Origin: a virus
Lineage: Duplodnaviria; Caudoviricetes
Direction: 5' to 3' (one strand)
DNA length: 61,338 nt
IMG/VR virus record: IMGVR_UViG_3300036944_001020
Span: 1 to 61,338 of that record
The notes under the pieces were generated by a model. The model was not told where the DNA came from and made no database searches. It saw only the letters and a list, made by a program, of their open reading frames with translations. Of this stretch, positions 1-61,338 are shown piece after piece. The first letter of the stretch is position 1. Every line of letters begins with the position of its first letter. The translations under genes and the position numbers were made by a program.

Positions 1-509
1 TTAGTAGACCCATCTACGTTTGTAGCATAAACAGGAGTCTTGTAATGTACCAACTCATTGCTATTCTCGATGATACGATAGTCATTCATGTATGACTTAA
101 TCCCCTGTAGAGTCATGGGGTCTTCTTTATTCATATCAGTCCAAAGAGTTCCACCAATAAAAATCACATCATCAATAGTGATGCTTTCTTTATCAAGGAA
201 ATGCAAGTTATCCAAATAATAAAGTTTTTCTTTAATATGAGGAATAGATTTTGCATAGTCACCATTATAGTGTTCATGATTTCCTGCAATATAAATTACA
301 TGCTTAAATTCTTGAGCGCACTGCTGAAAGAACGCATGATAAAGATTTGACTTATTAGTAATTCCTAGAATACCGGGGTCTGCACGATCATTTAAATCTT
401 TTGCAACACAAATATCGCCAGATAAAATAAGCACATCGGCGTTCTCAGTGTTGTTAATTTCTAGCTGCCCAAATTCAAGGTGAACGTCAGATGCTAATGC
501 TATTTTCAT
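1..509 (-). CDS. Metallophosphoesterase (calcineurin-like), runs off the window end
   Basis: Hand translation from ATG at 509: MKIALASDVHLEFG...LILSGDICV...IYIAGNHEHYNG, giving the DxH, GD and GNHE motifs. The ATG overlaps the stop of the upstream ORF (ATGA). Confidence 0.85.
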   Translation of the reverse strand, partial: MKIALASDVHLEFGQLEINNTENADVLILSGDICVAKDLNDRADPGILGITNKSNLYHAFFQQCAQEFKHVIYIAGNHEHYNGDYAKSIPHIKEKLYYLDNLHFLDKESITIDDVIFIGGTLWTDMNKEDPMTLQGIKSYMNDYRIIENSNELVHYKTPVYATNVDGST

Positions 510-730
510 TTAATCTTCTCCAGCGAATCTTTTCGCATATAATGTAGTTGTTGAGTCTTTGCGTGATTCGGCTCGGTTTTTACAACGGGCAAAAATGTAA
601 CTCCATCAATTTCTCGTGGAGCCCAGTGTTGATAAGTATAATAGATATCAGTAACAGAAATTTTATTACGCAACTTGATATAATTCCCGATATCTTGGCT
701 CAATGAGCGATTAGGAATAGTTTTTCTCAT
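506..730 (-). CDS. Hypothetical protein, 74 aa
   Basis: ORF track; AAGG SD-like sequence and a sigma70-like promoter directly upstream. Confidence 0.7.
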   Translation of the reverse strand: MRKTIPNRSLSQDIGNYIKLRNKISVTDIYYTYQHWAPREIDGVTFLPVVKTEPNHAKTQQLHYMRKDSLEKIK

Positions 731-762
731 GACAAACCTTTAAAATTGTTGATCTTGGATGG

Positions 763-791
763 ACTATATCATACCCAAGATCGTTTGTCAA
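763..791 (-). promoter_or_regulatory. Sigma70-type early promoter
   Basis: Minus strand TTGACA (791-786), 17-nt spacer, TATAGT (768-763), with an extended TG. Confidence 0.75.
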
Positions 792-797
792 GTTTTA

Positions 798-1211
798 TTA
801 ATCCCGAGTCAATGCAAGAATTTTTTGAATCTGTGCTTCAATTACTGGCTTACGATTGGGCCACTTAATGTAATCTTTGTCGCTATTCTTCATTAAATTT
901 ACAAGCAATGGGACTACTAACCCTTCCAAAGTTTTCAATTTTTCTTTAACTTCTTTTTCCACCAACGCCCTGTATTCATCTACATCAAAGTTTTGAGTAT
1001 TAGCGCCAGCGAGAATTAAGTCTTGTAAATTGTCAATCTTAGTAGTAACATTATTCATCATTTCTGTTAATGCAATAATATTATCTGAGACTGGTTGAAT
1101 AATTGTCTGCGTACTTACAACTGGAAGTGGTGCTACTGAACCATCGTTATCAGTCGCTGTAAATCCAAAGTCAAACGAATTTTCGTATTCAACTGGAATT
1201 TTAATTGACAT
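798..1211 (-). CDS. Hypothetical protein, 137 aa
   Basis: ORF track; FDFGFTA and LLxNLxKN..KDYIxWPNR motifs that I recognise from T4-like phage hypothetical proteins. Confidence 0.75.
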   Translation of the reverse strand: MSIKIPVEYENSFDFGFTATDNDGSVAPLPVVSTQTIIQPVSDNIIALTEMMNNVTTKIDNLQDLILAGANTQNFDVDEYRALVEKEVKEKLKTLEGLVVPLLVNLMKNSDKDYIKWPNRKPVIEAQIQKILALTRD

Positions 1212-1213
1212 GA

Positions 1214-1423
1214 TTAATTATCTCGCTCCATCTCACTTGCTTCTATCACAAGTTCAACAACATCTTCGATTGTACCGCAAATGATTTTTACATTTACATA
1301 ATCGCTCTTTTTATTGCGACCACTAATTTCAAACATAAAGCCATTATCATACATGTTGATAGTATAGCTTTCATTAACCTTAGTCAATTTGTCGCTGAGT
1401 TTATTTACTTTTGCTGTTGCCAT
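1214..1423 (-). CDS. Hypothetical protein (probable start MATAK at 1423)
   Basis: ORF track 1214..1447; AAGGA SD upstream of the ATG at 1423. Confidence 0.65.
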   Translation of the reverse strand: MATAKVNKLSDKLTKVNESYTINMYDNGFMFEISGRNKKSDYVNVKIICGTIEDVVELVIEASEMERDN

Positions 1424-1991
1424 TTTCATTTCCTTCTTTAAGTGCATTAATCATCGTTTGATGTGCGTATTTTTGAATAATTTTCTTTCGTTTATTATTG
1501 TACTTTTTCATTGCCATACTAAGTTTCAGTTTAGAAACTCCATGGGTAAAATCACGCCCCTGCATATGGTCATATTCATGCAAGAAAATTCTTGCAGTAA
1601 TTCCTGTAAAGATGGTTTCAGTATCTTTACCATCTTGATCGATGTACTTTACCCTGATTGATTGTGGGCGAGTAATATTCAAGAAAATTCCCGGATAGCT
1701 TATACATCCTTCTTGGAGAGAAATAGGATCGCCATAAATTTCTAAAATTTCTGGATTGAATACTGCAATCTTATGAGCATCTTTACCCATAACAAATACA
1801 CGTAAATCTACGCCTACTTGATTTGCACTCAATCCAACAGCACCCAATTCTTCCATCTTGGCAAATAGAACATTGGAAACTGCTTTTGCGCTTGCATGTT
1901 CATTTACAAAGTCATATTCTTTTGGTGGGCGAGTCATCAACTCATGGTCAACTGGAAGTACGTTTAGTTGGTCTTTTCTTAAAATAATCAT
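1401..1991 (-). CDS. def: Peptide deformylase
   Basis: All three PDF motifs: VGLSANQVG, EGCIS and HEYDH (HExxH). Confidence 0.93.
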   Translation of the reverse strand: MIILRKDQLNVLPVDHELMTRPPKEYDFVNEHASAKAVSNVLFAKMEELGAVGLSANQVGVDLRVFVMGKDAHKIAVFNPEILEIYGDPISLQEGCISYPGIFLNITRPQSIRVKYIDQDGKDTETIFTGITARIFLHEYDHMQGRDFTHGVSKLKLSMAMKKYNNKRKKIIQKYAHQTMINALKEGNENGNSKSK

Positions 1992-3700
1992 GATGCAATC
2001 CTAGAGAAATTTTGATGCTTTTCAAATTTAATGGTCGATCTGAATTTGTCAAATAATTGATCGCCCTTGTGACTAATAACGAATACATTGGTATCTGAAC
2101 CAATTGTATTCAACAAATTCATAACATAATCAGTGCCATTGGAATCCAAAGATGAATCAAAAATCTCATCAAGTAACAATAGATTCGCATTTGCACTGTT
2201 TTTCGATTTAGCTATTGTACGCCAAGTGAACAATAAAGCCAAATCAATTCTTTGCTTTTCACCTTCACTGAATGAAGCATATGTAAATGAATCCCTATGT
2301 CTTGACTTAATTGTCTCATTAAATGATTCATCAAATTCAAAGTGACAGAAGAAATCCATTGCGGCAAGATACTTATTTATCAGCTTATTAATAATGGGCA
2401 AATATTGTTTAATGATTTTAGTCTTGATGCCAGTATCCTTCAATAGAAGTCCAGCGGTTTCGTGATAAAACTTATCCTCAGTCAACACTGCCTTTTGCTT
2501 CGTCAACTCAACAACTTCCTTTGCCATCGTTTTTAGTTTAGATTTCTCTTCCGTAAGAGTATCAACTTCTACGACTGCTGCTTCATTTTTCAGTTTTTTA
2601 ATGTAAGACTGTGCGCCAATAATCTCATTATTGTATTTAATAATCTCAGTGGCAATGGCAGAAATAGTTTTTTTAATATCTTTAATCTCATTTAAGCGCA
2701 CTTCAATCGCATTTAATTGCAATGTTAGATCATCGATTGCAGTTGATATTTCAACAATCTTATTCTCATGCTTAGTGATAGTATGATTTTTATGATTTGG
2801 ATCTAGTTCTTGATTGCAAGTTGGGCAAGCATCATTGCCATGATAAAACTCAATGCTATCTTTAGCAGTCAATATTCTATCAGCCAACTTTTTTAGCAGG
2901 TTAGAAACTTGAGCCTGTTTGGTTTGCTGCTCTGGCTCGTCTACAATTAGTAACTCAAAATTATCATGCTCAACCTGCTTCTCATCAATGAGAGTGGAAA
3001 TTCTGTTAATATCTGCTAAAGTTATATCTATAATTCCCTGAACATTGTCTTGCTGCTTCTGCTTAGTTTCTTCTAGCTTTTTAATGTAATCATGTTGTAG
3101 AACTACTTTCTGTTTTGTAAGTTCTATGGTGGATGTTACAGATTTTAGATTATCTTTTATCTCACTCAGATTATTTTTAAGAAGATCATTCATGATTGAG
3201 AATATTTGAATATCCAAAATATCTTCAATAATCTCTCGTCTATTGCTAGTAGTAAGCTGCATGAATGGAGTAAATGATGCTGACCCCAGAATAACAATTT
3301 GAGTAAATGATTTATAGTTTAACTTTAGAATTTGATCTTCTAAGTATTTCTGATAATCTCTCGATGCCGCATCTTGGTTTACCAAGTCTTTACCAAGCAT
3401 AATCTCAAATATGGCTGGCTTAATTCCTCTACGAATTAGGTAATCTTTTGAGCCAATAGAAAATTCAATCTCAACTAACAATTGCTTGTTATTGATACTA
3501 TTCATCAACTGTGGCTTATTAACATTACGAAATGGCTTACCAAATAATGCAAAGCAAATGGCATCAAGGATAGTGGATTTACCAGCACCATTTTCTCCCA
3601 CGATCAATGTCGTAGGAGATTTATCCAATTTGATTTCAGTGAATTGCCCACCAGTTGATAAAAAATTCTTGTATCTAACTGTCTTAAAAATTATTGCCAT
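1988..3700 (-). CDS. 46: Recombination endonuclease ATPase subunit (Rad50/SbcC-like), gp46
   Basis: Walker A GENGAGKS, CPTC zinc hook, FSEGEK signature, LLLDE Walker B, ISH; adjacent to gp47. Confidence 0.96.
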   Translation of the reverse strand: MAIIFKTVRYKNFLSTGGQFTEIKLDKSPTTLIVGENGAGKSTILDAICFALFGKPFRNVNKPQLMNSINNKQLLVEIEFSIGSKDYLIRRGIKPAIFEIMLGKDLVNQDAASRDYQKYLEDQILKLNYKSFTQIVILGSASFTPFMQLTTSNRREIIEDILDIQIFSIMNDLLKNNLSEIKDNLKSVTSTIELTKQKVVLQHDYIKKLEETKQKQQDNVQGIIDITLADINRISTLIDEKQVEHDNFELLIVDEPEQQTKQAQVSNLLKKLADRILTAKDSIEFYHGNDACPTCNQELDPNHKNHTITKHENKIVEISTAIDDLTLQLNAIEVRLNEIKDIKKTISAIATEIIKYNNEIIGAQSYIKKLKNEAAVVEVDTLTEEKSKLKTMAKEVVELTKQKAVLTEDKFYHETAGLLLKDTGIKTKIIKQYLPIINKLINKYLAAMDFFCHFEFDESFNETIKSRHRDSFTYASFSEGEKQRIDLALLFTWRTIAKSKNSANANLLLLDEIFDSSLDSNGTDYVMNLLNTIGSDTNVFVISHKGDQLFDKFRSTIKFEKHQNFSRIAS

Positions 3701-3702
3701 TA

Positions 3703-4752
3703 TTAATTATATTCCTGTGCCTCAACATATAATGTCTTGAGTAGATTTTTTAATCTTGGTTTATTGATATCAGTATCCACGTTATCCACATAATTTGACA
3801 GAAGAGTTATAGTATCTTCAACATCAGTTTCTTCATCGCTATCAGTATCAACATCAAACTCAGACATATCTTCAACAATCTTTACTTCTAATGGATTCTT
3901 CTTGTAAACCCTATCCATAAAGTTATCAAATATTGCAAAATCTTTTTTGTTTACAACAATGATTTTAAGATTGATATTCTCAAATCTGGACACATCCACT
4001 TTAGACGGATCATCTTTTTCTTCATCATAGTAATACTTCTCAAAGATTATGTATGGATTCTTAACAAATTTTACTGTATTCTTTGCTGTATCAAATATGT
4101 GAAATCCCTTTTGATCTTGATAATCAGACCAAGTAATTTCGTAAGGGGTGCCAAGATAACTTATGTTTCCATCACTTGATCTATGATGAAAATGTCCACT
4201 ATAAACAGTATCAAATTTCTTAAATATTGCTCGATCAAATCCATGCTCACTTGGCTGACCTTTATGCATTTCAAACCCAGCAATCTCAAGATGACCAAAC
4301 AAAACTTTGGCTTTGGTGCTTTCCATTGCATCCATTGATTCTTTATAGTTGTCAGTGCAAATCCATGGTAACATTAAAAAGTCAGTCTTGTCAAGTGTTA
4401 TCGTAGTTGGACTAGATATGACTGTAATATTTTCGTATTCTTGTAGCAAAAGATCTGATGCATTCACTTCTAAAGTATTTTTAAAGGTGATATCATGATT
4501 ACCTAGAATAGTAATCATTTTTAAATTTTGCTCTTTTAACTTATCAAAAAAGTATTTTCTGGATTCAGACAGTGTTTGAAAATTTACATACTTTCTACGA
4601 TCCCACAAATCGCCAACTTGAATGATGGTGTCTATTTTGTTTTTCTTTAGTTCTGCAAAAAATAGATCATAAAACTTTTCAAAGAAAGCGTGAAAAGCTA
4701 GACTATCATTTCTTGCACCAAAGTGGGTATCTCCAAGGATTGCGACTTTCAT
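3703..4752 (-). CDS. 47: Recombination endonuclease subunit (Mre11/SbcD-like), gp47
   Basis: GDTHFG, GDLWD, GNHD and SGHFH phosphoesterase motifs; paired with gp46. Confidence 0.95.
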   Translation of the reverse strand: MKVAILGDTHFGARNDSLAFHAFFEKFYDLFFAELKKNKIDTIIQVGDLWDRRKYVNFQTLSESRKYFFDKLKEQNLKMITILGNHDITFKNTLEVNASDLLLQEYENITVISSPTTITLDKTDFLMLPWICTDNYKESMDAMESTKAKVLFGHLEIAGFEMHKGQPSEHGFDRAIFKKFDTVYSGHFHHRSSDGNISYLGTPYEITWSDYQDQKGFHIFDTAKNTVKFVKNPYIIFEKYYYDEEKDDPSKVDVSRFENINLKIIVVNKKDFAIFDNFMDRVYKKNPLEVKIVEDMSEFDVDTDSDEETDVEDTITLLSNYVDNVDTDINKPRLKNLLKTLYVEAQEYN

Positions 4753-5018
4753 GCGTCAAATCCTGCCATAGAAGTTCTGATTAAATGATACCATTGTGCT
4801 CGATCAGATGGAAATACTCTAGATTCTTCATATAGAGTAGAAAATCTTGGCAGGTCTCTGACATTAAATTCAGCCTGCACTTCCATGTATCCATTAAATC
4901 CCTCATGCTGAATATTAGGCGAAGTTGCAGTATAAGAACTGATTGCAGACTCGAATTTTTCTGGTTGCAAAAGCATCGACATTAGATGCGAATGGCATAA
5001 AGTTACTTTAAATTTCAT
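4749..5018 (-). CDS. Hypothetical protein, 89 aa
   Basis: ORF track; ATGA overlaps with both neighbours. Confidence 0.65.
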   Translation of the reverse strand: MKFKVTLCHSHLMSMLLQPEKFESAISSYTATSPNIQHEGFNGYMEVQAEFNVRDLPRFSTLYEESRVFPSDRAQWYHLIRTSMAGFDA

Positions 5019-5533
5019 AGTGCCTCAAATGACATATTCAACAGTTTAATCTGGGTTAAAATATCATCCAGTGCATTATGATATTGACCCACACGCTCAA
5101 TCACGGATGGCTTGATTCCAGCAACGTCATATACGGTACGAGTATCTCTCCAGTTCCAGTATCTCCATGGTGGCTCAAGACCAACTGCTCTCATAGATGA
5201 CTCTAAGATTGGCGGGTCAAAACTGGTTCCCTGCGCCCAGAACATTGTGCTTTTTGCTTTTGGGCCGCACCACTCAATCAATTGAGTCAATGCATCTTTA
5301 ATGTGAATGGGATTTTCTTGGGTCTTTTTAAATGCTGCAAGATTTTGATTTTTCCACCAATCAACGGTGACTTTCTCAATATGTAATCCTGCATTTTTTG
5401 ATGACATTACATCGCAATTAACATAAAATGTCTCAGAAATTTCACCGCGAATTTCAAACTTTGCTGCTCCAATTGCAATGATGACTGCATTTGGTCTGGT
5501 TGAAAGTGTTTCAACATCTATCATAATGTTCAT
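5015..5533 (-). CDS. DEDDh 3'-5' exonuclease (DexA / Rv2179c-like)
   Basis: IMIDVETL, WAQGTSFD, RDTRT and HNALDD motifs. Confidence 0.88.
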   Translation of the reverse strand: MNIMIDVETLSTRPNAVIIAIGAAKFEIRGEISETFYVNCDVMSSKNAGLHIEKVTVDWWKNQNLAAFKKTQENPIHIKDALTQLIEWCGPKAKSTMFWAQGTSFDPPILESSMRAVGLEPPWRYWNWRDTRTVYDVAGIKPSVIERVGQYHNALDDILTQIKLLNMSFEAL

Positions 5534-5548
5534 AATATAATCCTATTT

Positions 5549-5860
5549 CTAAACTAGCCAGTCTTTATCAGTTTGATCATGCTTAATCAACAAGCCATTA
5601 CCATGTCGATTCCTAATATTTTCCGCATCTTGGAAGAATTTCTTTTCTTGAATAGTCGGTTCATTGAAAACTTTTCCACTCGAACACATTATACATTTTG
5701 GATTACCGCAATCCAATGCATGGTGCTTTGCTAGTCTATGTGGTTCTTTTACGTACTTGTCATGTCCTGCTTGTTTAGCAATTTTTCTTTGCTTTTCAAT
5801 TTGAACATTGGTTTTATGAATACGCCAAGAGTGCGCTTCTTTTGATTCAGTGTCGCTCAT
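5549..5860 (-). CDS. Hypothetical protein with a His/Cys cluster (probable start 5860)
   Basis: HHALDCGNPKCIMC; GGAGG SD before the ATG at 5860. Confidence 0.7.
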   Translation of the reverse strand: MSDTESKEAHSWRIHKTNVQIEKQRKIAKQAGHDKYVKEPHRLAKHHALDCGNPKCIMCSSGKVFNEPTIQEKKFFQDAENIRNRHGNGLLIKHDQTDKDWLV

Positions 5861-5876
5861 TATACCTCCAAGTTTA

Positions 5877-6500
5877 TCATTCGTCAATGTCAAATTGCTT
5901 GTATTTGCTAGTTTTTGCAGTTTTTGGTTTCTTCGCTTTTACGATTTCAGTTTTATCGTTATCCATTTGATCAATCTGCTTCTTCATGTAATCGATGTAT
6001 TGGTTAACGTACTCACCCTCATCATGCTGCTGAGTAAGTAGGCTATCCAAGTCAAGATTTGCAATTATAGCATACTTCGATAATTGTTGCTTCTTTTCTT
6101 TTTGAATTCGTCTAACAAATGCCCAGAATGCAATCTGTGTAAAATATGCAAACGCATTGTTTCCAAAAGAAGGATCAAATTTTGCTGCGGCAATTAAACA
6201 ATTTTCTATCCCATCAGAAATCATATCATCTTTATAAGTATAATTAATGAAATTGTACCTATATGAAAGATTCGTACAAATTTTAATAAAACATTCTCCA
6301 ATATAATTTGATATCGTTGGGATTCCTTCACCCGCTTCTTTTGCAGCAACTACTTGTTTTCTATACTCTACGATTGCTTCATAGAATTTTTCGTTATCTA
6401 CATAATGAGCAACTTTAGTGGTAGATCCTTTTTCTGGGGGCATTGGGATTGTCTCCAGAATTTGATTCGGGTGTAAGTTCATCATGTTCGTTGCTTTCAT
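5877..6500 (-). CDS. 55: Late-transcription sigma factor gp55
   Basis: HYVDN, YIGECFIKIC, NFINYTYKDDMISDGIENC and NAFAYFTQIAFWAFVRRIQKEKKQ. Confidence 0.95.
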   Translation of the reverse strand: MKATNMMNLHPNQILETIPMPPEKGSTTKVAHYVDNEKFYEAIVEYRKQVVAAKEAGEGIPTISNYIGECFIKICTNLSYRYNFINYTYKDDMISDGIENCLIAAAKFDPSFGNNAFAYFTQIAFWAFVRRIQKEKKQQLSKYAIIANLDLDSLLTQQHDEGEYVNQYIDYMKKQIDQMDNDKTEIVKAKKPKTAKTSKYKQFDIDE

Positions 6501-6906
6501 AGTTATCTAAAAAATTCTCATATTCTTCTTGTATTTTATCTTCAACACTTGAATAAGTATTTGGTTCAGCATCCAAATCTTCCATTAAAACGTCATCGAC
6601 ATTTTTACTATTTTCAAGATATTTCAAATAATATTCTTTAATATTAGCAGTTGGATTCGTGCATGCCAATATATGCATTGTTGCAATTTCGCATGCTTCA
6701 TCGGAAGAAAATGAATTCCATGCATACATTATACATGTCTCATAGAATCCATCTTCTGCTGGAACCTTCATTACATCTACTACTATTGGATTAATTACAA
6801 AAACACTCTCATTTGTGAAAATATTACATTCTGGCTGGATCATACAAATGATAGTATCACCTGTAGATAATTTCAACAATTTATAATCTGGTTCACTCAT
6901 CAGCAT
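6415..6906 (-). CDS. Conserved hypothetical protein between uvsW and 55 (possible Sm-like fold)
   Basis: KLLKLSTGDTII N-terminus, acidic C-terminus; synteny. Confidence 0.65.
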   Translation of the reverse strand: MLMSEPDYKLLKLSTGDTIICMIQPECNIFTNESVFVINPIVVDVMKVPAEDGFYETCIMYAWNSFSSDEACEIATMHILACTNPTANIKEYYLKYLENSKNVDDVLMEDLDAEPNTYSSVEDKIQEEYENFLDNYESNEHDELTPESNSGDNPNAPRKRIYH

Positions 6907-8387
6907 TGTAATTCTACCTTTATCATTTTATATTTAAATTGTTCATCGTTGTATATTTTTATTCTTTCAATCATATGCAACAATGTATAATTCTTTTTAG
7001 ATTTCCATGTAAGATTATCCGCAATATCGTATAAGTTACATGTAGTCTTATCACTAGTAGTTCTCAATCCTCTACCAATACTTTGCAAGTTTCTAATTTT
7101 ACTTTTAGATGGACTTGCAAATATAACATTCTTCAAAGAAGGGATGTTAATTCCTGTACTAAAAGTACCGAAACTTGCTACAATTATAGCATCATTTTCT
7201 TTAGAAGTCAATTCACGAATTTTTTCTCTCTGATCAGTATCTGTTCCGCCATGCACAAAAAACACTTTTCTATCGGAATCTTTCGTAGTTATCATTTCGT
7301 ATAATTTCTTTCCATGCTTTTCTACATATTGAAATAATACTAATGTGTTCCCTTTTTGAGCAAGAGCCAGATTACGAATAAATTTATTTCTTGGCTCAAA
7401 CTGAACTATGAAATCCATCTCTTTTTGGTAATCATGATCCTTCAATGCTTTTCTTATATCGGCAGGATATTCCAATATAATATTGAAAATGGATAGGTCA
7501 GCAAGTTGCTTATCGTCCATTAATTTTTTGGTGGTAGTTACCTTATAAACAGGGCCAAATATGCCTTCAAGGACTAGCTTATTTGTTTGCAGCCCATCAA
7601 GTGTACCGGTAGTGCCAATTCTATATGGAGAATTCTCACACATGTTTAATATACCAGTTAAAGATTTTGCCTTAAATAAATGGGATTCATCTCCATAAAT
7701 GCAATCAAAGACTGAAAAAAATTTCTTTGGTAGTTTATATATTGATTGCCAAGTGCTTATGATTACGTTATGTGTATTAACTTTTTCATGTCCAGAATAA
7801 ATTTTATGGCAATTTTCAGCAGTATCCCAATTATTCAAAGAACTATAATCTTTAAAGTCTGCAAATAATTGTTCAACGAGAGATGTGGTTGGAACTAAAA
7901 TTAATTGAGTTCTACCCTTTAATTCATGCCAACGAATAATACAATAGATAATTAAAGACTTGCCTGAACCAGTCGGAGATAGCAATAAACGGCGACCAGA
8001 GTTAATGCCTTCATAAATTGCGTCAATTTGGTAGTCACGTATTTGAATGGGCGCATTTCTTGATCCTATATTTAATGATTTACAAAATTCTTCTATTTCT
8101 TCTCTTGTGCATTTATCTGCCACAGCAATATATTCAGTTGAATCTACTGTATAATCTCTATCAACTGCAAATTTTTCTACATATTCTTTTAATCCAACAT
8201 AAAGTTCTTTGGTGAACATTGAATACAAATTAATCTTGCCATCCCATTGACGAGCTTTATAAAGTGGACTAAACTTAGCACCCGGAACATCAAAAGAAAA
8301 GAAATCACTCAACTCATGTGCAATGGATGGATCAGCACTTACTTTTAAGTAAACTTCATTCTTTTTTGTTATTTTTATATCAGCCAC
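6900..8387 (-). CDS. uvsW: UvsW SF2 helicase
   Basis: RDYQ, SPTGSGKS, DESH and QSIGRGLR motifs. Confidence 0.96.
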   Translation of the reverse strand: MADIKITKKNEVYLKVSADPSIAHELSDFFSFDVPGAKFSPLYKARQWDGKINLYSMFTKELYVGLKEYVEKFAVDRDYTVDSTEYIAVADKCTREEIEEFCKSLNIGSRNAPIQIRDYQIDAIYEGINSGRRLLLSPTGSGKSLIIYCIIRWHELKGRTQLILVPTTSLVEQLFADFKDYSSLNNWDTAENCHKIYSGHEKVNTHNVIISTWQSIYKLPKKFFSVFDCIYGDESHLFKAKSLTGILNMCENSPYRIGTTGTLDGLQTNKLVLEGIFGPVYKVTTTKKLMDDKQLADLSIFNIILEYPADIRKALKDHDYQKEMDFIVQFEPRNKFIRNLALAQKGNTLVLFQYVEKHGKKLYEMITTKDSDRKVFFVHGGTDTDQREKIRELTSKENDAIIVASFGTFSTGINIPSLKNVIFASPSKSKIRNLQSIGRGLRTTSDKTTCNLYDIADNLTWKSKKNYTLLHMIERIKIYNDEQFKYKMIKVELQC

Positions 8388-8827
8388 TATGTCACACCAT
8401 TAGTAAATTTTAGAAAATCAATTGCATTTTTAATGTCCCAAGTTCTACCATTGATAGACTTAATAATTTGCTCCAATTGATATATCACAGTCTTAAAGTA
8501 TTCAATCTTGTCATCATATTGAATTAAATCTTTATCTGCGTTTAGGAATTCATCCATTTCATTTTTTAATGGTTTATTTCCACCCCACTGTACCCAATTT
8601 TCTTCTTCTAACTCAGCCTTAGTCATTTCTCCACGATAGTATCTGTATTTCTTTCTACGACAATTCAAATAATCGGACTCAGCTTTTCTCAAATTTAGTC
8701 TAGTGGAAGTTAGAAAGTTTAGGTATTTTGAATGGAGAATAGGTGTGCATACCGATTCATGTCCCAATTTGGTTTCATCAATCACGCAGTCTTTTGACCA
8801 TTCATCTTGTAATTCTGACAATTTCAT
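8387..8827 (-). CDS. uvsY: Recombination mediator UvsY
   Basis: LHSKYL, YYRG and RTWDIKNAIDFLKFTNG; upstream of uvsW. Confidence 0.92.
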   Translation of the reverse strand: MKLSELQDEWSKDCVIDETKLGHESVCTPILHSKYLNFLTSTRLNLRKAESDYLNCRRKKYRYYRGEMTKAELEEENWVQWGGNKPLKNEMDEFLNADKDLIQYDDKIEYFKTVIYQLEQIIKSINGRTWDIKNAIDFLKFTNGVT

Positions 8828-8837
8828 ATTATATATT

Positions 8838-8887
8838 CAAAAAAAAAAGGATACAAAGAGAAACATTGCATTTCTCTCGGTATCCTT
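8838..8887 (-). terminator. Probable intrinsic terminator after the glycosyltransferase gene
   Basis: GGATAC/GTATCC and GAGAAA/TTTCTC interrupted stem followed by a run of about 10 T on the minus strand. Confidence 0.65.
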
Positions 8888-8900
8888 ATTTATCTACAAA

Positions 8901-9770
8901 TTAACCTTGAATTTGGATAATCTGTGATGGATTTCCCGCAAAGGAGAAGTGACCATGGTGGTTCAATGAGATTGATGGATCAAGCCAGATATCCCCACCA
9001 ATTGCTTGCCAACGGCGACTAAATGTATAGTCTTCTGACAAATAACGGCGATCCACTGGATCAATCGAAGTATCAAAGAATGCATAGAAAAAATCATTCA
9101 AATCTTCTGGTGTATTCAAATCATTGTTATACTTCAACTCTGGGTAAGCAGCAATCATTTTATCAATTGCATCGCGGCTAATCATCATAAATCCAGTTGC
9201 GCCATCATGCAACTTCACCAATCCATTTTCGATTGCAATTTGACGCGCATCCCGATTAACGAATTTAAAGTTAATTGCGTAATCGCTTCCATATGCAGCA
9301 ATTGCGTTATCTGCATAAGCAGTATCTGGAGCAGCACGAACACTACTCATAATACGTTGCCAGTTAACACCCTTCTTAGGATATGCTCCAACTACAACTT
9401 CTTTGTCATGTGCAACCAATTTGATAACATCTTCAACTTGGAATTCAATATCCGCGTCAATGAAGAACAAGCGAGTGTAATCACTTTGCAAGAAATATGC
9501 TACTAGAACGTTTCTAGCACGTGTAACCAAGGATTCATTTGCAATTGTACCAAATGCGACTTGAATTTGATGTTGATTGCAAAAGGTCAATAAACGAATA
9601 ACAGAGCGGAAATATGCTTCTGTTAGTTGTCCACCATAACAAGGTGTTGCAATAAAGATTTTTTGCTTTCGCAAATCATTAATATTGATTGCAATTTGAC
9701 CGGGCTTTAATTGTGGCGCATCAACTGGAGTTGCGTTTTCTGGGCCAATTTGTGTTGTTTCATCTGTCAT
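8901..9770 (-). CDS. GT-A fold glycosyltransferase-like protein
   Basis: IFIATPCYGG, SLVTRARN, FFIDADI (DxD), ATGFMMI and YLSEDYTF motifs. Confidence 0.75.
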   Translation of the reverse strand: MTDETTQIGPENATPVDAPQLKPGQIAININDLRKQKIFIATPCYGGQLTEAYFRSVIRLLTFCNQHQIQVAFGTIANESLVTRARNVLVAYFLQSDYTRLFFIDADIEFQVEDVIKLVAHDKEVVVGAYPKKGVNWQRIMSSVRAAPDTAYADNAIAAYGSDYAINFKFVNRDARQIAIENGLVKLHDGATGFMMISRDAIDKMIAAYPELKYNNDLNTPEDLNDFFYAFFDTSIDPVDRRYLSEDYTFSRRWQAIGGDIWLDPSISLNHHGHFSFAGNPSQIIQIQG

Positions 9771-9788
9771 AATAATTCCAATTTAGTT

Positions 9789-10376
9789 TTAAAGTACTTC
9801 AATTTCAAATATTCTGAATTTGAATGTTGCGATTGCTGTCAAATATTCGACACCCGAAGATGCAATGTCGTAATCCAAGGATTCCAAAGATATAGGAAAT
9901 GCATCTTTGTATATTATACTGATCTTTGGGTTGTTTGTCGAATCTAATATTGATAAAGTTGCATCAGAATATGCTAAAACTTCACTTTGTCCACCATTAT
10001 TTTTAATAAAAGCAGATTTCGTTGGTTTAGTTTTTAAATAATCATCAAATTGATTATAGCTTTTAGGAAATCCTAATGCAATCATCCAATTATATATCTC
10101 AAGATAATTTGACATATCTTCTGCAATGATGAAACGAACTGACAAATCGCCAAAACTCATTTTTTCACCAATGCGCGGAATATCATAAAATGGGGTAGCC
10201 TGTACTGCCACTCCGAATGCCAACTGCGGAATGTTGGCGGATTGACAAGTAAAAGAGGTATGGGGTAAATCTTTTAGAGAAAATCTAAAAGCATTTGGTC
10301 GCAAAAAGTTTTGCGTTGTTGGTAAAGAGCTAGTAAAACTGTCTTTAAAAAAACCTACATTTGCTGAGTATGCCAT
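9789..10376 (-). CDS. 3: Tail completion / sheath stabiliser gp3
   Basis: NFLRPNAFRF, FTCQSANIP, EDMSNYLEIYNWM and DAFPISL; located after gp23. Confidence 0.9.
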   Translation of the reverse strand: MAYSANVGFFKDSFTSSLPTTQNFLRPNAFRFSLKDLPHTSFTCQSANIPQLAFGVAVQATPFYDIPRIGEKMSFGDLSVRFIIAEDMSNYLEIYNWMIALGFPKSYNQFDDYLKTKPTKSAFIKNNGGQSEVLAYSDATLSILDSTNNPKISIIYKDAFPISLESLDYDIASSGVEYLTAIATFKFRIFEIEVL

Positions 10377-10396
10377 AATATTTATTCCTTCAACAG

Positions 10397-10404
10397 TATT
10401 TATA
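10397..10404 (-). promoter_or_regulatory. T4-type late promoter
   Basis: TATAAATA on the minus strand upstream of gene 3. Confidence 0.8.
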
Positions 10405-10410
10405 CAAACG

Positions 10411-10437
10411 AAAAAAGGGGGAATTTCTTCCCCCTTT
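10411..10437 (-). terminator. Intrinsic terminator after gene 23
   Basis: GGGGGAA/TTCCCCC stem followed by T6 on the minus strand. Confidence 0.85.
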
Positions 10438-10501
10438 AACTTTCATAACGAAAGATGATATATTATTATTTTTATATTATCTTCTTTCTGACTGACTCGA
10501 T

Positions 10502-11791
10502 TTACATCAAGTTCAATACACGCGACTTGCGGTAGTATTGATTGCGGTTAGATGTGAATGTATCAGCATCATTTCCACCAGCAGAATTGGTAACGTATGG
10601 GTTAGCAATCATTCCATAACGGGTTTTGAAACCGATTTTTGGTTGGAAGCTGTTAGGATCAACAGCACGAACCATTTGCAATGGAATGTATGGGCAGTAG
10701 AATACACCTGCGTCATATGGGCTAGAACCTTTGTAACCAACTACGTAGAATTGGTCAGAAGCACCCAAGTTTGCAGAGTATGGATCGATATAAACTTTAT
10801 AACGACCATTCAACATACCAGCGAATGTGCTACCAGTGTCATCAACATTTAAGTTGGTGCTCAATGCTGGAGCATAATCCAATACACCTGCCATAGCCAA
10901 AGCACTTGCAACGTCAGCAGAGCAAACGATGAAGTTACCTTTTCCACGACGAGTGTCTTGAGCAATGTGGTTAGCATCGCGTTCGATGTTAAACAACAAG
11001 CCTTTGAAACGCTCAACAGACCAACGACCATTAGAGTCAACGTCTAAGTCGAAAGTACCTGCGGATGCAGTAGCTGGAGAACCGATTTTAGCAACTTTGT
11101 AAATTGTGCGAACAACTTCACGGTTGATTTCAAACATGAATTCTTGAGACAAGATGTTTGACAATTCTGATTCAGCATCTAAACCATGAATTGCTTTCAA
11201 GTCTTGAGCCAATTCAACAGTGTATTCTGCTTTCAATGCACGGGTCTTAGCCGTAACAGTTGTCTTATCAATGCTGAAAGACATTTCGTTGAAGTTTTGT
11301 GCAGCTTCGATTGCAGCAGTTGTATTAGCTGTACCAGTTGTGTAAGTACCGCTAGTGATGATATTAGCTGGGTTTGTACCAGCGTGTGTACCTGCACCTG
11401 CGAAATCGGTATCAGCTTCGTTAAACAATGCTTCTGAACGAGTAGAGGTATTGCTACGCTCTGAACCGTACATAGAACGCATAGCGAAGATAAGACCAGT
11501 TGGGCCAGTCATAGGCTGAACACCACAAATGTCATATGCCATCAAATTAGGCATAGCACGGCGTACCAAACCAATCATGATTGGATCGTACTTTTGGATT
11601 GCGCTTGAGTCAACTGCAATGTTATTTGCTGGAGTCTCAAAAAGTGCTTGGCGATCTTCACGCATTGCACGTTCTTGGTTCTCAAGAATAACTGCTGTTA
11701 CTTGTTTTTTGTAGCTATCTTTGATCTGTGGAAGATCTGGATGTTCGATAATAGCTTTCCATTTGCTTTGTACTTGTTCTGAAAGAAACAT
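10502..11791 (-). CDS. 23: Major capsid protein gp23
   Basis: GVQPMTGPTGLIFAMR, TRALKAEYTVELAQDLKAIHGLDAE and FQPKIGFKTRYG. Confidence 0.99.
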   Translation of the reverse strand: MFLSEQVQSKWKAIIEHPDLPQIKDSYKKQVTAVILENQERAMREDRQALFETPANNIAVDSSAIQKYDPIMIGLVRRAMPNLMAYDICGVQPMTGPTGLIFAMRSMYGSERSNTSTRSEALFNEADTDFAGAGTHAGTNPANIITSGTYTTGTANTTAAIEAAQNFNEMSFSIDKTTVTAKTRALKAEYTVELAQDLKAIHGLDAESELSNILSQEFMFEINREVVRTIYKVAKIGSPATASAGTFDLDVDSNGRWSVERFKGLLFNIERDANHIAQDTRRGKGNFIVCSADVASALAMAGVLDYAPALSTNLNVDDTGSTFAGMLNGRYKVYIDPYSANLGASDQFYVVGYKGSSPYDAGVFYCPYIPLQMVRAVDPNSFQPKIGFKTRYGMIANPYVTNSAGGNDADTFTSNRNQYYRKSRVLNLM

Positions 11792-11812
11792 GTTAATTAA
11801 CTCCTTGTTGGT

Positions 11813-12949
11813 TTAAACTCTTTTGATTGATCTAGAAAGCGCAGCCGCGTATTGCGAGACTGTGCTGCCATCATCTTGTGTAAATGATTCTTGGCTTGGA
11901 TTTGATAAATCTTCTACCAAGTGTTGTGCGCGACTTACGCCCGACTCACTTACACTCTTCTTTGGAAAATAATTTTCCTTGATTACAGAAACTTTCTCTC
12001 TGTAAAGGCTTTCGCTATCAAAATCAACGCCTTCCAATAACTTGGAAAGTTTAGCTGACTCTGTATCTGCTAGGTCTTTTGAGAACTCTTCTTCAATCGC
12101 TTCACGCTTTAGATCGATAACTGTTTGGTTAAGATCTACGTTTGTGCTAATTGCTTCGTTTAGCTTTTGTTCTAAAACTTCAGCTTTAGCCTGTAGTTCA
12201 CCTAATACATCATATTTCTCTTCCGGTACTTCAACGTAGTGTTCCTTGAATAATACCTTTAGTCCTGTCATAAAGTCTTCCGCAATCTCAGTGCGAAGAC
12301 CATTTTCGATAGCCAATTCATTTTCAGCCATCCAATTTTCTACAACATAATTCAAATAAGAATCAATCTTATCTGTCATTTCTGCTTTTGCTTCCATCAA
12401 ATCATTGGAGAATTTTTCTTCCAATGATTCAACAACTGTTTCCATTTCAACATTAACACGAGCAACTACTGCTGCTTCGAAAATTGATGTTGCCTTGTTA
12501 CGGAAATCTTCCGATAAATCTTCACCGAAAATCAAAGACAAATCGATTGGTTGAACTTCTTCTGCCATCTTTTCCTTCTTTTCTTCTTTTTCAGCTTCTT
12601 TACCAGTATATTTGTCACCCTTAACTTTGGTAGACTGGTGTACATTTCCTTTGCTGTCAGTCCAAGAACCTTCAGTTTTTTCTGCCGCTTCTTTTACGTC
12701 AGTCATAATTGACTTGCCGGGAGCGTCTTTTTCTTTCAAGGTATTCTTGCTAACTGAACCAGCAGCCTGTGAACCCATGTTTGAGTGTTGGCCTTCTAAT
12801 TCGTCTGCAACTTCACCTTCTTTAGATGAACCTTGCTTTGGCATAGAACTATCGCCAGCAGTAGCTGCCTTAATAGTTGTATCCTTTTTCATTGATTCTG
12901 TACCGTTTACTTTTTCAAGTAATTCTTTAATTTTGCTATCTACTGACAT
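11813..12949 (-). CDS. 22: Prohead core scaffold gp22
   Basis: LSEDFRNKATSIFEAAV and YLNYVVENWMAENELAIENG; synteny. Confidence 0.95.
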   Translation of the reverse strand: MSVDSKIKELLEKVNGTESMKKDTTIKAATAGDSSMPKQGSSKEGEVADELEGQHSNMGSQAAGSVSKNTLKEKDAPGKSIMTDVKEAAEKTEGSWTDSKGNVHQSTKVKGDKYTGKEAEKEEKKEKMAEEVQPIDLSLIFGEDLSEDFRNKATSIFEAAVVARVNVEMETVVESLEEKFSNDLMEAKAEMTDKIDSYLNYVVENWMAENELAIENGLRTEIAEDFMTGLKVLFKEHYVEVPEEKYDVLGELQAKAEVLEQKLNEAISTNVDLNQTVIDLKREAIEEEFSKDLADTESAKLSKLLEGVDFDSESLYREKVSVIKENYFPKKSVSESGVSRAQHLVEDLSNPSQESFTQDDGSTVSQYAAALSRSIKRV

Positions 12950-12980
12950 TATTGTGTCTCCTAAATGGATGTTACTATCT

Positions 12981-12988
12981 TATTTATA
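12981..12988 (-). promoter_or_regulatory. T4-type late promoter
   Basis: TATAAATA upstream of gene 22. Confidence 0.8.
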
Positions 12989-12995
12989 ATAACTG

Positions 12996-13646
12996 TTATT
13001 TTGACAAACTATTCATGAATTGTTCAAACATCTGAATTTTGATGCTTTCCAATTCCCCCTTGGATGCTTTCTTTAAGGTAGCTTGGGCTTGCTCAATTTG
13101 AGTAGCCTTCCAAATACCATTTTCGCAAATCCATTCAGCAGATTCATATATGCCTTGTACAAATGCGTCTGGCGCACTTGGATCAGCAACAATGTCAATG
13201 GTTGCTAGATGAAAATCATCCTGCACTTCCATAATTCCTGCCTTAGTTTCTTTTAGAGAACCAAGCCCTCTTGAAGAAACACCTAACTTAACGCCCTCTT
13301 CGATAAACCCCTTGGCAATTTTGCCCATTGGTGTATCTAAAATCTTTGCTTTACCAATAACATCATTACCTTCAAAGCGCAAGTTTGTCATCAAATGAGA
13401 AACTTTGTCTAAGTTAATGGATGGCGTTGATGGGTGACCTAATTCGCCCAATGAACGCTTTTCGGTAATCATTTGTTGATAACGGGCAAGTTCATTTTCC
13501 ATAATGCGGCGTGGATAAACGCGACCATTGCGGTTTTGTTTATCTGCTTGCATGAAAATGCCTTCAATGAAAACGCCAACTTTGCCGTTTTCGGATTTTT
13601 CTGTTAAATAAGTAACGTCTTGTACGACTTCTGTAATTAATCTCAT
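12996..13646 (-). CDS. 21: Prohead protease gp21
   Basis: NRNGRVY, GELGHP, GVSSRGLGS and DIVADPSAPDAFV. Confidence 0.97.
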   Translation of the reverse strand: MRLITEVVQDVTYLTEKSENGKVGVFIEGIFMQADKQNRNGRVYPRRIMENELARYQQMITEKRSLGELGHPSTPSINLDKVSHLMTNLRFEGNDVIGKAKILDTPMGKIAKGFIEEGVKLGVSSRGLGSLKETKAGIMEVQDDFHLATIDIVADPSAPDAFVQGIYESAEWICENGIWKATQIEQAQATLKKASKGELESIKIQMFEQFMNSLSK

Positions 13647-14050
13647 GGTTTTAAGTAGTCCGGTAAGGTTTGAGTATCCGGCGGCAAGAAGCCAGCAGCC
13701 TTGGTAACACCAAGAATTACTGTTCCACCGGGAGTAGGAATTGTTACTTGAATATTTGCTGTTGCATTAGAATTATCTACAAATCCCGATGATTGAGCTA
13801 AATACCAATTATCATTTCCAAATAATTCCATTGTAACAGTGCCATTTCGCTGAATGCTTATTGGTGTAATAGAATTTGCAGTTGTGAAATAAATACTATT
13901 AATCGTTACACTGGTATTAGCATAACCCAAAAATGATTCATCTGATAATTTTAGATCATCATTCAAAATGATATTGGCTGTGCCAGAACCAACAAACTTA
14001 ATTACAGCTTGCTGTCTGACACGTTTTAAAATTGTTTTTGTGATTGCCAT
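13643..14050 (-). CDS. Hypothetical head-module protein, 135 aa
   Basis: ORF track; own late promoter and SD; ATGA overlap with gene 21. Confidence 0.75.
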   Translation of the reverse strand: MAITKTILKRVRQQAVIKFVGSGTANIILNDDLKLSDESFLGYANTSVTINSIYFTTANSITPISIQRNGTVTMELFGNDNWYLAQSSGFVDNSNATANIQVTIPTPGGTVILGVTKAAGFLPPDTQTLPDYLKP

Positions 14051-14081
14051 TTAGTTGTCCTAGATAGGGTAGTCTATATCT

Positions 14082-14089
14082 TATTTATA
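14082..14089 (-). promoter_or_regulatory. T4-type late promoter
   Basis: TATAAATA upstream of 13643..14050. Confidence 0.8.
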
Positions 14090-14092
14090 ATA

Positions 14093-16252
14093 TTATTTTG
14101 TTATAGGTTTTACGATATATCTAACTGCACCATACTCTTGATCTCGTCTATTAGCACTTCTAGATGCGGTTTTTAAGCTGGCATGCTTACTTACAACTGC
14201 GCCAGTTTTAGAGTCTATGACCGCATGAGTTGGAGCAGGAACAAGAGTGGATTCTTTTAATTTAGCTGCTGCCTTATCCATTGAATCAAGTCTATCGCTA
14301 ATTTTTTTATCTATTTTTGCATATGCTGCATCTTTTTGAGCTTGTGTACCAGAAACCCATTTGCGAGATAAATCTCTGACATTTGTATCTGCTTTATCAA
14401 CATATGAACTATAAGTTTTCTTTGATAACTCATCAATTTGTTCAACATCTTCGTCGAGTTCTCTCGTGGATTTTAAATAATCTAAAGAAGATGTGATATA
14501 ATCTTCTGCCTTTGTTATTTTAGATTGAACCCATTCTGGAAGATTTTCATCATCTTCTAGCATATTTTTAATATCTTCTGCATTTCTACAAATAGTTTGC
14601 AGTAGAGTTTTAGCCATAGAACCTTCGTAGTCGTATTCGCCTACATCTTTAGCTTCTTTTACAGATGAATTCACTGGAACACAATTTGGAACTTCTTTTC
14701 CATTTTTTTTCTTTGTTCCAATCATTTCATACCCAGTCCAGCAAGGATCGGTATCTTTCATTTTTTTAGCTTCTTCAACAGAATCTTCCATGAATGCATG
14801 GGTATTTTTATGTTCTTTTTTCTTATTTCCGTGAGAACCGGCACCAGTGGTTGGAGCATGTTTAGCCACGAAATTGCGTGGAGTAGCACGTTGACGCAAT
14901 AATGCTGCCTTGGCACTAGCACGACCCATAGAACCTTGAGAACCTGCTATAGATGCACTAATTGCTGGCATGAATGCTTCTGCCATTTTATCTGGGGCAT
15001 CCATCCAACTCTTGGTTAAATGCATGGCAGTTAAGGGAATACCATGCTTATCTGCGTGTTTTAACGCATGAGCATTCGCTGCCGCCATTGATGTAAATGG
15101 AATCGATGATCCATTCGCATCCTTTAAACTTTTGCCATGTGCGCGGATATACCAATTGCTTTTATCAATAGAATGATTTTCATCATCTTCTCTGTATCTA
15201 GCGCCATCGACGCCACGGAAACCACGGCCTTCGTGCATTTCAGTTTCTTCGGCAAGTTTAGGAACTTTAGCGATTTTAAGAATAGATAAAACCAATGGAG
15301 CTTTTAATTCTTTATGGCGAGGAACTGCAATGTGTTGTGGAGATTTTGGATGTGTAAAAACATCATGGCTTCCAGTTGTTCTAGATAATTTCCAGCCAAG
15401 ACCTTGAATGTGGTGAGTCAGCTTGCGAGTATTACCCATACTTGCACCAACCATTTCATCTAAATCAAACTCTTTTTCTACGGCAAATACTTCTTCATTA
15501 ACTTCTTCGTTAAGTTCATATTTCTTTTTATACCATGCTGGCATTCCGTTTTTCTGTCTCCAGTAACGCACTGTGGCAGAATCATTAGCTTGATCAGTAT
15601 ATTTATTTTCAGCAGTTGTATTGTGACCCTTCATTGCTTCTGCGGCAGCGCGGGCATCTTTAGCAATGTATTCTAATTCAGCATTAGATTTTTTATGGTA
15701 TGGATGATCTTCTAATGGATGTTGCTGAGAAGGGCGACCCTCTTCTAATTCTTCAACTCCCTCAGAAAGTCTAGATTCATCTTCCATGTGTTGCATCATT
15801 TTTTTATAATGAGAATCGGCATTCTTCTGATTGCCTTTTAGCTCATGGTAATTAATTAAATGCTCATGGTGATCTGCCATATGCTCATGGAATTTCGGCA
15901 TATTGTCTTCCGACTTAGCCTTCATTGCATCAACACGCGCTTCTTCTGCACCCTTTAACCAGTCATCAGCAGTAACTTCATTGATAATTTCAATATCAAA
16001 AGATTCCGCTAAACGATCAACTTCTTCAAGATCAATTTCTAAGTTTTCATTTTGTCTTTTTGCCGCATATGCTGCACCAAGAGCCATTTGAATACGCTCT
16101 TTCTTTGACTTACCATCAAACTTTGGATTATCAGATTTAACAAAATCGTCAATCCATTTTGATGTTGGTGTCTTTGCAGTTAATACTTCATCAAGGGTCA
16201 CTGACTCTTGTACAGAATAAAATTTAGAAACTGTGTCTTTGAAGGATTTCAT
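14093..16252 (-). CDS. Modular internal head / prohead core protein with an embedded HicA-like domain
   Basis: Sits in the 67-68 position of the head cluster; MKSFKD N-terminus; many L/I/V-x-E linkers; GWKLSRTTGSHDVFTHP...VPRHKEL...SILK HicA motif. Confidence 0.75.
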   Translation of the reverse strand: MKSFKDTVSKFYSVQESVTLDEVLTAKTPTSKWIDDFVKSDNPKFDGKSKKERIQMALGAAYAAKRQNENLEIDLEEVDRLAESFDIEIINEVTADDWLKGAEEARVDAMKAKSEDNMPKFHEHMADHHEHLINYHELKGNQKNADSHYKKMMQHMEDESRLSEGVEELEEGRPSQQHPLEDHPYHKKSNAELEYIAKDARAAAEAMKGHNTTAENKYTDQANDSATVRYWRQKNGMPAWYKKKYELNEEVNEEVFAVEKEFDLDEMVGASMGNTRKLTHHIQGLGWKLSRTTGSHDVFTHPKSPQHIAVPRHKELKAPLVLSILKIAKVPKLAEETEMHEGRGFRGVDGARYREDDENHSIDKSNWYIRAHGKSLKDANGSSIPFTSMAAANAHALKHADKHGIPLTAMHLTKSWMDAPDKMAEAFMPAISASIAGSQGSMGRASAKAALLRQRATPRNFVAKHAPTTGAGSHGNKKKEHKNTHAFMEDSVEEAKKMKDTDPCWTGYEMIGTKKKNGKEVPNCVPVNSSVKEAKDVGEYDYEGSMAKTLLQTICRNAEDIKNMLEDDENLPEWVQSKITKAEDYITSSLDYLKSTRELDEDVEQIDELSKKTYSSYVDKADTNVRDLSRKWVSGTQAQKDAAYAKIDKKISDRLDSMDKAAAKLKESTLVPAPTHAVIDSKTGAVVSKHASLKTASRSANRRDQEYGAVRYIVKPITK

Positions 16253-16256
16253 TTTT

Positions 16257-16418
16257 TTACTCGTCTTTTCCTAGTGATTGTGCTACTTCTATTTTTTTGT
16301 CAGCAATTGCATCTGTTACTCTCATGGACAAGATACTTTCAATTTTCTCGGTAGCATCTGCGCCACGATTATTTAAAATATCATCTACCATGTGTTGAAT
16401 TACTTCTGATGTTTCCAT
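16257..16418 (-). CDS. 67: Prohead core protein gp67-like, 53 aa (not in the ORF track)
   Basis: Hand translation METSEVIQHMVDDILNNRGADATEKIESILSMRVTDAIADKKIEVAQSLGKDE; GGAGA SD; immediately after the portal gene. Confidence 0.8.
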   Translation of the reverse strand: METSEVIQHMVDDILNNRGADATEKIESILSMRVTDAIADKKIEVAQSLGKDE

Positions 16419-16436
16419 TTTATTTCTCCAATCAAT

Positions 16437-16444
16437 TATTTATA
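16437..16444 (-). promoter_or_regulatory. T4-type late promoter
   Basis: TATAAATA upstream of gp67 and the 719-aa gene. Confidence 0.8.
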
Positions 16445-16449
16445 TATTA

Positions 16450-17994
16450 TTATTGTGGCTGTTGCTCTTGGGGAGCCCCATCCGGTTGTTCTTGTCCTTG
16501 CAACATCATCAATGGTTCCGCTGCAATTTCTTTATCCATTGTTTCGATTTCGTCATCGGTCATTCTCAAAACATTACGCTTTACATATTTTTGACTAAAA
16601 TACGAACCAACAAATGGCTGAATTGCGGTCAAAATATCAATACGATTACGAATGCTTTCAGTTTCCTTCATTTCTTGGAAATACTGATCCTGTGCATATC
16701 TATAATGAATTTTTTCTCTGAATGAATCCCAATCAGATTCAACGATAACACCTTTAAGAACCAATTGGGTCTTCAAGATATCATCAAACATAACATTGAA
16801 TTTCTTACGAAGTCTTCCAACAAACTTAGCAAACTTCAATTCGTCACGAGTAATCTCAGTGGCACGACCAAATTGAATACCTTGTCCCGGCTGCATTCTA
16901 GACAATGGAACATTCAATGCTTGATATAGTTTCTGTTGAAAGAATTCAATATCTGCAATTTGACCCAAATTCTCGCCACCGGGCAATGTAGTAATTTCTG
17001 TACCACGACCACCTTCGCGTCTTGGCAACCAAAAATCTTCTAGCATAGACATGAATTTTCGGTCATCCCGAATTTCACCCGTTGCTGAATCATAAACAAT
17101 TTTATTGCGATAACGGGCCATAATATCTTTTAGATATTGCTCCGCTTTAATCTTTGGCAAATTACCAACGTCAATATAAAATATACGTCTTTCAGGCGCT
17201 CTTGAAATTCTATAAATTACAAGCGCATCTTCCATCATTTTAAGTTGATTCGTGGGCTTAATTGCTTTATGCAAGTGACCCAAGACTACACTACGCTCTA
17301 AATCCATCAATCCAGATGGAACAAACGTAATGGAATCCTTTGATATCTTAATCCCTTGGTTAGCAATACTATTATTCGCATTGGAATAATTTGTAGTAGT
17401 TGCCATCCCTCTGTCACTATAGATATAGAATTCTTCAATTGATTTGATGATTTCAATACCTGTAGGCATTTTCTCTTTTTTTACATCTCTGACCTTACGA
17501 ATTTTCTTGGGGTCAATCTGTCTAATTTCTACGATGCCCCTTTTAGGAGCTTTAATATCAATGATCTTTTGGAAGTATAATCTTCCATCAACATACCAGC
17601 GTTTAAACAAGTCATGTGACTTATTATTAAACTCTAGTAGACGAATCACATTGGTAAACTCTTCATTAATTGCATCTTTGATGTTTTTTGGAACATCCAA
17701 GCCATCTAAATTAATTGTAACCGCAGCTTCATCATCGACTGATGCAATTGCCTCAGTGACGATTTCATCAATGGCAGTAGCGCAGTCAGGATACATCGCG
17801 GTCTCACGGTATTTGGCAATCAAATCCGTTTCTGACTTAGCAGATGCATCCATATCCACATACGTGCCGTAGTACCCACCTGCTTGCACACTTTGGGCAC
17901 CATCATCGGGAGTGGGGGTTATGAACGATTGTGTTCGTAACCCATCCACTTTTTCATCGTTTTTGCGATTTATTGTAAAACCAAATAATTCCAT
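16450..17994 (-). CDS. 20: Portal protein gp20
   Basis: YRISRAPERRIFYIDVGNLPK and EDFWLPRREGGRGTEITTLPGG. Confidence 0.99.
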   Translation of the reverse strand: MELFGFTINRKNDEKVDGLRTQSFITPTPDDGAQSVQAGGYYGTYVDMDASAKSETDLIAKYRETAMYPDCATAIDEIVTEAIASVDDEAAVTINLDGLDVPKNIKDAINEEFTNVIRLLEFNNKSHDLFKRWYVDGRLYFQKIIDIKAPKRGIVEIRQIDPKKIRKVRDVKKEKMPTGIEIIKSIEEFYIYSDRGMATTTNYSNANNSIANQGIKISKDSITFVPSGLMDLERSVVLGHLHKAIKPTNQLKMMEDALVIYRISRAPERRIFYIDVGNLPKIKAEQYLKDIMARYRNKIVYDSATGEIRDDRKFMSMLEDFWLPRREGGRGTEITTLPGGENLGQIADIEFFQQKLYQALNVPLSRMQPGQGIQFGRATEITRDELKFAKFVGRLRKKFNVMFDDILKTQLVLKGVIVESDWDSFREKIHYRYAQDQYFQEMKETESIRNRIDILTAIQPFVGSYFSQKYVKRNVLRMTDDEIETMDKEIAAEPLMMLQGQEQPDGAPQEQQPQ

Positions 17995-18009
17995 AATTTA
18001 TATTCAATG

Positions 18010-18564
18010 TTAGTTTAAATCTGTATTTATACTAAACGTTTGATACTGCAACGCAACTTGGAATGTAGAAATTCTATCATTTTGATCAAATCCCAATGCA
18101 ACTGCACCAACATCAGAAGGCCATGCACCGGTCAATGTGTATGATCTCAATACTACGCCATTGCGATTCAATTGACGAATAATAATATCCTGAGAATAAG
18201 AAGCGAAACCACCGACTGCAGAATAAATTCCAGTATTATCTGCGCGATTATTAATTCCATCCATCCATTGCTCCATAGCAGATCTGATAGTAAAACCAGA
18301 ATCATTAAGAACAGTGAATGTAAATGGCTGGAATTGTCTTTCTCCTGACAACTTAACTTCACGCCCTCTGTAATATACAGGAGTAACTCCAAGTGTTTGA
18401 CCCGGCAATTCAGCAGCATCGACCAAAAATTGTGATGATTGTCCCGCTAAATTTCCTGCGCCGACCCATGTTGGGAAGTTTAATTGAACCGAAAACTGGT
18501 TGGAACGAGCCCCACCATCGGATAATTTTGATTTAAAATCATTAATATTAAATGTGACTGCCAT
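18010..18564 (-). CDS. 19: Tail tube protein gp19
   Basis: GGARSNQFSV, AAELPG, YRGREVKLSGER and GAWPSDVG. Confidence 0.95.
   Translation of the reverse strand: MAVTFNINDFKSKLSDGGARSNQFSVQLNFPTWVGAGNLAGQSSQFLVDAAELPGQTLGVTPVYYRGREVKLSGERQFQPFTFTVLNDSGFTIRSAMEQWMDGINNRADNTGIYSAVGGFASYSQDIIIRQLNRNGVVLRSYTLTGAWPSDVGAVALGFDQNDRISTFQVALQYQTFSINTDLN
18024..18031 (-). promoter_or_regulatory. T4-type late promoter inside the end of gene 19
   Basis: TATAAATA about 30 nt upstream of the gene 20 start. Confidence 0.6.
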
Positions 18565-18576
18565 ATTTTGCTCCTA

Positions 18577-20559
18577 TTATGCGCCTGTTTCTTCAAACGA
18601 AATGCCAGTTCTAGTAGCAATAAAATTCAACTGGATAAAGTTAATAGAACGTGCTGGCTTGATAAAGATATCAGCAACAAATTCGTTTCTATCGATTACT
18701 TCACCGGTATTGTTTGTTTCATCGCAAACTACTTTGAAATCTGTGACACCACGGCGACCTTGAACGTCACGCAAGAATGGCTCAACTAGATTTTTGAATT
18801 GTGCTCTTGTAAATCCATCATTGAACTCAAACAATTGGAATTTTGCAGCAGTTGCAATTGCTTTTTCCAAAACAATAAACAATCTACGAACATTAATTCT
18901 ATCAAAAGCACTTGGCTTAGATAACAATGTCTTGTCGCCGAACAATACTGTTCCTTGACCGGGGAAAGATACTACTGGATTGATACCATTTTTGTATAGA
19001 GTATCTCTATCAGTCTTTGATGGGGAATAAGAAAGTTTTACAACGTTCTTAATAGTTCCTCTGTTGAATCCAGCAGGAGAGAACCATGGATCATTTGTAT
19101 AATCTGTTCTTGCAGCCAAACCAGCAATGTCACCATTCATTGGAACCCAACGATATTTGTCATTGTAACGGTCATACTGATATTTCCAACTAGAATCCAT
19201 GAATCCGTATGAAGAACTGGTCAATGTATTTCTGGTAGCAACAACTTTTGCAGCCTGTCCAGTAGTATTAACTACGTCGGTCATTAATGGAGAAGCGAAT
19301 ACTAAGCAATCTCTGCGCGTTTCTGCAAGAGAAACTAGGCTATTAATAACCGTATTTGAAGCAGCGCCAGCTAAAATCAAGCTAATGTCATGCTTTTCGT
19401 CATTTGAAAATTCAGAGAATGATGAAATAATAGCATTATCAGCAGGAGCATCGCCGGAAACAGCAAATCCTAAAGATGAATCTAATACACTAGTTACTAC
19501 TGCAAATGATTTTGAATTTTGAGTAGCCTGACCCCATGCAACATCAACCAATGAAGTTATATTAGCAGAAACAACGCCCTGAACTGGGTGATCTATCCAC
19601 CAAACATACTTCGAAGTTTGATTGATAATATCTTTATAGTAAGAACTGCTTCCATCAGATTTAGTTGCATCTGGGCATTTTGACATGAATGGAAATTTTT
19701 CTAAAATTGCACCACGAGTTCCAGTCCATGCACCTTCTTCGTCAACAACTATAACGTGCAATTCATCATTTAATCCACCAAGATTCGATACATATGTAGA
19801 TGTACTTGGAGCAGAATCAAATTGATTTTCGTATGTCCATCCAGTATATGCGCCACGATCAACCATTGAAACTTTCAATGAATTTCCCAATACGCCCGGA
19901 TATTTTGATGCCCATTGACCATATGCATAGCCATTTCCATTTACATTCTGAGCCAAATATGTTTCTTCATTTGGAATATAAATTGAAGATACGGATGTAA
20001 CCGGAGTAGCAATAACATTTGCATAGTCAACTCCGCTTGCATTTGTTACTCTAATTGTAGGGGCAGTATTATAACCACTTCCAGAACTAGATAATACAAA
20101 TCCAGTAATTAAGTTACTAGAAACGGTTGCATATCCAGTAGCAACTGTTCCGCTTGGTAATTGAGGGGCAGAAAATGATACAAATACATTTGAATTTGCA
20201 TTTCCATTTGCGCCGCCATCGACAGTACCAGTAACCGTTGTAGCGAAAATACTACCAATTGTCGTTTTTTGAACAGCAGAGGCATTTTTGGCAACAGACG
20301 CATCAACTGAACGAATCAATTGTAAATTGTTACCATATGCCAAGAAATTAGCTGCGGTGAAAAATGATTTAAATACTGTATCGTTTGGCTTTCCAAACAT
20401 TTCTACGAGTTTGTTTTCTGATTCTACTGTGGTAACTTGATCAACTGGCCCCCATTGAAATGCGCCAGCAAATGCACCAATTGAGGTTGCTACTGCTGGG
20501 ACAATCGATGTAAGGTCTTTTTCAGTTACTAACACGCCGGGTGAAAGCTGAAATGCCAT
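18577..20559 (-). CDS. 18: Tail sheath protein gp18
   Basis: MAFQLSPGV, PWFSPAGFNRG, FDRINVRRLF and FIKPARSINFIQLNF. Confidence 0.98.
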   Translation of the reverse strand: MAFQLSPGVLVTEKDLTSIVPAVATSIGAFAGAFQWGPVDQVTTVESENKLVEMFGKPNDTVFKSFFTAANFLAYGNNLQLIRSVDASVAKNASAVQKTTIGSIFATTVTGTVDGGANGNANSNVFVSFSAPQLPSGTVATGYATVSSNLITGFVLSSSGSGYNTAPTIRVTNASGVDYANVIATPVTSVSSIYIPNEETYLAQNVNGNGYAYGQWASKYPGVLGNSLKVSMVDRGAYTGWTYENQFDSAPSTSTYVSNLGGLNDELHVIVVDEEGAWTGTRGAILEKFPFMSKCPDATKSDGSSSYYKDIINQTSKYVWWIDHPVQGVVSANITSLVDVAWGQATQNSKSFAVVTSVLDSSLGFAVSGDAPADNAIISSFSEFSNDEKHDISLILAGAASNTVINSLVSLAETRRDCLVFASPLMTDVVNTTGQAAKVVATRNTLTSSSYGFMDSSWKYQYDRYNDKYRWVPMNGDIAGLAARTDYTNDPWFSPAGFNRGTIKNVVKLSYSPSKTDRDTLYKNGINPVVSFPGQGTVLFGDKTLLSKPSAFDRINVRRLFIVLEKAIATAAKFQLFEFNDGFTRAQFKNLVEPFLRDVQGRRGVTDFKVVCDETNNTGEVIDRNEFVADIFIKPARSINFIQLNFIATRTGISFEETGA

Positions 20560-20611
20560 ATTTTTACTCCTTGAATATTATTCTTATTAGTCGCATGATT
20601 AGACTACTGTT

Positions 20612-20619
20612 TATTTATA
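20612..20619 (-). promoter_or_regulatory. T4-type late promoter
   Basis: TATAAATA upstream of gene 18. Confidence 0.8.
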
Positions 20620-20630
20620 TAATTTCACTT

Positions 20631-22337
20631 TTAGACATTTTCGAGCCATCTTTTTCTCATACTTAAAATCTCATCATTTGGATTACCATTGAACCACAAA
20701 TCCCCTGCCATATTTTCTGGTTGCTTATCAATATCATCTATTCCTGTATTTATAATACCGAAAGGCGTCAGTTCTTCTTCGATCTGCTTTGCTTGACCAT
20801 CAAATAATGCTTTTCTAAGATCTAAGTCAGTCAAATCTTTGAAAAATGGCTCATTAGTTAGCCAAGAGAATAATACCATGCACATTACTAAGTCATCATG
20901 ATATCCTTCATCCGCCTTGAATGTTCCACGAACTTCAATAAATGTAGAAATTTCAGATATAATATCTGCATCCTGAATCAATAATTTATTGCTCTCAGCC
21001 AAACTCTTAAATAAACTGCAACCTAAACGCTTAACCTGTTTCGTAGTTCTTAGTCCCGGCAATCCTTTTCCACCAGACACAAATGTTCCAGTCCCGAGAC
21101 CTGTGCTGGTGAAGAACATATTTTCATATTCTAAATCGCCATAAAGAATATCTGCTACCTGTTGACCGATATCATTTATCTCAACCAAGCAATATGCAGA
21201 ATTATAGTCTTTTGCAACTTTGTAAATTATATTTGGGAATAATAGCGGAGCAACTTTATTGTCTTTATACTTCGCCACAACCCTGTATGGAAATTCTGAT
21301 ATATCAAATACCACGAATGCCGAGAAGTCTCCGCCAACACCTCTAGAAGTATCAACCACCATCACATACTTATTATTCTCGATTGGGCCAGTCAAGATAT
21401 CCAATCCATCTTTAGAATATTCTGGAGTATTTGCAGACATTCTAGAAATTGCATCTGCCCCAACCAAAGTATTAGATGATCCAAGGAATTTACATAATAC
21501 TTCTTGGTTATACTTCAATTCGCCGAGCATTGCACGTTGCTGCTCTGCCCATGCTTCGGTTCTACCCGGAATCTCAGAATAATGAATAAACATAGGCAAG
21601 AACCCATTTTTATTATTTTCAGCATCATTCCAGAATTTCCAGAAGTGATTGTATCCCATTGGTGTAGAGGTCAATAAAATCTTGGTAGTTTCACCAGAAG
21701 AAATTGTTGGGTATACTGAGGTAAAGAAGTCTTCTGCAACGTTATTTGGAATAATTGCAGCTTCGTCAATGTAAAGCCAGTTTACAGATTTACCACGAAT
21801 ACCGGATGAACTTGTCGCAGCAGTTAAAATACGGCATCCGTTCTCTAGCTCTACATCACCCTTATTCCAAGTTTTAATGCCTTGCTGCATCCAAATTGGA
21901 AGATGCTCATACATCATCTGGTAACGATATAAAACTTCTCGTGCCGCAGTTGCCTTGTTTGCAAGAATAGCAACAGTCTTATTTTCTTGGAAAAGCGTAT
22001 ACCATAAAATACATGCAGCAGATGTTACAGTTTTTCCCTGTTGTCTGCCTTCCATCAAAATAACTTTACGGTTATTTAATATGGTATCTACTTTTCTTTT
22101 CTGACAATCATATAACTTAAATGGTATAAGACCATAGTCAAGTGAAATAATTTTACAATATTTTTCAATAAAATATATTGGATTTTGGGAACATTTCATC
22201 ATTTCCCTTACTTGCTCAACAGTAAAGGGAACCGAGTATCCAACTTGTTTTAAATTTTGATTGCCATTGTAGGCATGAGAACCATAATCTTGATCATCAT
22301 CATCTAGGCCATCATCAATTTCATTTCTATACGCCAT
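20631..22337 (-). CDS. 17: Terminase large subunit gp17
   Basis: GRQQGKT, YIDEAA, TSTPMG, DTSRGVGGD and HDDLVM. Confidence 0.98.
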   Translation of the reverse strand: MAYRNEIDDGLDDDDQDYGSHAYNGNQNLKQVGYSVPFTVEQVREMMKCSQNPIYFIEKYCKIISLDYGLIPFKLYDCQKRKVDTILNNRKVILMEGRQQGKTVTSAACILWYTLFQENKTVAILANKATAAREVLYRYQMMYEHLPIWMQQGIKTWNKGDVELENGCRILTAATSSSGIRGKSVNWLYIDEAAIIPNNVAEDFFTSVYPTISSGETTKILLTSTPMGYNHFWKFWNDAENNKNGFLPMFIHYSEIPGRTEAWAEQQRAMLGELKYNQEVLCKFLGSSNTLVGADAISRMSANTPEYSKDGLDILTGPIENNKYVMVVDTSRGVGGDFSAFVVFDISEFPYRVVAKYKDNKVAPLLFPNIIYKVAKDYNSAYCLVEINDIGQQVADILYGDLEYENMFFTSTGLGTGTFVSGGKGLPGLRTTKQVKRLGCSLFKSLAESNKLLIQDADIISEISTFIEVRGTFKADEGYHDDLVMCMVLFSWLTNEPFFKDLTDLDLRKALFDGQAKQIEEELTPFGIINTGIDDIDKQPENMAGDLWFNGNPNDEILSMRKRWLENV

Positions 22338-22734
22338 CCGGATTATCCTTTAGCATGCGTAATAAATCTTGGGTTGACCCAGCAAATACGATATTATTTT
22401 GTGTATTTTTAATGGTGGTTGGGCCAGTTTCCCCAGACAATTCTTTTGCCTGTTTTTGAAGCGTCAACAAATCTTTTGAGATATCTGACATTGCCTTCAT
22501 CATTTTGCTTGCAGCTTCATATGGCGCAGGTGTTTCGGCGTTTATGGCAAGCTCAGTGATACTATCAATCATCTGATCCCCCTTCATCAACATTTTTCTC
22601 ATTGTTCTACGAGAAAGCTCAAAGTCCGCTTCCTGCTCTGCAATTTTATTATCAACGGCAGCAGTAATCGGCACTAGCTCAGATGAGGAACTATCAATAT
22701 TAAAAATATCATCTAATTTTGGAATAGGTTTCAT
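22327..22734 (-). CDS. 16: Terminase small subunit gp16
   Basis: DFELSR, PYEAASK and NNIVFAGSTQDL; upstream of gene 17. Confidence 0.88.
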   Translation of the reverse strand: MKPIPKLDDIFNIDSSSSELVPITAAVDNKIAEQEADFELSRRTMRKMLMKGDQMIDSITELAINAETPAPYEAASKMMKAMSDISKDLLTLQKQAKELSGETGPTTIKNTQNNIVFAGSTQDLLRMLKDNPDGV

Positions 22735-23486
22735 TAAAATTCTTCAAAACTCTCAACAAATCCAGTTGCACTATTTAAATTAGCAGATAATGGATCTACC
22801 TGTACAGTATAAGTTTTATTTATATTTTCTAGTGCAGAGTCACTAAACGTGCTTGCAGTAACTTTCTTAATAATACCCTGCCTGTTAACTGGGCCATAAT
22901 AATTCAATTTCATAGTAAAATCTAATGTCCACATAATATATCTACGTGCATTAAAGGAATCCTCATAAGAATCTTCAAATGATATACCGTTTAATAATAT
23001 GGGCAAATCATTTTTTAAATTTAATATAGGAATAGCTTTTAATGTAAGATTGTAGTCGGGATTAAAATATGGCAATATCTGCTCGATTACCTGCAACCCA
23101 TCATCTTGATTTTTTGCATACAAGTATAAACTAACTTCGATATTGTATGGCGTTGGCGCATACTGGGAATTAATAGATGCCGCACCAGACTCGATTGAGC
23201 GATTTTGCTGAATTGGGCTTACTTTTCTATTGAAATCATACTTTAACCCAAGCATCTCAAAGGACATTCTAGGTAAAATCACCTGCATATTCTTTTGATC
23301 GCCTTCTGGCAATTGAGCAATTCTTGTCAAAAACTTCTGCTTTGGTGCATATGACAATGGAACTTTCATTGTTTGAACAATATTATTTTCCCCATCGAGT
23401 CTGTCAATGGTAATATCGTTGAACATGTTACCAAAGGCAACAATGGCTTTTCTGGTAGTTCCCCAGTAAAATTTTGAGTCTAACAT
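22734..23486 (-). CDS. 15: Tail sheath stabiliser / terminator gp15
   Basis: VPLSYAPKQKF, LPRMSFE and QVIEQILPYFNP. Confidence 0.95.
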   Translation of the reverse strand: MLDSKFYWGTTRKAIVAFGNMFNDITIDRLDGENNIVQTMKVPLSYAPKQKFLTRIAQLPEGDQKNMQVILPRMSFEMLGLKYDFNRKVSPIQQNRSIESGAASINSQYAPTPYNIEVSLYLYAKNQDDGLQVIEQILPYFNPDYNLTLKAIPILNLKNDLPILLNGISFEDSYEDSFNARRYIMWTLDFTMKLNYYGPVNRQGIIKKVTASTFSDSALENINKTYTVQVDPLSANLNSATGFVESFEEF

Positions 23487-24232
23487 TAACGTACTACCTC
23501 ACCAAATGGATTCTTTTCTGAGAAATCCAAAATATCGTTTATTCCATAAGTGAAATCTACATTGTCTGCCAATGGATCAACATTTTGGATACTATAAGAT
23601 TCTTGTATCAATGGGCTATCAGAATATTCTTCCAACAATAGAGTGTCCCCAGTTTCGAGCAAAATCTCGTATGCAAGCATATCTTTATCGAGTGAATCGA
23701 TAATGGAGTCAATCTCAGTAATTCCGGTATCAACTCTTTCATTGGAGAACTGATACAATTCGCATTGTAGAGTAAACGTGTATAGCTTACCAAGTTGATA
23801 GAATGGAGTTCTACCTTCAACCTTACGAATTTCAAAGAATGATTTGGTTAATGGGAAGTATAACAGATCTCCTTCGGCTGGTCGATTCTCTAATACAGTA
23901 TTTCCAGTTCTTCCAACAGCTTCTGTCCATCGTTTTCTGGCAACCACGAAGTTTGCTGACTCTCTAACTTCAACCCCAAACTTAGCAAGCAGTTCGCCTT
24001 CTCCACCAAATCCACTGGTATTTTCTAGATACATCTCTAGTGGATATGCATGCTCGAAGCTATTCAATGGGTCTTCGCCAAGAATGATATCCTCGTTTAC
24101 CTGTTTTCTTGGGACGTAGTATACGTCAAAGCCATAGATTTTAAGGCACTCAATGATCAGGTCTTCTTGAAGATTCTGCTCAGAAGCTCTTCCGATTGTT
24201 CTACCTGACTGGAAATAACTGTTTGTTGCCAT
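23486..24232 (-). CDS. 14: Neck protein gp14
   Basis: EQNLQEDLIIECLKIYG, RPAEGDLLYFP and DFSEKNPFG. Confidence 0.95.
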   Translation of the reverse strand: MATNSYFQSGRTIGRASEQNLQEDLIIECLKIYGFDVYYVPRKQVNEDIILGEDPLNSFEHAYPLEMYLENTSGFGGEGELLAKFGVEVRESANFVVARKRWTEAVGRTGNTVLENRPAEGDLLYFPLTKSFFEIRKVEGRTPFYQLGKLYTFTLQCELYQFSNERVDTGITEIDSIIDSLDKDMLAYEILLETGDTLLLEEYSDSPLIQESYSIQNVDPLADNVDFTYGINDILDFSEKNPFGEVVR

Positions 24233-24319
24233 TTATTCTAATTTGTATTGACAAGAGTTGACATTGGTGTTAACATCCCTATGTAGGGAATGAAAGATGA
24301 ACTCTAATATTATTATTAA

Positions 24320-25063
24320 TTAACCAGTAAACATATCTGGTGGTAATTCAAATCTACTTTGAATATCTCTTTCAGCTTCTCCAGCTTCTGCTGTTGCTTC
24401 TTGATAAAGTAAATCACCATTTAATGTTACACCACCGGGTAAAGATACACCAGAAAACTTCTTAATGTTCTCACCCCATTGCTTTTTAATGTATGCTGTT
24501 GCTAATTTCTTTAACAACATATCATTATATACATCGGTATATGTGTCCGGATCTAAGATTCTATAGCATTCTACGATGATGAAGTCATTAGGATACACAT
24601 CACGTTGCCAATCCATTCCCATATACATTCTATTCATGTTACGGTTAAATTGTACAGGTTTTACTCCAACTAATAATTGATTAATTAATTCTAGTTGAGA
24701 TTTAACTTGTGAATAGTAAATAATATCAGTTGACATTAAACTATACAAGTCATTGATAATAATTTGATATCTAACATCAAAAATATTCATTCCAGTCGAA
24801 CGACTTGAGAATGGCAATACTCTATTTACACCAACAATTGCATCCGATAATTCAAAATATTGATTTGTAATATCTTGAGCAGTTACTTGTTTTTTTAAGT
24901 ATACTAATTCTACGGCATCGTAATGAAATTCTCTGTAGAATTGGAATGCATCATCAATCCTATCTTCAATTTGATCATCGTCTACGTTAATTTCAATGAC
25001 GGGTGCTCCCAGTCTACGTAGACAATATTCAATTAAACCTCTGCGGGATGCTACTTGTGCCAT
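24320..25063 (-). CDS. 13: Neck protein gp13
   Basis: YCLRRLGAPVIEINVDDDQ and KQWGENIKKFSGVSLPGGVTLNG. Confidence 0.95.
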   Translation of the reverse strand: MAQVASRRGLIEYCLRRLGAPVIEINVDDDQIEDRIDDAFQFYREFHYDAVELVYLKKQVTAQDITNQYFELSDAIVGVNRVLPFSSRSTGMNIFDVRYQIIINDLYSLMSTDIIYYSQVKSQLELINQLLVGVKPVQFNRNMNRMYMGMDWQRDVYPNDFIIVECYRILDPDTYTDVYNDMLLKKLATAYIKKQWGENIKKFSGVSLPGGVTLNGDLLYQEATAEAGEAERDIQSRFELPPDMFTG

Positions 25064-25084
25064 ATAAAATAATTTCCTTTGGTG

Positions 25085-25092
25085 TATTTATA
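25085..25092 (-). promoter_or_regulatory. T4-type late promoter
   Basis: TATAAATA upstream of gene 13. Confidence 0.8.
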
Positions 25093-25102
25093 GTTATTTA
25101 TT

Positions 25103-26941
25103 TTATTGGGATGTTTGTTCTAATGCTAAGACTACTGCTGGAGCAGTGGGAGAATATGCAGTTGCTGCAATGGACGAGATGCTTATTCCTGTATCACTGG
25201 TTGCATACATAACTTCAATATATTCATTTGCTAAAAAAGTATACACATCACTAATTGAAATTGAAGAATATCCATTATTTATATTTATTGTGGATAATCT
25301 AGTTGAATTTGCAAGATTTATATTGCCATTTTTGCGCAACCATACTCTAACAGTTTTACTTGCTGAATTTGTGGAAGTAATTTGAACCGATATAGATACA
25401 TTATATAAACCAGATTGTCCAATAATAACTTTAGAAGTAGGAGACCCCAAAGAAATTCCTCTGGAAAATTCTGTACTGGTCAATGTTAAAGCATATGCGG
25501 TATTTATTAACTCGGGAGTTGTACTATCTGTTTTTGCAAATCCACCAAAATATTTTTGCTGTTCAATAGTTGGGCGAACAAAAATGGCACCATCGGTTGT
25601 TCCAACATTAAGAACTGCTGCCATAGGAATTACATTATATGGCGCAGTTGGCTTAATATTAGTCAATCCCCCAGATACCGTTGGAGATGCATATAGGATA
25701 TCTCCCTGATTGAATGCACTTGTATTTACTTCACGTACATATCCAAATGTTGTACAATATCCTTTGGCCCCATTATCTTCCAAATTGTGTGTCATTATAC
25801 CCAATACATATAAACTCGGAGTACCACCATCGGCTAAAAATGGAGCAACCGACAATGCGCTATCCGGAATAACTCCAACAAACCCAACAACTGTACCATT
25901 TGGAATAGTGTTCCCAGTATTGTTTTGCACTCTAGCATATTGCTCAAACCCAGTTTGTTGAACTACGCCATTATCCATTCCAATATCTAGGGTTTGATCT
26001 ACTTTATTCCAACCAACTCTTGCTATATTACTGGAAAATGTTGTATTTGAATTGAAATCAATATAATTATAATTTGGATTTAAATTGGTTGCTACCAATC
26101 CATTCGCAGCAATATTAATATTTTGACCACTAGTTAATGCTGAAACTGCTCTGGTATTTGTGAAGTATAGATTAGCTCCTTCAACAACATTTGCAGTATT
26201 TAAGTCACTTGTATTTGCTTTAACATTTATTAGACCAATAACATTAGCATAAACTCTAGTATTTGTGAAGTATAAATTTCCTTGTTCTGGGACATTAGCA
26301 GTATTTAAATCTGTCGTATTTGCTTTAACATTTATTAGACCAATAACATTAGCATAAACTCTAGTATTTGTAAAATAAAGATTCGATCCTTCTATAATGT
26401 TACTAGTATTTAAATCTGTCGTATTTGCTTTAGAATTAAGCAATCCAATAACATTAGCATAAACTCTAGTATTTGTAAAATAAAGATTGCCTTGCTCTGG
26501 GACATTTGCAGTAGTCAATGATGCAAATTTTGAATCAACATATGCTGTTGTAGTGTATATTACGGCACTTCCGCCATAAATGGGCAATCCACTTGCCATA
26601 GCAGCAGGATTTACTGTTACAGTTCCTTCTGCAATTCTAAATACATTATCGCCGTTTGCTGATACATTAGCGGAAACTGCGTCTATTCCATAGATATATC
26701 TTCCTGCTGGGATATTTGCAGTGTCGCCTGCAGTAAGTGATATACGAACATTGCCAGTGGTATTGCTGATAATATCGAGTGCAAAAATTGCCGAAGCATT
26801 TGCGCTAGTATGCGATTTTTGCATTTTTCCACGTACAGTATATCCAACAAGACTTATTGGCTGCTTATTGTTATCAATAAACTGAATATGATCAGAATAT
26901 GTGGTGGCCTGATCTATGAATAAATTTTTAATTTGTGCCAT
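25103..26941 (-). CDS. Fibre / whisker-like structural protein
   Basis: N-terminal BppU-like segment (NLFIDQ...GRYIY...EGTVTVNP), 35-aa tandem repeats, C-terminal C1q/BclA-like beta domain (GLYNVSISVQ). Confidence 0.7.
   Translation of the reverse strand: MAQIKNLFIDQATTYSDHIQFIDNNKQPISLVGYTVRGKMQKSHTSANASAIFALDIISNTTGNVRISLTAGDTANIPAGRYIYGIDAVSANVSANGDNVFRIAEGTVTVNPAAMASGLPIYGGSAVIYTTTAYVDSKFASLTTANVPEQGNLYFTNTRVYANVIGLLNSKANTTDLNTSNIIEGSNLYFTNTRVYANVIGLINVKANTTDLNTANVPEQGNLYFTNTRVYANVIGLINVKANTSDLNTANVVEGANLYFTNTRAVSALTSGQNINIAANGLVATNLNPNYNYIDFNSNTTFSSNIARVGWNKVDQTLDIGMDNGVVQQTGFEQYARVQNNTGNTIPNGTVVGFVGVIPDSALSVAPFLADGGTPSLYVLGIMTHNLEDNGAKGYCTTFGYVREVNTSAFNQGDILYASPTVSGGLTNIKPTAPYNVIPMAAVLNVGTTDGAIFVRPTIEQQKYFGGFAKTDSTTPELINTAYALTLTSTEFSRGISLGSPTSKVIIGQSGLYNVSISVQITSTNSASKTVRVWLRKNGNINLANSTRLSTININNGYSSISISDVYTFLANEYIEVMYATSDTGISISSIAATAYSPTAPAVVLALEQTSQ
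26150..26520 (-). repeat. 105-bp (35-aa) tandem repeat, about 3.5 copies
   Basis: AAACTCTAGTATTTGT recurs at 26251, 26356 and 26461; protein unit NLYFTNTRVYANVIGLxNxKANTxDLNT. Confidence 0.9.
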
Positions 26942-26947
26942 TTTTAA

Positions 26948-28897
26948 TTAGACCCATGAATTAAATTCGGAGTAAAACTTACCCAGCAACACAAAATCTC
27001 GACCATATTGTCGATCCGCAGTACTAATCCACCCTTCCGCTGAAAATGTAGTAGTCTGTCCGCCGAGAATATCAATTGTTAATGTTTTTGAAAATGGCGT
27101 AAGAAATCCCCTAGCAGCGAACCCAAAATCAAATAATGAAACATCATCTCTTAATATTCTAAAATTACATAAATCATCCGTATACCACGCTCCAGTTGCA
27201 ATTATATTAACTCGTAAAGTGGCAGTAGAATAATTAGTTAGTTTAAAACTGGCATTTCCATATGATGTATCAGGCGTACTTGCCCCTGTATCAAAATCAT
27301 AGGTTCCCGGAATATATGTACTACGTACCCAATTGCCTTTATTTTCATTGAAATAAAGATAACTATTGACACGGTTAACGAATGATCCAGAAGGTAAAGC
27401 ACTGGCAACGGTAAGGTTATTTTCAATTGTAGTTATTAATTTTAATGCAGTTTGATCCGCTACGGGAGTCAATGCAGTTTTAGCGTCATCAGATAATTTT
27501 GCTGCGGTAATTGCCTTATCTGCTACTTTTATAGTTGATATTGCAGAATCTGCTAATTTTCCAGTTGTTACTGCCAAATCTGCAATTTTTATAGTTCCAA
27601 CTGCTCCGTCTGCAAGTTTTCCATTTGTTACTGCCAAATCTGCTATTTTTGGCGTAGTTACATTTCCTGCTACAATTTTTGCTGTCGTGACACTTGAATC
27701 TGCAATAGTAGTTTCTGTGACTGCTCCGGATGCAATTTTTACCGATGTGACTGCGCCATCTGCAAGTTTTAAGGCTGTAATACTACCATCTGCAAATTTA
27801 GCACCAGTTACTGAACCATCTTGTATTTTGGAAGTAATGACAGAATTTACTGCCATATTTACATTTCCAACCGCAAGTAATGCAAGTTTTTGTCCCGTTA
27901 CTGATAAATCTTGAAGCGCGGCAGTATAGATAGAATCATCTGTTATTGCAGGTGGACTTGGGCGAGTATATAGCAAATTTCCTAAATTTTCAAATTTGTT
28001 ATCTATATACACATATGCATTTGCATTTGATTTATTCAAAGTATTGGCTAACAGAATAACCTTCCCCTCAACCAATCCAGTTGTAGGGGCAACTGATACA
28101 ACTTGCATTGCGGTAGTGCTTGTGGATACATAATTGCCTAAACTTACCCAAGCAGTTCCATTGTGAATATATACTTGGTCATTAAATATGGCTTCTCGCC
28201 CATTAAAATTACCAGTTGATGGTAAAGATGCAACAACATCAATTGCACTAATTCCATTTGCTGCCGGTGTATTATATTTTAAAACTCGCGTCCAGCCGTC
28301 TCCGCGTCTAACGTAAATAGATGTATCAGATGTTCTTAATATTGTTCTACCTTCCCACAAATTATCGGTTGGGAAAACATTAACAACTTCAATTCCAGAT
28401 TGCCCATTTGCAATAATATTATTTTTATATGGAATCCATGTATTATTTAAGCATAGATAAGTTTGATTATCGTCATTAAATAAAACTAAACGACCATCAA
28501 ATAAACCATCTACTGGTAGCGCATCAACTACTGGAAGACTCATCAATCCACTCGCTGCACCAATATTATCTATTTTTGCGTCTACATAAGCATGCCCAGC
28601 AATTTCATCGCCCTTCCAAGTTAACTTAGATGGGGTCATCAACAATGCTTCTTGTCCATTTAATGCAACCCCTATTTGACCATTGCCGGGATGATAGAAT
28701 CCACTATTTTTATCGCCTTGCCAAACAATTCCGGGCAAACTTTTACTATCTGCCACATTTGCAGTAAGTTGACCGCCTTGGTACAATGCTGAAAAATTAT
28801 CATTAACTTTAATGAATGCTTCTCTCAATGTATCACCGGTTCCGTCATTTGCAACGGAACCAATTCCAATTTGAGTAAGATTTGCTGTTTTTGTCAT
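26948..28897 (-). CDS. Tail fibre-like protein with a gp9/gp10-type N-terminus
   Basis: IGIGSVANDGTGDTLREAFIKVNDNF motif; VTxxKIADxA decapeptide repeats. Confidence 0.75.
   Translation of the reverse strand: MTKTANLTQIGIGSVANDGTGDTLREAFIKVNDNFSALYQGGQLTANVADSKSLPGIVWQGDKNSGFYHPGNGQIGVALNGQEALLMTPSKLTWKGDEIAGHAYVDAKIDNIGAASGLMSLPVVDALPVDGLFDGRLVLFNDDNQTYLCLNNTWIPYKNNIIANGQSGIEVVNVFPTDNLWEGRTILRTSDTSIYVRRGDGWTRVLKYNTPAANGISAIDVVASLPSTGNFNGREAIFNDQVYIHNGTAWVSLGNYVSTSTTAMQVVSVAPTTGLVEGKVILLANTLNKSNANAYVYIDNKFENLGNLLYTRPSPPAITDDSIYTAALQDLSVTGQKLALLAVGNVNMAVNSVITSKIQDGSVTGAKFADGSITALKLADGAVTSVKIASGAVTETTIADSSVTTAKIVAGNVTTPKIADLAVTNGKLADGAVGTIKIADLAVTTGKLADSAISTIKVADKAITAAKLSDDAKTALTPVADQTALKLITTIENNLTVASALPSGSFVNRVNSYLYFNENKGNWVRSTYIPGTYDFDTGASTPDTSYGNASFKLTNYSTATLRVNIIATGAWYTDDLCNFRILRDDVSLFDFGFAARGFLTPFSKTLTIDILGGQTTTFSAEGWISTADRQYGRDFVLLGKFYSEFNSWV
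27490..27920 (-). repeat. 10-aa repeat tract (VTxxK[IL]ADx[AS])
   Basis: More than 10 successive units in the translation, for example VTGAKFADGS ITALKLADGA VTSVKIASGA. Confidence 0.85.
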
Positions 28898-28909
28898 AGT
28901 TACTATTTT

Positions 28910-29107
28910 TTAGAGTTTTAGACGAGATTTTATTATATTCATCTCTTCTTTAAGTATATTTATATCATTCTGCAAAATGGTTATAGTATCAATAAATTTT
29001 ATTTGCCCCGCCCTTTGAATTTTATACTGCTCCAATTTTTGCTTATCATCTGCAACAATGCAGGCATCTAACTTCACATATTCTGGGGCATCTTCAAATT
29101 TTATCAT
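28910..29107 (-). CDS. Hypothetical coiled-coil protein, 65 aa
   Basis: ORF track; follows the VrlC-like genes as in related phages. Confidence 0.65.
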   Translation of the reverse strand: MIKFEDAPEYVKLDACIVADDKQKLEQYKIQRAGQIKFIDTITILQNDINILKEEMNIIKSRLKL

Positions 29108-29108
29108 T

Positions 29109-30017
29109 TTATACTACTGATGTTGCATATAGATTTTTAATTTTTGGAACATATGGAGAATTATATGAATAGAATACAACTTTAATTGCATAGCGGTTGA
29201 AGTTCTTATAAGTCGATGTTATTGTCCCTGTACCGGATGCAGTTGTAGATGTATATGTTAAATCTGGATCTAACAATTCATATGTCTCATTAGAATAATC
29301 GATGCTTGATAATCCATTAAATCTTTTAATTCCACCATTAGAAACTAATTTCATTCTTTTCCATGGAATTGTATTCGGATTGTTAGTATCAGCAGATCCT
29401 AATACTCTGCAAAAAACTTCAATATCTGTTCCAGTTTTTCTATTTACATCCAATTTAACTCTGACACCAGTTGAATCAAAGTCTGGCATCAAATTAACTA
29501 ATTTACTCAAATATCGAGCACGAGCAACTCCCGCTGTAGAAGTTAATTCAGAGTCCGATGTATCTGTTTCGTAAGGATCAACTTGATTTTGGTATAAAAC
29601 TCCAGAGGTTTTCTGGAAGTCAAATATTGGAGTGATATCTTTAGAATTATTTGTCAATGTAACCTGAACCGATACCGATCCCTCAACATTTGCAACTTTT
29701 GTTTCATTTAATACGTATGGAAAATTCGTTAAAATAGAATCAAACGTAGAGGCTTCTCCTGCAATATTCGTATATCTTGCAGTCATTGTTATATCTGTTA
29801 TTCCGGGGATTGTAACAGATGCATTTTTCAATCTAATGTTATCAAACTGAAATCTCGATTGATCTAAACTTAAAAGATCAAATGTAGATGTTCCAGTTTT
29901 AAATATTGATTTTCTCAATATGAAACACAAATCTTCGTTTGTATTTGGCTGTCTACTTGATATATTAGATGGTCTGAATAATGCGCCAGTTGCGCTTGAT
30001 GGTGTATTTGTTGCCAT
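29109..30017 (-). CDS. VrlC-like structural protein, C-terminal part
   Basis: GALFRPSN...EDLCF, ARYLSKLVNL and FNRYAIKVVF...VPKIKNL resemble the C-terminus of VrlC/DUF4815 proteins. Confidence 0.7.
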   Translation of the reverse strand: MATNTPSSATGALFRPSNISSRQPNTNEDLCFILRKSIFKTGTSTFDLLSLDQSRFQFDNIRLKNASVTIPGITDITMTARYTNIAGEASTFDSILTNFPYVLNETKVANVEGSVSVQVTLTNNSKDITPIFDFQKTSGVLYQNQVDPYETDTSDSELTSTAGVARARYLSKLVNLMPDFDSTGVRVKLDVNRKTGTDIEVFCRVLGSADTNNPNTIPWKRMKLVSNGGIKRFNGLSSIDYSNETYELLDPDLTYTSTTASGTGTITSTYKNFNRYAIKVVFYSYNSPYVPKIKNLYATSVV

Positions 30018-30047
30018 TTTATTTTCTTTTTAAATTAATACTTCTTA

Positions 30048-31238
30048 TTAAGCATTATACGAATTTGGTTGAGCGTTTACTCCCAAAAATGTTTGATCTG
30101 CTACAACACTGGTACGGCATTGTGCGTTGTATTCTACAATTGCTTTCAAGTATTCATTATCTATATTTGTTTTAGCTGTTGCCGAATCACCATCCGAATT
30201 CCATGGTCGATTTATACCTATCCCATATTTTTCTATGTGAGCAGTTTGAAAGCGTTGGAATGAGTCATTCCATGTTGGTGGGCGCGTACAAACGTATGTC
30301 GGTGTTCCAACAGTAACATATGACACCTTATCAACATAGGTAACTTCGTCTCTATAAATTATTTCTGCATCAGGTAGTGTATCTGTAAATTTCCTAATAC
30401 CGGCAGTTGATGTATATAATTCATACTTATCAGAATTAGTTCTAACTGAAAATGCATATTGCCCCGGAGCAAAATAAATTGGCGTTCTAAAATTGAATGC
30501 TGTTGCTGGCCCAATTGATGCAAATATTCCAGCATCAGTTTGCAAGTCTGGAACCTTTACTGTGTCTGGATATAAACATACATATGAATTTTTAATATAG
30601 CTATTGGAAATTGGAATTCCCTCTGTGTCGCATGACTGCATTTCTACTGATACTGGCAAAATAGAATCTTTTCTTGCGAAAAATAAATCCAATGATGAAA
30701 TGAATAATCCATTTGGATATTCTTGTGGATTTACGAAAAAGGTCTGAGCCAATAATTCAAATTTATCCTGAGCATATGTATTATCCGGATCAGTATTATT
30801 TGAAGTTGGTGGAAGTGCTACCGAACTCGCAACAACTGATCTCAACTTTTCTGGGGCATCTGTTGATTTTGTGAATCCCTGATCAGTATTAAAAGTTGAA
30901 TTTCCCGTCACATAAAAAGAAGATTCTGCAATAAATCTACTTATAGAAATATTGGTTGGATTGTCCACAAAAGATAATCTTATCTGCCCTGCCTCAAATT
31001 TATATGTTTCCGTATTTGGAATAAGCAACAGTCCAGCAACATATCCACTTTCATCGGTTATTAGCGCATCTCCATATTTTCCGCTATATGGGGATGCGTA
31101 ATCTGACATTGGAATATTATTGATGAATAGATACACTCTAGTAGTAGGAGGCAAATGATCAATTTCCCAAGTTAGTTCGTGTGTCTGCGCATAAACTTTT
31201 ATGTTGTCATTTGGACCGGCATTTATATTAAGTGGCAT
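30048..31238 (-). CDS. VrlC-like structural protein, middle part
   Basis: LITDESG, LAQTFFV...GLFISSLDLFFARKD and TAFNFRTPIY. Confidence 0.7.
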   Translation of the reverse strand: MPLNINAGPNDNIKVYAQTHELTWEIDHLPPTTRVYLFINNIPMSDYASPYSGKYGDALITDESGYVAGLLLIPNTETYKFEAGQIRLSFVDNPTNISISRFIAESSFYVTGNSTFNTDQGFTKSTDAPEKLRSVVASSVALPPTSNNTDPDNTYAQDKFELLAQTFFVNPQEYPNGLFISSLDLFFARKDSILPVSVEMQSCDTEGIPISNSYIKNSYVCLYPDTVKVPDLQTDAGIFASIGPATAFNFRTPIYFAPGQYAFSVRTNSDKYELYTSTAGIRKFTDTLPDAEIIYRDEVTYVDKVSYVTVGTPTYVCTRPPTWNDSFQRFQTAHIEKYGIGINRPWNSDGDSATAKTNIDNEYLKAIVEYNAQCRTSVVADQTFLGVNAQPNSYNA

Positions 31239-31264
31239 TTTTTTATCTCGTCGTTAGTTTCATA

Positions 31265-34200
31265 TTATTTATTTGCAATATACCATGCATTTAGAACATC
31301 ACCGCCCAAATCATGGATATATTTAAATATAGTCTGTGCGTCATCGGTAGTAATGATTCCAGAACTTACATCTTTAACCAATTTTCCACCGTCACCGATT
31401 ACACTGGTTGTACCCAAATCATTAACAGTGTATGTTCCATCGCCATCAACTAATAGATTATAAACTGCTTCGTTTTCTACTTCATACATTGAAGCAGGTT
31501 CAATTTGTTCACATAAACCTAGCCATGGATAATTTGCCTCAATTGTAGATTTATTGTAACTACTTAATACACCATTAATTATCAATGGATGATTTAGTGT
31601 CCCAAATGGAATTATGTCATTTCTTGGGCTGTATAATTTTCCAGTATATTCTGAACTAATAACAAATGTAACGGTATTTATACTTGTTTCATCGTTATTA
31701 AAAATTCTATCCCCGACTCTAACATCTGATATATTCTTATATGTTCCATCTTCCAGTTTTACCTGAGTAGTTGAAATAAAACATAAGAATCCAGAAGAAA
31801 ATACGGATGCAATTGCATTTCCTATTCCACTAACAATATTTGTAGCAACTTTTCCAATATCATTGATTAATACTGGGATATCATCAATAATTGGTGTCCA
31901 TCCAGAGTTAGAGCTAGTTGATGCGGTTGGAGATACTGTTGATGCCGCATTCAATGGAACATCAGAGTATGATCCCCATGTGTTTGGAACAATTATTTCT
32001 CCCGCCGGAACCTCAACAGTTTTTGGAACCTCGACGGTTTTTGGAACTACTACAATAATTGGAGCAACTACAATTGCCGCCGGATTTGCCTTTGTGGTTC
32101 CAGTTGCATCTAATTGACTAATGAAAATTTCTTCTCCAACAATTGGCATAGTTATCAAATTATTATTTCGATCAACTCCTGAATTATTGGATAGTTTAAA
32201 TCCGAGAGTTCTAGCATCGACGGATGGATAGCAAGATTGGTCAATAATATCTATTGCTGCCCCGAATCCTGCATCATAAATGTCGCCATAATCTCGCGTT
32301 TTAAAATCATCAATAAAAAATCCAGTTTTGTATAATTCGATTCCCGATGCGTTAAATACTTTATCGTTTAACGCAATAATTTCCAATCCCTGACGTTTTA
32401 TGACATTTTCAATTAAAGAAACACGTTTTTCTATTATGCCAATATCTGACATAGTAAAATTATAAATGTTTATTTGTTCAATGTTAACAAACTGAGCATC
32501 TGATGTAAATGGTGGAATCTGCAAATTATAAATAAGTTGCATATTTTTGTTGGTCTTATTTGGAGGATATTTTGGTATTATTTGCGGAATACCTTTATCT
32601 ACAAAAAATCTTTGACCGCGAGATTCTACACTCGTTTCATTGTTGGTTATGTAAATTCTATCATATCTTGGCAAATAATATGTAATATCGGCTTCAGTTA
32701 AAAATTGAGGATTTGGTCTTATATGTTCTTGTAGAATCATATAAGTTAGACTGGTATTTAATCTAATTGGTCTAAAATCTAAACAATCTCTTAGAATTTT
32801 TGTACTATTGTTTATAGGAGAAGTGAAATTTTTAATATCACTGTAATCTGGATATGAATCCGCAACAATGACCCCAGTTCCCGTGTGAGTGTAATAATTA
32901 AAAGTAACTAATACTCTACCGGGAACAGTGGCAGTCGATCCAAGCCATCTTATTCCACCAAAATCATATATAGTATCTCTTTGACCATCGTCTAAATAGA
33001 ATTGCAATTTACTCAAAGGAGTTAACAATTCCCATATAAGGGTATTTGTTAAACTAGCACCATAACTATTATCGATTGCCCTATACACATTTCCATTTGT
33101 ACTATTTACAACCACATCATTCAACGAATAATCAAGCTGATCGGAATATGCTCCGGTAAAATTATAGGTTTCTAGCTTATAAACGTTATAAAATTTGTTT
33201 ATATCGGAGTAGCTAATTTGATATTGTTTATCGGATAATTGTATATTGGCAACTGCTCCAGTAATACTTGATAATGTTTTTTGGCGAATTTCTGTATCAT
33301 CACAGTCAACTGTTGCATTTATATCTAAGTAACCATTGAAAGTGGTATCCGTCAATCTTATTGTGGCAGTTCTACCTTGATTAGATAATGTGATAGTTGC
33401 TGCCGTATCAAGAGGTACGCGACCAATTGTTGTTGCTCCGCTTGCAGATGTTGCCACAGCGGTAAATAGTTCGCGTATTAATGATTGAGACAATACACCA
33501 TCACCGGAGCCGAATGATTCTGGAGTGTTTAATGTCAATGTAACTACACCGGCACTTGCAATTTTATTAGAAAATGTTTTATTGTATTGCGTAGTTATTC
33601 TATCAACAGTTTTAATGTAGTTTCTTGAAATTGGAAATATTAAACTGTCAGTCTGAGCTTCAAAAGTATTTAATTTTGAATTTGATGTTAATCCGGCTGC
33701 GGCTACATTCGCATAAAATTTTGGAGATGCGTATGTTCCCCCATTGAGAGATAATGAGTTATTTACGGATACCAAAGATTTTGTATCTTCCACCAATAGG
33801 TTATTATTGGTTGAGTCCGGATAAAAGAAATAGCTATATAATCTATATAAAGTTGAGCTACCAGAGCCGCTATCATATTCCATGTGTTTAAAATATAGAT
33901 ACCCGGCTCTAGTAGCAGATGTAGTTGGATTTGTTACCGTATGCGCTTCCAATACCACATTTGCACCCGGAACAGTTTCACTCAACAAACCACCCTTAAT
34001 TGTTGAACCATCTATTAATAAGTAGTTTCCATATGAAACTCCAATATTGAATGCCAATTCAGTATTCGTAGTTAATGCTCTATCAATTGGAATTTCTGTT
34101 GGTGCAATGGTAGAAATTTCATATCCGCCAACATATGCAGAACCTTCTGATAAATTAAATTTTAGAGTTGCGGATGTAGTAGATACTGGAACCGATGAAA

Positions 34201-35383
34201 TTGAAAATGGAGTTACAAGATAATTTCCAGATTCATCATATGTTCTTTTTGCCAATTCTTGTCTTAGACTTGTTGCATCGGGTCTATTTGTAAATACTGT
34301 TCTATTGCCTTTTACGAATCTAACTATTTCAATGAATGTATCATCAACAATTGGTCGATCTGGGCCAACGGCAAAGCTAGTTAATTCTACCATTTCCAAC
34401 ACTAATTTATACTGTAATCTATCTGCACCACGGGCAAAGAAATTAGAACTTCCGATTGCCGGGTCTAGTAAAGATGAGTCTGCATCGCTTGTTACAATAT
34501 TTTCATTAAATCTTAAAACGGCAGATGCAGTTGGATAAGCTGTATATTTTGCTGGGACAATCGATTGAGATTCTGATTTAATAAACGTTTCATTTTTATA
34601 ATATGTTCCAGAATCAACTGTCAATATCAAAGAATTGCATGTACTGCGACGAACAAATCCAAATCTATCATTAATTATCTCAACGGGAATTTGTTCGCTA
34701 AGTTCAACCGAAATGGAACTATTGATTTTAATAACTGAAATATTTTTAGTAATTAAACGATGAGTTATATAATCACCAACTTTAATTCCAGAAATTACTG
34801 AAGAAAATGTAACTTCATTTGAATTCTTTCCAATATCTCCAACATAATATGAGTATATAGAATTAGCTACCAATGCAGTAATATCAGTACTCTTTTTAGC
34901 AAGAGCATCTACTTTATTGGCATAAAATTTTAAAATCTCTCCGTCTGAGAAAAATCCACTATTAGCATACGTGTATTTACCATTTGACAATGAAATTACA
35001 ATTGTTGGTTCATCGCCAATATTTGGATTGTCTGCCTCATATACAAATTTTACTTCGCCTAAAATATCCGATGTTGATCCAACTACCCAAGTATTTAAAA
35101 ATTGGTTTACATCAATTTCTACGCCATTTATCGAGTTCAATAATTTTACAGATCTTACATCTTTATTGATAGATATTGTTGATGTAGATAGCCCGGAAAT
35201 CGATGATCCATCTTTAAATAAGTAACCACCAATTTTACCAATTTGATTTTGTAGAATTGATTGTACCTGCGTTAATTCACGCGCTTGAACAGCATTACCG
35301 GGCTTGAATAAAATTTTATAGAAATTTTTATCTTCGCTAAAATCGTCAAAGTAAGGATTTACGTTTAAATTTGCTGATGCCAT
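31265..35383 (-). CDS. VrlC/DUF4815-like structural protein, N-terminal part, with a C-terminal Hint domain
   Basis: NLNVNPYFDDF...LFKPGNAVQARELTQVQSILQNQ, LAKRTYDESGNY, KTGFFIDDF; Hint motifs CFISTTQVKLEDG..KNISDVRVGD and VYNLLVDG. Confidence 0.8.
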   Translation of the reverse strand: MASANLNVNPYFDDFSEDKNFYKILFKPGNAVQARELTQVQSILQNQIGKIGGYLFKDGSSISGLSTSTISINKDVRSVKLLNSINGVEIDVNQFLNTWVVGSTSDILGEVKFVYEADNPNIGDEPTIVISLSNGKYTYANSGFFSDGEILKFYANKVDALAKKSTDITALVANSIYSYYVGDIGKNSNEVTFSSVISGIKVGDYITHRLITKNISVIKINSSISVELSEQIPVEIINDRFGFVRRSTCNSLILTVDSGTYYKNETFIKSESQSIVPAKYTAYPTASAVLRFNENIVTSDADSSLLDPAIGSSNFFARGADRLQYKLVLEMVELTSFAVGPDRPIVDDTFIEIVRFVKGNRTVFTNRPDATSLRQELAKRTYDESGNYLVTPFSISSVPVSTTSATLKFNLSEGSAYVGGYEISTIAPTEIPIDRALTTNTELAFNIGVSYGNYLLIDGSTIKGGLLSETVPGANVVLEAHTVTNPTTSATRAGYLYFKHMEYDSGSGSSTLYRLYSYFFYPDSTNNNLLVEDTKSLVSVNNSLSLNGGTYASPKFYANVAAAGLTSNSKLNTFEAQTDSLIFPISRNYIKTVDRITTQYNKTFSNKIASAGVVTLTLNTPESFGSGDGVLSQSLIRELFTAVATSASGATTIGRVPLDTAATITLSNQGRTATIRLTDTTFNGYLDINATVDCDDTEIRQKTLSSITGAVANIQLSDKQYQISYSDINKFYNVYKLETYNFTGAYSDQLDYSLNDVVVNSTNGNVYRAIDNSYGASLTNTLIWELLTPLSKLQFYLDDGQRDTIYDFGGIRWLGSTATVPGRVLVTFNYYTHTGTGVIVADSYPDYSDIKNFTSPINNSTKILRDCLDFRPIRLNTSLTYMILQEHIRPNPQFLTEADITYYLPRYDRIYITNNETSVESRGQRFFVDKGIPQIIPKYPPNKTNKNMQLIYNLQIPPFTSDAQFVNIEQINIYNFTMSDIGIIEKRVSLIENVIKRQGLEIIALNDKVFNASGIELYKTGFFIDDFKTRDYGDIYDAGFGAAIDIIDQSCYPSVDARTLGFKLSNNSGVDRNNNLITMPIVGEEIFISQLDATGTTKANPAAIVVAPIIVVVPKTVEVPKTVEVPAGEIIVPNTWGSYSDVPLNAASTVSPTASTSSNSGWTPIIDDIPVLINDIGKVATNIVSGIGNAIASVFSSGFLCFISTTQVKLEDGTYKNISDVRVGDRIFNNDETSINTVTFVISSEYTGKLYSPRNDIIPFGTLNHPLIINGVLSSYNKSTIEANYPWLGLCEQIEPASMYEVENEAVYNLLVDGDGTYTVNDLGTTSVIGDGGKLVKDVSSGIITTDDAQTIFKYIHDLGGDVLNAWYIANK

Positions 35384-35392
35384 ATTGTTCTC

Positions 35393-36688
35393 TTAAAATT
35401 CTAATACGATGTGAATATTTTCTACTTGATCAATTGATCTTGTTATTGCGGTGCGATTATCAACATAAACTATATCGCCTGTATACTTTTTAATATCCGG
35501 CAAATAAACATTTTTTACTACGCCACTTGCACCGGTTGCCGATGTTGTTATTCTTTCCCCGACAACAAATTTTTTAAAATTATTGTTTAAATCCGTTGTT
35601 TGTATATATCTAATATTCGTATTCCCAGTTCCATCCGAAGATGAATCTATAATATATGCATTTGCAGTAGAAGTATTTCCGGTAAAATATTGATTTTTTG
35701 GAAAACTTGCCCCAACATCTGCTGTTACACTAATAACATAATTTGCATTAGCAGTAGTATTATTAAAATATGAATTATTTAAATCTTTAACATTATCAAT
35801 AATTCCAATAGTTCTATAAGAAACATTTGTTGAAAAATCGGAATTAGATGCTTCTCTAATTAATCTACTATTTATCATCAAATATCTAGCAAATAATTCA
35901 GTTGATGGTTCAAACCCATGACCACCATATGCAGGTATTACTACATTTGCAGTTGCACCACTTCCATCACCTACAATTGTTGCGGTTGCATATCTATAAT
36001 CAACTCCACCATTTGTCACAACAATAGAATCAACTTTACCACTAACTATTCTTGGAATTGCAGATAAATTGCTACCATTACCAGTAATTATTACATTAGT
36101 ATTGGCAGAAGTATATCCTGAACCAGATGTTACAACTCGTATTCTACTAATTTTTCCATCAATTGCAGAATCAACCACATCCGGATTAGATAATACTGGA
36201 ATCCAATTGCTTGTTAAGAATTTCAATTGAGCAGTTGGAGATATGGTGTATAGATATTTCCACATGTAATTATCGGATAATATAAATGGCTCCAATGACT
36301 CTCCACTTGGTTCAATGGCAGAATATGCCCCTTTATTATTATCTAAGCAAATATATACTCCAAAATCTCTATTCATTACATAGAAATTTTTATTTTTTAA
36401 ATCTGGATCTTTATCATCAAATTCTGCAAAGTATGTTCCTATTTTCCAATCTATTCTTGGTATAACTAAGCAAGAATTTTGAGGTAAAATTTTTCTCAAA
36501 CTGATAATTCCATCCCATATTTTAAATTCGCTTTCAGATGAATCCTTGACTACATCTGGGAGAGTTTCATTTGCCCACGGATACGGTCTAGCAATGAACA
36601 CAAATAAATTTGATGTTTCATTTTGTATCGTATTTGAAATTTGTTTTGCGTTGAAAACACTAAATTTTGTTGTTACTATATTTGTCAT
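35393..36688 (-). CDS. 8: Baseplate wedge gp8
   Basis: FYVMN..VYICLDN, DNYMWKYLYTI and GDIVYVDNRTAITRS.DQVENIHIVLEF. Confidence 0.9.
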   Translation of the reverse strand: MTNIVTTKFSVFNAKQISNTIQNETSNLFVFIARPYPWANETLPDVVKDSSESEFKIWDGIISLRKILPQNSCLVIPRIDWKIGTYFAEFDDKDPDLKNKNFYVMNRDFGVYICLDNNKGAYSAIEPSGESLEPFILSDNYMWKYLYTISPTAQLKFLTSNWIPVLSNPDVVDSAIDGKISRIRVVTSGSGYTSANTNVIITGNGSNLSAIPRIVSGKVDSIVVTNGGVDYRYATATIVGDGSGATANVVIPAYGGHGFEPSTELFARYLMINSRLIREASNSDFSTNVSYRTIGIIDNVKDLNNSYFNNTTANANYVISVTADVGASFPKNQYFTGNTSTANAYIIDSSSDGTGNTNIRYIQTTDLNNNFKKFVVGERITTSATGASGVVKNVYLPDIKKYTGDIVYVDNRTAITRSIDQVENIHIVLEF

Positions 36689-36710
36689 AGTTATTGTTTT
36701 GCTTTATTTA

Positions 36711-38258
36711 TTAAAATAATTTATTGTACACGTAGGTAAAATCTGCTCTATGATCTATCGTATCAACAGTAAGTGTAGTTAAATCTCCCGTATAGGTTTC
36801 AACGTCCCCAATTTCTGGATCATCCGCAGATAATACCCTAGATACAAGCATATCTTCTTTTGTATTTTGCAACATCAATTCATTAAATAACTGCATCCCG
36901 GATGGATGTAATAATTTAGTTGCATATTTTCTCCAATCGTCTATTGAACGCTGGGATCTTATTACATATGAAAACGGCTGATAATAAACTGGGTCGGCTT
37001 CTGCTGCATCGGGTAATTTACCCTCAAGCATCATGTTTTCAGATAATTTCCCGTCAGTATTTTTCCAATATCCTTCTGTTATTCTTACTACAGTTATATT
37101 TGGAGTTAACTCTGCAATATCATTATATTTAATTTTAGCAGTTCCAGTTGCAAATTGACTTGAATAATCTTCACTGGATCTTAATTGTATTCTGTTTCTT
37201 GTTGGAATTGATGTAACTATTGTAGTTTGACTAACATTATTATTGCTAATAACATCATTGAGTATTTTTAAATCTTCATTGTATGTAACAGTAATGTTGC
37301 TTCCACGAGTCAGCCCATGTGGCTTTGGAAAATACAAATCTATGATATTGTTATTTAATTTATATTGAACATTTGATGTGATTGTAGATGGAGTAGGAGC
37401 ATTTATGGTGGTATTTCCAACATATGCTATCCCGGTTTTCTTAACATTGATATTCAATATTTTACCGGCGTCATTTACCCCAGATACTTCTGCAAATATA
37501 GTAGTCCCCGTATTCGCATAAACTGATATATTATCTCCAACTGCATACCCAATTGCACCATCAATTATGTCGATATCATTTAATACTGGATATATTTGCG
37601 CTTCAATACTAGTTATAGTTCTATCATCATTTAATTTTGAAGAAGTTATTTTTTCCCCGGAAACAAAGTTCCCAATAATGGAATCTCTATCAATGAAAAC
37701 TTCAAAAACATCATCCGCCTCTAATCTATATTTAAATACAGAATTTACGATTGCACTTGCCCCCGATACATTTCCCGTAATTTTAGAATTTGTTAATTTA
37801 AATATATTATTTGATAATTGTGTATTCGGGGATTTTAAAAATAATGAATATAATTGTATCCATTTACCATCGGATGGTTTTAATACAACTTCCCATGGAT
37901 AAACTATTTCAATTGCCTCGTTATATAATATAGTAAATAGCAAATTGTAAGATTTCTCTGAGCCTTTGCTAGTATAAAGATCTTTTATATTTTTAATGAA
38001 TGTTGCAACATCCGCAGAAATAATAGATGGGGAATCTACCCCATACATTGCAAAAAATCTATCAATTAAACTAGAAATTGTTTCATCTATATTTGCATAA
38101 GATTGTAAATTTTGAAGCAATTCCTGAGAATTTTTTTCTTGCTCCAAAAATTTATAATATGCTTTTATAAATTCAGAAAATGTCTCATTGTCTGCCCTGA
38201 TGAACTCAGGGATCTGTGATGATACTATTGCTGATAATTTATTCTTTAGTTGTGGCAT
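36711..38258 (-). CDS. 7: Baseplate wedge initiator gp7-like
   Basis: QIPEFIR, LYTSKGSEKSY, LKPSDGKW and YYQPFSYVI...LLHPSG. Confidence 0.8.
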   Translation of the reverse strand: MPQLKNKLSAIVSSQIPEFIRADNETFSEFIKAYYKFLEQEKNSQELLQNLQSYANIDETISSLIDRFFAMYGVDSPSIISADVATFIKNIKDLYTSKGSEKSYNLLFTILYNEAIEIVYPWEVVLKPSDGKWIQLYSLFLKSPNTQLSNNIFKLTNSKITGNVSGASAIVNSVFKYRLEADDVFEVFIDRDSIIGNFVSGEKITSSKLNDDRTITSIEAQIYPVLNDIDIIDGAIGYAVGDNISVYANTGTTIFAEVSGVNDAGKILNINVKKTGIAYVGNTTINAPTPSTITSNVQYKLNNNIIDLYFPKPHGLTRGSNITVTYNEDLKILNDVISNNNVSQTTIVTSIPTRNRIQLRSSEDYSSQFATGTAKIKYNDIAELTPNITVVRITEGYWKNTDGKLSENMMLEGKLPDAAEADPVYYQPFSYVIRSQRSIDDWRKYATKLLHPSGMQLFNELMLQNTKEDMLVSRVLSADDPEIGDVETYTGDLTTLTVDTIDHRADFTYVYNKLF

Positions 38259-40120
38259 TATTTTATTGCACTAATGTTAATTTGCAATCCTGCATCTCTG
38301 TTCGATTCAGAATTTGGTGTGCTATCATCAATTATCAAAATTTGATTTTTCTTTGCATATAAATTTTGAGATTGAACTTCTGCATTGAATCTAATATCAG
38401 ATGTATTATCTGGATAACCAACTAAATTCAATGATGGAATTGAAATTACTCCGGTTCCATAATTAATGGTTCCAAATTTACTGTTAATTATTTTAGTATT
38501 TTCAAAATTAACTAGCTGTAAAGTTCCAGTCCCATTTAAATTGTATGGATTTTCATTTGATACATCGATAATTTTAACTTTGATAGTAGAATCTTCGTAA
38601 TAATAATTGAATCCGGTTGAATTCAAAGTTGATGGCAATATAGCATTATTAAAATCAATTGCAGTTGTTTCAGTATATAAATTTGTAGTATTTAGTTTAG
38701 GATTAATTCTTTTTTGAATTTTTACTTTTGTTAAATTTCCAACTATTGCCGGGTTGCTATTATCAATCAATTTTGTCAATTTTGAAAACACAAAATCATT
38801 TCCAAATTTTTGTAAATTATTTGTAAAATAGTCGCGTATAGCTATATCAACAATTAACTTCATATCGGAAGAACTGACTGTTGAAATTTTCGAATCATAT
38901 TCTACGGAAGTGGAGACATTGATGTAAATATATTCGGGATCAATTATCACCGGAATCATTGCCATGACTCTTCTATTCGATAATACATCCTGTGTTATCT
39001 GATTCTTAATAGTCGAGCTTATTACATACCCATCATATGGCTTCAATGATATAAAAACTTTTCCGTATTCAGGTGGTGAATTATCTTCCCCGCCCCATGC
39101 GGATATTGATTCAATTAATGGATAATTTTCCTGTATGATAGTAGCATAATCTGTCGCGGTTACTGCTCTATTTTGTGCTGAATAAAATTTTGGAGCTTTA
39201 AATTTTATACTATCAATCGTATCTCTATCTGCTCCGCCAGTTGAATTTTGGATTGCAGTAATTTCTCCGGGCACATTTCCGCCCCCAATAGACGCAGAAG
39301 TGGTGAATGTTTGTGTTATATTACCAGAAACATTTCCAAGCATGCCTTGGCTTACGACATATTGCAATCTTATCAAATTTCCGGCAACTAATTTTTTACC
39401 AAGAACTCCATCGCCAAAATATATTTGATATTTTCCCTCAGTATTTTCTTCCAAATAATATACTGTTGATTGTGAATTTATATCAGTGATATTTTCTACT
39501 TGCGTATATAGCGTAGTAGTAGTGTCAGTATATGAATTTTGTACGAGAACTCTAATGCTAGTTGTATCAACTGCATCACTAGGGATTTCATATTTTTCTG
39601 CTGGCCCCGGATTTGATGCTCTATGAACATACTCAACTGGAGTTCCCTCAACTATGCTTACATTATCAAATTTGTATTGTCCATTCAATGGCTCAATTGT
39701 CACTGGGTCTACATTGACAAAGGAGTATATGTCCCCATTTATTGTTGTAGAAAATACCGTATATTTGTCTAGAGTCAACGATATCGGGGAGTTGCTTGGA
39801 TTTATAACTTCGAATGATATAACCGCCTTTGCTCCGCGAATTGATGCGGGAGTGTATCCAAGATGTTTTGCAATAGACACTGCCGACTCTCTTTTTACCG
39901 CGCTGTCCAAGAACATTTCATTTGCAACCATATTTGCTAGGTATGCATTATAATGAGTATTATATGAAAGTAAATCGATTAATACAGATAGACTAGACCC
40001 CTCAAAATCAAAGTCTGTAAAAATCAAATTTCCAGTATCATCGGTATATGATTTTAAAAATGTTTTTAAATTTGTTTTGATATTATCAAAATCTAATTCG
40101 GATATTCTAAGAGAAGCCAT
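38258..40120 (-). CDS. 6: Baseplate wedge gp6
   Basis: ELDFDNIK, DFDFEGS, QNRAVTATDY and WGGEDNSPPEYGKVFIS. Confidence 0.95.
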   Translation of the reverse strand: MASLRISELDFDNIKTNLKTFLKSYTDDTGNLIFTDFDFEGSSLSVLIDLLSYNTHYNAYLANMVANEMFLDSAVKRESAVSIAKHLGYTPASIRGAKAVISFEVINPSNSPISLTLDKYTVFSTTINGDIYSFVNVDPVTIEPLNGQYKFDNVSIVEGTPVEYVHRASNPGPAEKYEIPSDAVDTTSIRVLVQNSYTDTTTTLYTQVENITDINSQSTVYYLEENTEGKYQIYFGDGVLGKKLVAGNLIRLQYVVSQGMLGNVSGNITQTFTTSASIGGGNVPGEITAIQNSTGGADRDTIDSIKFKAPKFYSAQNRAVTATDYATIIQENYPLIESISAWGGEDNSPPEYGKVFISLKPYDGYVISSTIKNQITQDVLSNRRVMAMIPVIIDPEYIYINVSTSVEYDSKISTVSSSDMKLIVDIAIRDYFTNNLQKFGNDFVFSKLTKLIDNSNPAIVGNLTKVKIQKRINPKLNTTNLYTETTAIDFNNAILPSTLNSTGFNYYYEDSTIKVKIIDVSNENPYNLNGTGTLQLVNFENTKIINSKFGTINYGTGVISIPSLNLVGYPDNTSDIRFNAEVQSQNLYAKKNQILIIDDSTPNSESNRDAGLQINISAIK

Positions 40121-40121
40121 T

Positions 40122-40526
40122 TTATCTTATTCTTCTTAATGTTGATGTAACAGTTATTGGGCGATCTATATTATTCATCATAAATTCAACTCGTATATCC
40201 AATGAATTCTCATCTGGATTATCTGTCACATCGATAGATATAATTCTTGCTCTGGGTTCAAATTTTATCAAAAGATCTTCTATAATTTTTTCAAGCGTAT
40301 TCTTTAAAATTGGAGTAAAATTTTCAAATAATAGTGCCGATATTGGGGAGCCAATTTCTGGATGGAATGGGCGCTCATAATTTCTCGTCAACAACAAATT
40401 TTTAATAGATGCTTTTACCGCTTCCTCATCTTTTTTTATATTTATATCTCTGGTAAATGGATTAACGTCAAACCCTATACTAAAATCTGTATATGTTCTT
40501 GCGTTTCTTTTTATTGTTGTTGCCAT
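40122..40526 (-). CDS. 25: Baseplate wedge gp25
   Basis: AVKASIKNLLLT..YERPFHPEIGS and FEPRA. Confidence 0.93.
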   Translation of the reverse strand: MATTIKRNARTYTDFSIGFDVNPFTRDINIKKDEEAVKASIKNLLLTRNYERPFHPEIGSPISALLFENFTPILKNTLEKIIEDLLIKFEPRARIISIDVTDNPDENSLDIRVEFMMNNIDRPITVTSTLRRIR

Positions 40527-40530
40527 TTTA

Positions 40531-40538
40531 TATTTATA
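40531..40538 (-). promoter_or_regulatory. T4-type late promoter
   Basis: TATAAATA just upstream of gene 25. Confidence 0.65.
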
Positions 40539-43121
40539 TTACGCTAAATTAATGAATTGATTTTTGGTATGCACTTTATTATTATAAAATGTAGCATAAT
40601 GTAACGGCTTTGCTCCGCTATTTTTATTATATGAAATATGAATCCAGCATATTTGTCCACTTGATCTTGCTTGATATTCTAGCAATAATTGAGTATTTAT
40701 AATGTTTTCTCTAATCCAATTTACGATTTCATGATAATCTGTGAAGGAATGCTTAGTAAATTGTAAATCTGCCGCACATCCAATTTCATGGTCAGATGGC
40801 CCGCCTTTTGCCCTAAATGAGTTGGTGATCAACATATCTGGATATTTGTCTTTTATTCTATCTAGACAATTTACTGCAAGAGTTTTTAAATTACATGCAA
40901 TTTGTGCTTTTGTTAATCCACGATTATCTCGTAACTCATAACTAGCGGCGGGAGTTCTCGTAGTCAATGCACCAAGAGTATAATATTTCGATAGCCTAAT
41001 AGTGTCTGGGAAATATTTATATGTAGCAAATTCCTCGCATTCACATATCTCAGACGGTGGCGTTACTGCTGGGAGAGGTGCAGTATTTGCACTTTCAGCC
41101 GGTGTTGTAGATGGGGATGCCTCAATGATTGCTCCGCTCTCTGTTTCTGCTTTACGCTTCTCTGGAGAGCTTTCTTCCGGGGTCTCGGATGTAAATGTAT
41201 CCTCTTTTGCAACCGGTGCAATTAAATTTTCAAGTTCAACTGTATTTGGAGTTTTTAGCGGCGTGTTTATAAATATCCCAGCATCGCTACTTAATCCAGT
41301 TTTATATCCTGCTGTCGCAGACCCATCCGACATATTAACAGTGCCATCCAATGAAGTGGATGATACTTTTGCGCTAAATTTATTTGCTTGAACAATTATA
41401 TTATTTGGCGCAGTATGAACAATATCTCCTGCAGTTGCTTCCAATACGATACTAGTTCCCTTGATATTAACTTTATCATTTGAATTTATATTAATAGCCG
41501 CAGGGGAATATAGGTCTATTCCGGTATTTGCATTTACGACTACTTTGTTGGCAGCATCAATTGCTATTCCTCTATGCCCAACAACATGCGTTTCTCCGAA
41601 TACTTCAATATCAGCATTGTCTTTAACTTGAATTTTTGTTGCGCCTTCCGTCGTGATATTTAATGCGCCTTTAACATAAAGGTGTCCATTTCTATCTATA
41701 ACTTCATAGCTGTCGCCAACAACTTTCCTGACCATTGAGCCATTAACATCGACCTCAATATATGTTCCCGATTTATGATAAACATGGATTCTCTCTTTGC
41801 CGGGTGTATTGTCTAATTCTATTACATGCCCAGATTCAGTTTCAGTGACCTGATTATACGGGTATTTTGCAGAATATGGATTTTCTGGCTGACTCCATAT
41901 TTTTGAGCTATTTGCAGTTGATACATTAGTTATTCTATTTTTTAATTTATTTTTTGTCAATGGAGTATCATCATCTCCATATGCCAATTTATTCGTATCA
42001 ACTTTATTATTGTAATCCTTTTTTGGATATACTTTATTGGGGTCTCTAAATCCTTTTGCGGAGGCAAGTGCAGGATCATTCAATGATTTCAATGGATCAT
42101 TTGTGGTGTTATTTGGGTTTGTTCCTACATATGTTTCTCTATTTGGAACTTCTGTAATCGGTGTAGGATATTTTCCATCACCGCCCAAAGCAGCATTTCC
42201 GATTGAAAAATATTCTTCCGTAGTTTTTCCGGACTTATCCGTCAACCCAGCTTTAATTGCATTTGTAGTATTTGTATAATGAGATGCAGAAAGAAATCCG
42301 GCAACAGTCGATTTACTATCGGAAATCTTTATTGTTCCATCGGATAATAATTTTTTATAATTTTTATATGTTACCGCATACATTAAATTGTCTTGGATAT
42401 TGAGCGATGCTAAAAAATCAGATTTTGATTTTATGTTATCTTTTCCGACCCAATTAGAATCGATATCTAATATAGCAGAATCAATTCCAGCATTTATATT
42501 CTGAGGTGTTCTTATATAACCATTATCTATTAATATTCTTGCATCAAAATTATATTTTCCAATTCTTTCACTATTTGATGAATTTGTAGCTGCATCAGAT
42601 GAAATGGAATCAAAATAATCTTGGACTTCGGAAACAGACAGCGGAGGTAAAGTAGTTTTAATTTCAGAAGAAATCCCAGACCCAGTAACGATTGGGGGAG
42701 CAGCTTCTTCTGTTACAATGATTGGATTATTTTCGGAGTCTCTCACGACATTCCCAGAAGAATCTGTTAATGCATTGGGCGGAATATCTTCTTTTATTGG
42801 TAATGATTCGTCAATCGATGGTTTCCCATTAATTGTCCCAACCATCAACGGCTGCTGACGATCTTCCCCATCCAAGAAAAATCCGATTATCCATGTACCC
42901 TCAACCGGCCCAACTGGCGCAGTTCCAACCCCAGATGATGATGCGGATGTAATAGGAGTCATTGGAATAGCCCATGGCAAATCATCCGTAGGCAAATCAC
43001 TCATATTTTCAGTATGATATCCAAATATTCTTACTTTACATCTTCCTAGATGTTCTGGATCATTTCTATTTTCGACTACGCCAACCCACCAGCTACTATC
43101 ACTCTGACTATATAAATTCAT
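40539..43121 (-). CDS. 5: Baseplate hub / cell-puncturing protein gp5 with a C-terminal M15 peptidase
   Basis: WWVGVVENRNDPEHLGRCKVRIFGYH OB fold; YPYNQVTETESGHVIELDNTPG beta-helix; SFR...SDHEIGCAAD...WIHISY. Confidence 0.9.
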   Translation of the reverse strand: MNLYSQSDSSWWVGVVENRNDPEHLGRCKVRIFGYHTENMSDLPTDDLPWAIPMTPITSASSSGVGTAPVGPVEGTWIIGFFLDGEDRQQPLMVGTINGKPSIDESLPIKEDIPPNALTDSSGNVVRDSENNPIIVTEEAAPPIVTGSGISSEIKTTLPPLSVSEVQDYFDSISSDAATNSSNSERIGKYNFDARILIDNGYIRTPQNINAGIDSAILDIDSNWVGKDNIKSKSDFLASLNIQDNLMYAVTYKNYKKLLSDGTIKISDSKSTVAGFLSASHYTNTTNAIKAGLTDKSGKTTEEYFSIGNAALGGDGKYPTPITEVPNRETYVGTNPNNTTNDPLKSLNDPALASAKGFRDPNKVYPKKDYNNKVDTNKLAYGDDDTPLTKNKLKNRITNVSTANSSKIWSQPENPYSAKYPYNQVTETESGHVIELDNTPGKERIHVYHKSGTYIEVDVNGSMVRKVVGDSYEVIDRNGHLYVKGALNITTEGATKIQVKDNADIEVFGETHVVGHRGIAIDAANKVVVNANTGIDLYSPAAININSNDKVNIKGTSIVLEATAGDIVHTAPNNIIVQANKFSAKVSSTSLDGTVNMSDGSATAGYKTGLSSDAGIFINTPLKTPNTVELENLIAPVAKEDTFTSETPEESSPEKRKAETESGAIIEASPSTTPAESANTAPLPAVTPPSEICECEEFATYKYFPDTIRLSKYYTLGALTTRTPAASYELRDNRGLTKAQIACNLKTLAVNCLDRIKDKYPDMLITNSFRAKGGPSDHEIGCAADLQFTKHSFTDYHEIVNWIRENIINTQLLLEYQARSSGQICWIHISYNKNSGAKPLHYATFYNNKVHTKNQFINLA

Positions 43122-43123
43122 AA

Positions 43124-44467
43124 TTAATTTCCCTTATCTTCCAATGAGTCTTTGACAATTTCTAATGTCATTGTATGTCTTAATATTGTTATTTTGTGTC
43201 TTATAGCCGTTATTAGATAATTCCCAGAATATCTATCGTCATACTTGCCTGCGCTTTTATCTGCATCAGATGGTGGTCTAACATCCGGAAATTTTAAATT
43301 TATAATGCCACCCGCTTCAACATCAGTTCTTCCGGGAATTGAAATATTTAATTTAAAATTAGACAATTCCAACATATGAGATAATCTATTCCCATAATAT
43401 TTTCCAGTCAATTCATTTGTATTGTCTTTAAATCCAGTAAATAAATTTGGATGGGTTGGGTGTACAAATATATTTGTCTCGGGGGTTCTCTGAGCTTTGG
43501 TGGAAAAAATAGGAATATCACTCCCCTTTTTTGCTAAATGAGTATAATCCCCAAATGTATCAATATGACTATAATCGATTATATCATATTTCTTATTGAA
43601 TAAATTTAGTGTTATTGTTCTACTGGATAGATATCCATTGTTATTACTTATCATATAATCTGCAGTCTTTGATATTTCAATATCTTCAATCAAAAACATT
43701 TTTGCATTTATATCATTTTCTGGCTGCGTTGATGGCGGAGTATAATTATAAGTGCCCAAATTTACAGGAGAATTTTCGTCTTGAGATGCACTAAAAATAG
43801 TTTCCATGTTCCCAAAATAAAATTGTTGAGAAGTCTCCCAGAACAAATAATTGCATGCTTTTCCAACAGATGGCATTGATTTATTTGATAACCAATTTAT
43901 ACATTTAAATGGAGACCATCCAGTGCTAACAAATTTAACATTATTGTCTGTTGGATTCAATACAGTCAATTGAGTTTTAAAGTCATCCTCTTTTAATCCA
44001 GTTGTTCCTATAATATATCTTCTATTAGTTTTAATATAATTGTCGAATATATTAGTGACTACATCATTTATTTTTCCATTGAAATTTTTGAATATGGGCG
44101 TTGATGTATCATTTATTCCCTCATTTGAGCAAAAATGCAGGATGTATGTTTGAGTTCCATTATCCGTTACGATATTTCTATTGGTTACGGCATAAACTCG
44201 AAAAGTTTTATGGATTGATGTTGGGAATGATGGAGTAGTTATTTTTACCATCAAATACTCTTCGCCAATAATTGGTAAAGATTTTATAATATTTGCGCTA
44301 TCCGATAACATCATGCTACCGGTAAGAAAATTTGAAAAAATATCTTCGTATATATTTAATTCCACCAAATAATCTAACACAAACAAATATGTGCCGCCCC
44401 CGGATATTAGATATAAATCTTCTATCGAAACATCGCCCGCTTGACCTAAACCAGTTTGTGTATCCAT
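43124..44467 (-). CDS. Baseplate hub protein (gp27-like)
   Basis: LNIYEDIF, LPIIGEE, YLFWET and SGNYLITAIRHKI; between 53 and 5. Confidence 0.7.
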   Translation of the reverse strand: MDTQTGLGQAGDVSIEDLYLISGGGTYLFVLDYLVELNIYEDIFSNFLTGSMMLSDSANIIKSLPIIGEEYLMVKITTPSFPTSIHKTFRVYAVTNRNIVTDNGTQTYILHFCSNEGINDTSTPIFKNFNGKINDVVTNIFDNYIKTNRRYIIGTTGLKEDDFKTQLTVLNPTDNNVKFVSTGWSPFKCINWLSNKSMPSVGKACNYLFWETSQQFYFGNMETIFSASQDENSPVNLGTYNYTPPSTQPENDINAKMFLIEDIEISKTADYMISNNNGYLSSRTITLNLFNKKYDIIDYSHIDTFGDYTHLAKKGSDIPIFSTKAQRTPETNIFVHPTHPNLFTGFKDNTNELTGKYYGNRLSHMLELSNFKLNISIPGRTDVEAGGIINLKFPDVRPPSDADKSAGKYDDRYSGNYLITAIRHKITILRHTMTLEIVKDSLEDKGN

Positions 44468-45084
44468 TATTTTTTAATTAAATTATCAAAATTTGTTATT
44501 ATTTCAGAAATAAATTCTGGCTTTATTAATTTTATTCTTCTTTTTGCTTCATTTTTTTCATACTCATAATCAAAATTAGATATTTCTTTTTCTATTAATG
44601 GATTAACTGCATATGATAATGCTTTGCGATAACTAACATCGCTGTCTTTCTTATTCAATATCAATCTAACTGGATTTTTATTGGTAGATGACTCTAAAAC
44701 CAAAAATAAACTGTCTACTTCTAATTCTTTTTCCCCGAAACCAACAACTTTATTTGTGTCGTATATAGCTTCTAAACTTCCGTATTTTGCAATACAAAAA
44801 CTTATAAAATCGTCATATGGTAAAGGCCAGTCAAATCGAGGATCAACAATTTCATTTATTAGTAATATGATCCAGTGCAATCCAGAATCCCCATATATTT
44901 TATCCGCTAAAATTTCTGGAGTATCTCCATCTTTTATATCATATTCATCAAAATATGAACTATTTGATTTTAATTCATTTACTGCGGCTACTCTACGAAG
45001 AATATCAGGAACAACTTGACCTGATGCAAGGTCATCCAATGAATATAAAATTCTTGGAAATTTCTCAAAATAATTAGTAGCCAT
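44467..45084 (-). CDS. 53: Baseplate wedge gp53
   Basis: YFEKFP, DGDTPEILADKIYGDSGLHWIILLIN and NEAKRRIKL. Confidence 0.92.
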   Translation of the reverse strand: MATNYFEKFPRILYSLDDLASGQVVPDILRRVAAVNELKSNSSYFDEYDIKDGDTPEILADKIYGDSGLHWIILLINEIVDPRFDWPLPYDDFISFCIAKYGSLEAIYDTNKVVGFGEKELEVDSLFLVLESSTNKNPVRLILNKKDSDVSYRKALSYAVNPLIEKEISNFDYEYEKNEAKRRIKLIKPEFISEIITNFDNLIKK

Positions 45085-46165
45085 TTTTTACTTGCTCCTT
45101 TGTCATCAATTCTAACTCTCTAAAAGTTAATGACAAATCTATTTCGGTTGGTGCTCCATCATTGAATGATGAAAATCTATCTCCACCATAATCCACTTGC
45201 ATATCGACCAATGCACAGTTACCAATTTTATTGAAGTTTTTATTTTCTGCTCCGTTAAACATATAACGTATTTCAAACTCAGATGGATAAATGTAGAAAA
45301 ATTTATTTGCAGATAATTCTGGATGCATATGAAATTTAAATTTATCAATAATATTTTTTATATTTATTCCCTCTGCTGCACTTTTTGGGAAAAATTTATA
45401 TCTAAAATTAAATGTTCTGTAATCAACGGATTCAAATAAAACTTCTCTAAATGGATTTGTTTTAACTTTTGCCGCAACGCCTAATAAATTTGTTGGTGTT
45501 GACCCTATTCCGGGTATTACTGATGGTAATCTAGCTGCTTCTGCCAACGCATAAGCACCCCCTTCGGCGGTATCTAAAGCTGAAATATTACCTAAAAATC
45601 CACCAATAGCACCTAAATCGACGTTTTGATAATTAACTCCATATTTTACAGAAGGTCTTTCTTGCATATGAAGAGTTATTACGTCCTTCAATCTTTGTTT
45701 ATTATCTGGTTTTAAAAATGAATTTTCCTGAGACGCGACAAGCGCAGTGCCAGCGGCAGCGGTTGATGCTATTGCAAGTCCCCCCGCACTAGCAATCTGT
45801 CTACCGGCCTGCGTACCCCTTTGCAAATTGCTTAGTCCCCTTGCTTTGGCGCGTCTTGCTTCGGCTGCAACTGCATACGCGCTTTTTGCCCCGCCAATTG
45901 CAGCAGCGCCAAGGAGACCTGCGCCCAATAATGTCACCGCTTTTCCAGCCTGCTCTGATGTTATGCTCGTAGTGGAGCTATCCGGTAAAATTCCACTAAA
46001 TCTATTATTAGTGTCAAACCTAGATTTTCCTCGCACATTTATATAAAATGCAACGGTATGTTGTAAATCTCTCTCTACCCCCAATCCTATTGGATATTGA
46101 AAGTCTCCAACTGAATATTTGTTCAGATCGTATGATACTTTGTCGTTATTATTTTTAGTTGCCAT
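45074..46165 (-). CDS. 48: Baseplate tail-tube cap gp48
   Basis: NPFREVLFESVDYRTFNFRYKFFPKS and LTFRELE. Confidence 0.88.
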   Translation of the reverse strand: MATKNNNDKVSYDLNKYSVGDFQYPIGLGVERDLQHTVAFYINVRGKSRFDTNNRFSGILPDSSTTSITSEQAGKAVTLLGAGLLGAAAIGGAKSAYAVAAEARRAKARGLSNLQRGTQAGRQIASAGGLAIASTAAAGTALVASQENSFLKPDNKQRLKDVITLHMQERPSVKYGVNYQNVDLGAIGGFLGNISALDTAEGGAYALAEAARLPSVIPGIGSTPTNLLGVAAKVKTNPFREVLFESVDYRTFNFRYKFFPKSAAEGINIKNIIDKFKFHMHPELSANKFFYIYPSEFEIRYMFNGAENKNFNKIGNCALVDMQVDYGGDRFSSFNDGAPTEIDLSLTFRELELMTKEQVKNGY

Positions 46166-46176
46166 TTATGTACTCT

Positions 46177-46210
46177 TATAAATATACAGATATTACAATT
46201 ATTATTTATA
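46177..46210. promoter_or_regulatory. Pair of oppositely oriented late promoters
   Basis: TATAAATA on the plus strand at 46177-46184 (for gene 4) and on the minus strand at 46203-46210 (for gene 48). Confidence 0.8.
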
Positions 46211-46217
46211 GTCATTT

Positions 46218-46667
46218 ATGTATGCTAATACCCATAAGGGAAGATATAGAGTCAAAAATCCCAATAAATATACCGGGGATATAAACTCTATTATTTATAG
46301 GTCTGCGTGGGAACTAAAATTCATGAAATGGTGCGACGAAAATGCAGCAGTTTTAGAATGGGGATCAGAGACAACTATAATCCCTTATATTTCTCCGATT
46401 GATAAGCAATTTCACCGATATTTTGTAGATTTTTACATCAAGGTAAAAAATAAAGAAAATCAATTGCAGAGGTATTTAGTAGAGATAAAACCGGATAGAT
46501 TTACAAAGGCACCGGAACCCCCAGCTAAAATGACGAAAAGATTCATAAATGAAGTACTGCAATTCGGCATAAATGAGGCAAAATGGAAAGCTGCTACTGA
46601 ATTTTGCAATGATAGAAAAATGAAATTTATTATATTAACAGAACACGATCTAGGTATCAAACGATAA
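46218..46667 (+). CDS. 4: Head completion nuclease gp4 (TnsA-like)
   Basis: NPNKYTGD, YRSAWELKFMKWCD, HRYFVDF, EIKP and NEAKWKAA. Confidence 0.93.
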   Translation: MYANTHKGRYRVKNPNKYTGDINSIIYRSAWELKFMKWCDENAAVLEWGSETTIIPYISPIDKQFHRYFVDFYIKVKNKENQLQRYLVEIKPDRFTKAPEPPAKMTKRFINEVLQFGINEAKWKAATEFCNDRKMKFIILTEHDLGIKR

Positions 46668-47305
46668 TGGCAACAAAAACAATAGTCCAAGAATCAACCC
46701 TAACCAAATTGGCTAGACAGCGATCTGCTCAAGATATGGCATTCTTGGGGGTTAAGTCGTATAAATGGTTTCAAAATAATGTAAGAAGTCTAAAAAATCC
46801 AAATAAACTAGCAAATGAGATAATCGTAGAACCCGGTAGAGGCGGGAGAATTCAAGAAGGTGGATTATACCATTTTATGTATGATCCAAAACACAAAGAT
46901 ACTTTACCATATTATGACAATTTTCCATTAATAATTATGCTCGGAAAGTATAATGATGGATTCCTTGGATTAAATTTACATTATCTCCCAATTCAAGTAA
47001 GAGCAGCATTTATGGATAAATTAACTGATTATGCTCTATGGACACCGCAGGGTGAACCAAGAAGATTAAGAATAACTTATGATATATTGGTTGCAACCTC
47101 TAGATACGCCGATTTCAAACCTTGTATAAAGCGATATCTATCAAGTCATATTAGATCAAAAATAATAGTTATACAACCACCAGAATGGGAAACTGCATTA
47201 TTTTTACCAACAGCACAATGGCAGGGAGCATCTATGCAAGAAGTTTATGCAAACTATGCAAAAGAAATGGCAAGTTCAATGATAAAATATCCAAGAAAGA
47301 AATAA
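46667..47305 (+). CDS. 2: DNA end protector gp2
   Basis: YDPKHKDTLPYYDNFPL, GLNLHYLP and KPCIKRYL. Confidence 0.93.
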   Translation: MATKTIVQESTLTKLARQRSAQDMAFLGVKSYKWFQNNVRSLKNPNKLANEIIVEPGRGGRIQEGGLYHFMYDPKHKDTLPYYDNFPLIIMLGKYNDGFLGLNLHYLPIQVRAAFMDKLTDYALWTPQGEPRRLRITYDILVATSRYADFKPCIKRYLSSHIRSKIIVIQPPEWETALFLPTAQWQGASMQEVYANYAKEMASSMIKYPRKK

Positions 47306-47929
47306 ATGGCTAATTTTTCTTTAGAAAATTTCGTAGCAGAAATAAACAAATCTGGAGTCGCAAAGCCCAGTAAATTTGAAATTGAAATTACGCCGCCACC
47401 ATCGTTGGCTAATTATGCTGAAATATCAAAGTTAGCAAGCGTTTACTGCGAAGTTGCGAATTTTCCATCACTGACAATAAATACAAAACAGCATCAAATC
47501 TATGGGCCAGCATATCAGCGCCCAGTTGGGAGTGATTATGGTGGAGATGGCATTTCGGTGAGTTTTTTAGTTGATAAAGATATGAATATCAAGAAATTTT
47601 TTGAATCTTGGATGTTTTCAATTGTAGATACAAATTCATATAATCTAAATTATCAATCAAGCTATACAACACAAATAAAAATATCACAATTAGATGAGGC
47701 AGATAATATTAAATACAGCATTAAATTAATTGATGCATTTCCAAGAAATATCTCGGATATGGGATTAAATTCATCTGCGGTAAATGCGGCTCATAAACTA
47801 TCAGTTGTATTTGCTTATAGAAAGTGGATTCCAGATATTATTTTTAGTAATACTGGAGCCGGTAGAGGGGGTCAAGGCGGCGCGGCTGCACCATTCGTAG
47901 ACCCAAGAAGACTTGATTTAAAAAAATAA
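47306..47929 (+). CDS. 54: Baseplate tail-tube initiator gp54-like
   Basis: gp19-like fold motifs (AKPSKF, FESW, ISQLD, DAFP); synteny. Confidence 0.8.
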   Translation: MANFSLENFVAEINKSGVAKPSKFEIEITPPPSLANYAEISKLASVYCEVANFPSLTINTKQHQIYGPAYQRPVGSDYGGDGISVSFLVDKDMNIKKFFESWMFSIVDTNSYNLNYQSSYTTQIKISQLDEADNIKYSIKLIDAFPRNISDMGLNSSAVNAAHKLSVVFAYRKWIPDIIFSNTGAGRGGQGGAAAPFVDPRRLDLKK

Positions 47930-47944
47930 TGGAGTGAATAGATT

Positions 47945-48640
47945 ATGGCATTACCAACAATGGAGACACCGACATATGAATTGGTGTTACCCTCAACCGG
48001 CAAAAAAATAAAGTATAGACCTTTTCTAGTTAAAGAATATAAAATATTATTAACTGCAATCGAATCTGACTTAGATGAAATTACTCGCGTAATCTATGAT
48101 TTAATAGATGCATGCACATTTAATAAATTGAATTGCTCAAAATTAGCACACTTTGATATTGAATATATGTTCTTACAGATTCGTGCAAAATCAATAAGTG
48201 AAATTGCATCGATTACTGTTACGTGTGAGTGTGGTACAAAAATTCCGTATGATTTAGATATCACAAAAGCGATAATTGAGAATAACGAAAAACAAAATAA
48301 TAAAATATTGATTACTGATAATATTGGCGTAGAACTTCGTTATCCAAAATTTAATGAAGTATTGGATTTATTTGAAAATAGATCAAAAGAAAGAGCAATT
48401 GATATTGTAAAAGATTGCGTTGTGTCGGTGTTCACTAAAGATGCAACGCAAGATAGAGATAGCTTTACAGACGAAGAATTAACTGTATTTTTAAATTCTT
48501 TCACTAAAAAACAGTTTGATAAATTAGAAGAATTTTTTGTTAAAATGCCAAAGGTGATTCAAAATATTGAAGCCGTTTGCCCAGAATGCAATACAAATAA
48601 CGTGATCAAGTTAGAGGGCTTGCAAAATTTTTTCGTCTAA
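47945..48640 (+). CDS. 26: Baseplate hub assembly protein gp26
   Basis: MALPTMETPTYEL.LPSTGKKIKYRPFLVKE, FDIEYMFLQIRAKS and LEGLQNFF. Confidence 0.92.
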   Translation: MALPTMETPTYELVLPSTGKKIKYRPFLVKEYKILLTAIESDLDEITRVIYDLIDACTFNKLNCSKLAHFDIEYMFLQIRAKSISEIASITVTCECGTKIPYDLDITKAIIENNEKQNNKILITDNIGVELRYPKFNEVLDLFENRSKERAIDIVKDCVVSVFTKDATQDRDSFTDEELTVFLNSFTKKQFDKLEEFFVKMPKVIQNIEAVCPECNTNNVIKLEGLQNFFV

Positions 48641-48828
48641 CTCTTTCCCATGATAATTTAGCCAACTATTATCAATTAAATTTCTCGTTAATACATCACC
48701 ATAAATATTCATTAACGGAAATAGAAAATATGTTGCCGTGGGAAAGAGAAATATACGTTACTATGCTTATTAATTATTTACGTGAAGAAAATGAAAAATT
48801 AAAACAAAAACAACTCAAGGGGAAATAA
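48628..48828 (+). CDS. 51: gp51-like baseplate assembly catalyst frame (no 5' start codon; probably reached by -1 frameshift from gp26)
   Basis: Hand translation ...LSHDNLANYYQLNFSLIHHHKYSLTEIENMLPWEREIYVTMLINYLREENEK...; the first ATG is only at 48730. Confidence 0.8.
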   Translation, partial: FFRLTLSHDNLANYYQLNFSLIHHHKYSLTEIENMLPWEREIYVTMLINYLREENEKLKQKQLKGK

Positions 48829-48830
48829 TT

Positions 48831-49133
48831 ATGTCAAATGAAATTACCAATCCACAAAAAGATAACGAACACTGGATGAATAGTAAATGGCGTCCAGCGA
48901 TGGGGTGGACATATATGGTAACGTGCTTATTTGATTTTATTCTTGCCCCGATTCTTTGGAGTTTAATTCAAGCATTACATGGCGGACAAGTTACTTCTCA
49001 ATGGCAACCATTAACATTGCAAGGCGCAGGATTATATCACGTTGCAATGGGCGCAGTGTTGGGTTTAGCGGCATTCGGTAGAACGCAAGAAAAAATAGCT
49101 GGCGCAAATAACGGTGGCATGGATAGCAACTAA
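48831..49133 (+). CDS. 3TM holin-like membrane protein
   Basis: WRPAMGW motif, two hydrophobic segments, LGLAAFGRTQEK. Confidence 0.75.
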   Translation: MSNEITNPQKDNEHWMNSKWRPAMGWTYMVTCLFDFILAPILWSLIQALHGGQVTSQWQPLTLQGAGLYHVAMGAVLGLAAFGRTQEKIAGANNGGMDSN

Positions 49134-49134
49134 A

Positions 49135-50997
49135 ATGGCATTACCGAAACTAAATGAAACCCCAAATAAAGATGGGGATATGCAAGTTGTTGATGTTAAT
49201 GGCACCAAACAACTCATAAAAATTAATGAAAATATAGAAAAATTGACGGATTCAATATTGAATTTGGTTCAAAATTCTAAAACTTCCAATACCAATACAC
49301 CTAACGCCCCAACTAATACTACGCCACGAAAAGCCCCTAGTAATTCTAGACCACCCAGAGTTCCAAATAATCAAGTCGGAAAAAAGCCGGGAAGTTTTAC
49401 AAAGGGATTTGTTTCTGGATTATTGGGCATAGAGGATGCGGTTAATTATCATACGGCGGATGATAAAGAAAAAATAATGGATCAGCGCGAGTATTCGGAC
49501 GCAATGTACGGATTTAATAGACGTTACAGTAGAGGGAATTATACTCCAGCGACTGATGCGTCAGTTGATCCAATGCCAGTTGCACCAGAAGCATTGGCAG
49601 TCATACCTGCTACACCAAATTTACCTGAGCCAGAAAAGAAGCAAGAAACTGTTAGTATTGGTGGGCAAAAGTTAGATCCAAAAAATCCAAAGGATGCTAA
49701 ATTAATAGAGCAAATTAACAAACAATTGGTGGAATCTACTCCAACTGAGAAAGTTATTGCTTCGCCAACTGAAAATTTAGCACCAGCAACAGAAAAAAAT
49801 ACAACAGAAGCCAATCAATCCTATGCAAGTGATGAGTTAAATACTTCTATTGGAAAATTACAAACATCATTTGATAACTTAGCTGCATCTTTAAATACTC
49901 GCCCCAACAATGATAAATCTTTAGAAACAGTTTTACAAGAAACGTTTGCTAAATTAGATAGTACATTAAAGGGTAATCAATTCAATGCTGAATCATATAA
50001 AGCTGGCTACATTGAACCATATAAACCGACATATGGCAAAGAGGGAAGATCTATTAGCCCCAAAGTTATTTCTGCAATCAGCACAGATGGGGGGCAAGTC
50101 GCATCACCTACTGCATCTGATATTAAGGTTGCACCAATAGCTACTCCGGTAACTCAAGTTGCACCAATAGCTACACCAGTCAGTGCAGGTGGAATTGAGC
50201 CAAATGAAGATTCCAAGAAAGAGACCGATAAACAGCAAGATAGAGAGCTATTAGCTCAGGCAATTGCTGATAAATTGGGAGAAGTTTTAGGGAGTTCGGG
50301 TGGAATTGGATTACCAGATATTGGCGATGTTATCCCAGATGGATTGGGGAAGTCATCCGGAAAAGCTGGAAAGGCTGGTAAAGCTGGAAAAATATTAAGT
50401 GGATTGAGTAAGGCGGCAAAGTTTGGTGGCCCGCTTGCAGCGGCGCTAACAGTCGGAGAATCTGCATATGCGGGATATTCTGATTATAACGATGCTGAAA
50501 CTCAATTAGCTAAAGGAGAAATAACCGCAGATGAAGCCAAAACTAAAAAAAGTGGCGCAGTTGGTAAGGGCGTAGGAGGTGCAGCAGGTGGGCTTGCAGG
50601 GGCTGCTACGGGAGCTTTGGCTGGTGCAGCAATGGGTAGCATGGTTGGGCCTGTAGGAACCGTCGTTGGAACCTTAATAGGCGGCGCAATAGGTGCGTTT
50701 GGTGGAAGCGAATTGGGCAAAATGGGCGGGGAGTCTATTGGGCGTGAGTTGAGTAAACCAGAATATTTAAAACCTAAAGTAGATGTTTCCGTTCCTGAAA
50801 CAAAGGGACAAAAATTATCACAGATTACAAATGATAATTCAGAATTAAAAAGTTCCGCAGATTCTAAGGTCGCACCACAACAAATAATTTCATCAAGTGT
50901 TACTAACAATAACAACAAAGATAATTATATTCAAATGCCTCCGAGACCAAGAAACGATATGAACAGCATAGAACGGTATTTAGATAAAGTAAGATAA
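49135..50997 (+). CDS. Tape-measure-like / gp29-like protein
   Basis: Position after 26/51; low complexity; C-terminal glycine-zipper region (GAAGGLAGAATGALAGAAMGS). ATG at 49135 preferred over the GTG at 49114. Confidence 0.65.
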   Translation: MALPKLNETPNKDGDMQVVDVNGTKQLIKINENIEKLTDSILNLVQNSKTSNTNTPNAPTNTTPRKAPSNSRPPRVPNNQVGKKPGSFTKGFVSGLLGIEDAVNYHTADDKEKIMDQREYSDAMYGFNRRYSRGNYTPATDASVDPMPVAPEALAVIPATPNLPEPEKKQETVSIGGQKLDPKNPKDAKLIEQINKQLVESTPTEKVIASPTENLAPATEKNTTEANQSYASDELNTSIGKLQTSFDNLAASLNTRPNNDKSLETVLQETFAKLDSTLKGNQFNAESYKAGYIEPYKPTYGKEGRSISPKVISAISTDGGQVASPTASDIKVAPIATPVTQVAPIATPVSAGGIEPNEDSKKETDKQQDRELLAQAIADKLGEVLGSSGGIGLPDIGDVIPDGLGKSSGKAGKAGKAGKILSGLSKAAKFGGPLAAALTVGESAYAGYSDYNDAETQLAKGEITADEAKTKKSGAVGKGVGGAAGGLAGAATGALAGAAMGSMVGPVGTVVGTLIGGAIGAFGGSELGKMGGESIGRELSKPEYLKPKVDVSVPETKGQKLSQITNDNSELKSSADSKVAPQQIISSSVTNNNNKDNYIQMPPRPRNDMNSIERYLDKVR

Positions 50998-51024
50998 AAA
51001 AAAGGGAGCTAATGCTCCCTTTTT
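50996..51024. terminator. Bidirectional intrinsic terminator
   Basis: A-run, GGGAGC-TAAT-GCTCCC, T-run, between convergent genes. Confidence 0.88.
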
Positions 51025-51040
51025 AATTTGTCAGATTGGT

Positions 51041-51961
51041 TTAATCATCTGATGCAAGATTAGCAAAATAATCCAATGAATCTTCTGCATTATCAAAGTC
51101 TACTTCCTTTGCTGGAGCAGCTTTAACTACCTTTGGCTTAGTTGTAGTAGAAGATGGTGGAGTATACTCCGCTTCTTCAATTTGAACATTTTCTGCTCTC
51201 ATTGACGAGCCAGAAGCTCCGCCAATAACAGACTCAAATTTAGCTTTCAATTCATCATATGACTTAAACTTAGATGGGTCTAAGAATTGTGTCAATGAAT
51301 GCTGAGAGTTCCAAATTTTCTCAATATCTTCATCATTATCTGCAACTGGACTTGGTGCATCGAATTCAGATTTATCGTAGTTACGATATCCTTCAACATT
51401 ACGAATCTTCAATTTAAAGTTTGCACCTTCCCAGAAATCAAATGGGTTGATTGCTGTTTCGTCTTCAAACTTTGGATTTGCAACATCAGATACTTTATCA
51501 AAAATCTTGCTACCGAATTTGAATAGAAATACTTTTCCTTCATTTTCTGGATGCTTAGAGTCAGAAACGATCAAGATATTTGCAATGTAGTTTAGTTTAC
51601 GTTTTTGTTTACGTACCAAATCTTGGTTTTCTTTTGTACCTGTATTCCAAAGTTTGGAGTTATATTCAGATACTGGATCGGGTTTGCCGATTGTAGTGAG
51701 AGATTCTTCGATGTACCATTTTCCCGATGGCCCCTGAAATCCGTGTTTAAATGTGCGAACGAATGGAAGATCTTCGCCCTTTGGTGCTGCGAGGAATCGA
51801 ATGACTGCGTAGCCATTTCCTGCCTTATCTACTTCTGGTTGCCAGAATTTATCTTCGTCGTTATTTGCATATTTTGGATTAGAGATATTCTCTACTTCCT
51901 GCTTCAATTTATCGAATCCACTTTTGGATTTACGAAGTGCGCTTAGTTCTTGAAAAGCCAT
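51041..51961 (-). CDS. 32: Single-stranded DNA-binding protein gp32
   Basis: DKAGNGYAVIRFL, HGFQGPSGKWYIE, NPFDFWEGANFKLK, YRNYDKSEF and an acidic tail. Confidence 0.97.
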   Translation of the reverse strand: MAFQELSALRKSKSGFDKLKQEVENISNPKYANNDEDKFWQPEVDKAGNGYAVIRFLAAPKGEDLPFVRTFKHGFQGPSGKWYIEESLTTIGKPDPVSEYNSKLWNTGTKENQDLVRKQKRKLNYIANILIVSDSKHPENEGKVFLFKFGSKIFDKVSDVANPKFEDETAINPFDFWEGANFKLKIRNVEGYRNYDKSEFDAPSPVADNDEDIEKIWNSQHSLTQFLDPSKFKSYDELKAKFESVIGGASGSSMRAENVQIEEAEYTPPSSTTTKPKVVKAAPAKEVDFDNAEDSLDYFANLASDD

Positions 51962-52029
51962 ATTTTTTCCTTATTTACGGTATATTTAATTTGTATTTAA
52001 TTGTGTGACCTATTCACATAATCCATGAT

Positions 52030-52069
52030 ATAATACTAGGTATTCACTAATAAGTCAATAGTGAATACC
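52030..52069 (-). promoter_or_regulatory. Sigma70-type promoter for gene 32 inside an 11-bp inverted repeat
   Basis: TTGACT (52058-52053), 17 nt, TATTAT (52035-52030); arms GGTATTCACTA (52039-52049) and TAGTGAATACC (52059-52069). Confidence 0.7.
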
Positions 52070-52098
52070 ATAGAAAATGATATTTTTATTGGGACATA

Positions 52099-52296
52099 TT
52101 ATCTCTTCGATTTAATGTTAAGATAATATTCGAGGTACTCGTCTTCATCTTCTTCCCTAAAATTATTATTAGAGAAATTTTTAGCTATATTGAATAGCGA
52201 TTTCCGATGTTTTTCTACTTTCGCGGTGGTTGGTGCAGTTTTAACTCTACGTTCTCTGCGATCATCATCCATATCGTAATTAGTTTTTTTGCTCAT
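52099..52296 (-). CDS. Hypothetical protein, 65 aa
   Basis: ORF track; GAGGA SD. Confidence 0.7.
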   Translation of the reverse strand: MSKKTNYDMDDDRRERRVKTAPTTAKVEKHRKSLFNIAKNFSNNNFREEDEDEYLEYYLNIKSKR

Positions 52297-52326
52297 TTTT
52301 CCTCGATTGCCCCATTAATAAATTTT

Positions 52327-52545
52327 TCATTTTCCTTTTCCTTGTGTTGCAGTTTCTATGTAAGGCCACGTAGAAACTCGCTTGTTTAACTCCATTTGAT
52401 TACTTGCCAGTTTAACCAAATACCTTTGAGTATCTTTTAAAGATTCAGTTAACATTGAGACATGCTCTTGTAATAGCGTATGACTAATTTCAAGATTTTT
52501 AAGTCTCTGTTGCTGTAAGTCCAACTCTGTTTCTGTAAATTGCAT
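52327..52545 (-). CDS. Hypothetical coiled-coil protein, 72 aa
   Basis: ORF track; overlaps the end of gene 59. Confidence 0.6.
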   Translation of the reverse strand: MQFTETELDLQQQRLKNLEISHTLLQEHVSMLTESLKDTQRYLVKLASNQMELNKRVSTWPYIETATQGKGK

Positions 52546-53122
52546 TATATTTATCTTTTTCTATTTTTAGAAATGGTTTATATTTTTTAATAGTTCTTGA
52601 GATATCCGGCCAAACAAATTCATCATCCAATTCTGCATCAAATTTTTCTACGAATCCTATCAGCTTTTCAATAATTACTAATGTTTCAATTGAAATTGCA
52701 TTTCTCAAGAATGCCTTGATTATATATGGATGCTCATTTTTAGCTATTTTAAATAACCATGTTGCATCTTTCTTATCAAATTCTAATTCATTTACAATCG
52801 AATCTAATTCATTTTTAAATACATACTGCAATGATTCTTTCTTTTTCTTCCATAACTTATATCTAACGTTGGCTTCTGAATCAAATACTCCGCCCCATCT
52901 GTCACCAGAAACAAAATTAGCAATTAAAAAATTAGCAACTTCTTCATCTGAATATGTTTTTGCTATTTTTCTAATGTGAGTTAAGTCTGTTCTTTTATTA
53001 AAACCTTCTTTTGTTATTTTACTGATCTTTCCTTTATTTGCAATTATATCATATTTGTCCGTAGTAAAATGCAATTTCAATGCAAGATAATAACGGTATA
53101 CTTCAAAGTCGGTCATGATCAT
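52499..53122 (-). CDS. 59: Helicase loader gp59
   Basis: FEVYRYYLALKLHFTTDKYD, ISIETLVI and KKYKPFL. Confidence 0.93.
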   Translation of the reverse strand: MIMTDFEVYRYYLALKLHFTTDKYDIIANKGKISKITKEGFNKRTDLTHIRKIAKTYSDEEVANFLIANFVSGDRWGGVFDSEANVRYKLWKKKKESLQYVFKNELDSIVNELEFDKKDATWLFKIAKNEHPYIIKAFLRNAISIETLVIIEKLIGFVEKFDAELDDEFVWPDISRTIKKYKPFLKIEKDKYNAIYRNRVGLTATET

Positions 53123-53388
53123 AGAGGAAGTTTTCCCCTTTTTGTTCGCATATAATTCTGTTCCTCGGCTTCATTTTGAATTTTTTCTTTGAGTTGCATA
53201 TTAATTAAAACAGCAGCAGATTCTACCTCGATATCAGCATTCTCACAGTATTGAATAATTGCATCAATATACCCAATATTGTTCTCTAAAACTTGTTCTT
53301 CGATATATAAAGAAAATTCATTGGGATTTCTAAATCTTTTGGTGATAATTAAACTATCAGATAATGTTAAATTTGTATCAGATTCCAT
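53119..53388 (-). CDS. 33: Late-transcription coactivator gp33
   Basis: FSLYIE, YIDAIIQYCE, LKEKIQNEAEEQNY and GKLPL; probable start MESD at 53388. Confidence 0.9.
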   Translation of the reverse strand: MESDTNLTLSDSLIITKRFRNPNEFSLYIEEQVLENNIGYIDAIIQYCENADIEVESAAVLINMQLKEKIQNEAEEQNYMRTKRGKLPL

Positions 53389-54061
53389 GATATTCCGGAA
53401 ATAGCGTATCGTCCATGTATCGCTTAAAAAGAGTAGCATCTACTCCAATTGTCTCCATCATTGCAGGGGTGTGATGGTTCAATTTTTGATTTTTGCAATA
53501 ATAGTCATGGGCTTTAATATACGAAGATGGTGACTGCATTCCTACATTATACAGATATAAATCTAAATTAGCAATACTGGTTGTCAGTAATTTATCAATG
53601 TCTTCTGGCTCGGATACATTACCCAGAGCTAATATATTTGGACTAAAAATATTATTTGCCCATTCCGGCAATACTCGTGCTTTCAATCCAAATTTTGGAT
53701 ACATTGCCATTTGACGTTGAAATTTATTATAAAGGCGGGATGAATCAACTCTGGAAAAATCGTGGAATGCACCCGTTATTTTATTTGCGCCACATACAAC
53801 GTCAAAACCAAAAATAGGAGATGGATCATCATAATATGGAAAAATAGTCATGTGCATTACCCAGATTTTCTTGTATTCACGGGCATCTACGATTTCAATA
53901 TGTGCTCGGCGATAATTTATATCTTGAAATAGATAATTTTTCCATGTGAAATTTTCACTTTCGATAGTATAATCATGCGGCAATTCTAATACTGCCGCAC
54001 CATCAAATTTAGCTATCATTTTTTCAGAAAATGGTATTACTTTATCCCATACTAAAGACAT
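53378..54061 (-). CDS. Ferredoxin-dependent bilin reductase (PcyA/PcyX-like)
   Basis: RRAHIEIVD, MHMTIFP, PIFGFDVV, GAFHDFS, LPEWA..IFS and YCKNQKLNHHT. Confidence 0.88.
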   Translation of the reverse strand: MSLVWDKVIPFSEKMIAKFDGAAVLELPHDYTIESENFTWKNYLFQDINYRRAHIEIVDAREYKKIWVMHMTIFPYYDDPSPIFGFDVVCGANKITGAFHDFSRVDSSRLYNKFQRQMAMYPKFGLKARVLPEWANNIFSPNILALGNVSEPEDIDKLLTTSIANLDLYLYNVGMQSPSSYIKAHDYYCKNQKLNHHTPAMMETIGVDATLFKRYMDDTLFPEYHGI

Positions 54062-54582
54062 TATGCATATTCCTTCAATAGATCAATTGTTAGTTGAAAT
54101 GCAATGTTGGCTTCATCTGCCATGTCTTCGTCAATCAGTGTCCTAACGGTTTTAATTAGTTCTGCGCGATTTTCGAACTCATACATCTTTCCAGACCCCG
54201 GAACTAGTTTCTTCAACATTTGTCCGCCGAACATATCGCCCATGTGATGAACATAGATATGCGCCATGATCTTTTGTGGATCGGTAGAAATTGAATCTAA
54301 ATGATTGGCATACGACTTTGTTGATTTGCGAATTGGATACCCCCCAACGGCATCTATTTCTAAATAATCTTGGCGAATTGCACCAGACCTAGCAATATCT
54401 TCAATCCCGACAAGCAAACTCATTTTGTTTGCATATTCTTCTAGTTTTGAATAGATCACATACTTTTGAAAAATAAAATCAACATACTTTTCAACGTCAA
54501 CTGTTCCAGCAAAAATTGATTTAATGAATGGCTCATTTTCTGCTTCTGCATGCTTTACGGAAATTGCTTCTTTTAGTGACAT
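54061..54582 (-). CDS. Heme oxygenase (HemO/Ho1-like)
   Basis: LKEA...HAEAE (proximal His), AHIYVHHMGDMFGGQ and EANIAF. Confidence 0.92.
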   Translation of the reverse strand: MSLKEAISVKHAEAENEPFIKSIFAGTVDVEKYVDFIFQKYVIYSKLEEYANKMSLLVGIEDIARSGAIRQDYLEIDAVGGYPIRKSTKSYANHLDSISTDPQKIMAHIYVHHMGDMFGGQMLKKLVPGSGKMYEFENRAELIKTVRTLIDEDMADEANIAFQLTIDLLKEYA

Positions 54583-54598
54583 ATTATTTAAATGAATT

Positions 54599-54616
54599 AG
54601 GGGGCTTTCGCCCCCT
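54599..54616 (-). terminator. GNRA-loop hairpin, possible terminator or stabiliser
   Basis: Minus strand GGGGGC-GAAA-GCCCCC followed by a weak U tract. Confidence 0.55.
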
Positions 54617-54620
54617 TATA

Positions 54621-55061
54621 TTAGAACTTAACGGTTAGTCCAGCAACTGCTGTATTACCATCACTCCCAACAATCACAGATTGATTGTAACGGCGCTCTG
54701 CTCCAACGGAAAATGTTGCATTCTTAGCAACTGGCATAGATGCAGTCAATCCAAGAGTTGCGCCATATCCATCACCTTTAGCTGCACTTGCTTGATAGCC
54801 GACTGATCCAGTAGCTGCAAGAGCGATTGGGCCAACTTTAGTAACATCATAATGTCCACCAACTGCATAACGAGTATAAACATCTTTTAGTACAGTTGCA
54901 CTAAATTCGGGGGTAAATGACTTTACTGTTACGCCTGATGCAGTAATGCGAGTTGCATTTTGCTCAAGAGTCATATCACGTGCAACAGATACGCCAACCT
55001 CAATTGCCTGTGCTGCACACATAGAAGCTACCATTGCAGTAGCCAAAATAATTTTCTTCAT
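54621..55061 (-). CDS. Small outer-membrane beta-barrel protein with signal peptide
   Basis: MKKIILATAMVASMCAAQA signal peptide, amphipathic beta strands, C-terminal GLTVKF with terminal Phe; GGAG SD. Confidence 0.75.
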   Translation of the reverse strand: MKKIILATAMVASMCAAQAIEVGVSVARDMTLEQNATRITASGVTVKSFTPEFSATVLKDVYTRYAVGGHYDVTKVGPIALAATGSVGYQASAAKGDGYGATLGLTASMPVAKNATFSVGAERRYNQSVIVGSDGNTAVAGLTVKF

Positions 55062-55084
55062 ATAATCTCCAAAGTTAATAAAAT

Positions 55085-55498
55085 TGATTGGTTAATTCTG
55101 TTACGAGGAAAACCAATCGAATACCCTAAGCGGCGTTTAGGCTGCTAATGCGAACTGTGTGTCGTTTGCGTTTACATTTTTTTACTGTTAACGACGAGAT
55201 ATGTCGAGTTGTCCATGCGTCTACTTGTTGCCCTGTCGAAACTAGTTCAGCCCCATCAAAAACAAATTAAATAATGGTATCTTCTGCTACAACAAAAATT
55301 GCCCATTTTGGGTGTTTTTTTGAAAGCATTTCTGCCGTTTTTATCAAATGATCTTTACTTTTACTTCTTTCCTTTACATAGGTATTGTAAGGAGTTTTTA
55401 CTACCATTTTATATTTCATAATGTGCTTTTGGTGGAGCTGGCGGGTACTGCCCCCGCTTCCAGAACCATTTTTGATTTACTTCATACAACTATAACTC
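55085..55498 (-). ncRNA. ssrA: Circularly permuted (two-piece) tmRNA
   Basis: The acceptor piece (about 55498-55430) ends GCGGG-GGCAGUA-CCCGC-CAGCUCCACCA. The coding piece starts GGGGCUG at 55254. The acceptor stem has G3.U70. Tag ORF 55169-55137 encodes ANDTQFALAA*. Confidence 0.93.
55267..55419 (-). CDS. 50-aa ORF inside the tmRNA intervening segment
   Basis: Hand translation MKYKMVVKTPYNTYVKERSKSKDHLIKTAEMLSKKHPKWAIFVVAEDTII*; no SD. Confidence 0.5.
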   Translation of the reverse strand: MKYKMVVKTPYNTYVKERSKSKDHLIKTAEMLSKKHPKWAIFVVAEDTII

Positions 55499-55630
55499 TT
55501 AACTAACCGCTTCCGTATGTTTACCTTTAAAACTTTTTTTCAGTATTTTAAGCCAAATTGCTTTAGCTTTTACAGAATTATGTTTTAATTCGGCGCGGTT
55601 TAGTTTTAATATTAGTTTTTTAACTTTCAT
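55499..55630 (-). CDS. 43-aa basic peptide, probably leaderless
   Basis: Hand translation MKVKKLILKLNRAELKHNSVKAKAIWLKILKKSFKGKHTEAVS*; ATG lies 6 nt after the -10 box. Confidence 0.65.
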   Translation of the reverse strand: MKVKKLILKLNRAELKHNSVKAKAIWLKILKKSFKGKHTEAVS

Positions 55631-55636
55631 GTCGCT

Positions 55637-55665
55637 ATTATACTCCAGTTGGTTAATAAAGTCAA
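55637..55665 (-). promoter_or_regulatory. Sigma70-type promoter for the peptide and tmRNA
   Basis: TTGACT (55665-55660), 17 nt, TATAAT (55642-55637). Confidence 0.85.
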
Positions 55666-55672
55666 GTATATT

Positions 55673-56371
55673 TTACTTTGTTTTGCGTAAAATTGCAGTT
55701 TTTTGTCTACGAACCCAATCTTTTCCAACTGGATTTTTAACGGGTGAAGTTGCAATACTTCTTATATGTTTATGTAATTTATCCAATGTTGCATGGTCAT
55801 CGCCATCATGGCTATTATCAACCACCGTAAAATTATCTCTCCCAAAATGATCTTGAAAATGCCCTAAATTATCTTGAACTTTGTGCCAAGTTTTTGTGAC
55901 CACGTGATCTGGCACTGTTCTCGCTCTTGCAGCATTTCTCTTTTTTGCAACATCCAATGATGTATTTACATGCAGCATATGAGTATCATAGCCGATACTT
56001 TTAAGATGTTCCGATTGTTTGTGGATATGATTAAAATCTTTTCCAGTTCCATCTATAATCATTCCCAAGCGCCCGCGCTGGTATAATTTAGATTTTGTCG
56101 CAGTTAAATTTTTTGCCTTTTCACGGGCAGCTTCTCTTTTTTCTGTTTCATGCTCTGGCATTTTTGGATCAAGATTTTGTTTTTTCATTTCATGCTCAAA
56201 CGCATGGTCACTATTAACTAACTTAAATCCCAAATCTCCACGAACTTTATCTACAATTCTAGATTTACCTGACCCCGGCCCGCCTGCAATAAAAATTGCT
56301 TTTAATTTTGCGGGATCATGTACGCCCTCATCGAGTTGATCTGCGTCTAAAAACTCTTTAAATTGTAACAT
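55673..56371 (-). CDS. P-loop kinase (zeta-toxin / AAA_33-like) with a capsid-targeting-like N-terminus
   Basis: IAGGPGSGKS, VNSD, IIDGTG and RNAARARTVP; N-terminus MLQFKEFLDADQLDE. Confidence 0.8.
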   Translation of the reverse strand: MLQFKEFLDADQLDEGVHDPAKLKAIFIAGGPGSGKSRIVDKVRGDLGFKLVNSDHAFEHEMKKQNLDPKMPEHETEKREAAREKAKNLTATKSKLYQRGRLGMIIDGTGKDFNHIHKQSEHLKSIGYDTHMLHVNTSLDVAKKRNAARARTVPDHVVTKTWHKVQDNLGHFQDHFGRDNFTVVDNSHDGDDHATLDKLHKHIRSIATSPVKNPVGKDWVRRQKTAILRKTK

Positions 56372-56373
56372 TT

Positions 56374-57018
56374 TTAATCTTCTTTTTTATGTAGAATATG
56401 TACATGTACTCCATTGGCAGCAATTCCGGGAAGTCTTTTTACTTCAACTTTATGCCCTTTTCTTTTGGCATAATCTTCTACATAATCTTTTAATTCATTG
56501 CCGTCAAATCCCTTTTGATACGACTTATCCTTGCCTTTATGAACCCACATTGATTTTGGCTCATCGCCCAATGTGTGGTTTTTATTGGATTCAATGTCAC
56601 CTTTCCATTTTCTAGTTCCAATAACAGCGTGTCCACCCGATTTAACTGAATTAAAAATAGAATGCATAACATGTTCTCTGACATGTGGCTCAACCACATT
56701 TAGCACATTGTGTGATACTGCTGCATCATAGTGGCTTTTTGGAATTTCTTCTGCCTTAGTAAATTCAGGCTTTTCTTTTCTTCCTTCTGGATTAGGCTCC
56801 ATATCATGTACAGTATGATCGCCCCCCAATCCCTTTTTAAGAGCTTTTCCGGTATGCTCAAGTCCAGCGCCAATGCTAATAACTTTACCATGGGCTGGAA
56901 CTTTATCTTTTAAAAATGTGCCAGTTTTCTCATAAGTTCCACCGGTAGTTGCTACTTGGGTTTTACGAGTATTATTAATTTGCTCTTGTTCTAGAACGAG
57001 TTGAGAAAAAGTTTTCAT
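56374..57018 (-). CDS. Class I SAM-dependent methyltransferase with a capsid-targeting-like N-terminus
   Basis: VISIGAG (motif I), MEPNP, YDAAVSHNVLNVV, VKSGG and SYQKGF; N-terminus MKTFSQLVLE. Confidence 0.75.
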   Translation of the reverse strand: MKTFSQLVLEQEQINNTRKTQVATTGGTYEKTGTFLKDKVPAHGKVISIGAGLEHTGKALKKGLGGDHTVHDMEPNPEGRKEKPEFTKAEEIPKSHYDAAVSHNVLNVVEPHVREHVMHSIFNSVKSGGHAVIGTRKWKGDIESNKNHTLGDEPKSMWVHKGKDKSYQKGFDGNELKDYVEDYAKRKGHKVEVKRLPGIAANGVHVHILHKKED

Positions 57019-57047
57019 GGCACGATTTAAAAGTTGTTTTAATGCTA

Positions 57048-57055
57048 TATTTATA
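57048..57055 (-). promoter_or_regulatory. T4-type late promoter
   Basis: TATAAATA 30 nt upstream of the methyltransferase ATG. Confidence 0.8.
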
Positions 57056-57071
57056 ATTGATCAGAATTTGA

Positions 57072-57536
57072 TTAAGCAATCAATCCGGGTTTATAAACGG
57101 TTTTACCATTTTCTTTCATCGCAGTCAAGCACTGGCATTTTAAGTTTGCTGGGTCATAACTTACATGAACCCATCCGCTATCAGGCACACCGGGAGTATA
57201 AAATTCAAGAATTAGTTGGGTGAATTTCAAATTAGCTTTAATCCATTCAGCTAAAGAAGCATTCGCAATGCCGGGAATTTCAATATCGCCAGCTTGACCT
57301 TTGCAATGATCTGATGTTTCTGATCCACCGGCTGCTGCGTTGACTTTCTTGGCGCGGAAACCAGAATTAACTTTAACGCCGGTCTTGTAATGATCTCTTA
57401 CTGGCTGTAAAACTTTTTCAGCAAGTAATTTTAAGTTAGCGATTTCTTTTTCGCTGGGGGTATTATCCATATTTTGACGAAGCGCAATTTCGCTTTTTGT
57501 CAATTCGGATAATGAAAAATTTGTTGTTAGTTGCAT
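57072..57536 (-). CDS. Peptidase M15-family endolysin
   Basis: LTTNFSLSELTKS, VNSGFR, SDHCKGQAGD and WVHVSY zinc motifs. Confidence 0.88.
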   Translation of the reverse strand: MQLTTNFSLSELTKSEIALRQNMDNTPSEKEIANLKLLAEKVLQPVRDHYKTGVKVNSGFRAKKVNAAAGGSETSDHCKGQAGDIEIPGIANASLAEWIKANLKFTQLILEFYTPGVPDSGWVHVSYDPANLKCQCLTAMKENGKTVYKPGLIA

Positions 57537-57748
57537 AGCATTCTCCTATATTAATAAATCAACTACTTTTTGATATCTTTGAAAATTTATACTTTTATAT
57601 ATTTACGACAATACAAATGGTATTATTACCGGTCAATATGTGATACTTTAAATATTTTTATTTGGTATCACCCATAAGTCGTATAAAGTAGGATACGATA
57701 ATCCTTAGCTAAAAATTTTCATTGATAACAAAAAGTAACCATGATGTA

Positions 57749-58525
57749 TTATATATGGTCTTCGTAATCTAGCTTCGCCAAAATATAATCTTTGACCAAT
57801 GAACTACGTACAATGTCATCGGCAGTAAATTCGATTCTAGTAAACGCTTTCATTTTAGCAGCAATATCGAAGAATTTCAAAATACCGGTTTTATCTCCCG
57901 CCTTGCGTAAATCAGTTTGGCGATAGTCTCCACACCAGATAATTTTAGAACGATATCCTACCCGAGTCATAACAGTGTCAATTTCTTCAAAATTCATATT
58001 TTGCATCTCATCGACAATGATAATTGCATCATCAAATGACATGCCACGAATGAATGATGTTGAAATAAACTCGATGTGTCCCTGCTCTTCCAATCTATCC
58101 CATGCATCCTTACGTCCAAAAAATGTCTCGCAAATTTGACGATATGGTTGTTGATAAATTTCCATTTTTTCAGTAACATCACCGGGTAAATGTCCAATTT
58201 CACGAGACTGGACTGCTGACCTTACGATGATAATTTTATTAAATGGATTTGATTTGTCGAGAACTTCTTCTAATGCTTTGTATAAAGCAATAAATGTTTT
58301 TCCGGTTCCGGCTACTCCGTGGAGTGCAACAAAATAGTCTCCACGTTTATATGCACTAAAAAAATCTTTCTGATTATCCGTTAATGGTTGAAAAGTTTTT
58401 AAGTCATCTAAACGCAATTTTAATGCATTAGTTGGCTTTCTGGTATCTTGTCTATGGTCTCGATTACTTTCGGTTGAATTTTCTGGACTGGTGTTTGCGT
58501 TATTTTGTGAACGTTTTGTTGCCAT
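57749..58525 (-). CDS. phoH: PhoH-like ATPase
   Basis: GVAGTGKT, IGHLPG, FIRGMSF, DEMQN and CGDYRQTDL. Confidence 0.95.
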   Translation of the reverse strand: MATKRSQNNANTSPENSTESNRDHRQDTRKPTNALKLRLDDLKTFQPLTDNQKDFFSAYKRGDYFVALHGVAGTGKTFIALYKALEEVLDKSNPFNKIIIVRSAVQSREIGHLPGDVTEKMEIYQQPYRQICETFFGRKDAWDRLEEQGHIEFISTSFIRGMSFDDAIIIVDEMQNMNFEEIDTVMTRVGYRSKIIWCGDYRQTDLRKAGDKTGILKFFDIAAKMKAFTRIEFTADDIVRSSLVKDYILAKLDYEDHI

Positions 58526-58589
58526 TTATAATCTCGGTTAGTTATATTAAGGATAAAATTATCCCTCCCTTATAGTATAATAGTATAAA

Positions 58590-58847
58590 TTATTTTCTAG
58601 ATAACTTATCACTCAGATTACTTTTATAGTTATTGCCATTAATTTTTGACAATACCTCTTTAAATCCGCCATCAACCTGACGAATTCCCAATCTTACGGG
58701 GTCACCAAATGCTGGCATAGCAGTATGGTGATGCTCATATTTTTTTGAGTTGCATTTTGGACATTGCTGATCATCTTTATCAGCAATTCTACACATGACT
58801 GTAAAAATTTCATCACAGTCTGAGCACTTAAAATCATAAAACGCCAT
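58590..58847 (-). CDS. FmdB-like zinc-ribbon protein
   Basis: MAFYDFKCSDC...CPKC. Confidence 0.82.
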   Translation of the reverse strand: MAFYDFKCSDCDEIFTVMCRIADKDDQQCPKCNSKKYEHHHTAMPAFGDPVRLGIRQVDGGFKEVLSKINGNNYKSNLSDKLSRK

Positions 58848-58856
58848 TTATTATCC

Positions 58857-59006
58857 TTACCAGTGTCTAATTACGCCAGCAATTAGAAATATATTTGAAA
58901 TCAAATATGTTGAAAAAATTACAATACGAATAATCGCTACTTTATCCGCTTCTTTTATGTCGAGAGAGGATTTTTCTCCCAGTGCCTTCGCAACCAATCT
59001 AAACAT
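58857..59006 (-). CDS. Small membrane protein, 49 aa
   Basis: Hand translation MFRLVAKALGEKSSLDIKEADKVAIIRIVIFSTYLISNIFLIAGVIRHW*. Confidence 0.7.
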   Translation of the reverse strand: MFRLVAKALGEKSSLDIKEADKVAIIRIVIFSTYLISNIFLIAGVIRHW

Positions 59007-59021
59007 ATTTATTTTGATATA

Positions 59022-59168
59022 TTAATTAGCATTTTTTGTTGAATCCAATAACCAGCAAACCTTTGGTCGCAATACGGGTAATTGCTTTTGTTTTGTTGAT
59101 TTTTTTGGATGCTCAACTTCTTGCATTTTTGTTAAAGATTTTTTGAATAAAACTGGCATTTGACTCAT
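59022..59168 (-). CDS. Possible 48-aa protein
   Basis: Hand translation MSQMPVLFKKSLTKMQEVEHPKK...WLLDSTKNAN*; fills the gap between its neighbours. Confidence 0.4.
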   Translation of the reverse strand: MSQMPVLFKKSLTKMQEVEHPKKSTKQKQLPVLRPKVCWLLDSTKNAN

Positions 59169-59172
59169 TTAA

Positions 59173-59376
59173 TTAATCCGATAATGCATAGGGAGTGAAA
59201 AGATCATACACCATATTAACCGAGAATGTTGGTGTGTACTTAGTTTTAAGTTTTAAAACTTTTTCTTTTGCAGCTTCAAGTGTTTTTTCATCCAAATAGA
59301 CCCCTACGATTGAGGTCTTTCTGCATCGTTTAATACGGTCAATATATTTGACCTCAAGGATGTATTTTTCTACCAT
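59173..59376 (-). CDS. Hypothetical protein (probable start MVEKY at 59376)
   Basis: ORF track 59173..59448; the ATG directly follows the dsbA stop. Confidence 0.65.
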   Translation of the reverse strand: MVEKYILEVKYIDRIKRCRKTSIVGVYLDEKTLEAAKEKVLKLKTKYTPTFSVNMVYDLFTPYALSD

Positions 59377-59377
59377 A

Positions 59378-59659
59378 TTATGGATTGGTAGTACTAGCCA
59401 TTGCGGTAGTATTCGTGATTGTTTCGTACATTGTTTCAAATTCTTCATTCTCTTCTTTTTCTTGAGTGAAGTTTTGCTTATGGTATACTTTTACCATTTT
59501 ACGAAATGTTTTCTTGGGTAGTTCAAATTGTTTACAAATATCTGTAACTGCTTCTTTAATAAAATCTCGTTCTCCTTCAACTCGCGTCATAGAATTTGAA
59601 ATTTCCTTAATGCATTCATTGATTGCTTTACGATCTGCTGGACTACTTGGAATTGGCAT
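59378..59659 (-). CDS. dsbA: T4 DsbA-like dsDNA-binding protein
   Basis: IKEISNSMTRVEGERDFIKE...KTFRKMVKVYHKQNF; GGAG SD. This is the phage dsbA, not the disulfide oxidase. Confidence 0.8.
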   Translation of the reverse strand: MPIPSSPADRKAINECIKEISNSMTRVEGERDFIKEAVTDICKQFELPKKTFRKMVKVYHKQNFTQEKEENEEFETMYETITNTTAMASTTNP

Positions 59660-59690
59660 AAAATCTCCATTATAAAATTACAGGGAATTC

Positions 59691-59719
59691 ATTGTATCAC
59701 ATTGCATATAAAAAGTCAA
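59691..59719 (-). promoter_or_regulatory. Sigma70-type promoter for dsbA
   Basis: TTGACT (59719-59714), 17 nt, TACAAT (59696-59691), with an extended TG. Confidence 0.8.
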
Positions 59720-59823
59720 ACTATTTTTTATCAAATGCTCTGTACTTATGAAAGTTTACTGTTCTACTATCAAAATTTGGATCACGTGGAATATCTTCAT
59801 ATGAGACAGACCACGGATTCGTT

Positions 59824-59894
59824 GGTTCTTCTAATATCGGTTTACGTAGAAAGCGAGAGAAGAACCCAATTACGCTTTCGACAAGGCTAAAGGG
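59824..59894 (-). promoter_or_regulatory. -1 programmed ribosomal frameshift signal (slippery heptamer plus H-type pseudoknot)
   Basis: In-frame C CCU UUA (59894-59888), 8-nt spacer, stem 1 GAAAGCG/CGCUUUC, stem 2 GGUUCUUCU/AGAAGAACC. Confidence 0.8.
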
Positions 59895-60370
59895 GCTGCT
59901 GCCTTTTTTACTTTCTCTGCTTTTTCAGTTTTTACTTCTGGCACAGGTACAGGTAACAAATTTGGAAATGCTTCTCTAACCAAATCTTCGGTCAATGACT
60001 TGTATTTCTTGCTCAATTGTCTATCTTTTGCTAAACAAACAACTTCGGATTCTTTCCAATGAAGTCCTTCAAGCAACTGAACAAACAATGCTTCTTTTCT
60101 AATTTTAGTTAGATTGGATGGATTCAACCAAATGTAGAATCTGCGAAATTCTACGTAAAGATTGGTGTCAGAATATCCATCTGGAATGGAGGTATCTTTT
60201 TTAAATGGTGGTTCGCCTTCTGGCAATCCCATGTTAGCATTTGGATCGAAATTGATCTGTAGAATACCTTGTAGAACTTGGGTACTATAATCGCGTAGAA
60301 CTTTAACTTTTTCTGCGCGTGTTTTATATTTTTCTACTTCTTCAAAAATTTGGGGGACTGTTGTTTTCAT
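59870..60370 (-). CDS. Conserved T4-like hypothetical protein (frameshift-extended isoform predicted to 59721)
   Basis: NFDP...LPEGEPPFK, LYVEFRRFY, EALFVQLLEGLH..E and VREAFP; follows rnh. Confidence 0.85.
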   Translation of the reverse strand: MKTTVPQIFEEVEKYKTRAEKVKVLRDYSTQVLQGILQINFDPNANMGLPEGEPPFKKDTSIPDGYSDTNLYVEFRRFYIWLNPSNLTKIRKEALFVQLLEGLHWKESEVVCLAKDRQLSKKYKSLTEDLVREAFPNLLPVPVPEVKTEKAEKVKKAAAPLALSKA

Positions 60371-61257
60371 TAAAACTCCGTAATAACGTCAAGCATGTTT
60401 TTCATCTTATTGACAATAAAATAATTTAGCAACTTACTTCTATCCTTTTTGGGTTGCTCCATATATGTATTTATAATCAATTCCTCAATCTCTTTTGGTA
60501 TACTTGAGAAATCAACAAGTTTTTTATTCTGTTCATACCGTTTAATAAATGCATCATCTTGTGGCATAGTAGATGGATCAAGAATCCATTTTTCTAGCTT
60601 TTCAGTCATAATTGACTTTTGTCTAATCCCATCAACTAAACTATTATCGGGCGATAGTACATTTGGAATCCCATCTCCAGTATCTCCACGAACAATATGC
60701 TCAATGATATAATCTTTTGGCTTTCTTTCTGAAACAATAAATTTCTTTTGTACCGGAGAATATTGTTTTACATTCTTGTATTGGTGTAGCTGTTTAAAAT
60801 CATGGTCGCCAGAAAGAACGAGAAATGGCTTTGGATCAGATTCAAATACAGTGCCGGAAGAAAAATCATTGGTCTGTGACCACTTTGCAAGAGTAGCAAT
60901 AACATCATCTGCCTCTGCTCCCGGCACATCAATTACTTTATAAGGAAAGTGAACGTGTAGATCTTCTTTGACTTGATTCAGTGCAGTGAAAATGACTTCC
61001 CAATCTAGTCCAGTATCGTCCCTTGATTTTTTTCTATTCGCCTTATAGTGAGGAAAAAAGTCTCGTCTCCAATAAGAATGATTATCACAGGCAATTACTA
61101 GTTCACCATATTCATTTTTAAATTTTGCATTATAACCACGAATACTATTCATAATCATATAACGCATCAACGGAACATCTAGTTCAATATCTTTTCTGCC
61201 ATTCAATTCCAACATCACATTAGAGATTGCGGTTTGATTAAAGTCAACTACCATCAT
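60370..61257 (-). CDS. rnh: T4 RNase H (5'-3' exonuclease)
   Basis: VVDFNQ, YWRRDFFPHYKANRKK, EADDVIA, SGDHDFKQL and GDTGDGIPNVLS. Confidence 0.95.
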   Translation of the reverse strand: MMVVDFNQTAISNVMLELNGRKDIELDVPLMRYMIMNSIRGYNAKFKNEYGELVIACDNHSYWRRDFFPHYKANRKKSRDDTGLDWEVIFTALNQVKEDLHVHFPYKVIDVPGAEADDVIATLAKWSQTNDFSSGTVFESDPKPFLVLSGDHDFKQLHQYKNVKQYSPVQKKFIVSERKPKDYIIEHIVRGDTGDGIPNVLSPDNSLVDGIRQKSIMTEKLEKWILDPSTMPQDDAFIKRYEQNKKLVDFSSIPKEIEELIINTYMEQPKKDRSKLLNYFIVNKMKNMLDVITEF

Positions 61258-61338
61258 AATTTAATTTGCTTTCACGTTGTATTACAGTTTGGAGAACCCG
61301 TAATTATTGTACATTTATAGTCACCTGAACCAATATCA

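Follow-up and report, generated by a model that had tools for sequence, protein, structure and literature searches.

The window analysed here is the whole stretch of DNA, 61,338 nucleotides, which makes up the whole virus record and is 36% complete. On its minus strand it carries a 719-residue late open reading frame (P0001), located between the genes for a gp20-type portal protein and a gp21-type prohead maturation protease, a position occupied in T4 by the core genes 67 and 68. Open reading frame calls, BLAST coverage and module HMMs divide this protein into an N-terminal helical region, module B, a HicA module, a private region, modules D and C and a private C-terminal region. The features of the locus, all on the minus strand, are as follows.

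16450..17994, minus strand: portal protein gene, gp20 type (phrog_213, E 7.4e-205)
16437..16444, minus strand: TATAAATA, T4-type late-promoter core, upstream of the gp67-like and polyprotein open reading frames
16257..16418, minus strand: 53-residue open reading frame (phrog_683) that corresponds in position to T4 gene 67, with 4 nt between its end and the start codon of the polyprotein
14093..16252, minus strand: 719-residue late open reading frame (P0001), a modular 'cargo polyprotein'
16187..16252, minus strand: N-terminal leader MKSFKDTVSKFYSVQESVTLDE of residues 1-22, which runs to the end of the first L-x-E and may be a capsid-targeting propeptide
15506..15739, minus strand: module B (GRPSQ...WYKKKY), residues 172-249, the module most widely distributed in the family
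15455..15466, minus strand: upstream joint D-L-D-E, residues 263-266, an L-x-E site with a predicted cut after E266
15248..15454, minus strand: HicA module, residues 267-335, predicted cleavage product of 69 residues, pI 10.8
15365..15373, minus strand: codons of G294-S295-H296, the HicA beta1-beta2 turn with the functionally required Gly and His
15248..15259, minus strand: downstream joint K-L-A-E, residues 332-335, an L-x-E site with a predicted cut after E335
14675..14749, minus strand: module D with the Cys motif DPCW...PNCVP, residues 502-526
14450..14647, minus strand: module C (EYDYEG...LPEWVQSKIT...), residues 536-601, with V-K-E before and L-D-E after
12996..13646, minus strand: prohead maturation protease, gp21 type (phrog_207, E 1.9e-76), the presumed processing enzyme

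A preliminary description of this DNA had proposed a HicA-like RNase domain embedded in a head protein. The peptide that it quoted is present, corresponds to residues 275-329 (nt 15266-15430) and is bounded by DLDE (residues 263-266) and KLAEE (residues 332-336) as claimed, although it is encoded on the minus strand and not, as had been assumed, on the plus strand. A search with the HicA_toxin family (PF07927) confirmed the proposed domain at E 3.3e-11, scoring 43.6 bits where the curated cut-off is 27 and aligning to positions 2-57 of the 58 in the profile. Similarly, the module matches phrog_353 'toxin' at E 2.7e-12, a six-frame family search of the virus record scored HicA at 48.2 bits, and phmmer against PDB sequences returned HicA chains only (4c26_A, E 2.5e-7; 6g26_E, E 2.3e-6). 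Modelled with AlphaFold2 (pLDDT 76.6), the module has helices at positions 14-23 and 57-67 and strands at 27-32, 35-40 and 43-50, which is the dsRBD-like alpha-beta-beta-beta-alpha fold of HicA toxin domains. The best seven Foldseek matches to this model are all HicA structures, including 6g26, 4c26, 4p78, 5yrz, 1whz and 6hpb, and the top one, 6g26_E, aligns over 59 columns with a target-normalised TM-score of 0.86 and an rmsd of 1.4 Å. Across the type II toxins of Burkholderia pseudomallei (4c26, 6g26) and E. coli (6hpb), which share this fold, the target-normalised TM-score reaches 0.88, and the B. pseudomallei chains are 41-42% identical to the phage module in the Foldseek alignments and have the same Gly-x-His turn and 'P-x-H' His. 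Residues 267-335 are a true HicA domain by both HMM and fold.

The retention of the catalytic His, which had also been claimed, holds in alignment with solved structures. H296, the His of the 'GSH' turn (nt 15365-15367), lies opposite the Ala that replaces His24 in the mutant chain 4c26 (H24A), and G294 lies opposite Gly22; in the available text on B. pseudomallei HicA, Gly22 and His24 are needed for toxicity while S23A is neutral (PMC3969222). Both turn residues are invariant in alignment A2 and in the 37 phage and free-standing HicAs aligned (A3), 118 of the 121 family proteins show the G-x-H pattern, and the His of the 'PRH' motif, H313, is likewise invariant (alignment A2). The domain is probably a catalytically competent RNase, as judged from these residues. 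A rather unlikely alternative is that the module is a non-catalytic internal protein, in which the HicA fold serves as a small basic nucleic-acid binder, comparable to the basic internal proteins of T4, that is packed and released with the DNA. The basic pI of the fragment and of the other modules would suit such a role, as would the absence of an enzyme signature from most neighbouring modules and the dsRBD-like, positively charged character of the HicA fold as given in the available text of PMC3969222. A pure binder would not need the residues required for toxicity, and therefore their invariance counts against this alternative.

HicA is the only recognisable enzyme domain in P0001, and the remaining modules are small and unannotated; module B (residues 168-252 in the Atlas look-up) gave neither a Pfam match nor an Atlas lead. 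The whole-protein model has a pLDDT of 55.6 and a pTM of 0.29, and the packing between modules is without confidence. Three collinear relatives (P0002-P0004) differ from P0001 by insertions and deletions of whole modules, and module C is missing from all three as one clean block. Among 8000 scored candidates, 1234 relatives of P0001 were found at E <= 1e-3, counts of this kind referring to related and partly redundant sequences, and PF07927 was present in 117 of 120 relatives among the matches listed. Searched by itself, the 76-residue module had matches in 164 representative sequences, each standing for a cluster at 50% identity. Among the related viral loci, which number 83, one or more of six modules are encoded in 82 and HicA in 37, arranged in 25 architectures in which HicA stands next to many different neighbours or nearly alone in open reading frames of 180-204 residues. 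For a small protein that consists of a leader and HicA (P0203), a direct locus search was empty, and an alignment query recovered 6 loci. In its sequence organization the carrier is a shuffled multi-module polyprotein and not a structural head protein as assumed at the outset. Most relatives have the gene elsewhere than in the head cluster. In this majority clade it adjoins a cytidylyltransferase/kinase open reading frame, a virion structural protein, an endolysin and a primase.

This setting of the majority clade bears on a second alternative, in which the protein would be an unpackaged late effector of the cytoplasm, acting whole or after cutting by another protease, for example on host or defence transcripts, and in which the joints would be flexible linkers or recombination seams. 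The exchange of modules exactly at the joints adds to its case, since recombination alone could suffice to explain such a pattern. On the other hand, repeats at the DNA level are not seen at the joints of the P0001 gene, where only short, chance-like matches were found, and an unrestrained late RNase would hit the phage mRNA as well. With the evidence of the joint sequences and leaders given below, we regard a purely cytoplasmic role as distinctly improbable.

According to the available text of PMC9026906, the T4 head protease gp21 cuts at the motif L/I-X-E. Such sites flank the HicA module, with L-D-E before and L-A-E after it, and would release a fragment whose 69 residues compare with 57-70 for solved HicA chains. 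In the 116 HicA copies matched by an anchor pattern among 121 family proteins, position -1 before the start of the module is Glu in every case and position -3 is Leu in 110, Met in 3 and Ile in 3; in the related viral loci, [LI]xE precedes 37 of 37 HicA modules. The Glu at -1 also precedes the other module types (B, 119/119; E, 97/97; G, 91/92; C, 110/118), and Leu, Ile, Met or Val stands at -3 directly ahead of all five, with Leu or Ile in 116 of the 119 copies of B. That Leu/Ile at P3 and Glu at P1, exactly as in gp21 sites, are maintained before five module types in many different settings argues against mere linkers or seams. So does the depletion of the motif within the module cores, where [LI]xE was found 0 times in HicA against 6.2 expected and 0 times in B against 17.3 expected. 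E266 is invariant in alignment A2, and E335, which lies within a segment of pLDDT below 50 (residues 331-376), is shared by 90% or more of the rows of that alignment.

In P0001 itself the enrichment is modest, with 13 [LI]xE sites against 6.3 ± 2.3 and with 14 of 2000 shuffles reaching this number. Only eight of these sites lie where the pLDDT drops below 50, in segments that make up 47% of the chain. P0001, with 6, is the sole open reading frame of at least 150 residues in the window that has two or more extended acidic joints. Within module C, L-P-E and L-A-E are conserved (138 sites, where 51 would be expected), and presence of the motif alone is no proof of cutting.

The head-gene neighbourhood is consistent with processing of this kind. 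The protease encoded in the window is 43% identical to T4 gp21 over 148 residues, and a gp21 homologue is also encoded in all five related records tested. In the major capsid protein of the window, L-F-E-T aligns by BLASTP with the L-T-E-A that ends the 65-residue propeptide of T4 gp23. The core motif TATAAATA, which we take to be that of the T4 late promoter, occurs 23 times in the window, compared with 10.7 ± 3.5 times in shuffled sequence. The P0001 leader begins MKSF and has its first L-x-E at residue 22, its likeness to T4 ipII and ipIII (both starting MKTYQEFIAE) being confined to the first four residues; the lack of a clear capsid-targeting sequence in this leader speaks for the cytoplasmic alternative. 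Clearer T4-like leaders, of 9-10 residues, occur in relatives, one of which (L032) opens with MKSFTQFINE, a joint and HicA in that order, while others start ML[TS]F[KL]EFI.E and continue into HicA. These decapeptides ahead of HicA speak for packaging and against a cytoplasmic role. Among the other open reading frames of the window, neither T4-like leaders nor repeated joints were found.

The absence of a HicB from the window, as previously described, was upheld by searches with two Pfam families (PF15919 and PF05534), neither of which matched at E <= 1. Since the record is 36% complete, absence from the window alone proves little. In two complete relatives that carry the HicA module (G001 and G003), neither family rose above its cut-off, the only match scoring 15 bits with three stop codons inside it. 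Altogether, the two families gave no usable match either in the window or in any of four related records, and no HicB domain was detectable within the P0001 reading frame. As regards the usual HicAB module, no cognate hicB was found and HicA is not encoded by a small stand-alone gene, as it occupies residues 267-335 of 719. A non-homologous neutraliser of HicA is conceivable. A cis-acting antitoxin module was considered and rejected, with the neighbours of HicA being variable, the inter-module packing being without confidence (pTM 0.29) and the Atlas look-ups of residues 336-490 and 168-252 giving no lead; HicA occurs with many neighbours or nearly alone and thus has no fixed cis partner.

It has also been suggested that the domain is a decoy. 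As a means of counter-defence, the HicA-like module would bind a host factor, such as the HicB of the host or a HicAB-type abortive-infection sensor, instead of RNA. Systems with HicA domains are proposed anti-phage defences in the available text of PMC10865869, and toxin-antitoxin mimics are described as frequent in phages in that of PMC11594946. However, mimicry of the antitoxin and not of the toxin would benefit a phage, the catalytic residues are conserved and nothing points to a binding partner. None of the present results supports a decoy, which we consider very improbable.

A further proposal was that cleaved mRNAs would create a need for the phage tmRNA. ARAGORN found no tmRNA in the window, and Rfam placed a permuted alpha-type tmRNA at 55087-55546. 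A tmRNA is present in all five relatives examined, of which three are without any HicA, and for this reason a dependency between HicA and tmRNA has been dropped.

The reading that we favour, at a probability of roughly 0.55, is that a genuine and probably competent HicA is an exchangeable cassette of a late cargo polyprotein in a T4-like marine phage, and that it would be packed, freed by the protease and ejected. The 719-residue protein would be made late, alongside the head genes, and would enter the prohead core, where the gp21-type protease would cut after the Glu of the Leu/Ile-x-Glu joints that bound every module. One product would be the basic 69-residue HicA, of normal toxin size, which would remain alongside the DNA inside the head until its ejection into the next host. 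There it would most likely cleave host RNA early in infection, comparable to the delivery of Alt and internal proteins by T4, and embedding in the polyprotein together with enclosure in the capsid would substitute for a HicB antitoxin. The early proposal of a toxin that would be silenced by fusion, released at capsid maturation and injected is the best reading of the sequence, given the identity of the domain, the lack of a HicB partner and the invariant Glu before the module within the gp21 Leu/Ile(/Met)-x-Glu motif. Weighing against this mechanism are the non-T4-like leader of the window protein, the position of the majority clade outside the head cluster, the internal motifs of module C, the modest enrichment of [LI]xE in P0001, the poor whole-protein model, the lack of a cultured carrier of the HicA part in the collection searched and the unexplained safety of late phage mRNA before loading. 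A bolder version, which is possible but doubtful, sees a toxin without an antitoxin in abundant marine T4-like phages, in which an inert HicA link would be freed only within the sealed capsid and injected ahead of the genome or together with it, as an RNase for a first strike on host transcripts, with the joint motif as a universal socket for swapping weapons.

Among the closest known parallels are the T4 proteins IPI, IPII, IPIII and Alt. In the available text of PMC9026906, the T4 internal proteins and Alt have a capsid-targeting sequence, are processed by gp21 and are ejected with the DNA, Alt being an enzyme delivered into the host. The phage locus resembles this system in its gp21-type protease, its cargo bounded by L/I-x-E, the T4-like leaders of its relatives and its late head-gene setting behind TATAAATA. 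In T4, however, each gene encodes one tagged protein, whereas many unrelated modules share one reading frame here and are reshuffled between relatives; moreover, the cargo here is a toxin-antitoxin-type RNase domain, unlike in T4, and would be packaged by analogy. Polyvalent proteins (Iyer et al. 2017, PMC5512222) are likewise multi-domain proteins of mobile elements, presumed to reach the recipient along with the DNA, although the available text of that paper has no occurrence of 'HicA'. Unlike them, the modules described here are mostly tiny and would be processed by a separate head-maturation protease at a fixed joint motif.

Free HicA toxins differ in that the phage domain lies inside a 719-residue late protein between protease-type joints, with hicB found neither adjacent nor at a distance, and none of the 14 HicA genetic contexts in the available text of PMC10865869 matches this arrangement. 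The fused HicA-HicB single-gene systems (classes 11-13 in the same available text) likewise have an embedded HicA and raise the same question of regulation in cis, but the phage reading frame, unlike theirs, has no detectable HicB domain. A literature search found no description of a HicA domain within a capsid polyprotein of a phage or of cargo polyproteins of this type.

If the favoured packaging mechanism is correct, capsid confinement together with polyprotein embedding would be a new way to tame a toxin instead of an antitoxin, and an RNase would join T4 Alt and IPI on the short list of virion-delivered effectors as a new class. Furthermore, the fixed L/I-x-E joint would provide a simple rule, applicable to sequence alone, for predicting packaged phage cargo. 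Within a collection of 50,697 records, no carrier of the HicA part was found among cultured phages. A tblastn search of P0001 against cultured phages matched only modules D and C, in hypothetical proteins of cyanophages, and the sole match of the small leader-HicA protein was the YcfA protein of a Bifidobacterium phage at 28.8% identity. By portal protein, the closest cultured relatives are phages of a Methylophilales strain and of Pelagibacter ubique, and the family, which is large and occurs in T4-like genomes, may therefore shape the early infection of very abundant ocean bacteria.

The HicA-like peptide quoted in the preliminary description corresponds to residues 275-329 of the 719-codon ORF at 14093..16252 on the minus strand, whose product is termed P0001 here, and the DLDE and KLAEE strings said to bound it were located at residues 263-266 and 332-336. 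The assignment of this domain to HicA is solid. P0001 scores 43.6 bits with the Pfam family HicA_toxin (PF07927; curated cut-off 27, E 3.3e-11) and matches the PHROGs family phrog_353, annotated 'toxin' (E 2.7e-12), and a PDB-wide phmmer search returned HicA chains only, namely 4c26_A (2.5e-7) and 6g26_E (2.3e-6). An AlphaFold2 model of the 76-residue HicA stretch, built on a 37-row alignment (pLDDT 76.6, pTM 0.61), has the order alpha-beta-beta-beta-alpha; the top seven Foldseek matches to this model in the PDB were all HicA (6g26, 4c26, 4p78, 5yrz, 1whz, 6hpb), the best with a target-normalised TM-score of 0.86-0.88 and an rmsd of 1.4 A. The catalytic histidine is retained, as had been proposed from the sequence: in the alignment with 4c26, an H24A mutant chain, G294-S295-H296 of P0001 pairs with G-S-A. 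According to the available text of Butt et al. (2014; PMC3969222), toxicity of B. pseudomallei HicA needs Gly22 and His24, and S23A is neutral.

Of 8000 candidates scored in a database search with P0001, 1234 were relatives at E <= 1e-3; among the matches listed, lengths ranged from 400 to 820 aa and PF07927 was present in 117 of 120. In BLAST comparisons the more distant relatives cover P0001 in blocks, and the rest of the chain is common only to three collinear relatives (P0002-P0004) and a few other proteins. The blocks in P0001 are as follows.

Residues about 168-250: module B
Residues about 262-340: HicA module
Residues about 500-527: module D
Residues about 529-601: module C

P0001-P0004 share 83-88% identity over aligned columns and differ by clean whole-module insertions, one deletion and one replacement. 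When HMMs of six modules (HicA, B, C, D, E and G), built from the P0001 family, were applied to every ORF in 83 related viral loci, at least one module was found in 82 and HicA in 37, giving 25 architectures such as HicA-G-C-B-E, E-C-B, C-E-HicA-G and D-HicA, with B-HicA-D-C in the window; counts within this family are not independent events.

The residues directly before five module types (HicA, B, C, E and G) are nearly fixed.

Joint residues before module copies caught by anchor patterns among 121 proteins
HicA: 116 copies; Glu at -1 in 116; at -3, L 110, M 3, I 3
Module B: 119 copies; Glu at -1 in 119; at -3, L 114, I 2, V 2, M 1
Module C: 118 copies; Glu at -1 in 110 (Asp in 7); at -3, I 83, V 19, M 8
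Module E: 97 copies; Glu at -1 in 97; at -3, L 89, I 4, F 4
Module G: 92 copies; Glu at -1 in 91; at -3, I 83, L 3, M 3

No fixed residues were found ahead of module D, among only 14 copies. In the related loci [LI]xE stands ahead of the HicA module in all 37 copies, and E266 of P0001 is invariant in a 27-row alignment. L/I-X-E is given as the cleavage motif of gp21, the T4 head-maturation protease, in the T4 portion of a review (PMC9026906). The prohead protease of the window is 43% identical to T4 gp21, a gp21-type protease is encoded in all five related records tested (50-53% identity), and L-F-E-T of the window capsid protein lies opposite the L-T-E-A that ends the 65-residue T4 gp23 propeptide in a BLASTP alignment. 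Furthermore, [LI]xE is absent from the unique HicA cores (0 vs 6.2 expected) and from the B cores (0 vs 17.3 expected). Cutting of P0001 at its 13 [LI]xE sites is predicted to yield, among other fragments, residues 267-335, a piece of 69 aa and pI 10.8 that has the size of free HicA toxins. Counting against this reading, module C has conserved L-P-E and L-A-E in its interior (138 sites vs 51 expected), and the [LI]xE excess in P0001 is modest, the observed 13 being reached in 14 of 2000 shuffles. In the full-length P0001 model, which is weak (pLDDT 55.6, pTM 0.29), all comparison-defined joints fall in segments with pLDDT <50; these make up 47% of the chain, yet just 8 of the 13 [LI]xE sites lie in them. 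Judged by its sequence, the carrier of HicA is a protease-jointed cargo polyprotein, and what had been described as a head protein is a string of modules with protease-type joints, not a head shell protein.

All neighbours of P0001 lie on the minus strand and, compared with T4, in T4 order.

Minus strand: small and large terminase
Minus strand: sheath and tube
16450-17994, minus strand: portal
Minus strand: 53-aa ORF occupying the place of gene 67
14093..16252, minus strand: 719-aa ORF (P0001), after the gene-67-like ORF
13643-14050, minus strand: 135-aa ORF (MAIT...), directly upstream of the protease gene, without PHROG or Pfam match
12996-13646, minus strand: prohead protease
Minus strand: scaffold
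Minus strand: major capsid protein

The stop codon of the gene-67-like ORF lies 4 nt ahead of the P0001 start. The motif TATAAATA, which we take to be the T4 late-promoter core, occurs 23 times in the window vs 10.7 +/- 3.5 in shuffles, with 20 of the 23 copies on the minus strand (for example at 10397, 12981, 14082, 16437, 18024 and 20612); many stand just upstream of structural genes, and the copy at 16437-16444 precedes the gene-67-like ORF. In the nearest cultured phages by portal protein, Methylophilales phage Melnitz and Pelagibacter phage Mosig (55-56% identity), the portal-protease interval holds small ORFs only. The same gap in a closer relative of the window (L003:1645-4417) lacks HicA but has three ORFs, one of 531 aa, one of 268 aa that carries module C, and a DUF5856 ORF. 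Variable cargo genes thus seem to collect preferentially between portal and protease. The MAIT... ORF is conserved at ~125-135 aa in this relative (L003:4429-4803), likewise without PHROG or Pfam match, and may encode a prohead core or decoration protein particular to the lineage.

T4 ipII and ipIII begin with MKTYQEFIAE, and the T4 portion of the review (PMC9026906) states that the first 10 residues of the leader are enough for loading, residues 4 and 7 acting in targeting and 8 and 10 in processing. The window ORF starts with MKSFKDTVSKFYSVQESVTLDE, which bears only weak likeness to this leader, and the leaders before HicA in relatives are more clearly T4-like. At locus L032, which belongs to a complete genome of 214 kb, a 180-codon ORF runs from MKSFTQFINE through a joint into HicA, the protein P0163 has MKSFNQFREELQIDE and then HicA, and four small proteins have ML[TS]F[KL]EFI.E and then HicA. 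Ahead of the Met of a 74-codon ORF at locus L101 is a stop codon, so the leader-HicA unit there is a gene of its own. A 467-aa polyprotein at L098:5419-6822 has the leader MKNFKEFLEE and, within the chain and immediately behind its HicA module, another leader-like stretch, MLSFKEFITE; this poses the question of whether decapeptides of this kind work at internal positions as well.

As the most likely mechanism, the HicA-bearing polyprotein would be loaded into the prohead and cut at its joints, and the free HicA so released would be delivered to the next host; we place the probability of this whole chain at about 0.55. RNase action of HicA on arrival is a more tentative proposal. Such a mechanism would extend the T4 internal-protein principle, in a new form, to the toxin of a toxin-antitoxin system. 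Counting against this capsid-cargo reading is the majority clade, in which the HicA polyprotein gene lies outside the head cluster, near a cytidylyltransferase/Zeta-like-kinase ORF, a DUF6321 ORF, a phrog_1645 virion structural protein, endolysin and primase; by annotated product names these surroundings match a region of cyanophage S-WAM2. At two loci of this clade (L010:320-3019 and L026:242-2665), the HicA polyprotein is preceded, at a distance of two to three genes, by an 800-900-aa ORF that combines a cytidylyltransferase and a Zeta-toxin-like/AAA_33 kinase with further unannotated parts; a DUF6321 ORF starting MKSFKQLMDE comes after this ORF. Both look like further cargo-type proteins.

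The preliminary description had seen no HicB, and indeed neither HicB family (PF15919, PF05534) has a match in the window, one entire virus record of 61,338 bases with a completeness rating of 36%. Two complete related phage genomes with terminal repeats and one HicA module each (G001, 172 kb, and G003, 214 kb) also have neither family above cut-off, the sole match reaching 15 bits with three internal stop codons. The phage tmRNA proposed earlier is real: Rfam places a permuted two-piece alpha-type tmRNA at 55087-55546 on the minus strand (RF04321, tmRNA_permuted, 55137-55491, 119.5 bits against a gathering score of 47; RF01849, 68.1 bits), which ARAGORN missed in the window. Its supposed link to HicA is rejected, as the same tmRNA family occurs in all five related phages examined and three of these (the related genome G005, Melnitz and Mosig) are without HicA; the tmRNA thus appears to belong to the lineage as a whole rather than to accompany HicA. 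It perhaps also points to an alphaproteobacterial-type host.

Among the sources searched, no description of HicA in a phage cargo polyprotein was found. In the available text of each, Gerdes (2024; PMC10865869) gives 14 HicA contexts, none a phage polyprotein, phage HicAB appears in a review of HicAB (PMC11594946) solely in the form of toxin-antitoxin pairs, and the polyvalent-protein paper (PMC5512222) has no occurrence of 'HicA'. When the 76-residue module was compared by phmmer with all 1.84 billion cluster representatives, 164 matched at E <= 1e-3. Long proteins of 200-1100 aa aligned from the joint onward make up most of the best matches, down to about E 1e-8, and the lower part of the list consists mostly of canonical HicAs of ~60-100 aa at 35-56% identity. 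One predicted protein of 69 aa (P0122) is 94% identical to the window HicA module with another tail and starts at the post-joint Met; it may represent an independent gene or a fragment produced by gene calling.

Follow-up and report, generated by a model that had tools for sequence, protein, structure and literature searches.

The gene for a DUF6433 protein in this T4-like phage very probably contains a conserved -1 frameshift site near its 3' end, which would give a second isoform about 50 residues longer than the zero-frame product. The zero-frame gene (P0001, 166 aa) lies on the minus strand at 59870-60370 of the window, by which we mean the whole 61,338-nucleotide stretch of DNA that was analysed. 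Most ribosomes would stop at the TAA at 59872-59870 and release the 166-aa protein, and a fraction would slip one base back at C_CCU_UUA, at A_AAA_AAG or at both, continuing in the -1 frame for another 55 or 60 codons to make a 216-aa isoform. What this isoform would gain is a short amphipathic helix followed by a conserved peptide whose C-terminal residues are Y-R-A-F-D-K, and the extension may serve as a partner- or membrane-binding module that tethers the DNA-bound protein. Both the ribosomal shifting itself and its frequency are things that we infer from the sequence. The same predicted arrangement, hidden from ordinary annotation, is common to more than 100 related uncultured phage contigs.

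The 3' end of the gene reads GCC CCT TTA GCC TTG TCG AAA GCG TAA (minus strand, as are all the features described here unless stated). The -1 frame is opened by a TGA at 59925-59927, which is the upstream limit of any shift, and from there to the TAG at 59723-59721 it runs for 67 codons containing no ATG, GTG or TTG. Inside the overlap of the 0 and -1 frames there are two canonical X_XXY_YYZ heptamers in the zero frame, namely A_AAA_AAG at 59903-59909 (candidate slip site 1, codons K155-K156) and C_CCU_UUA at 59888-59894 (candidate slip site 2, codons P160-L161). The coding region of the extension, conserved in relatives, occupies 59721-59909, and amounts to 62 codons counted from A_AAA_AAG or 57 from C_CCU_UUA, plus the TAG stop; the product has the same length, 216 aa, from either heptamer. 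The initial annotation had described the end of the 166-aa gene, the C_CCU_UUA heptamer with an 8-nt spacer after it, and a -1 frame that lacks start codons after the TGA at 59927 and stays open for 57 codons from the heptamer to 59721, and all of this is correct base for base. It did not mention A_AAA_AAG, which lies 15 nt upstream of C_CCU_UUA and likewise within the open -1 frame.

The pattern of substitution shows that the -1 frame of the extension is genuinely coding and under selection. The extension has a pN/pS of 0.61 in the -1 frame vs about 1.0-1.1 (1.03 and 1.13) in the other two frames, and its codon-position entropies are 1.03, 0.87 and 1.34. A close relative, X3, differs from the window at 23 positions over 345 nt, with all four arms of the stems described below and both heptamers intact. 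Between 59724 and 59869, six of its eight substitutions are at third positions, and all six are synonymous when read as -1-frame codons, the other two being non-synonymous; the only indel in the coding part is a 9-nt in-frame deletion upstream. The arrangement is not an assembly error, because a contig from an independent run (X2) is identical over 59773-59998. These data bear on the proposal that there is no recoding, that the 166-aa protein is the sole product and that the -1 ORF is either a relic or kept for RNA structure or regulatory DNA. In favour of this proposal, the region precedes a strong promoter-like site. However, the peptide is conserved at the level of amino acids while third positions vary, the substitutions in the close relative are 6 synonymous to 2 non-synonymous, and the frame is open in every complete relative (see below), so that we find this proposal scarcely credible and the extension is very probably translated.

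A tblastn search of IMG/VR with the 55-aa extension places it just downstream of the gene in 80/80 loci (E 6.6e-14 to 0.021), and in all 80 it is in the -1 frame. A profile of the extension, built from 32 of the same sequences that it was run on, matches 116 of 146 sequences. Of these matches, 115 are complete, and in 115/115 the extension is in the -1 frame and open throughout, at 55-72% protein identity. These counts are not independent events, because the loci are related and many of the metagenome loci duplicate those of IMG/VR; the 115 complete loci represent 54 distinct gene ends. In all 54 ends the -1 ORF encodes a conserved protein sequence and keeps its frame relative to the gene, with no ATG, GTG or TTG between its opening and the conserved peptide, which in 53 of them starts ahead of the zero-frame stop.

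The last two observations bear on an alternative in which the extension exists as a small protein apart from the DUF6433 protein, its translation beginning by termination-reinitiation (coupling) or at a non-canonical start. One lineage (L079, L104 and L110) has no heptamer, and there the peptide can be a separate 46-aa product, because an ATG overlaps the stop (TAATG); gene callers report this ORF (P0002). In L080, too, an ATG is present, 8 nt past the stop. As an explanation for the family, we regard a separate protein as unlikely. Reinitiation after termination cannot make the conserved peptide, because in 53/54 ends the peptide starts upstream of the zero-frame stop, and neither the 54 distinct ends nor the 67-codon -1 ORF of the window offers a start codon before the conserved part. 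The excess of heptamers over chance, given next, also argues against it, and in favour of a frameshift.

Of the 54 distinct ends, 53 have a zero-frame X_XXY_YYZ heptamer within the overlap, vs 5.8 expected from the frequency in gene bodies (39 per 6564 in-frame positions). Together with the constant -1 frame of the 115 complete loci, this supports the two isoforms, of 166 and about 216 aa, that the initial annotation had proposed. The overlap measures 19-136 nt (median 49) in these ends. A_AAA_AAN is found in 47 of the 54, 41 without and six with C_CCU_UUR; five have C_CCU_UUR without the A-type site, one has G_GGA_AAC, and one has none. The position of A_AAA_AAN is -28 from the stop in 36 distinct ends. 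In the short overlaps (16-40 nt) of a diverged subclade (L114, L117-L119, L123 and L145) C_CCU_UUA is the one possible slip site; the overlaps of L123 and L145 measure 19 and 16 nt. The extensions of this subclade start P-F-S-L-K-S-L-W, and that of the window starts similarly, P-F-S-L-V-E-S-V. L075, L076, L078 and L107 have no heptamer other than C_CCU_UUG.

Transcriptional slippage on runs of A or T is known in bacteria, with a threshold of about nine or more A or T in the run. Given the 6-8 consecutive A residues found here in most relatives, one could suppose that RNA polymerase slips here, adding one A and so joining the two parts in frame at the level of the RNA. The runs are short for this, however: A6 in the window, and thus below the threshold, and A6-A7 in most relatives. 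Moreover, the lineages with C_CCU_UUR only or G_GGA_AAC only have no homopolymer run, and the stimulators are of the ribosomal kind, with stems 4-9 nt downstream and Shine-Dalgarno-like elements 7-12 nt upstream. Contigs from an RNA library (X21) cover parts of the region, which is no proof of transcription, and gaps in them are uninformative; they contain no added A, which is weak evidence since contigs drop rare variants. We consider slippage of the polymerase very unlikely, and slippage of the ribosome remains our preferred reading.

The typical relative has A_AAA_AAR with a stem 4-8 nt later, and often a Shine-Dalgarno-like element upstream. An uninterrupted helix of at least 8 bp can be formed 4-9 nt past a heptamer in 41/53 distinct ends, vs 9.8% of 6564 control positions, although part of this signal could be a by-product of the peptide, because in many stems its Phe-Phe codons pair with Lys-Glu codons, the two being complementary by composition. 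A duplex energy of -10 kcal/mol or lower is reached at 0.67% of controls. The position past the heptamer is occupied by at least eight different helices across the relatives. In many subclades a Shine-Dalgarno-like element of -7 to -12 kcal/mol is predicted 7-12 nt before the heptamer, and L075, L076, L078, L107, L108 and L116 have one upstream of C_CCU_UUG. Read across the whole family, then, the extension lacks a start codon of its own and begins upstream of the zero-frame stop, and canonical sites with nearby predicted stems lie in the overlap.

In the window itself, the predicted stimulator is a pseudoknot. The C_CCU_UUA heptamer is followed by an 8-nt spacer (59880-59887), which carries three substitutions in the close relatives X3 and X6 (59880, 59883 and 59884). 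Stem 1 is formed by GAAAGCG (59873-59879) and its perfect complement CGCTTTC (59849-59855), giving 7 perfect pairs, and stem 2 by GGTTCTTCT (59858-59866), which falls on the conserved Gly-Phe-Phe codons of the extension, and AGAAGAACC (59824-59832), giving 9 perfect pairs. With loops of 6, 2 and 16 nt, the structure has H-type topology, and the zero-frame stop TAA (59870-59872) is in loop 1; the coordinates and pairing agree with those first proposed. Taken singly, the hairpins have energies of -8.0 (stem 1) and -10.2 kcal/mol (stem 2), and stem 2 is part of the minimum free energy (MFE) fold. The summed duplex energy of the two stems is -19.7 kcal/mol, which is reached by 0/2734 control positions in these genes with the helices placed 4-9 nt after the site (0.1% quantile, -15.3). 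The 7-bp stem 1 alone is common, a helix of at least 7 bp being available at about 23% of control positions. The nested fold of 59815-59895 is ordinary (MFE -13.9 kcal/mol, z = -0.62, with 51/200 shuffles equal or better), by a method that cannot score a pseudoknot.

By its summed energy the predicted pseudoknot is statistically unusual, but it is not conserved as such in distant relatives. A canonical heptamer (in 53 of the 54 ends) and the open -1 frame are kept across the relatives, with other helices in place of these stems in the distant ones. Covariation gives no support to the pseudoknot arms, because close relatives have no substitutions in them. Comparison of the region with Rfam gave no frameshift element, only a chance snoRNA match (E 9.5). 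A terminator-like match on the plus strand at 59889-59908 was also considered as a stimulator and rejected, because its G-T pairs become A-C mismatches in the mRNA. The layout of C_CCU_UUA, 8 nt and the two stems resembles the pseudoknot-stimulated -1 frameshifts of viruses and of the IS3 family (IS911, IS3), in which a spacer of 5-9 nt separates the heptamer from an H-type pseudoknot. The pseudoknot of the window is, however, a predicted one, and the relatives mostly have simple or long-range stems.

The slip site in the window is ambiguous, because A_AAA_AAG, the commonest site in the family, sits 15 nt upstream of C_CCU_UUA. Both heptamers are identical in close relatives. C_CCU_UUA, which had been proposed as the slip site from the outset, has in its favour that it is unchanged in those relatives and that L123 and L145 have no other candidate. 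For A_AAA_AAG the best helix 4-9 nt downstream is just 5 bp. Neither window heptamer has a Shine-Dalgarno-like element upstream as judged by anti-SD pairing energy, the pairing being weak at -2.9 kcal/mol for A_AAA_AAG and -3.8 kcal/mol for C_CCU_UUA. According to a study in E. coli, the patterns C_CC.U_UU.A and C_CC.U_UU.G are among those that are under-represented and shift at more than 0.10% without stimulators, and the tetramers U_UUA and U_UUG alone are only 1.8- to 3.6-fold over background (PMC4066793). We favour C_CCU_UUA slightly as the site used, with A_AAA_AAG a serious contender and use of both sites a minor possibility.

Residues 1 to about 145 of P0001 form an all-α DUF6433 domain, followed by a Lys-rich disordered tail. 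The match to Pfam PF20025 (DUF6433) covers residues 8-121 (E 6.8e-29, 100.6 bits, cut-off 38.9), and phrog_461 is matched with E 2.7e-39; NCBIfam, the ESM Atlas and a sequence search of the PDB gave nothing past DUF6433, the PDB search returning only a chance match (E 0.057). The AlphaFold2 model has a pLDDT of 85.1, with residues 146-166 below 50. When this model was used in Foldseek, the best matches were T4 DNA ligase and its DNA-binding domain, i.e. 5wfy (TM 0.62 by query and 0.75 by target, 136 columns, probability 1.00) and 6dt1_A (E 3.6e-3, probability 1.00), and after them came ligases from Prochlorococcus, a Rhizobium phage, archaea and human. The predicted match is to the DNA-binding domain of ATP-dependent DNA ligases, over residues 1 to about 145, with sequence identity of just 13-14% and Foldseek E values of 3.6e-3 to 9.4e-3. 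Unlike these ligases, P0001 has no adenylation or OB domain. Pfam gave no PF04675 match in P0001 at E <= 0.01, and there is no PF01068 match in the window record.

On the basis of the model, P0001 is most likely a stand-alone relative of the α-helical DNA-binding domain of ATP-dependent DNA ligases. We considered whether DUF6433 might be a DNA-binding domain detached from a split ligase, and rejected this. Relatives (L094 and L119, both on long contigs, being left out of this search) encode a complete 441-aa ligase about 2.5 kb from the DUF6433 gene, and because this ligase has its own N-terminal domain, the DUF6433 protein is a paralogous stand-alone domain. It is worth adding that the GTG-start group of L010 type (L010, L022, L023, L030, L048, L052 and L054) is missing from alignment A2 and from the tree, because the ORF caller used for both required ATG; this group is counted in all the frameshift tallies. 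L081 and L082 are also absent from A2, and in the tree proteins of more than 200 aa were cut to 170 residues.

In the extension, a helix is predicted at residues 7-20 with a μH of 0.78, in line with the amphipathic character that had been suggested for it. After the helix comes the conserved tail W-S..P-x-D-P-x-x-D-S-R..Y-R-A-F-D-K.

The signal of dnaX comprises a Shine-Dalgarno-like element about 10 nt upstream of A_AAA_AAG and a stem-loop about 6 nt downstream. Most relatives are like E. coli dnaX (tau/gamma) in this respect: their A_AAA_AAG has a Shine-Dalgarno-like element about 9-11 nt before it and a stem starting 4-6 nt after it. The full three-part signal is present in many of them (for example the L007, L010, L031 and L065 groups) and is not found in the window. 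In both cases one gene would give two isoforms of a protein associated with DNA replication or repair. The two proteins are unrelated, however, and whereas a ribosome that shifts on dnaX meets a stop almost immediately and releases the shorter product, in the DUF6433 gene the shift would make the longer one, with a conserved module added.

The tail assembly chaperones of tailed phages likewise gain a C-terminal extension through a -1 frameshift (G/GT) close to the end of a gene, which keeps its position across divergent phages. That frameshift sits between the tail tube and tape measure genes, whereas the DUF6433 gene is in the replication/early region, between rnh (RNase H; PF02739, PF09293) and a gene for a DsbA-like regulator (PF11126), which agrees with the earlier view that this is recoding outside the tail-chaperone context. 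Nearly all annotated phage frameshifts are in tail chaperones, which account for 2397 of 2476 joined genes in SEA-PHAGES (PMC10885494), and gene 60 bypassing is the only T4 recoding mentioned in the passages of a review that were consulted (PMC5009743). A literature search found no report of the present frameshift. If true, T4-like phages would have a conserved -1 frameshift within their block of replication/repair genes.

A broader interpretation can be offered tentatively, and we think it rather doubtful as a whole. A clade of uncultured, mostly freshwater T4-like phages might use frameshifting to fix the proportions of two forms of a ligase-like protein that binds nicks or duplexes, following the tau/gamma logic of dnaX. 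The frameshift-only tail would be a portable docking peptide (the amphipathic helix plus Y-R-A-F-D-K), tethering the DNA-bound domain either to the membrane or to a partner in the replisome or in repair. It would be modular, freed in one lineage as a translationally coupled 46-aa gene, and the slip signal would have been rebuilt at least three times (A_AAA_AAR, C_CCU_UUR and G_GGA_AAC), with different stimulators each time. The predicted ligase-type DNA-binding fold and the putative optional docking tail offer a first functional handle on DUF6433, and the family, in which different slip sites and stimulators stand in for one another, is a natural series for studying how frameshift signals evolve.

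Among IMG/VR and metagenome contigs, no relative above 72% protein identity was found, and a scan of IMG/VR with the window's own extension peptide gave 16 pattern matches, none of them confirmed. Sequencing runs point to further members of the window's own sublineage, about 85-97% identical. GenBank phages gave no match in a nucleotide search with 59600-60400, and tblastn of the 55-aa extension gave only four weak, unrelated-looking matches (E 0.01-7), so no cultured phage with the extension was found there. The cyanophage homologues (S-PM2 and S-SZBM1, about 144 aa) are without the extension, and in them the next gene abuts. No in-frame form of about 200 aa was found among 1.84 billion representative proteins, of which the extension profile matches eight: six fragments of 37-46 aa, one 93-aa -1-frame ORF and one weak match of 564 aa. 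Standard gene calling thus misses the extension and leaves only fragments of it, and the annotation rule for the whole family would be to join the two ORFs.

The window takes in the complete 61,338-base IMG/VR virus record, for which the estimated completeness is 36%. The phage is T4-like, and its genes include those for the Gp23 capsid and Gp20 portal proteins, Gp5, gp32 and a PhoH-like protein. The 166-aa gene (59870-60370, minus strand) lies between a T4-type RNase H gene (rnh, 60370-61257) and a gene for a DsbA-like regulator (dsbA, 59378-59659), both also on the minus strand; its context is therefore outside that of the tail chaperones, as had been proposed. The protein belongs clearly to the Pfam family DUF6433 (E 6.8e-29), with phrog_461 also matched; downstream of the gene, no gene was called for about 150 nt.

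A direct check of the sequence found all of the frameshift elements described in the initial annotation, all on the minus strand. The heptamer C_CCT_TTA (59894-59888) is in the zero frame and is followed, after a spacer of 8 nt, by a putative H-type pseudoknot with loops of 6, 2 and 16 nt. Stem S1 pairs GAAAGCG with CGCTTTC (59879-59873 with 59855-59849), and stem S2 pairs GGTTCTTCT with AGAAGAACC (59866-59858 with 59832-59824), the TAA stop (59872-59870) being inside loop 1. The -1 frame is open from a TGA (59927-59925) to a TAG (59723-59721), and its 67 codons are indeed free of ATG, GTG and TTG. A second zero-frame heptamer, A_AAA_AAG (59909-59903), is also within the overlap; the product would be 216 aa from either heptamer, the sequences differing only at residues 157-161. 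It is worth adding that 9 nt (three codons, 59916-59924) of a Lys/Glu-rich linker just upstream of A_AAA_AAG are absent in close-relative contigs from public runs (X3 and X6, and X21 at 59921), a length polymorphism that is in frame and keeps both heptamers intact.

Comparison of homologous sequences shows that the -1 ORF is a real coding sequence. An IMG/VR scan with the 166-aa protein matched 151 stretches, 118 of them encoding relatives, and the best 80 of the 118 (55-72% identity) were kept. With the window's 55-aa -1 peptide as query, a homologous peptide was found just downstream of the gene in 80/80 of these loci, each time in the -1 frame relative to the gene, with a gene-end overlap of 19-136 nt. 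Another 63 loci came from a metagenome scan, many being the same contigs under different names. The extension profile matches 116 of 146 sequences, including 115 complete loci with 54 distinct gene ends, and the open frame is kept in the homologues as predicted, being -1 in all 115. The aligned peptides share the consensus (K)K-x-G-F-F-E-R-I-L-x-x-F-K ... W-S ... P-x-D-P-x-Y-D-S-R ... Y-R-A-F-D-K, in which W, D, R, F and D are invariant. The pN/pS ratio is 0.61 in the extension frame, compared with 1.03 and 1.13 for the remaining two, and the codon-position entropies are 1.03, 0.87 and 1.34, these figures being somewhat biased toward the -1 frame because the alignment was built in that frame. 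A cleaner selection test comes from the close relatives in public runs. Contig X3 differs from the window at 23 of 345 positions; the extension-only part (59724-59869) has 8 differences, 6 of them at third codon positions, and these six are all synonymous in the -1 frame (codons read by eye). Contig X2, from another run, is identical to the window over 59773-59998, which rules out an assembly error as the origin of the frame arrangement.

None of the 54 distinct ends has a start codon before the conserved peptide. Reinitiation after termination was considered as the source of the extension, and is excluded because the peptide starts upstream of the zero-frame stop in 53 of the 54. Conservation of a slippery heptamer in the overlap, as anticipated, is strong: an X_XXY_YYZ heptamer in the zero frame is present in 53/54 ends, against 5.8 expected from the gene-body frequency (39 per 6564 in-frame positions). 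The dominant class is A_AAA_AAN (47/54 ends, 41 of these without C_CCU_UUR), with 36 copies placed exactly 28 nt ahead of the stop. C_CCU_UUR occurs without A_AAA_AAN in five ends and G_GGA_AAC in one; the overlap in these ends is just 19-28 nt. A diverged subclade of six loci (L114, L117, L118, L119, L123 and L145; 54-64% identity) gave no extension-profile match at E <= 1e-3, the matches being weak for L117, L119, L123 and L145 (E 0.005-0.16) and found for L118 only at E 14. In these loci C_CCT_TTA, identical to the heptamer of the window, stands 13 nt ahead of the stop; their overlaps are 16-40 nt, and their -1 peptides start like that of the window. On the tree, the C-only label must have changed at least 3 times and the A-plus-C label at least 4 times; the window falls in an unresolved basal polytomy, with locus L001 nearest.

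Two gene variants were seen among the related loci. In L122 (1030-1620) the DUF6433 gene carries a TAG in frame after residue 133, beyond which come a normal tail in frame, the heptamer C_CCT_TTA and then a -1 ORF resembling the extension; a pseudogene, an error or read-through of the stop could explain this. In L010 (2489-2512) and six other loci of its type the gene starts with GTG, not ATG, 5 nt after AGGAATTTTAAA.

An uninterrupted helix of at least 8 bp, starting 4-9 nt after a heptamer, is found in 41/53 distinct ends versus 9.8% of 6564 control positions; 0.67% of the controls reach a duplex energy of -10 kcal/mol or below. The downstream helices vary from subclade to subclade, and include TTCTTTGAAC/GTTCAAAGAA (loop of 13 nt), GGCTTCTTTG/CAAAGAAGCC (loop of 46 nt), GTCCCTTT/AAAGGGAC (with CCCTTT inside the stem), AACCTTCCTT/AAGGAAGGTT, AGTGGTTT/AGACCACT and, after C_CCU_UUA in L117 and L119, AGTCGCTCT/AGGGCGGCT. 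Some of these stems may partly be a by-product of the peptide, because Phe-Phe and Lys-Glu codons are naturally complementary. Many subclades also have Shine-Dalgarno-like elements (-7 to -12 kcal/mol against the anti-Shine-Dalgarno) 7-12 nt upstream of the heptamer, an example being AGGGAGGU, 11 nt before C_CCU_UUG in L075, L076, L078 and L107. In dnaX, a Shine-Dalgarno-like element upstream of the heptamer is combined with a stem downstream, and the layout of many relatives matches this.

The window is atypical among its relatives in stimulator layout. Unlike in many relatives, the upstream element of the dnaX type is absent, anti-Shine-Dalgarno pairing energies giving no such element upstream of either heptamer, and a helix scan found no good stem after A_AAA_AAG. 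The summed energy of S1 and S2, 8 nt after C_CCU_UUA, is reached by none of 2734 control positions, and the 5' arm of S2 sits on the Gly-Phe-Phe codons, where the 5' arm lies in most relatives. Nested folding of the region is unremarkable (z = -0.62). The close relatives are unchanged over 59837-59879 and in the 3' arm of S2, where the local rate predicts about 3 changes; this is compatible with constraint on the sequence, but a check of the pseudoknot for covariation gave none.

The comparative evidence supports a probable programmed -1 frameshift near the end of the DUF6433 gene. The proposal of 166-aa and 216-aa forms is supported by the conserved -1 peptide and heptamers, while the single slip site proposed is not singled out: C_CCU_UUA is present as described, but A_AAA_AAG is a second candidate. 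C_CCU_UUA lies at the right distance from the one strong structure, is the only site of the related subclade, and appears in one listing of shift-prone sites in E. coli (PMC4066793). A_AAA_AAG is the main site of the family, and its class, V_VV.A_AA.R, is placed among the most efficient in E. coli in a passage of the same paper (PMC4066793). Both heptamers are unaltered in the close relatives. A literature search found no paper on DUF6433 and, in main texts on T4-like, RNase H, dsbA or C-terminal-extension frameshifts, no account of this frameshift, and the T4 passages of the review by Atkins et al. (PMC5009743) deal with gene 60 bypassing only. The mechanism is already known in kind; the gene family and context are new.

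AlphaFold2 was used to model the 166-aa protein from a 42-sequence alignment. The modelled domain is all-alpha (pLDDT 85.1), and the Lys-rich tail (residues 146-166) is disordered. The best PDB matches from Foldseek were T4 DNA ligase and its isolated DNA-binding domain (5wfy, TM 0.62/0.75), which the predicted fold resembles, followed by further ATP-dependent ligases. No ATP-dependent DNA ligase was found within the 61 kb of the window record, estimated to be 36% complete. In relatives, a 441-aa ATP-dependent DNA ligase with N-terminal, adenylation and OB domains (L147, 1105-2430; also L148 and L149) is encoded on the same strand as the DUF6433 gene, about 2.5 kb further downstream. That this ligase is complete, with its own N-terminal domain, rules out DUF6433 being part of a split ligase, and together with the modelled fold indicates that it is a stand-alone paralogue of that domain.

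Distant marine homologues have no extension, and have tails resembling an AT-hook (R-G-R-P), which would be consistent with DNA binding. Among marine metagenome loci L125-L130 the ends are Lys/Arg-rich, with R-G-R-P in L127 and L130 and R-G-K-P in L129; the group forms a long branch nested beside the C_CCU_UUA subclade, a placement that may be a long-branch artefact. The distant homologues L130 (66-980, 305 aa) and L131 (1201-2226, 342 aa) have a DUF6433-like N-terminus and continue in frame into a long C-terminal part.

Modelled by itself, the extension has one predicted helix (residues 7-20, pLDDT about 70), with an unstructured tail after it. With a muH of 0.78 this helix is strongly amphipathic, in agreement with the initial annotation; the extension may bind membranes, as suggested there, or dock to a protein. 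In the L079 lineage the peptide has an ATG of its own, overlapping the stop, and thus behaves as a separable module.

Starting 2 nt past the extension stop, ahead of the dsbA-like gene, is a near-consensus sigma-70-type promoter (59691-59719, minus strand; TTGACT, 17 nt, TG-extended TACAAT; 10/12 matches). In X3 and X6 its spacer has gained 1 nt behind 59704 and lost 1 nt at 59708, and is still 17 nt. A 91-aa ORF with no family match (59173-59448, minus strand) has a 71-nt same-strand overlap with the 3' end of the dsbA-like ORF; the 91-aa ORF may in reality begin further downstream, or the pair may form a further overlap of interest. Also downstream of the dsbA-like gene (58590-58847, minus strand) is encoded an 85-aa CxxC zinc-ribbon protein of the FmdB family (TIGR02605, E 8.1e-11).
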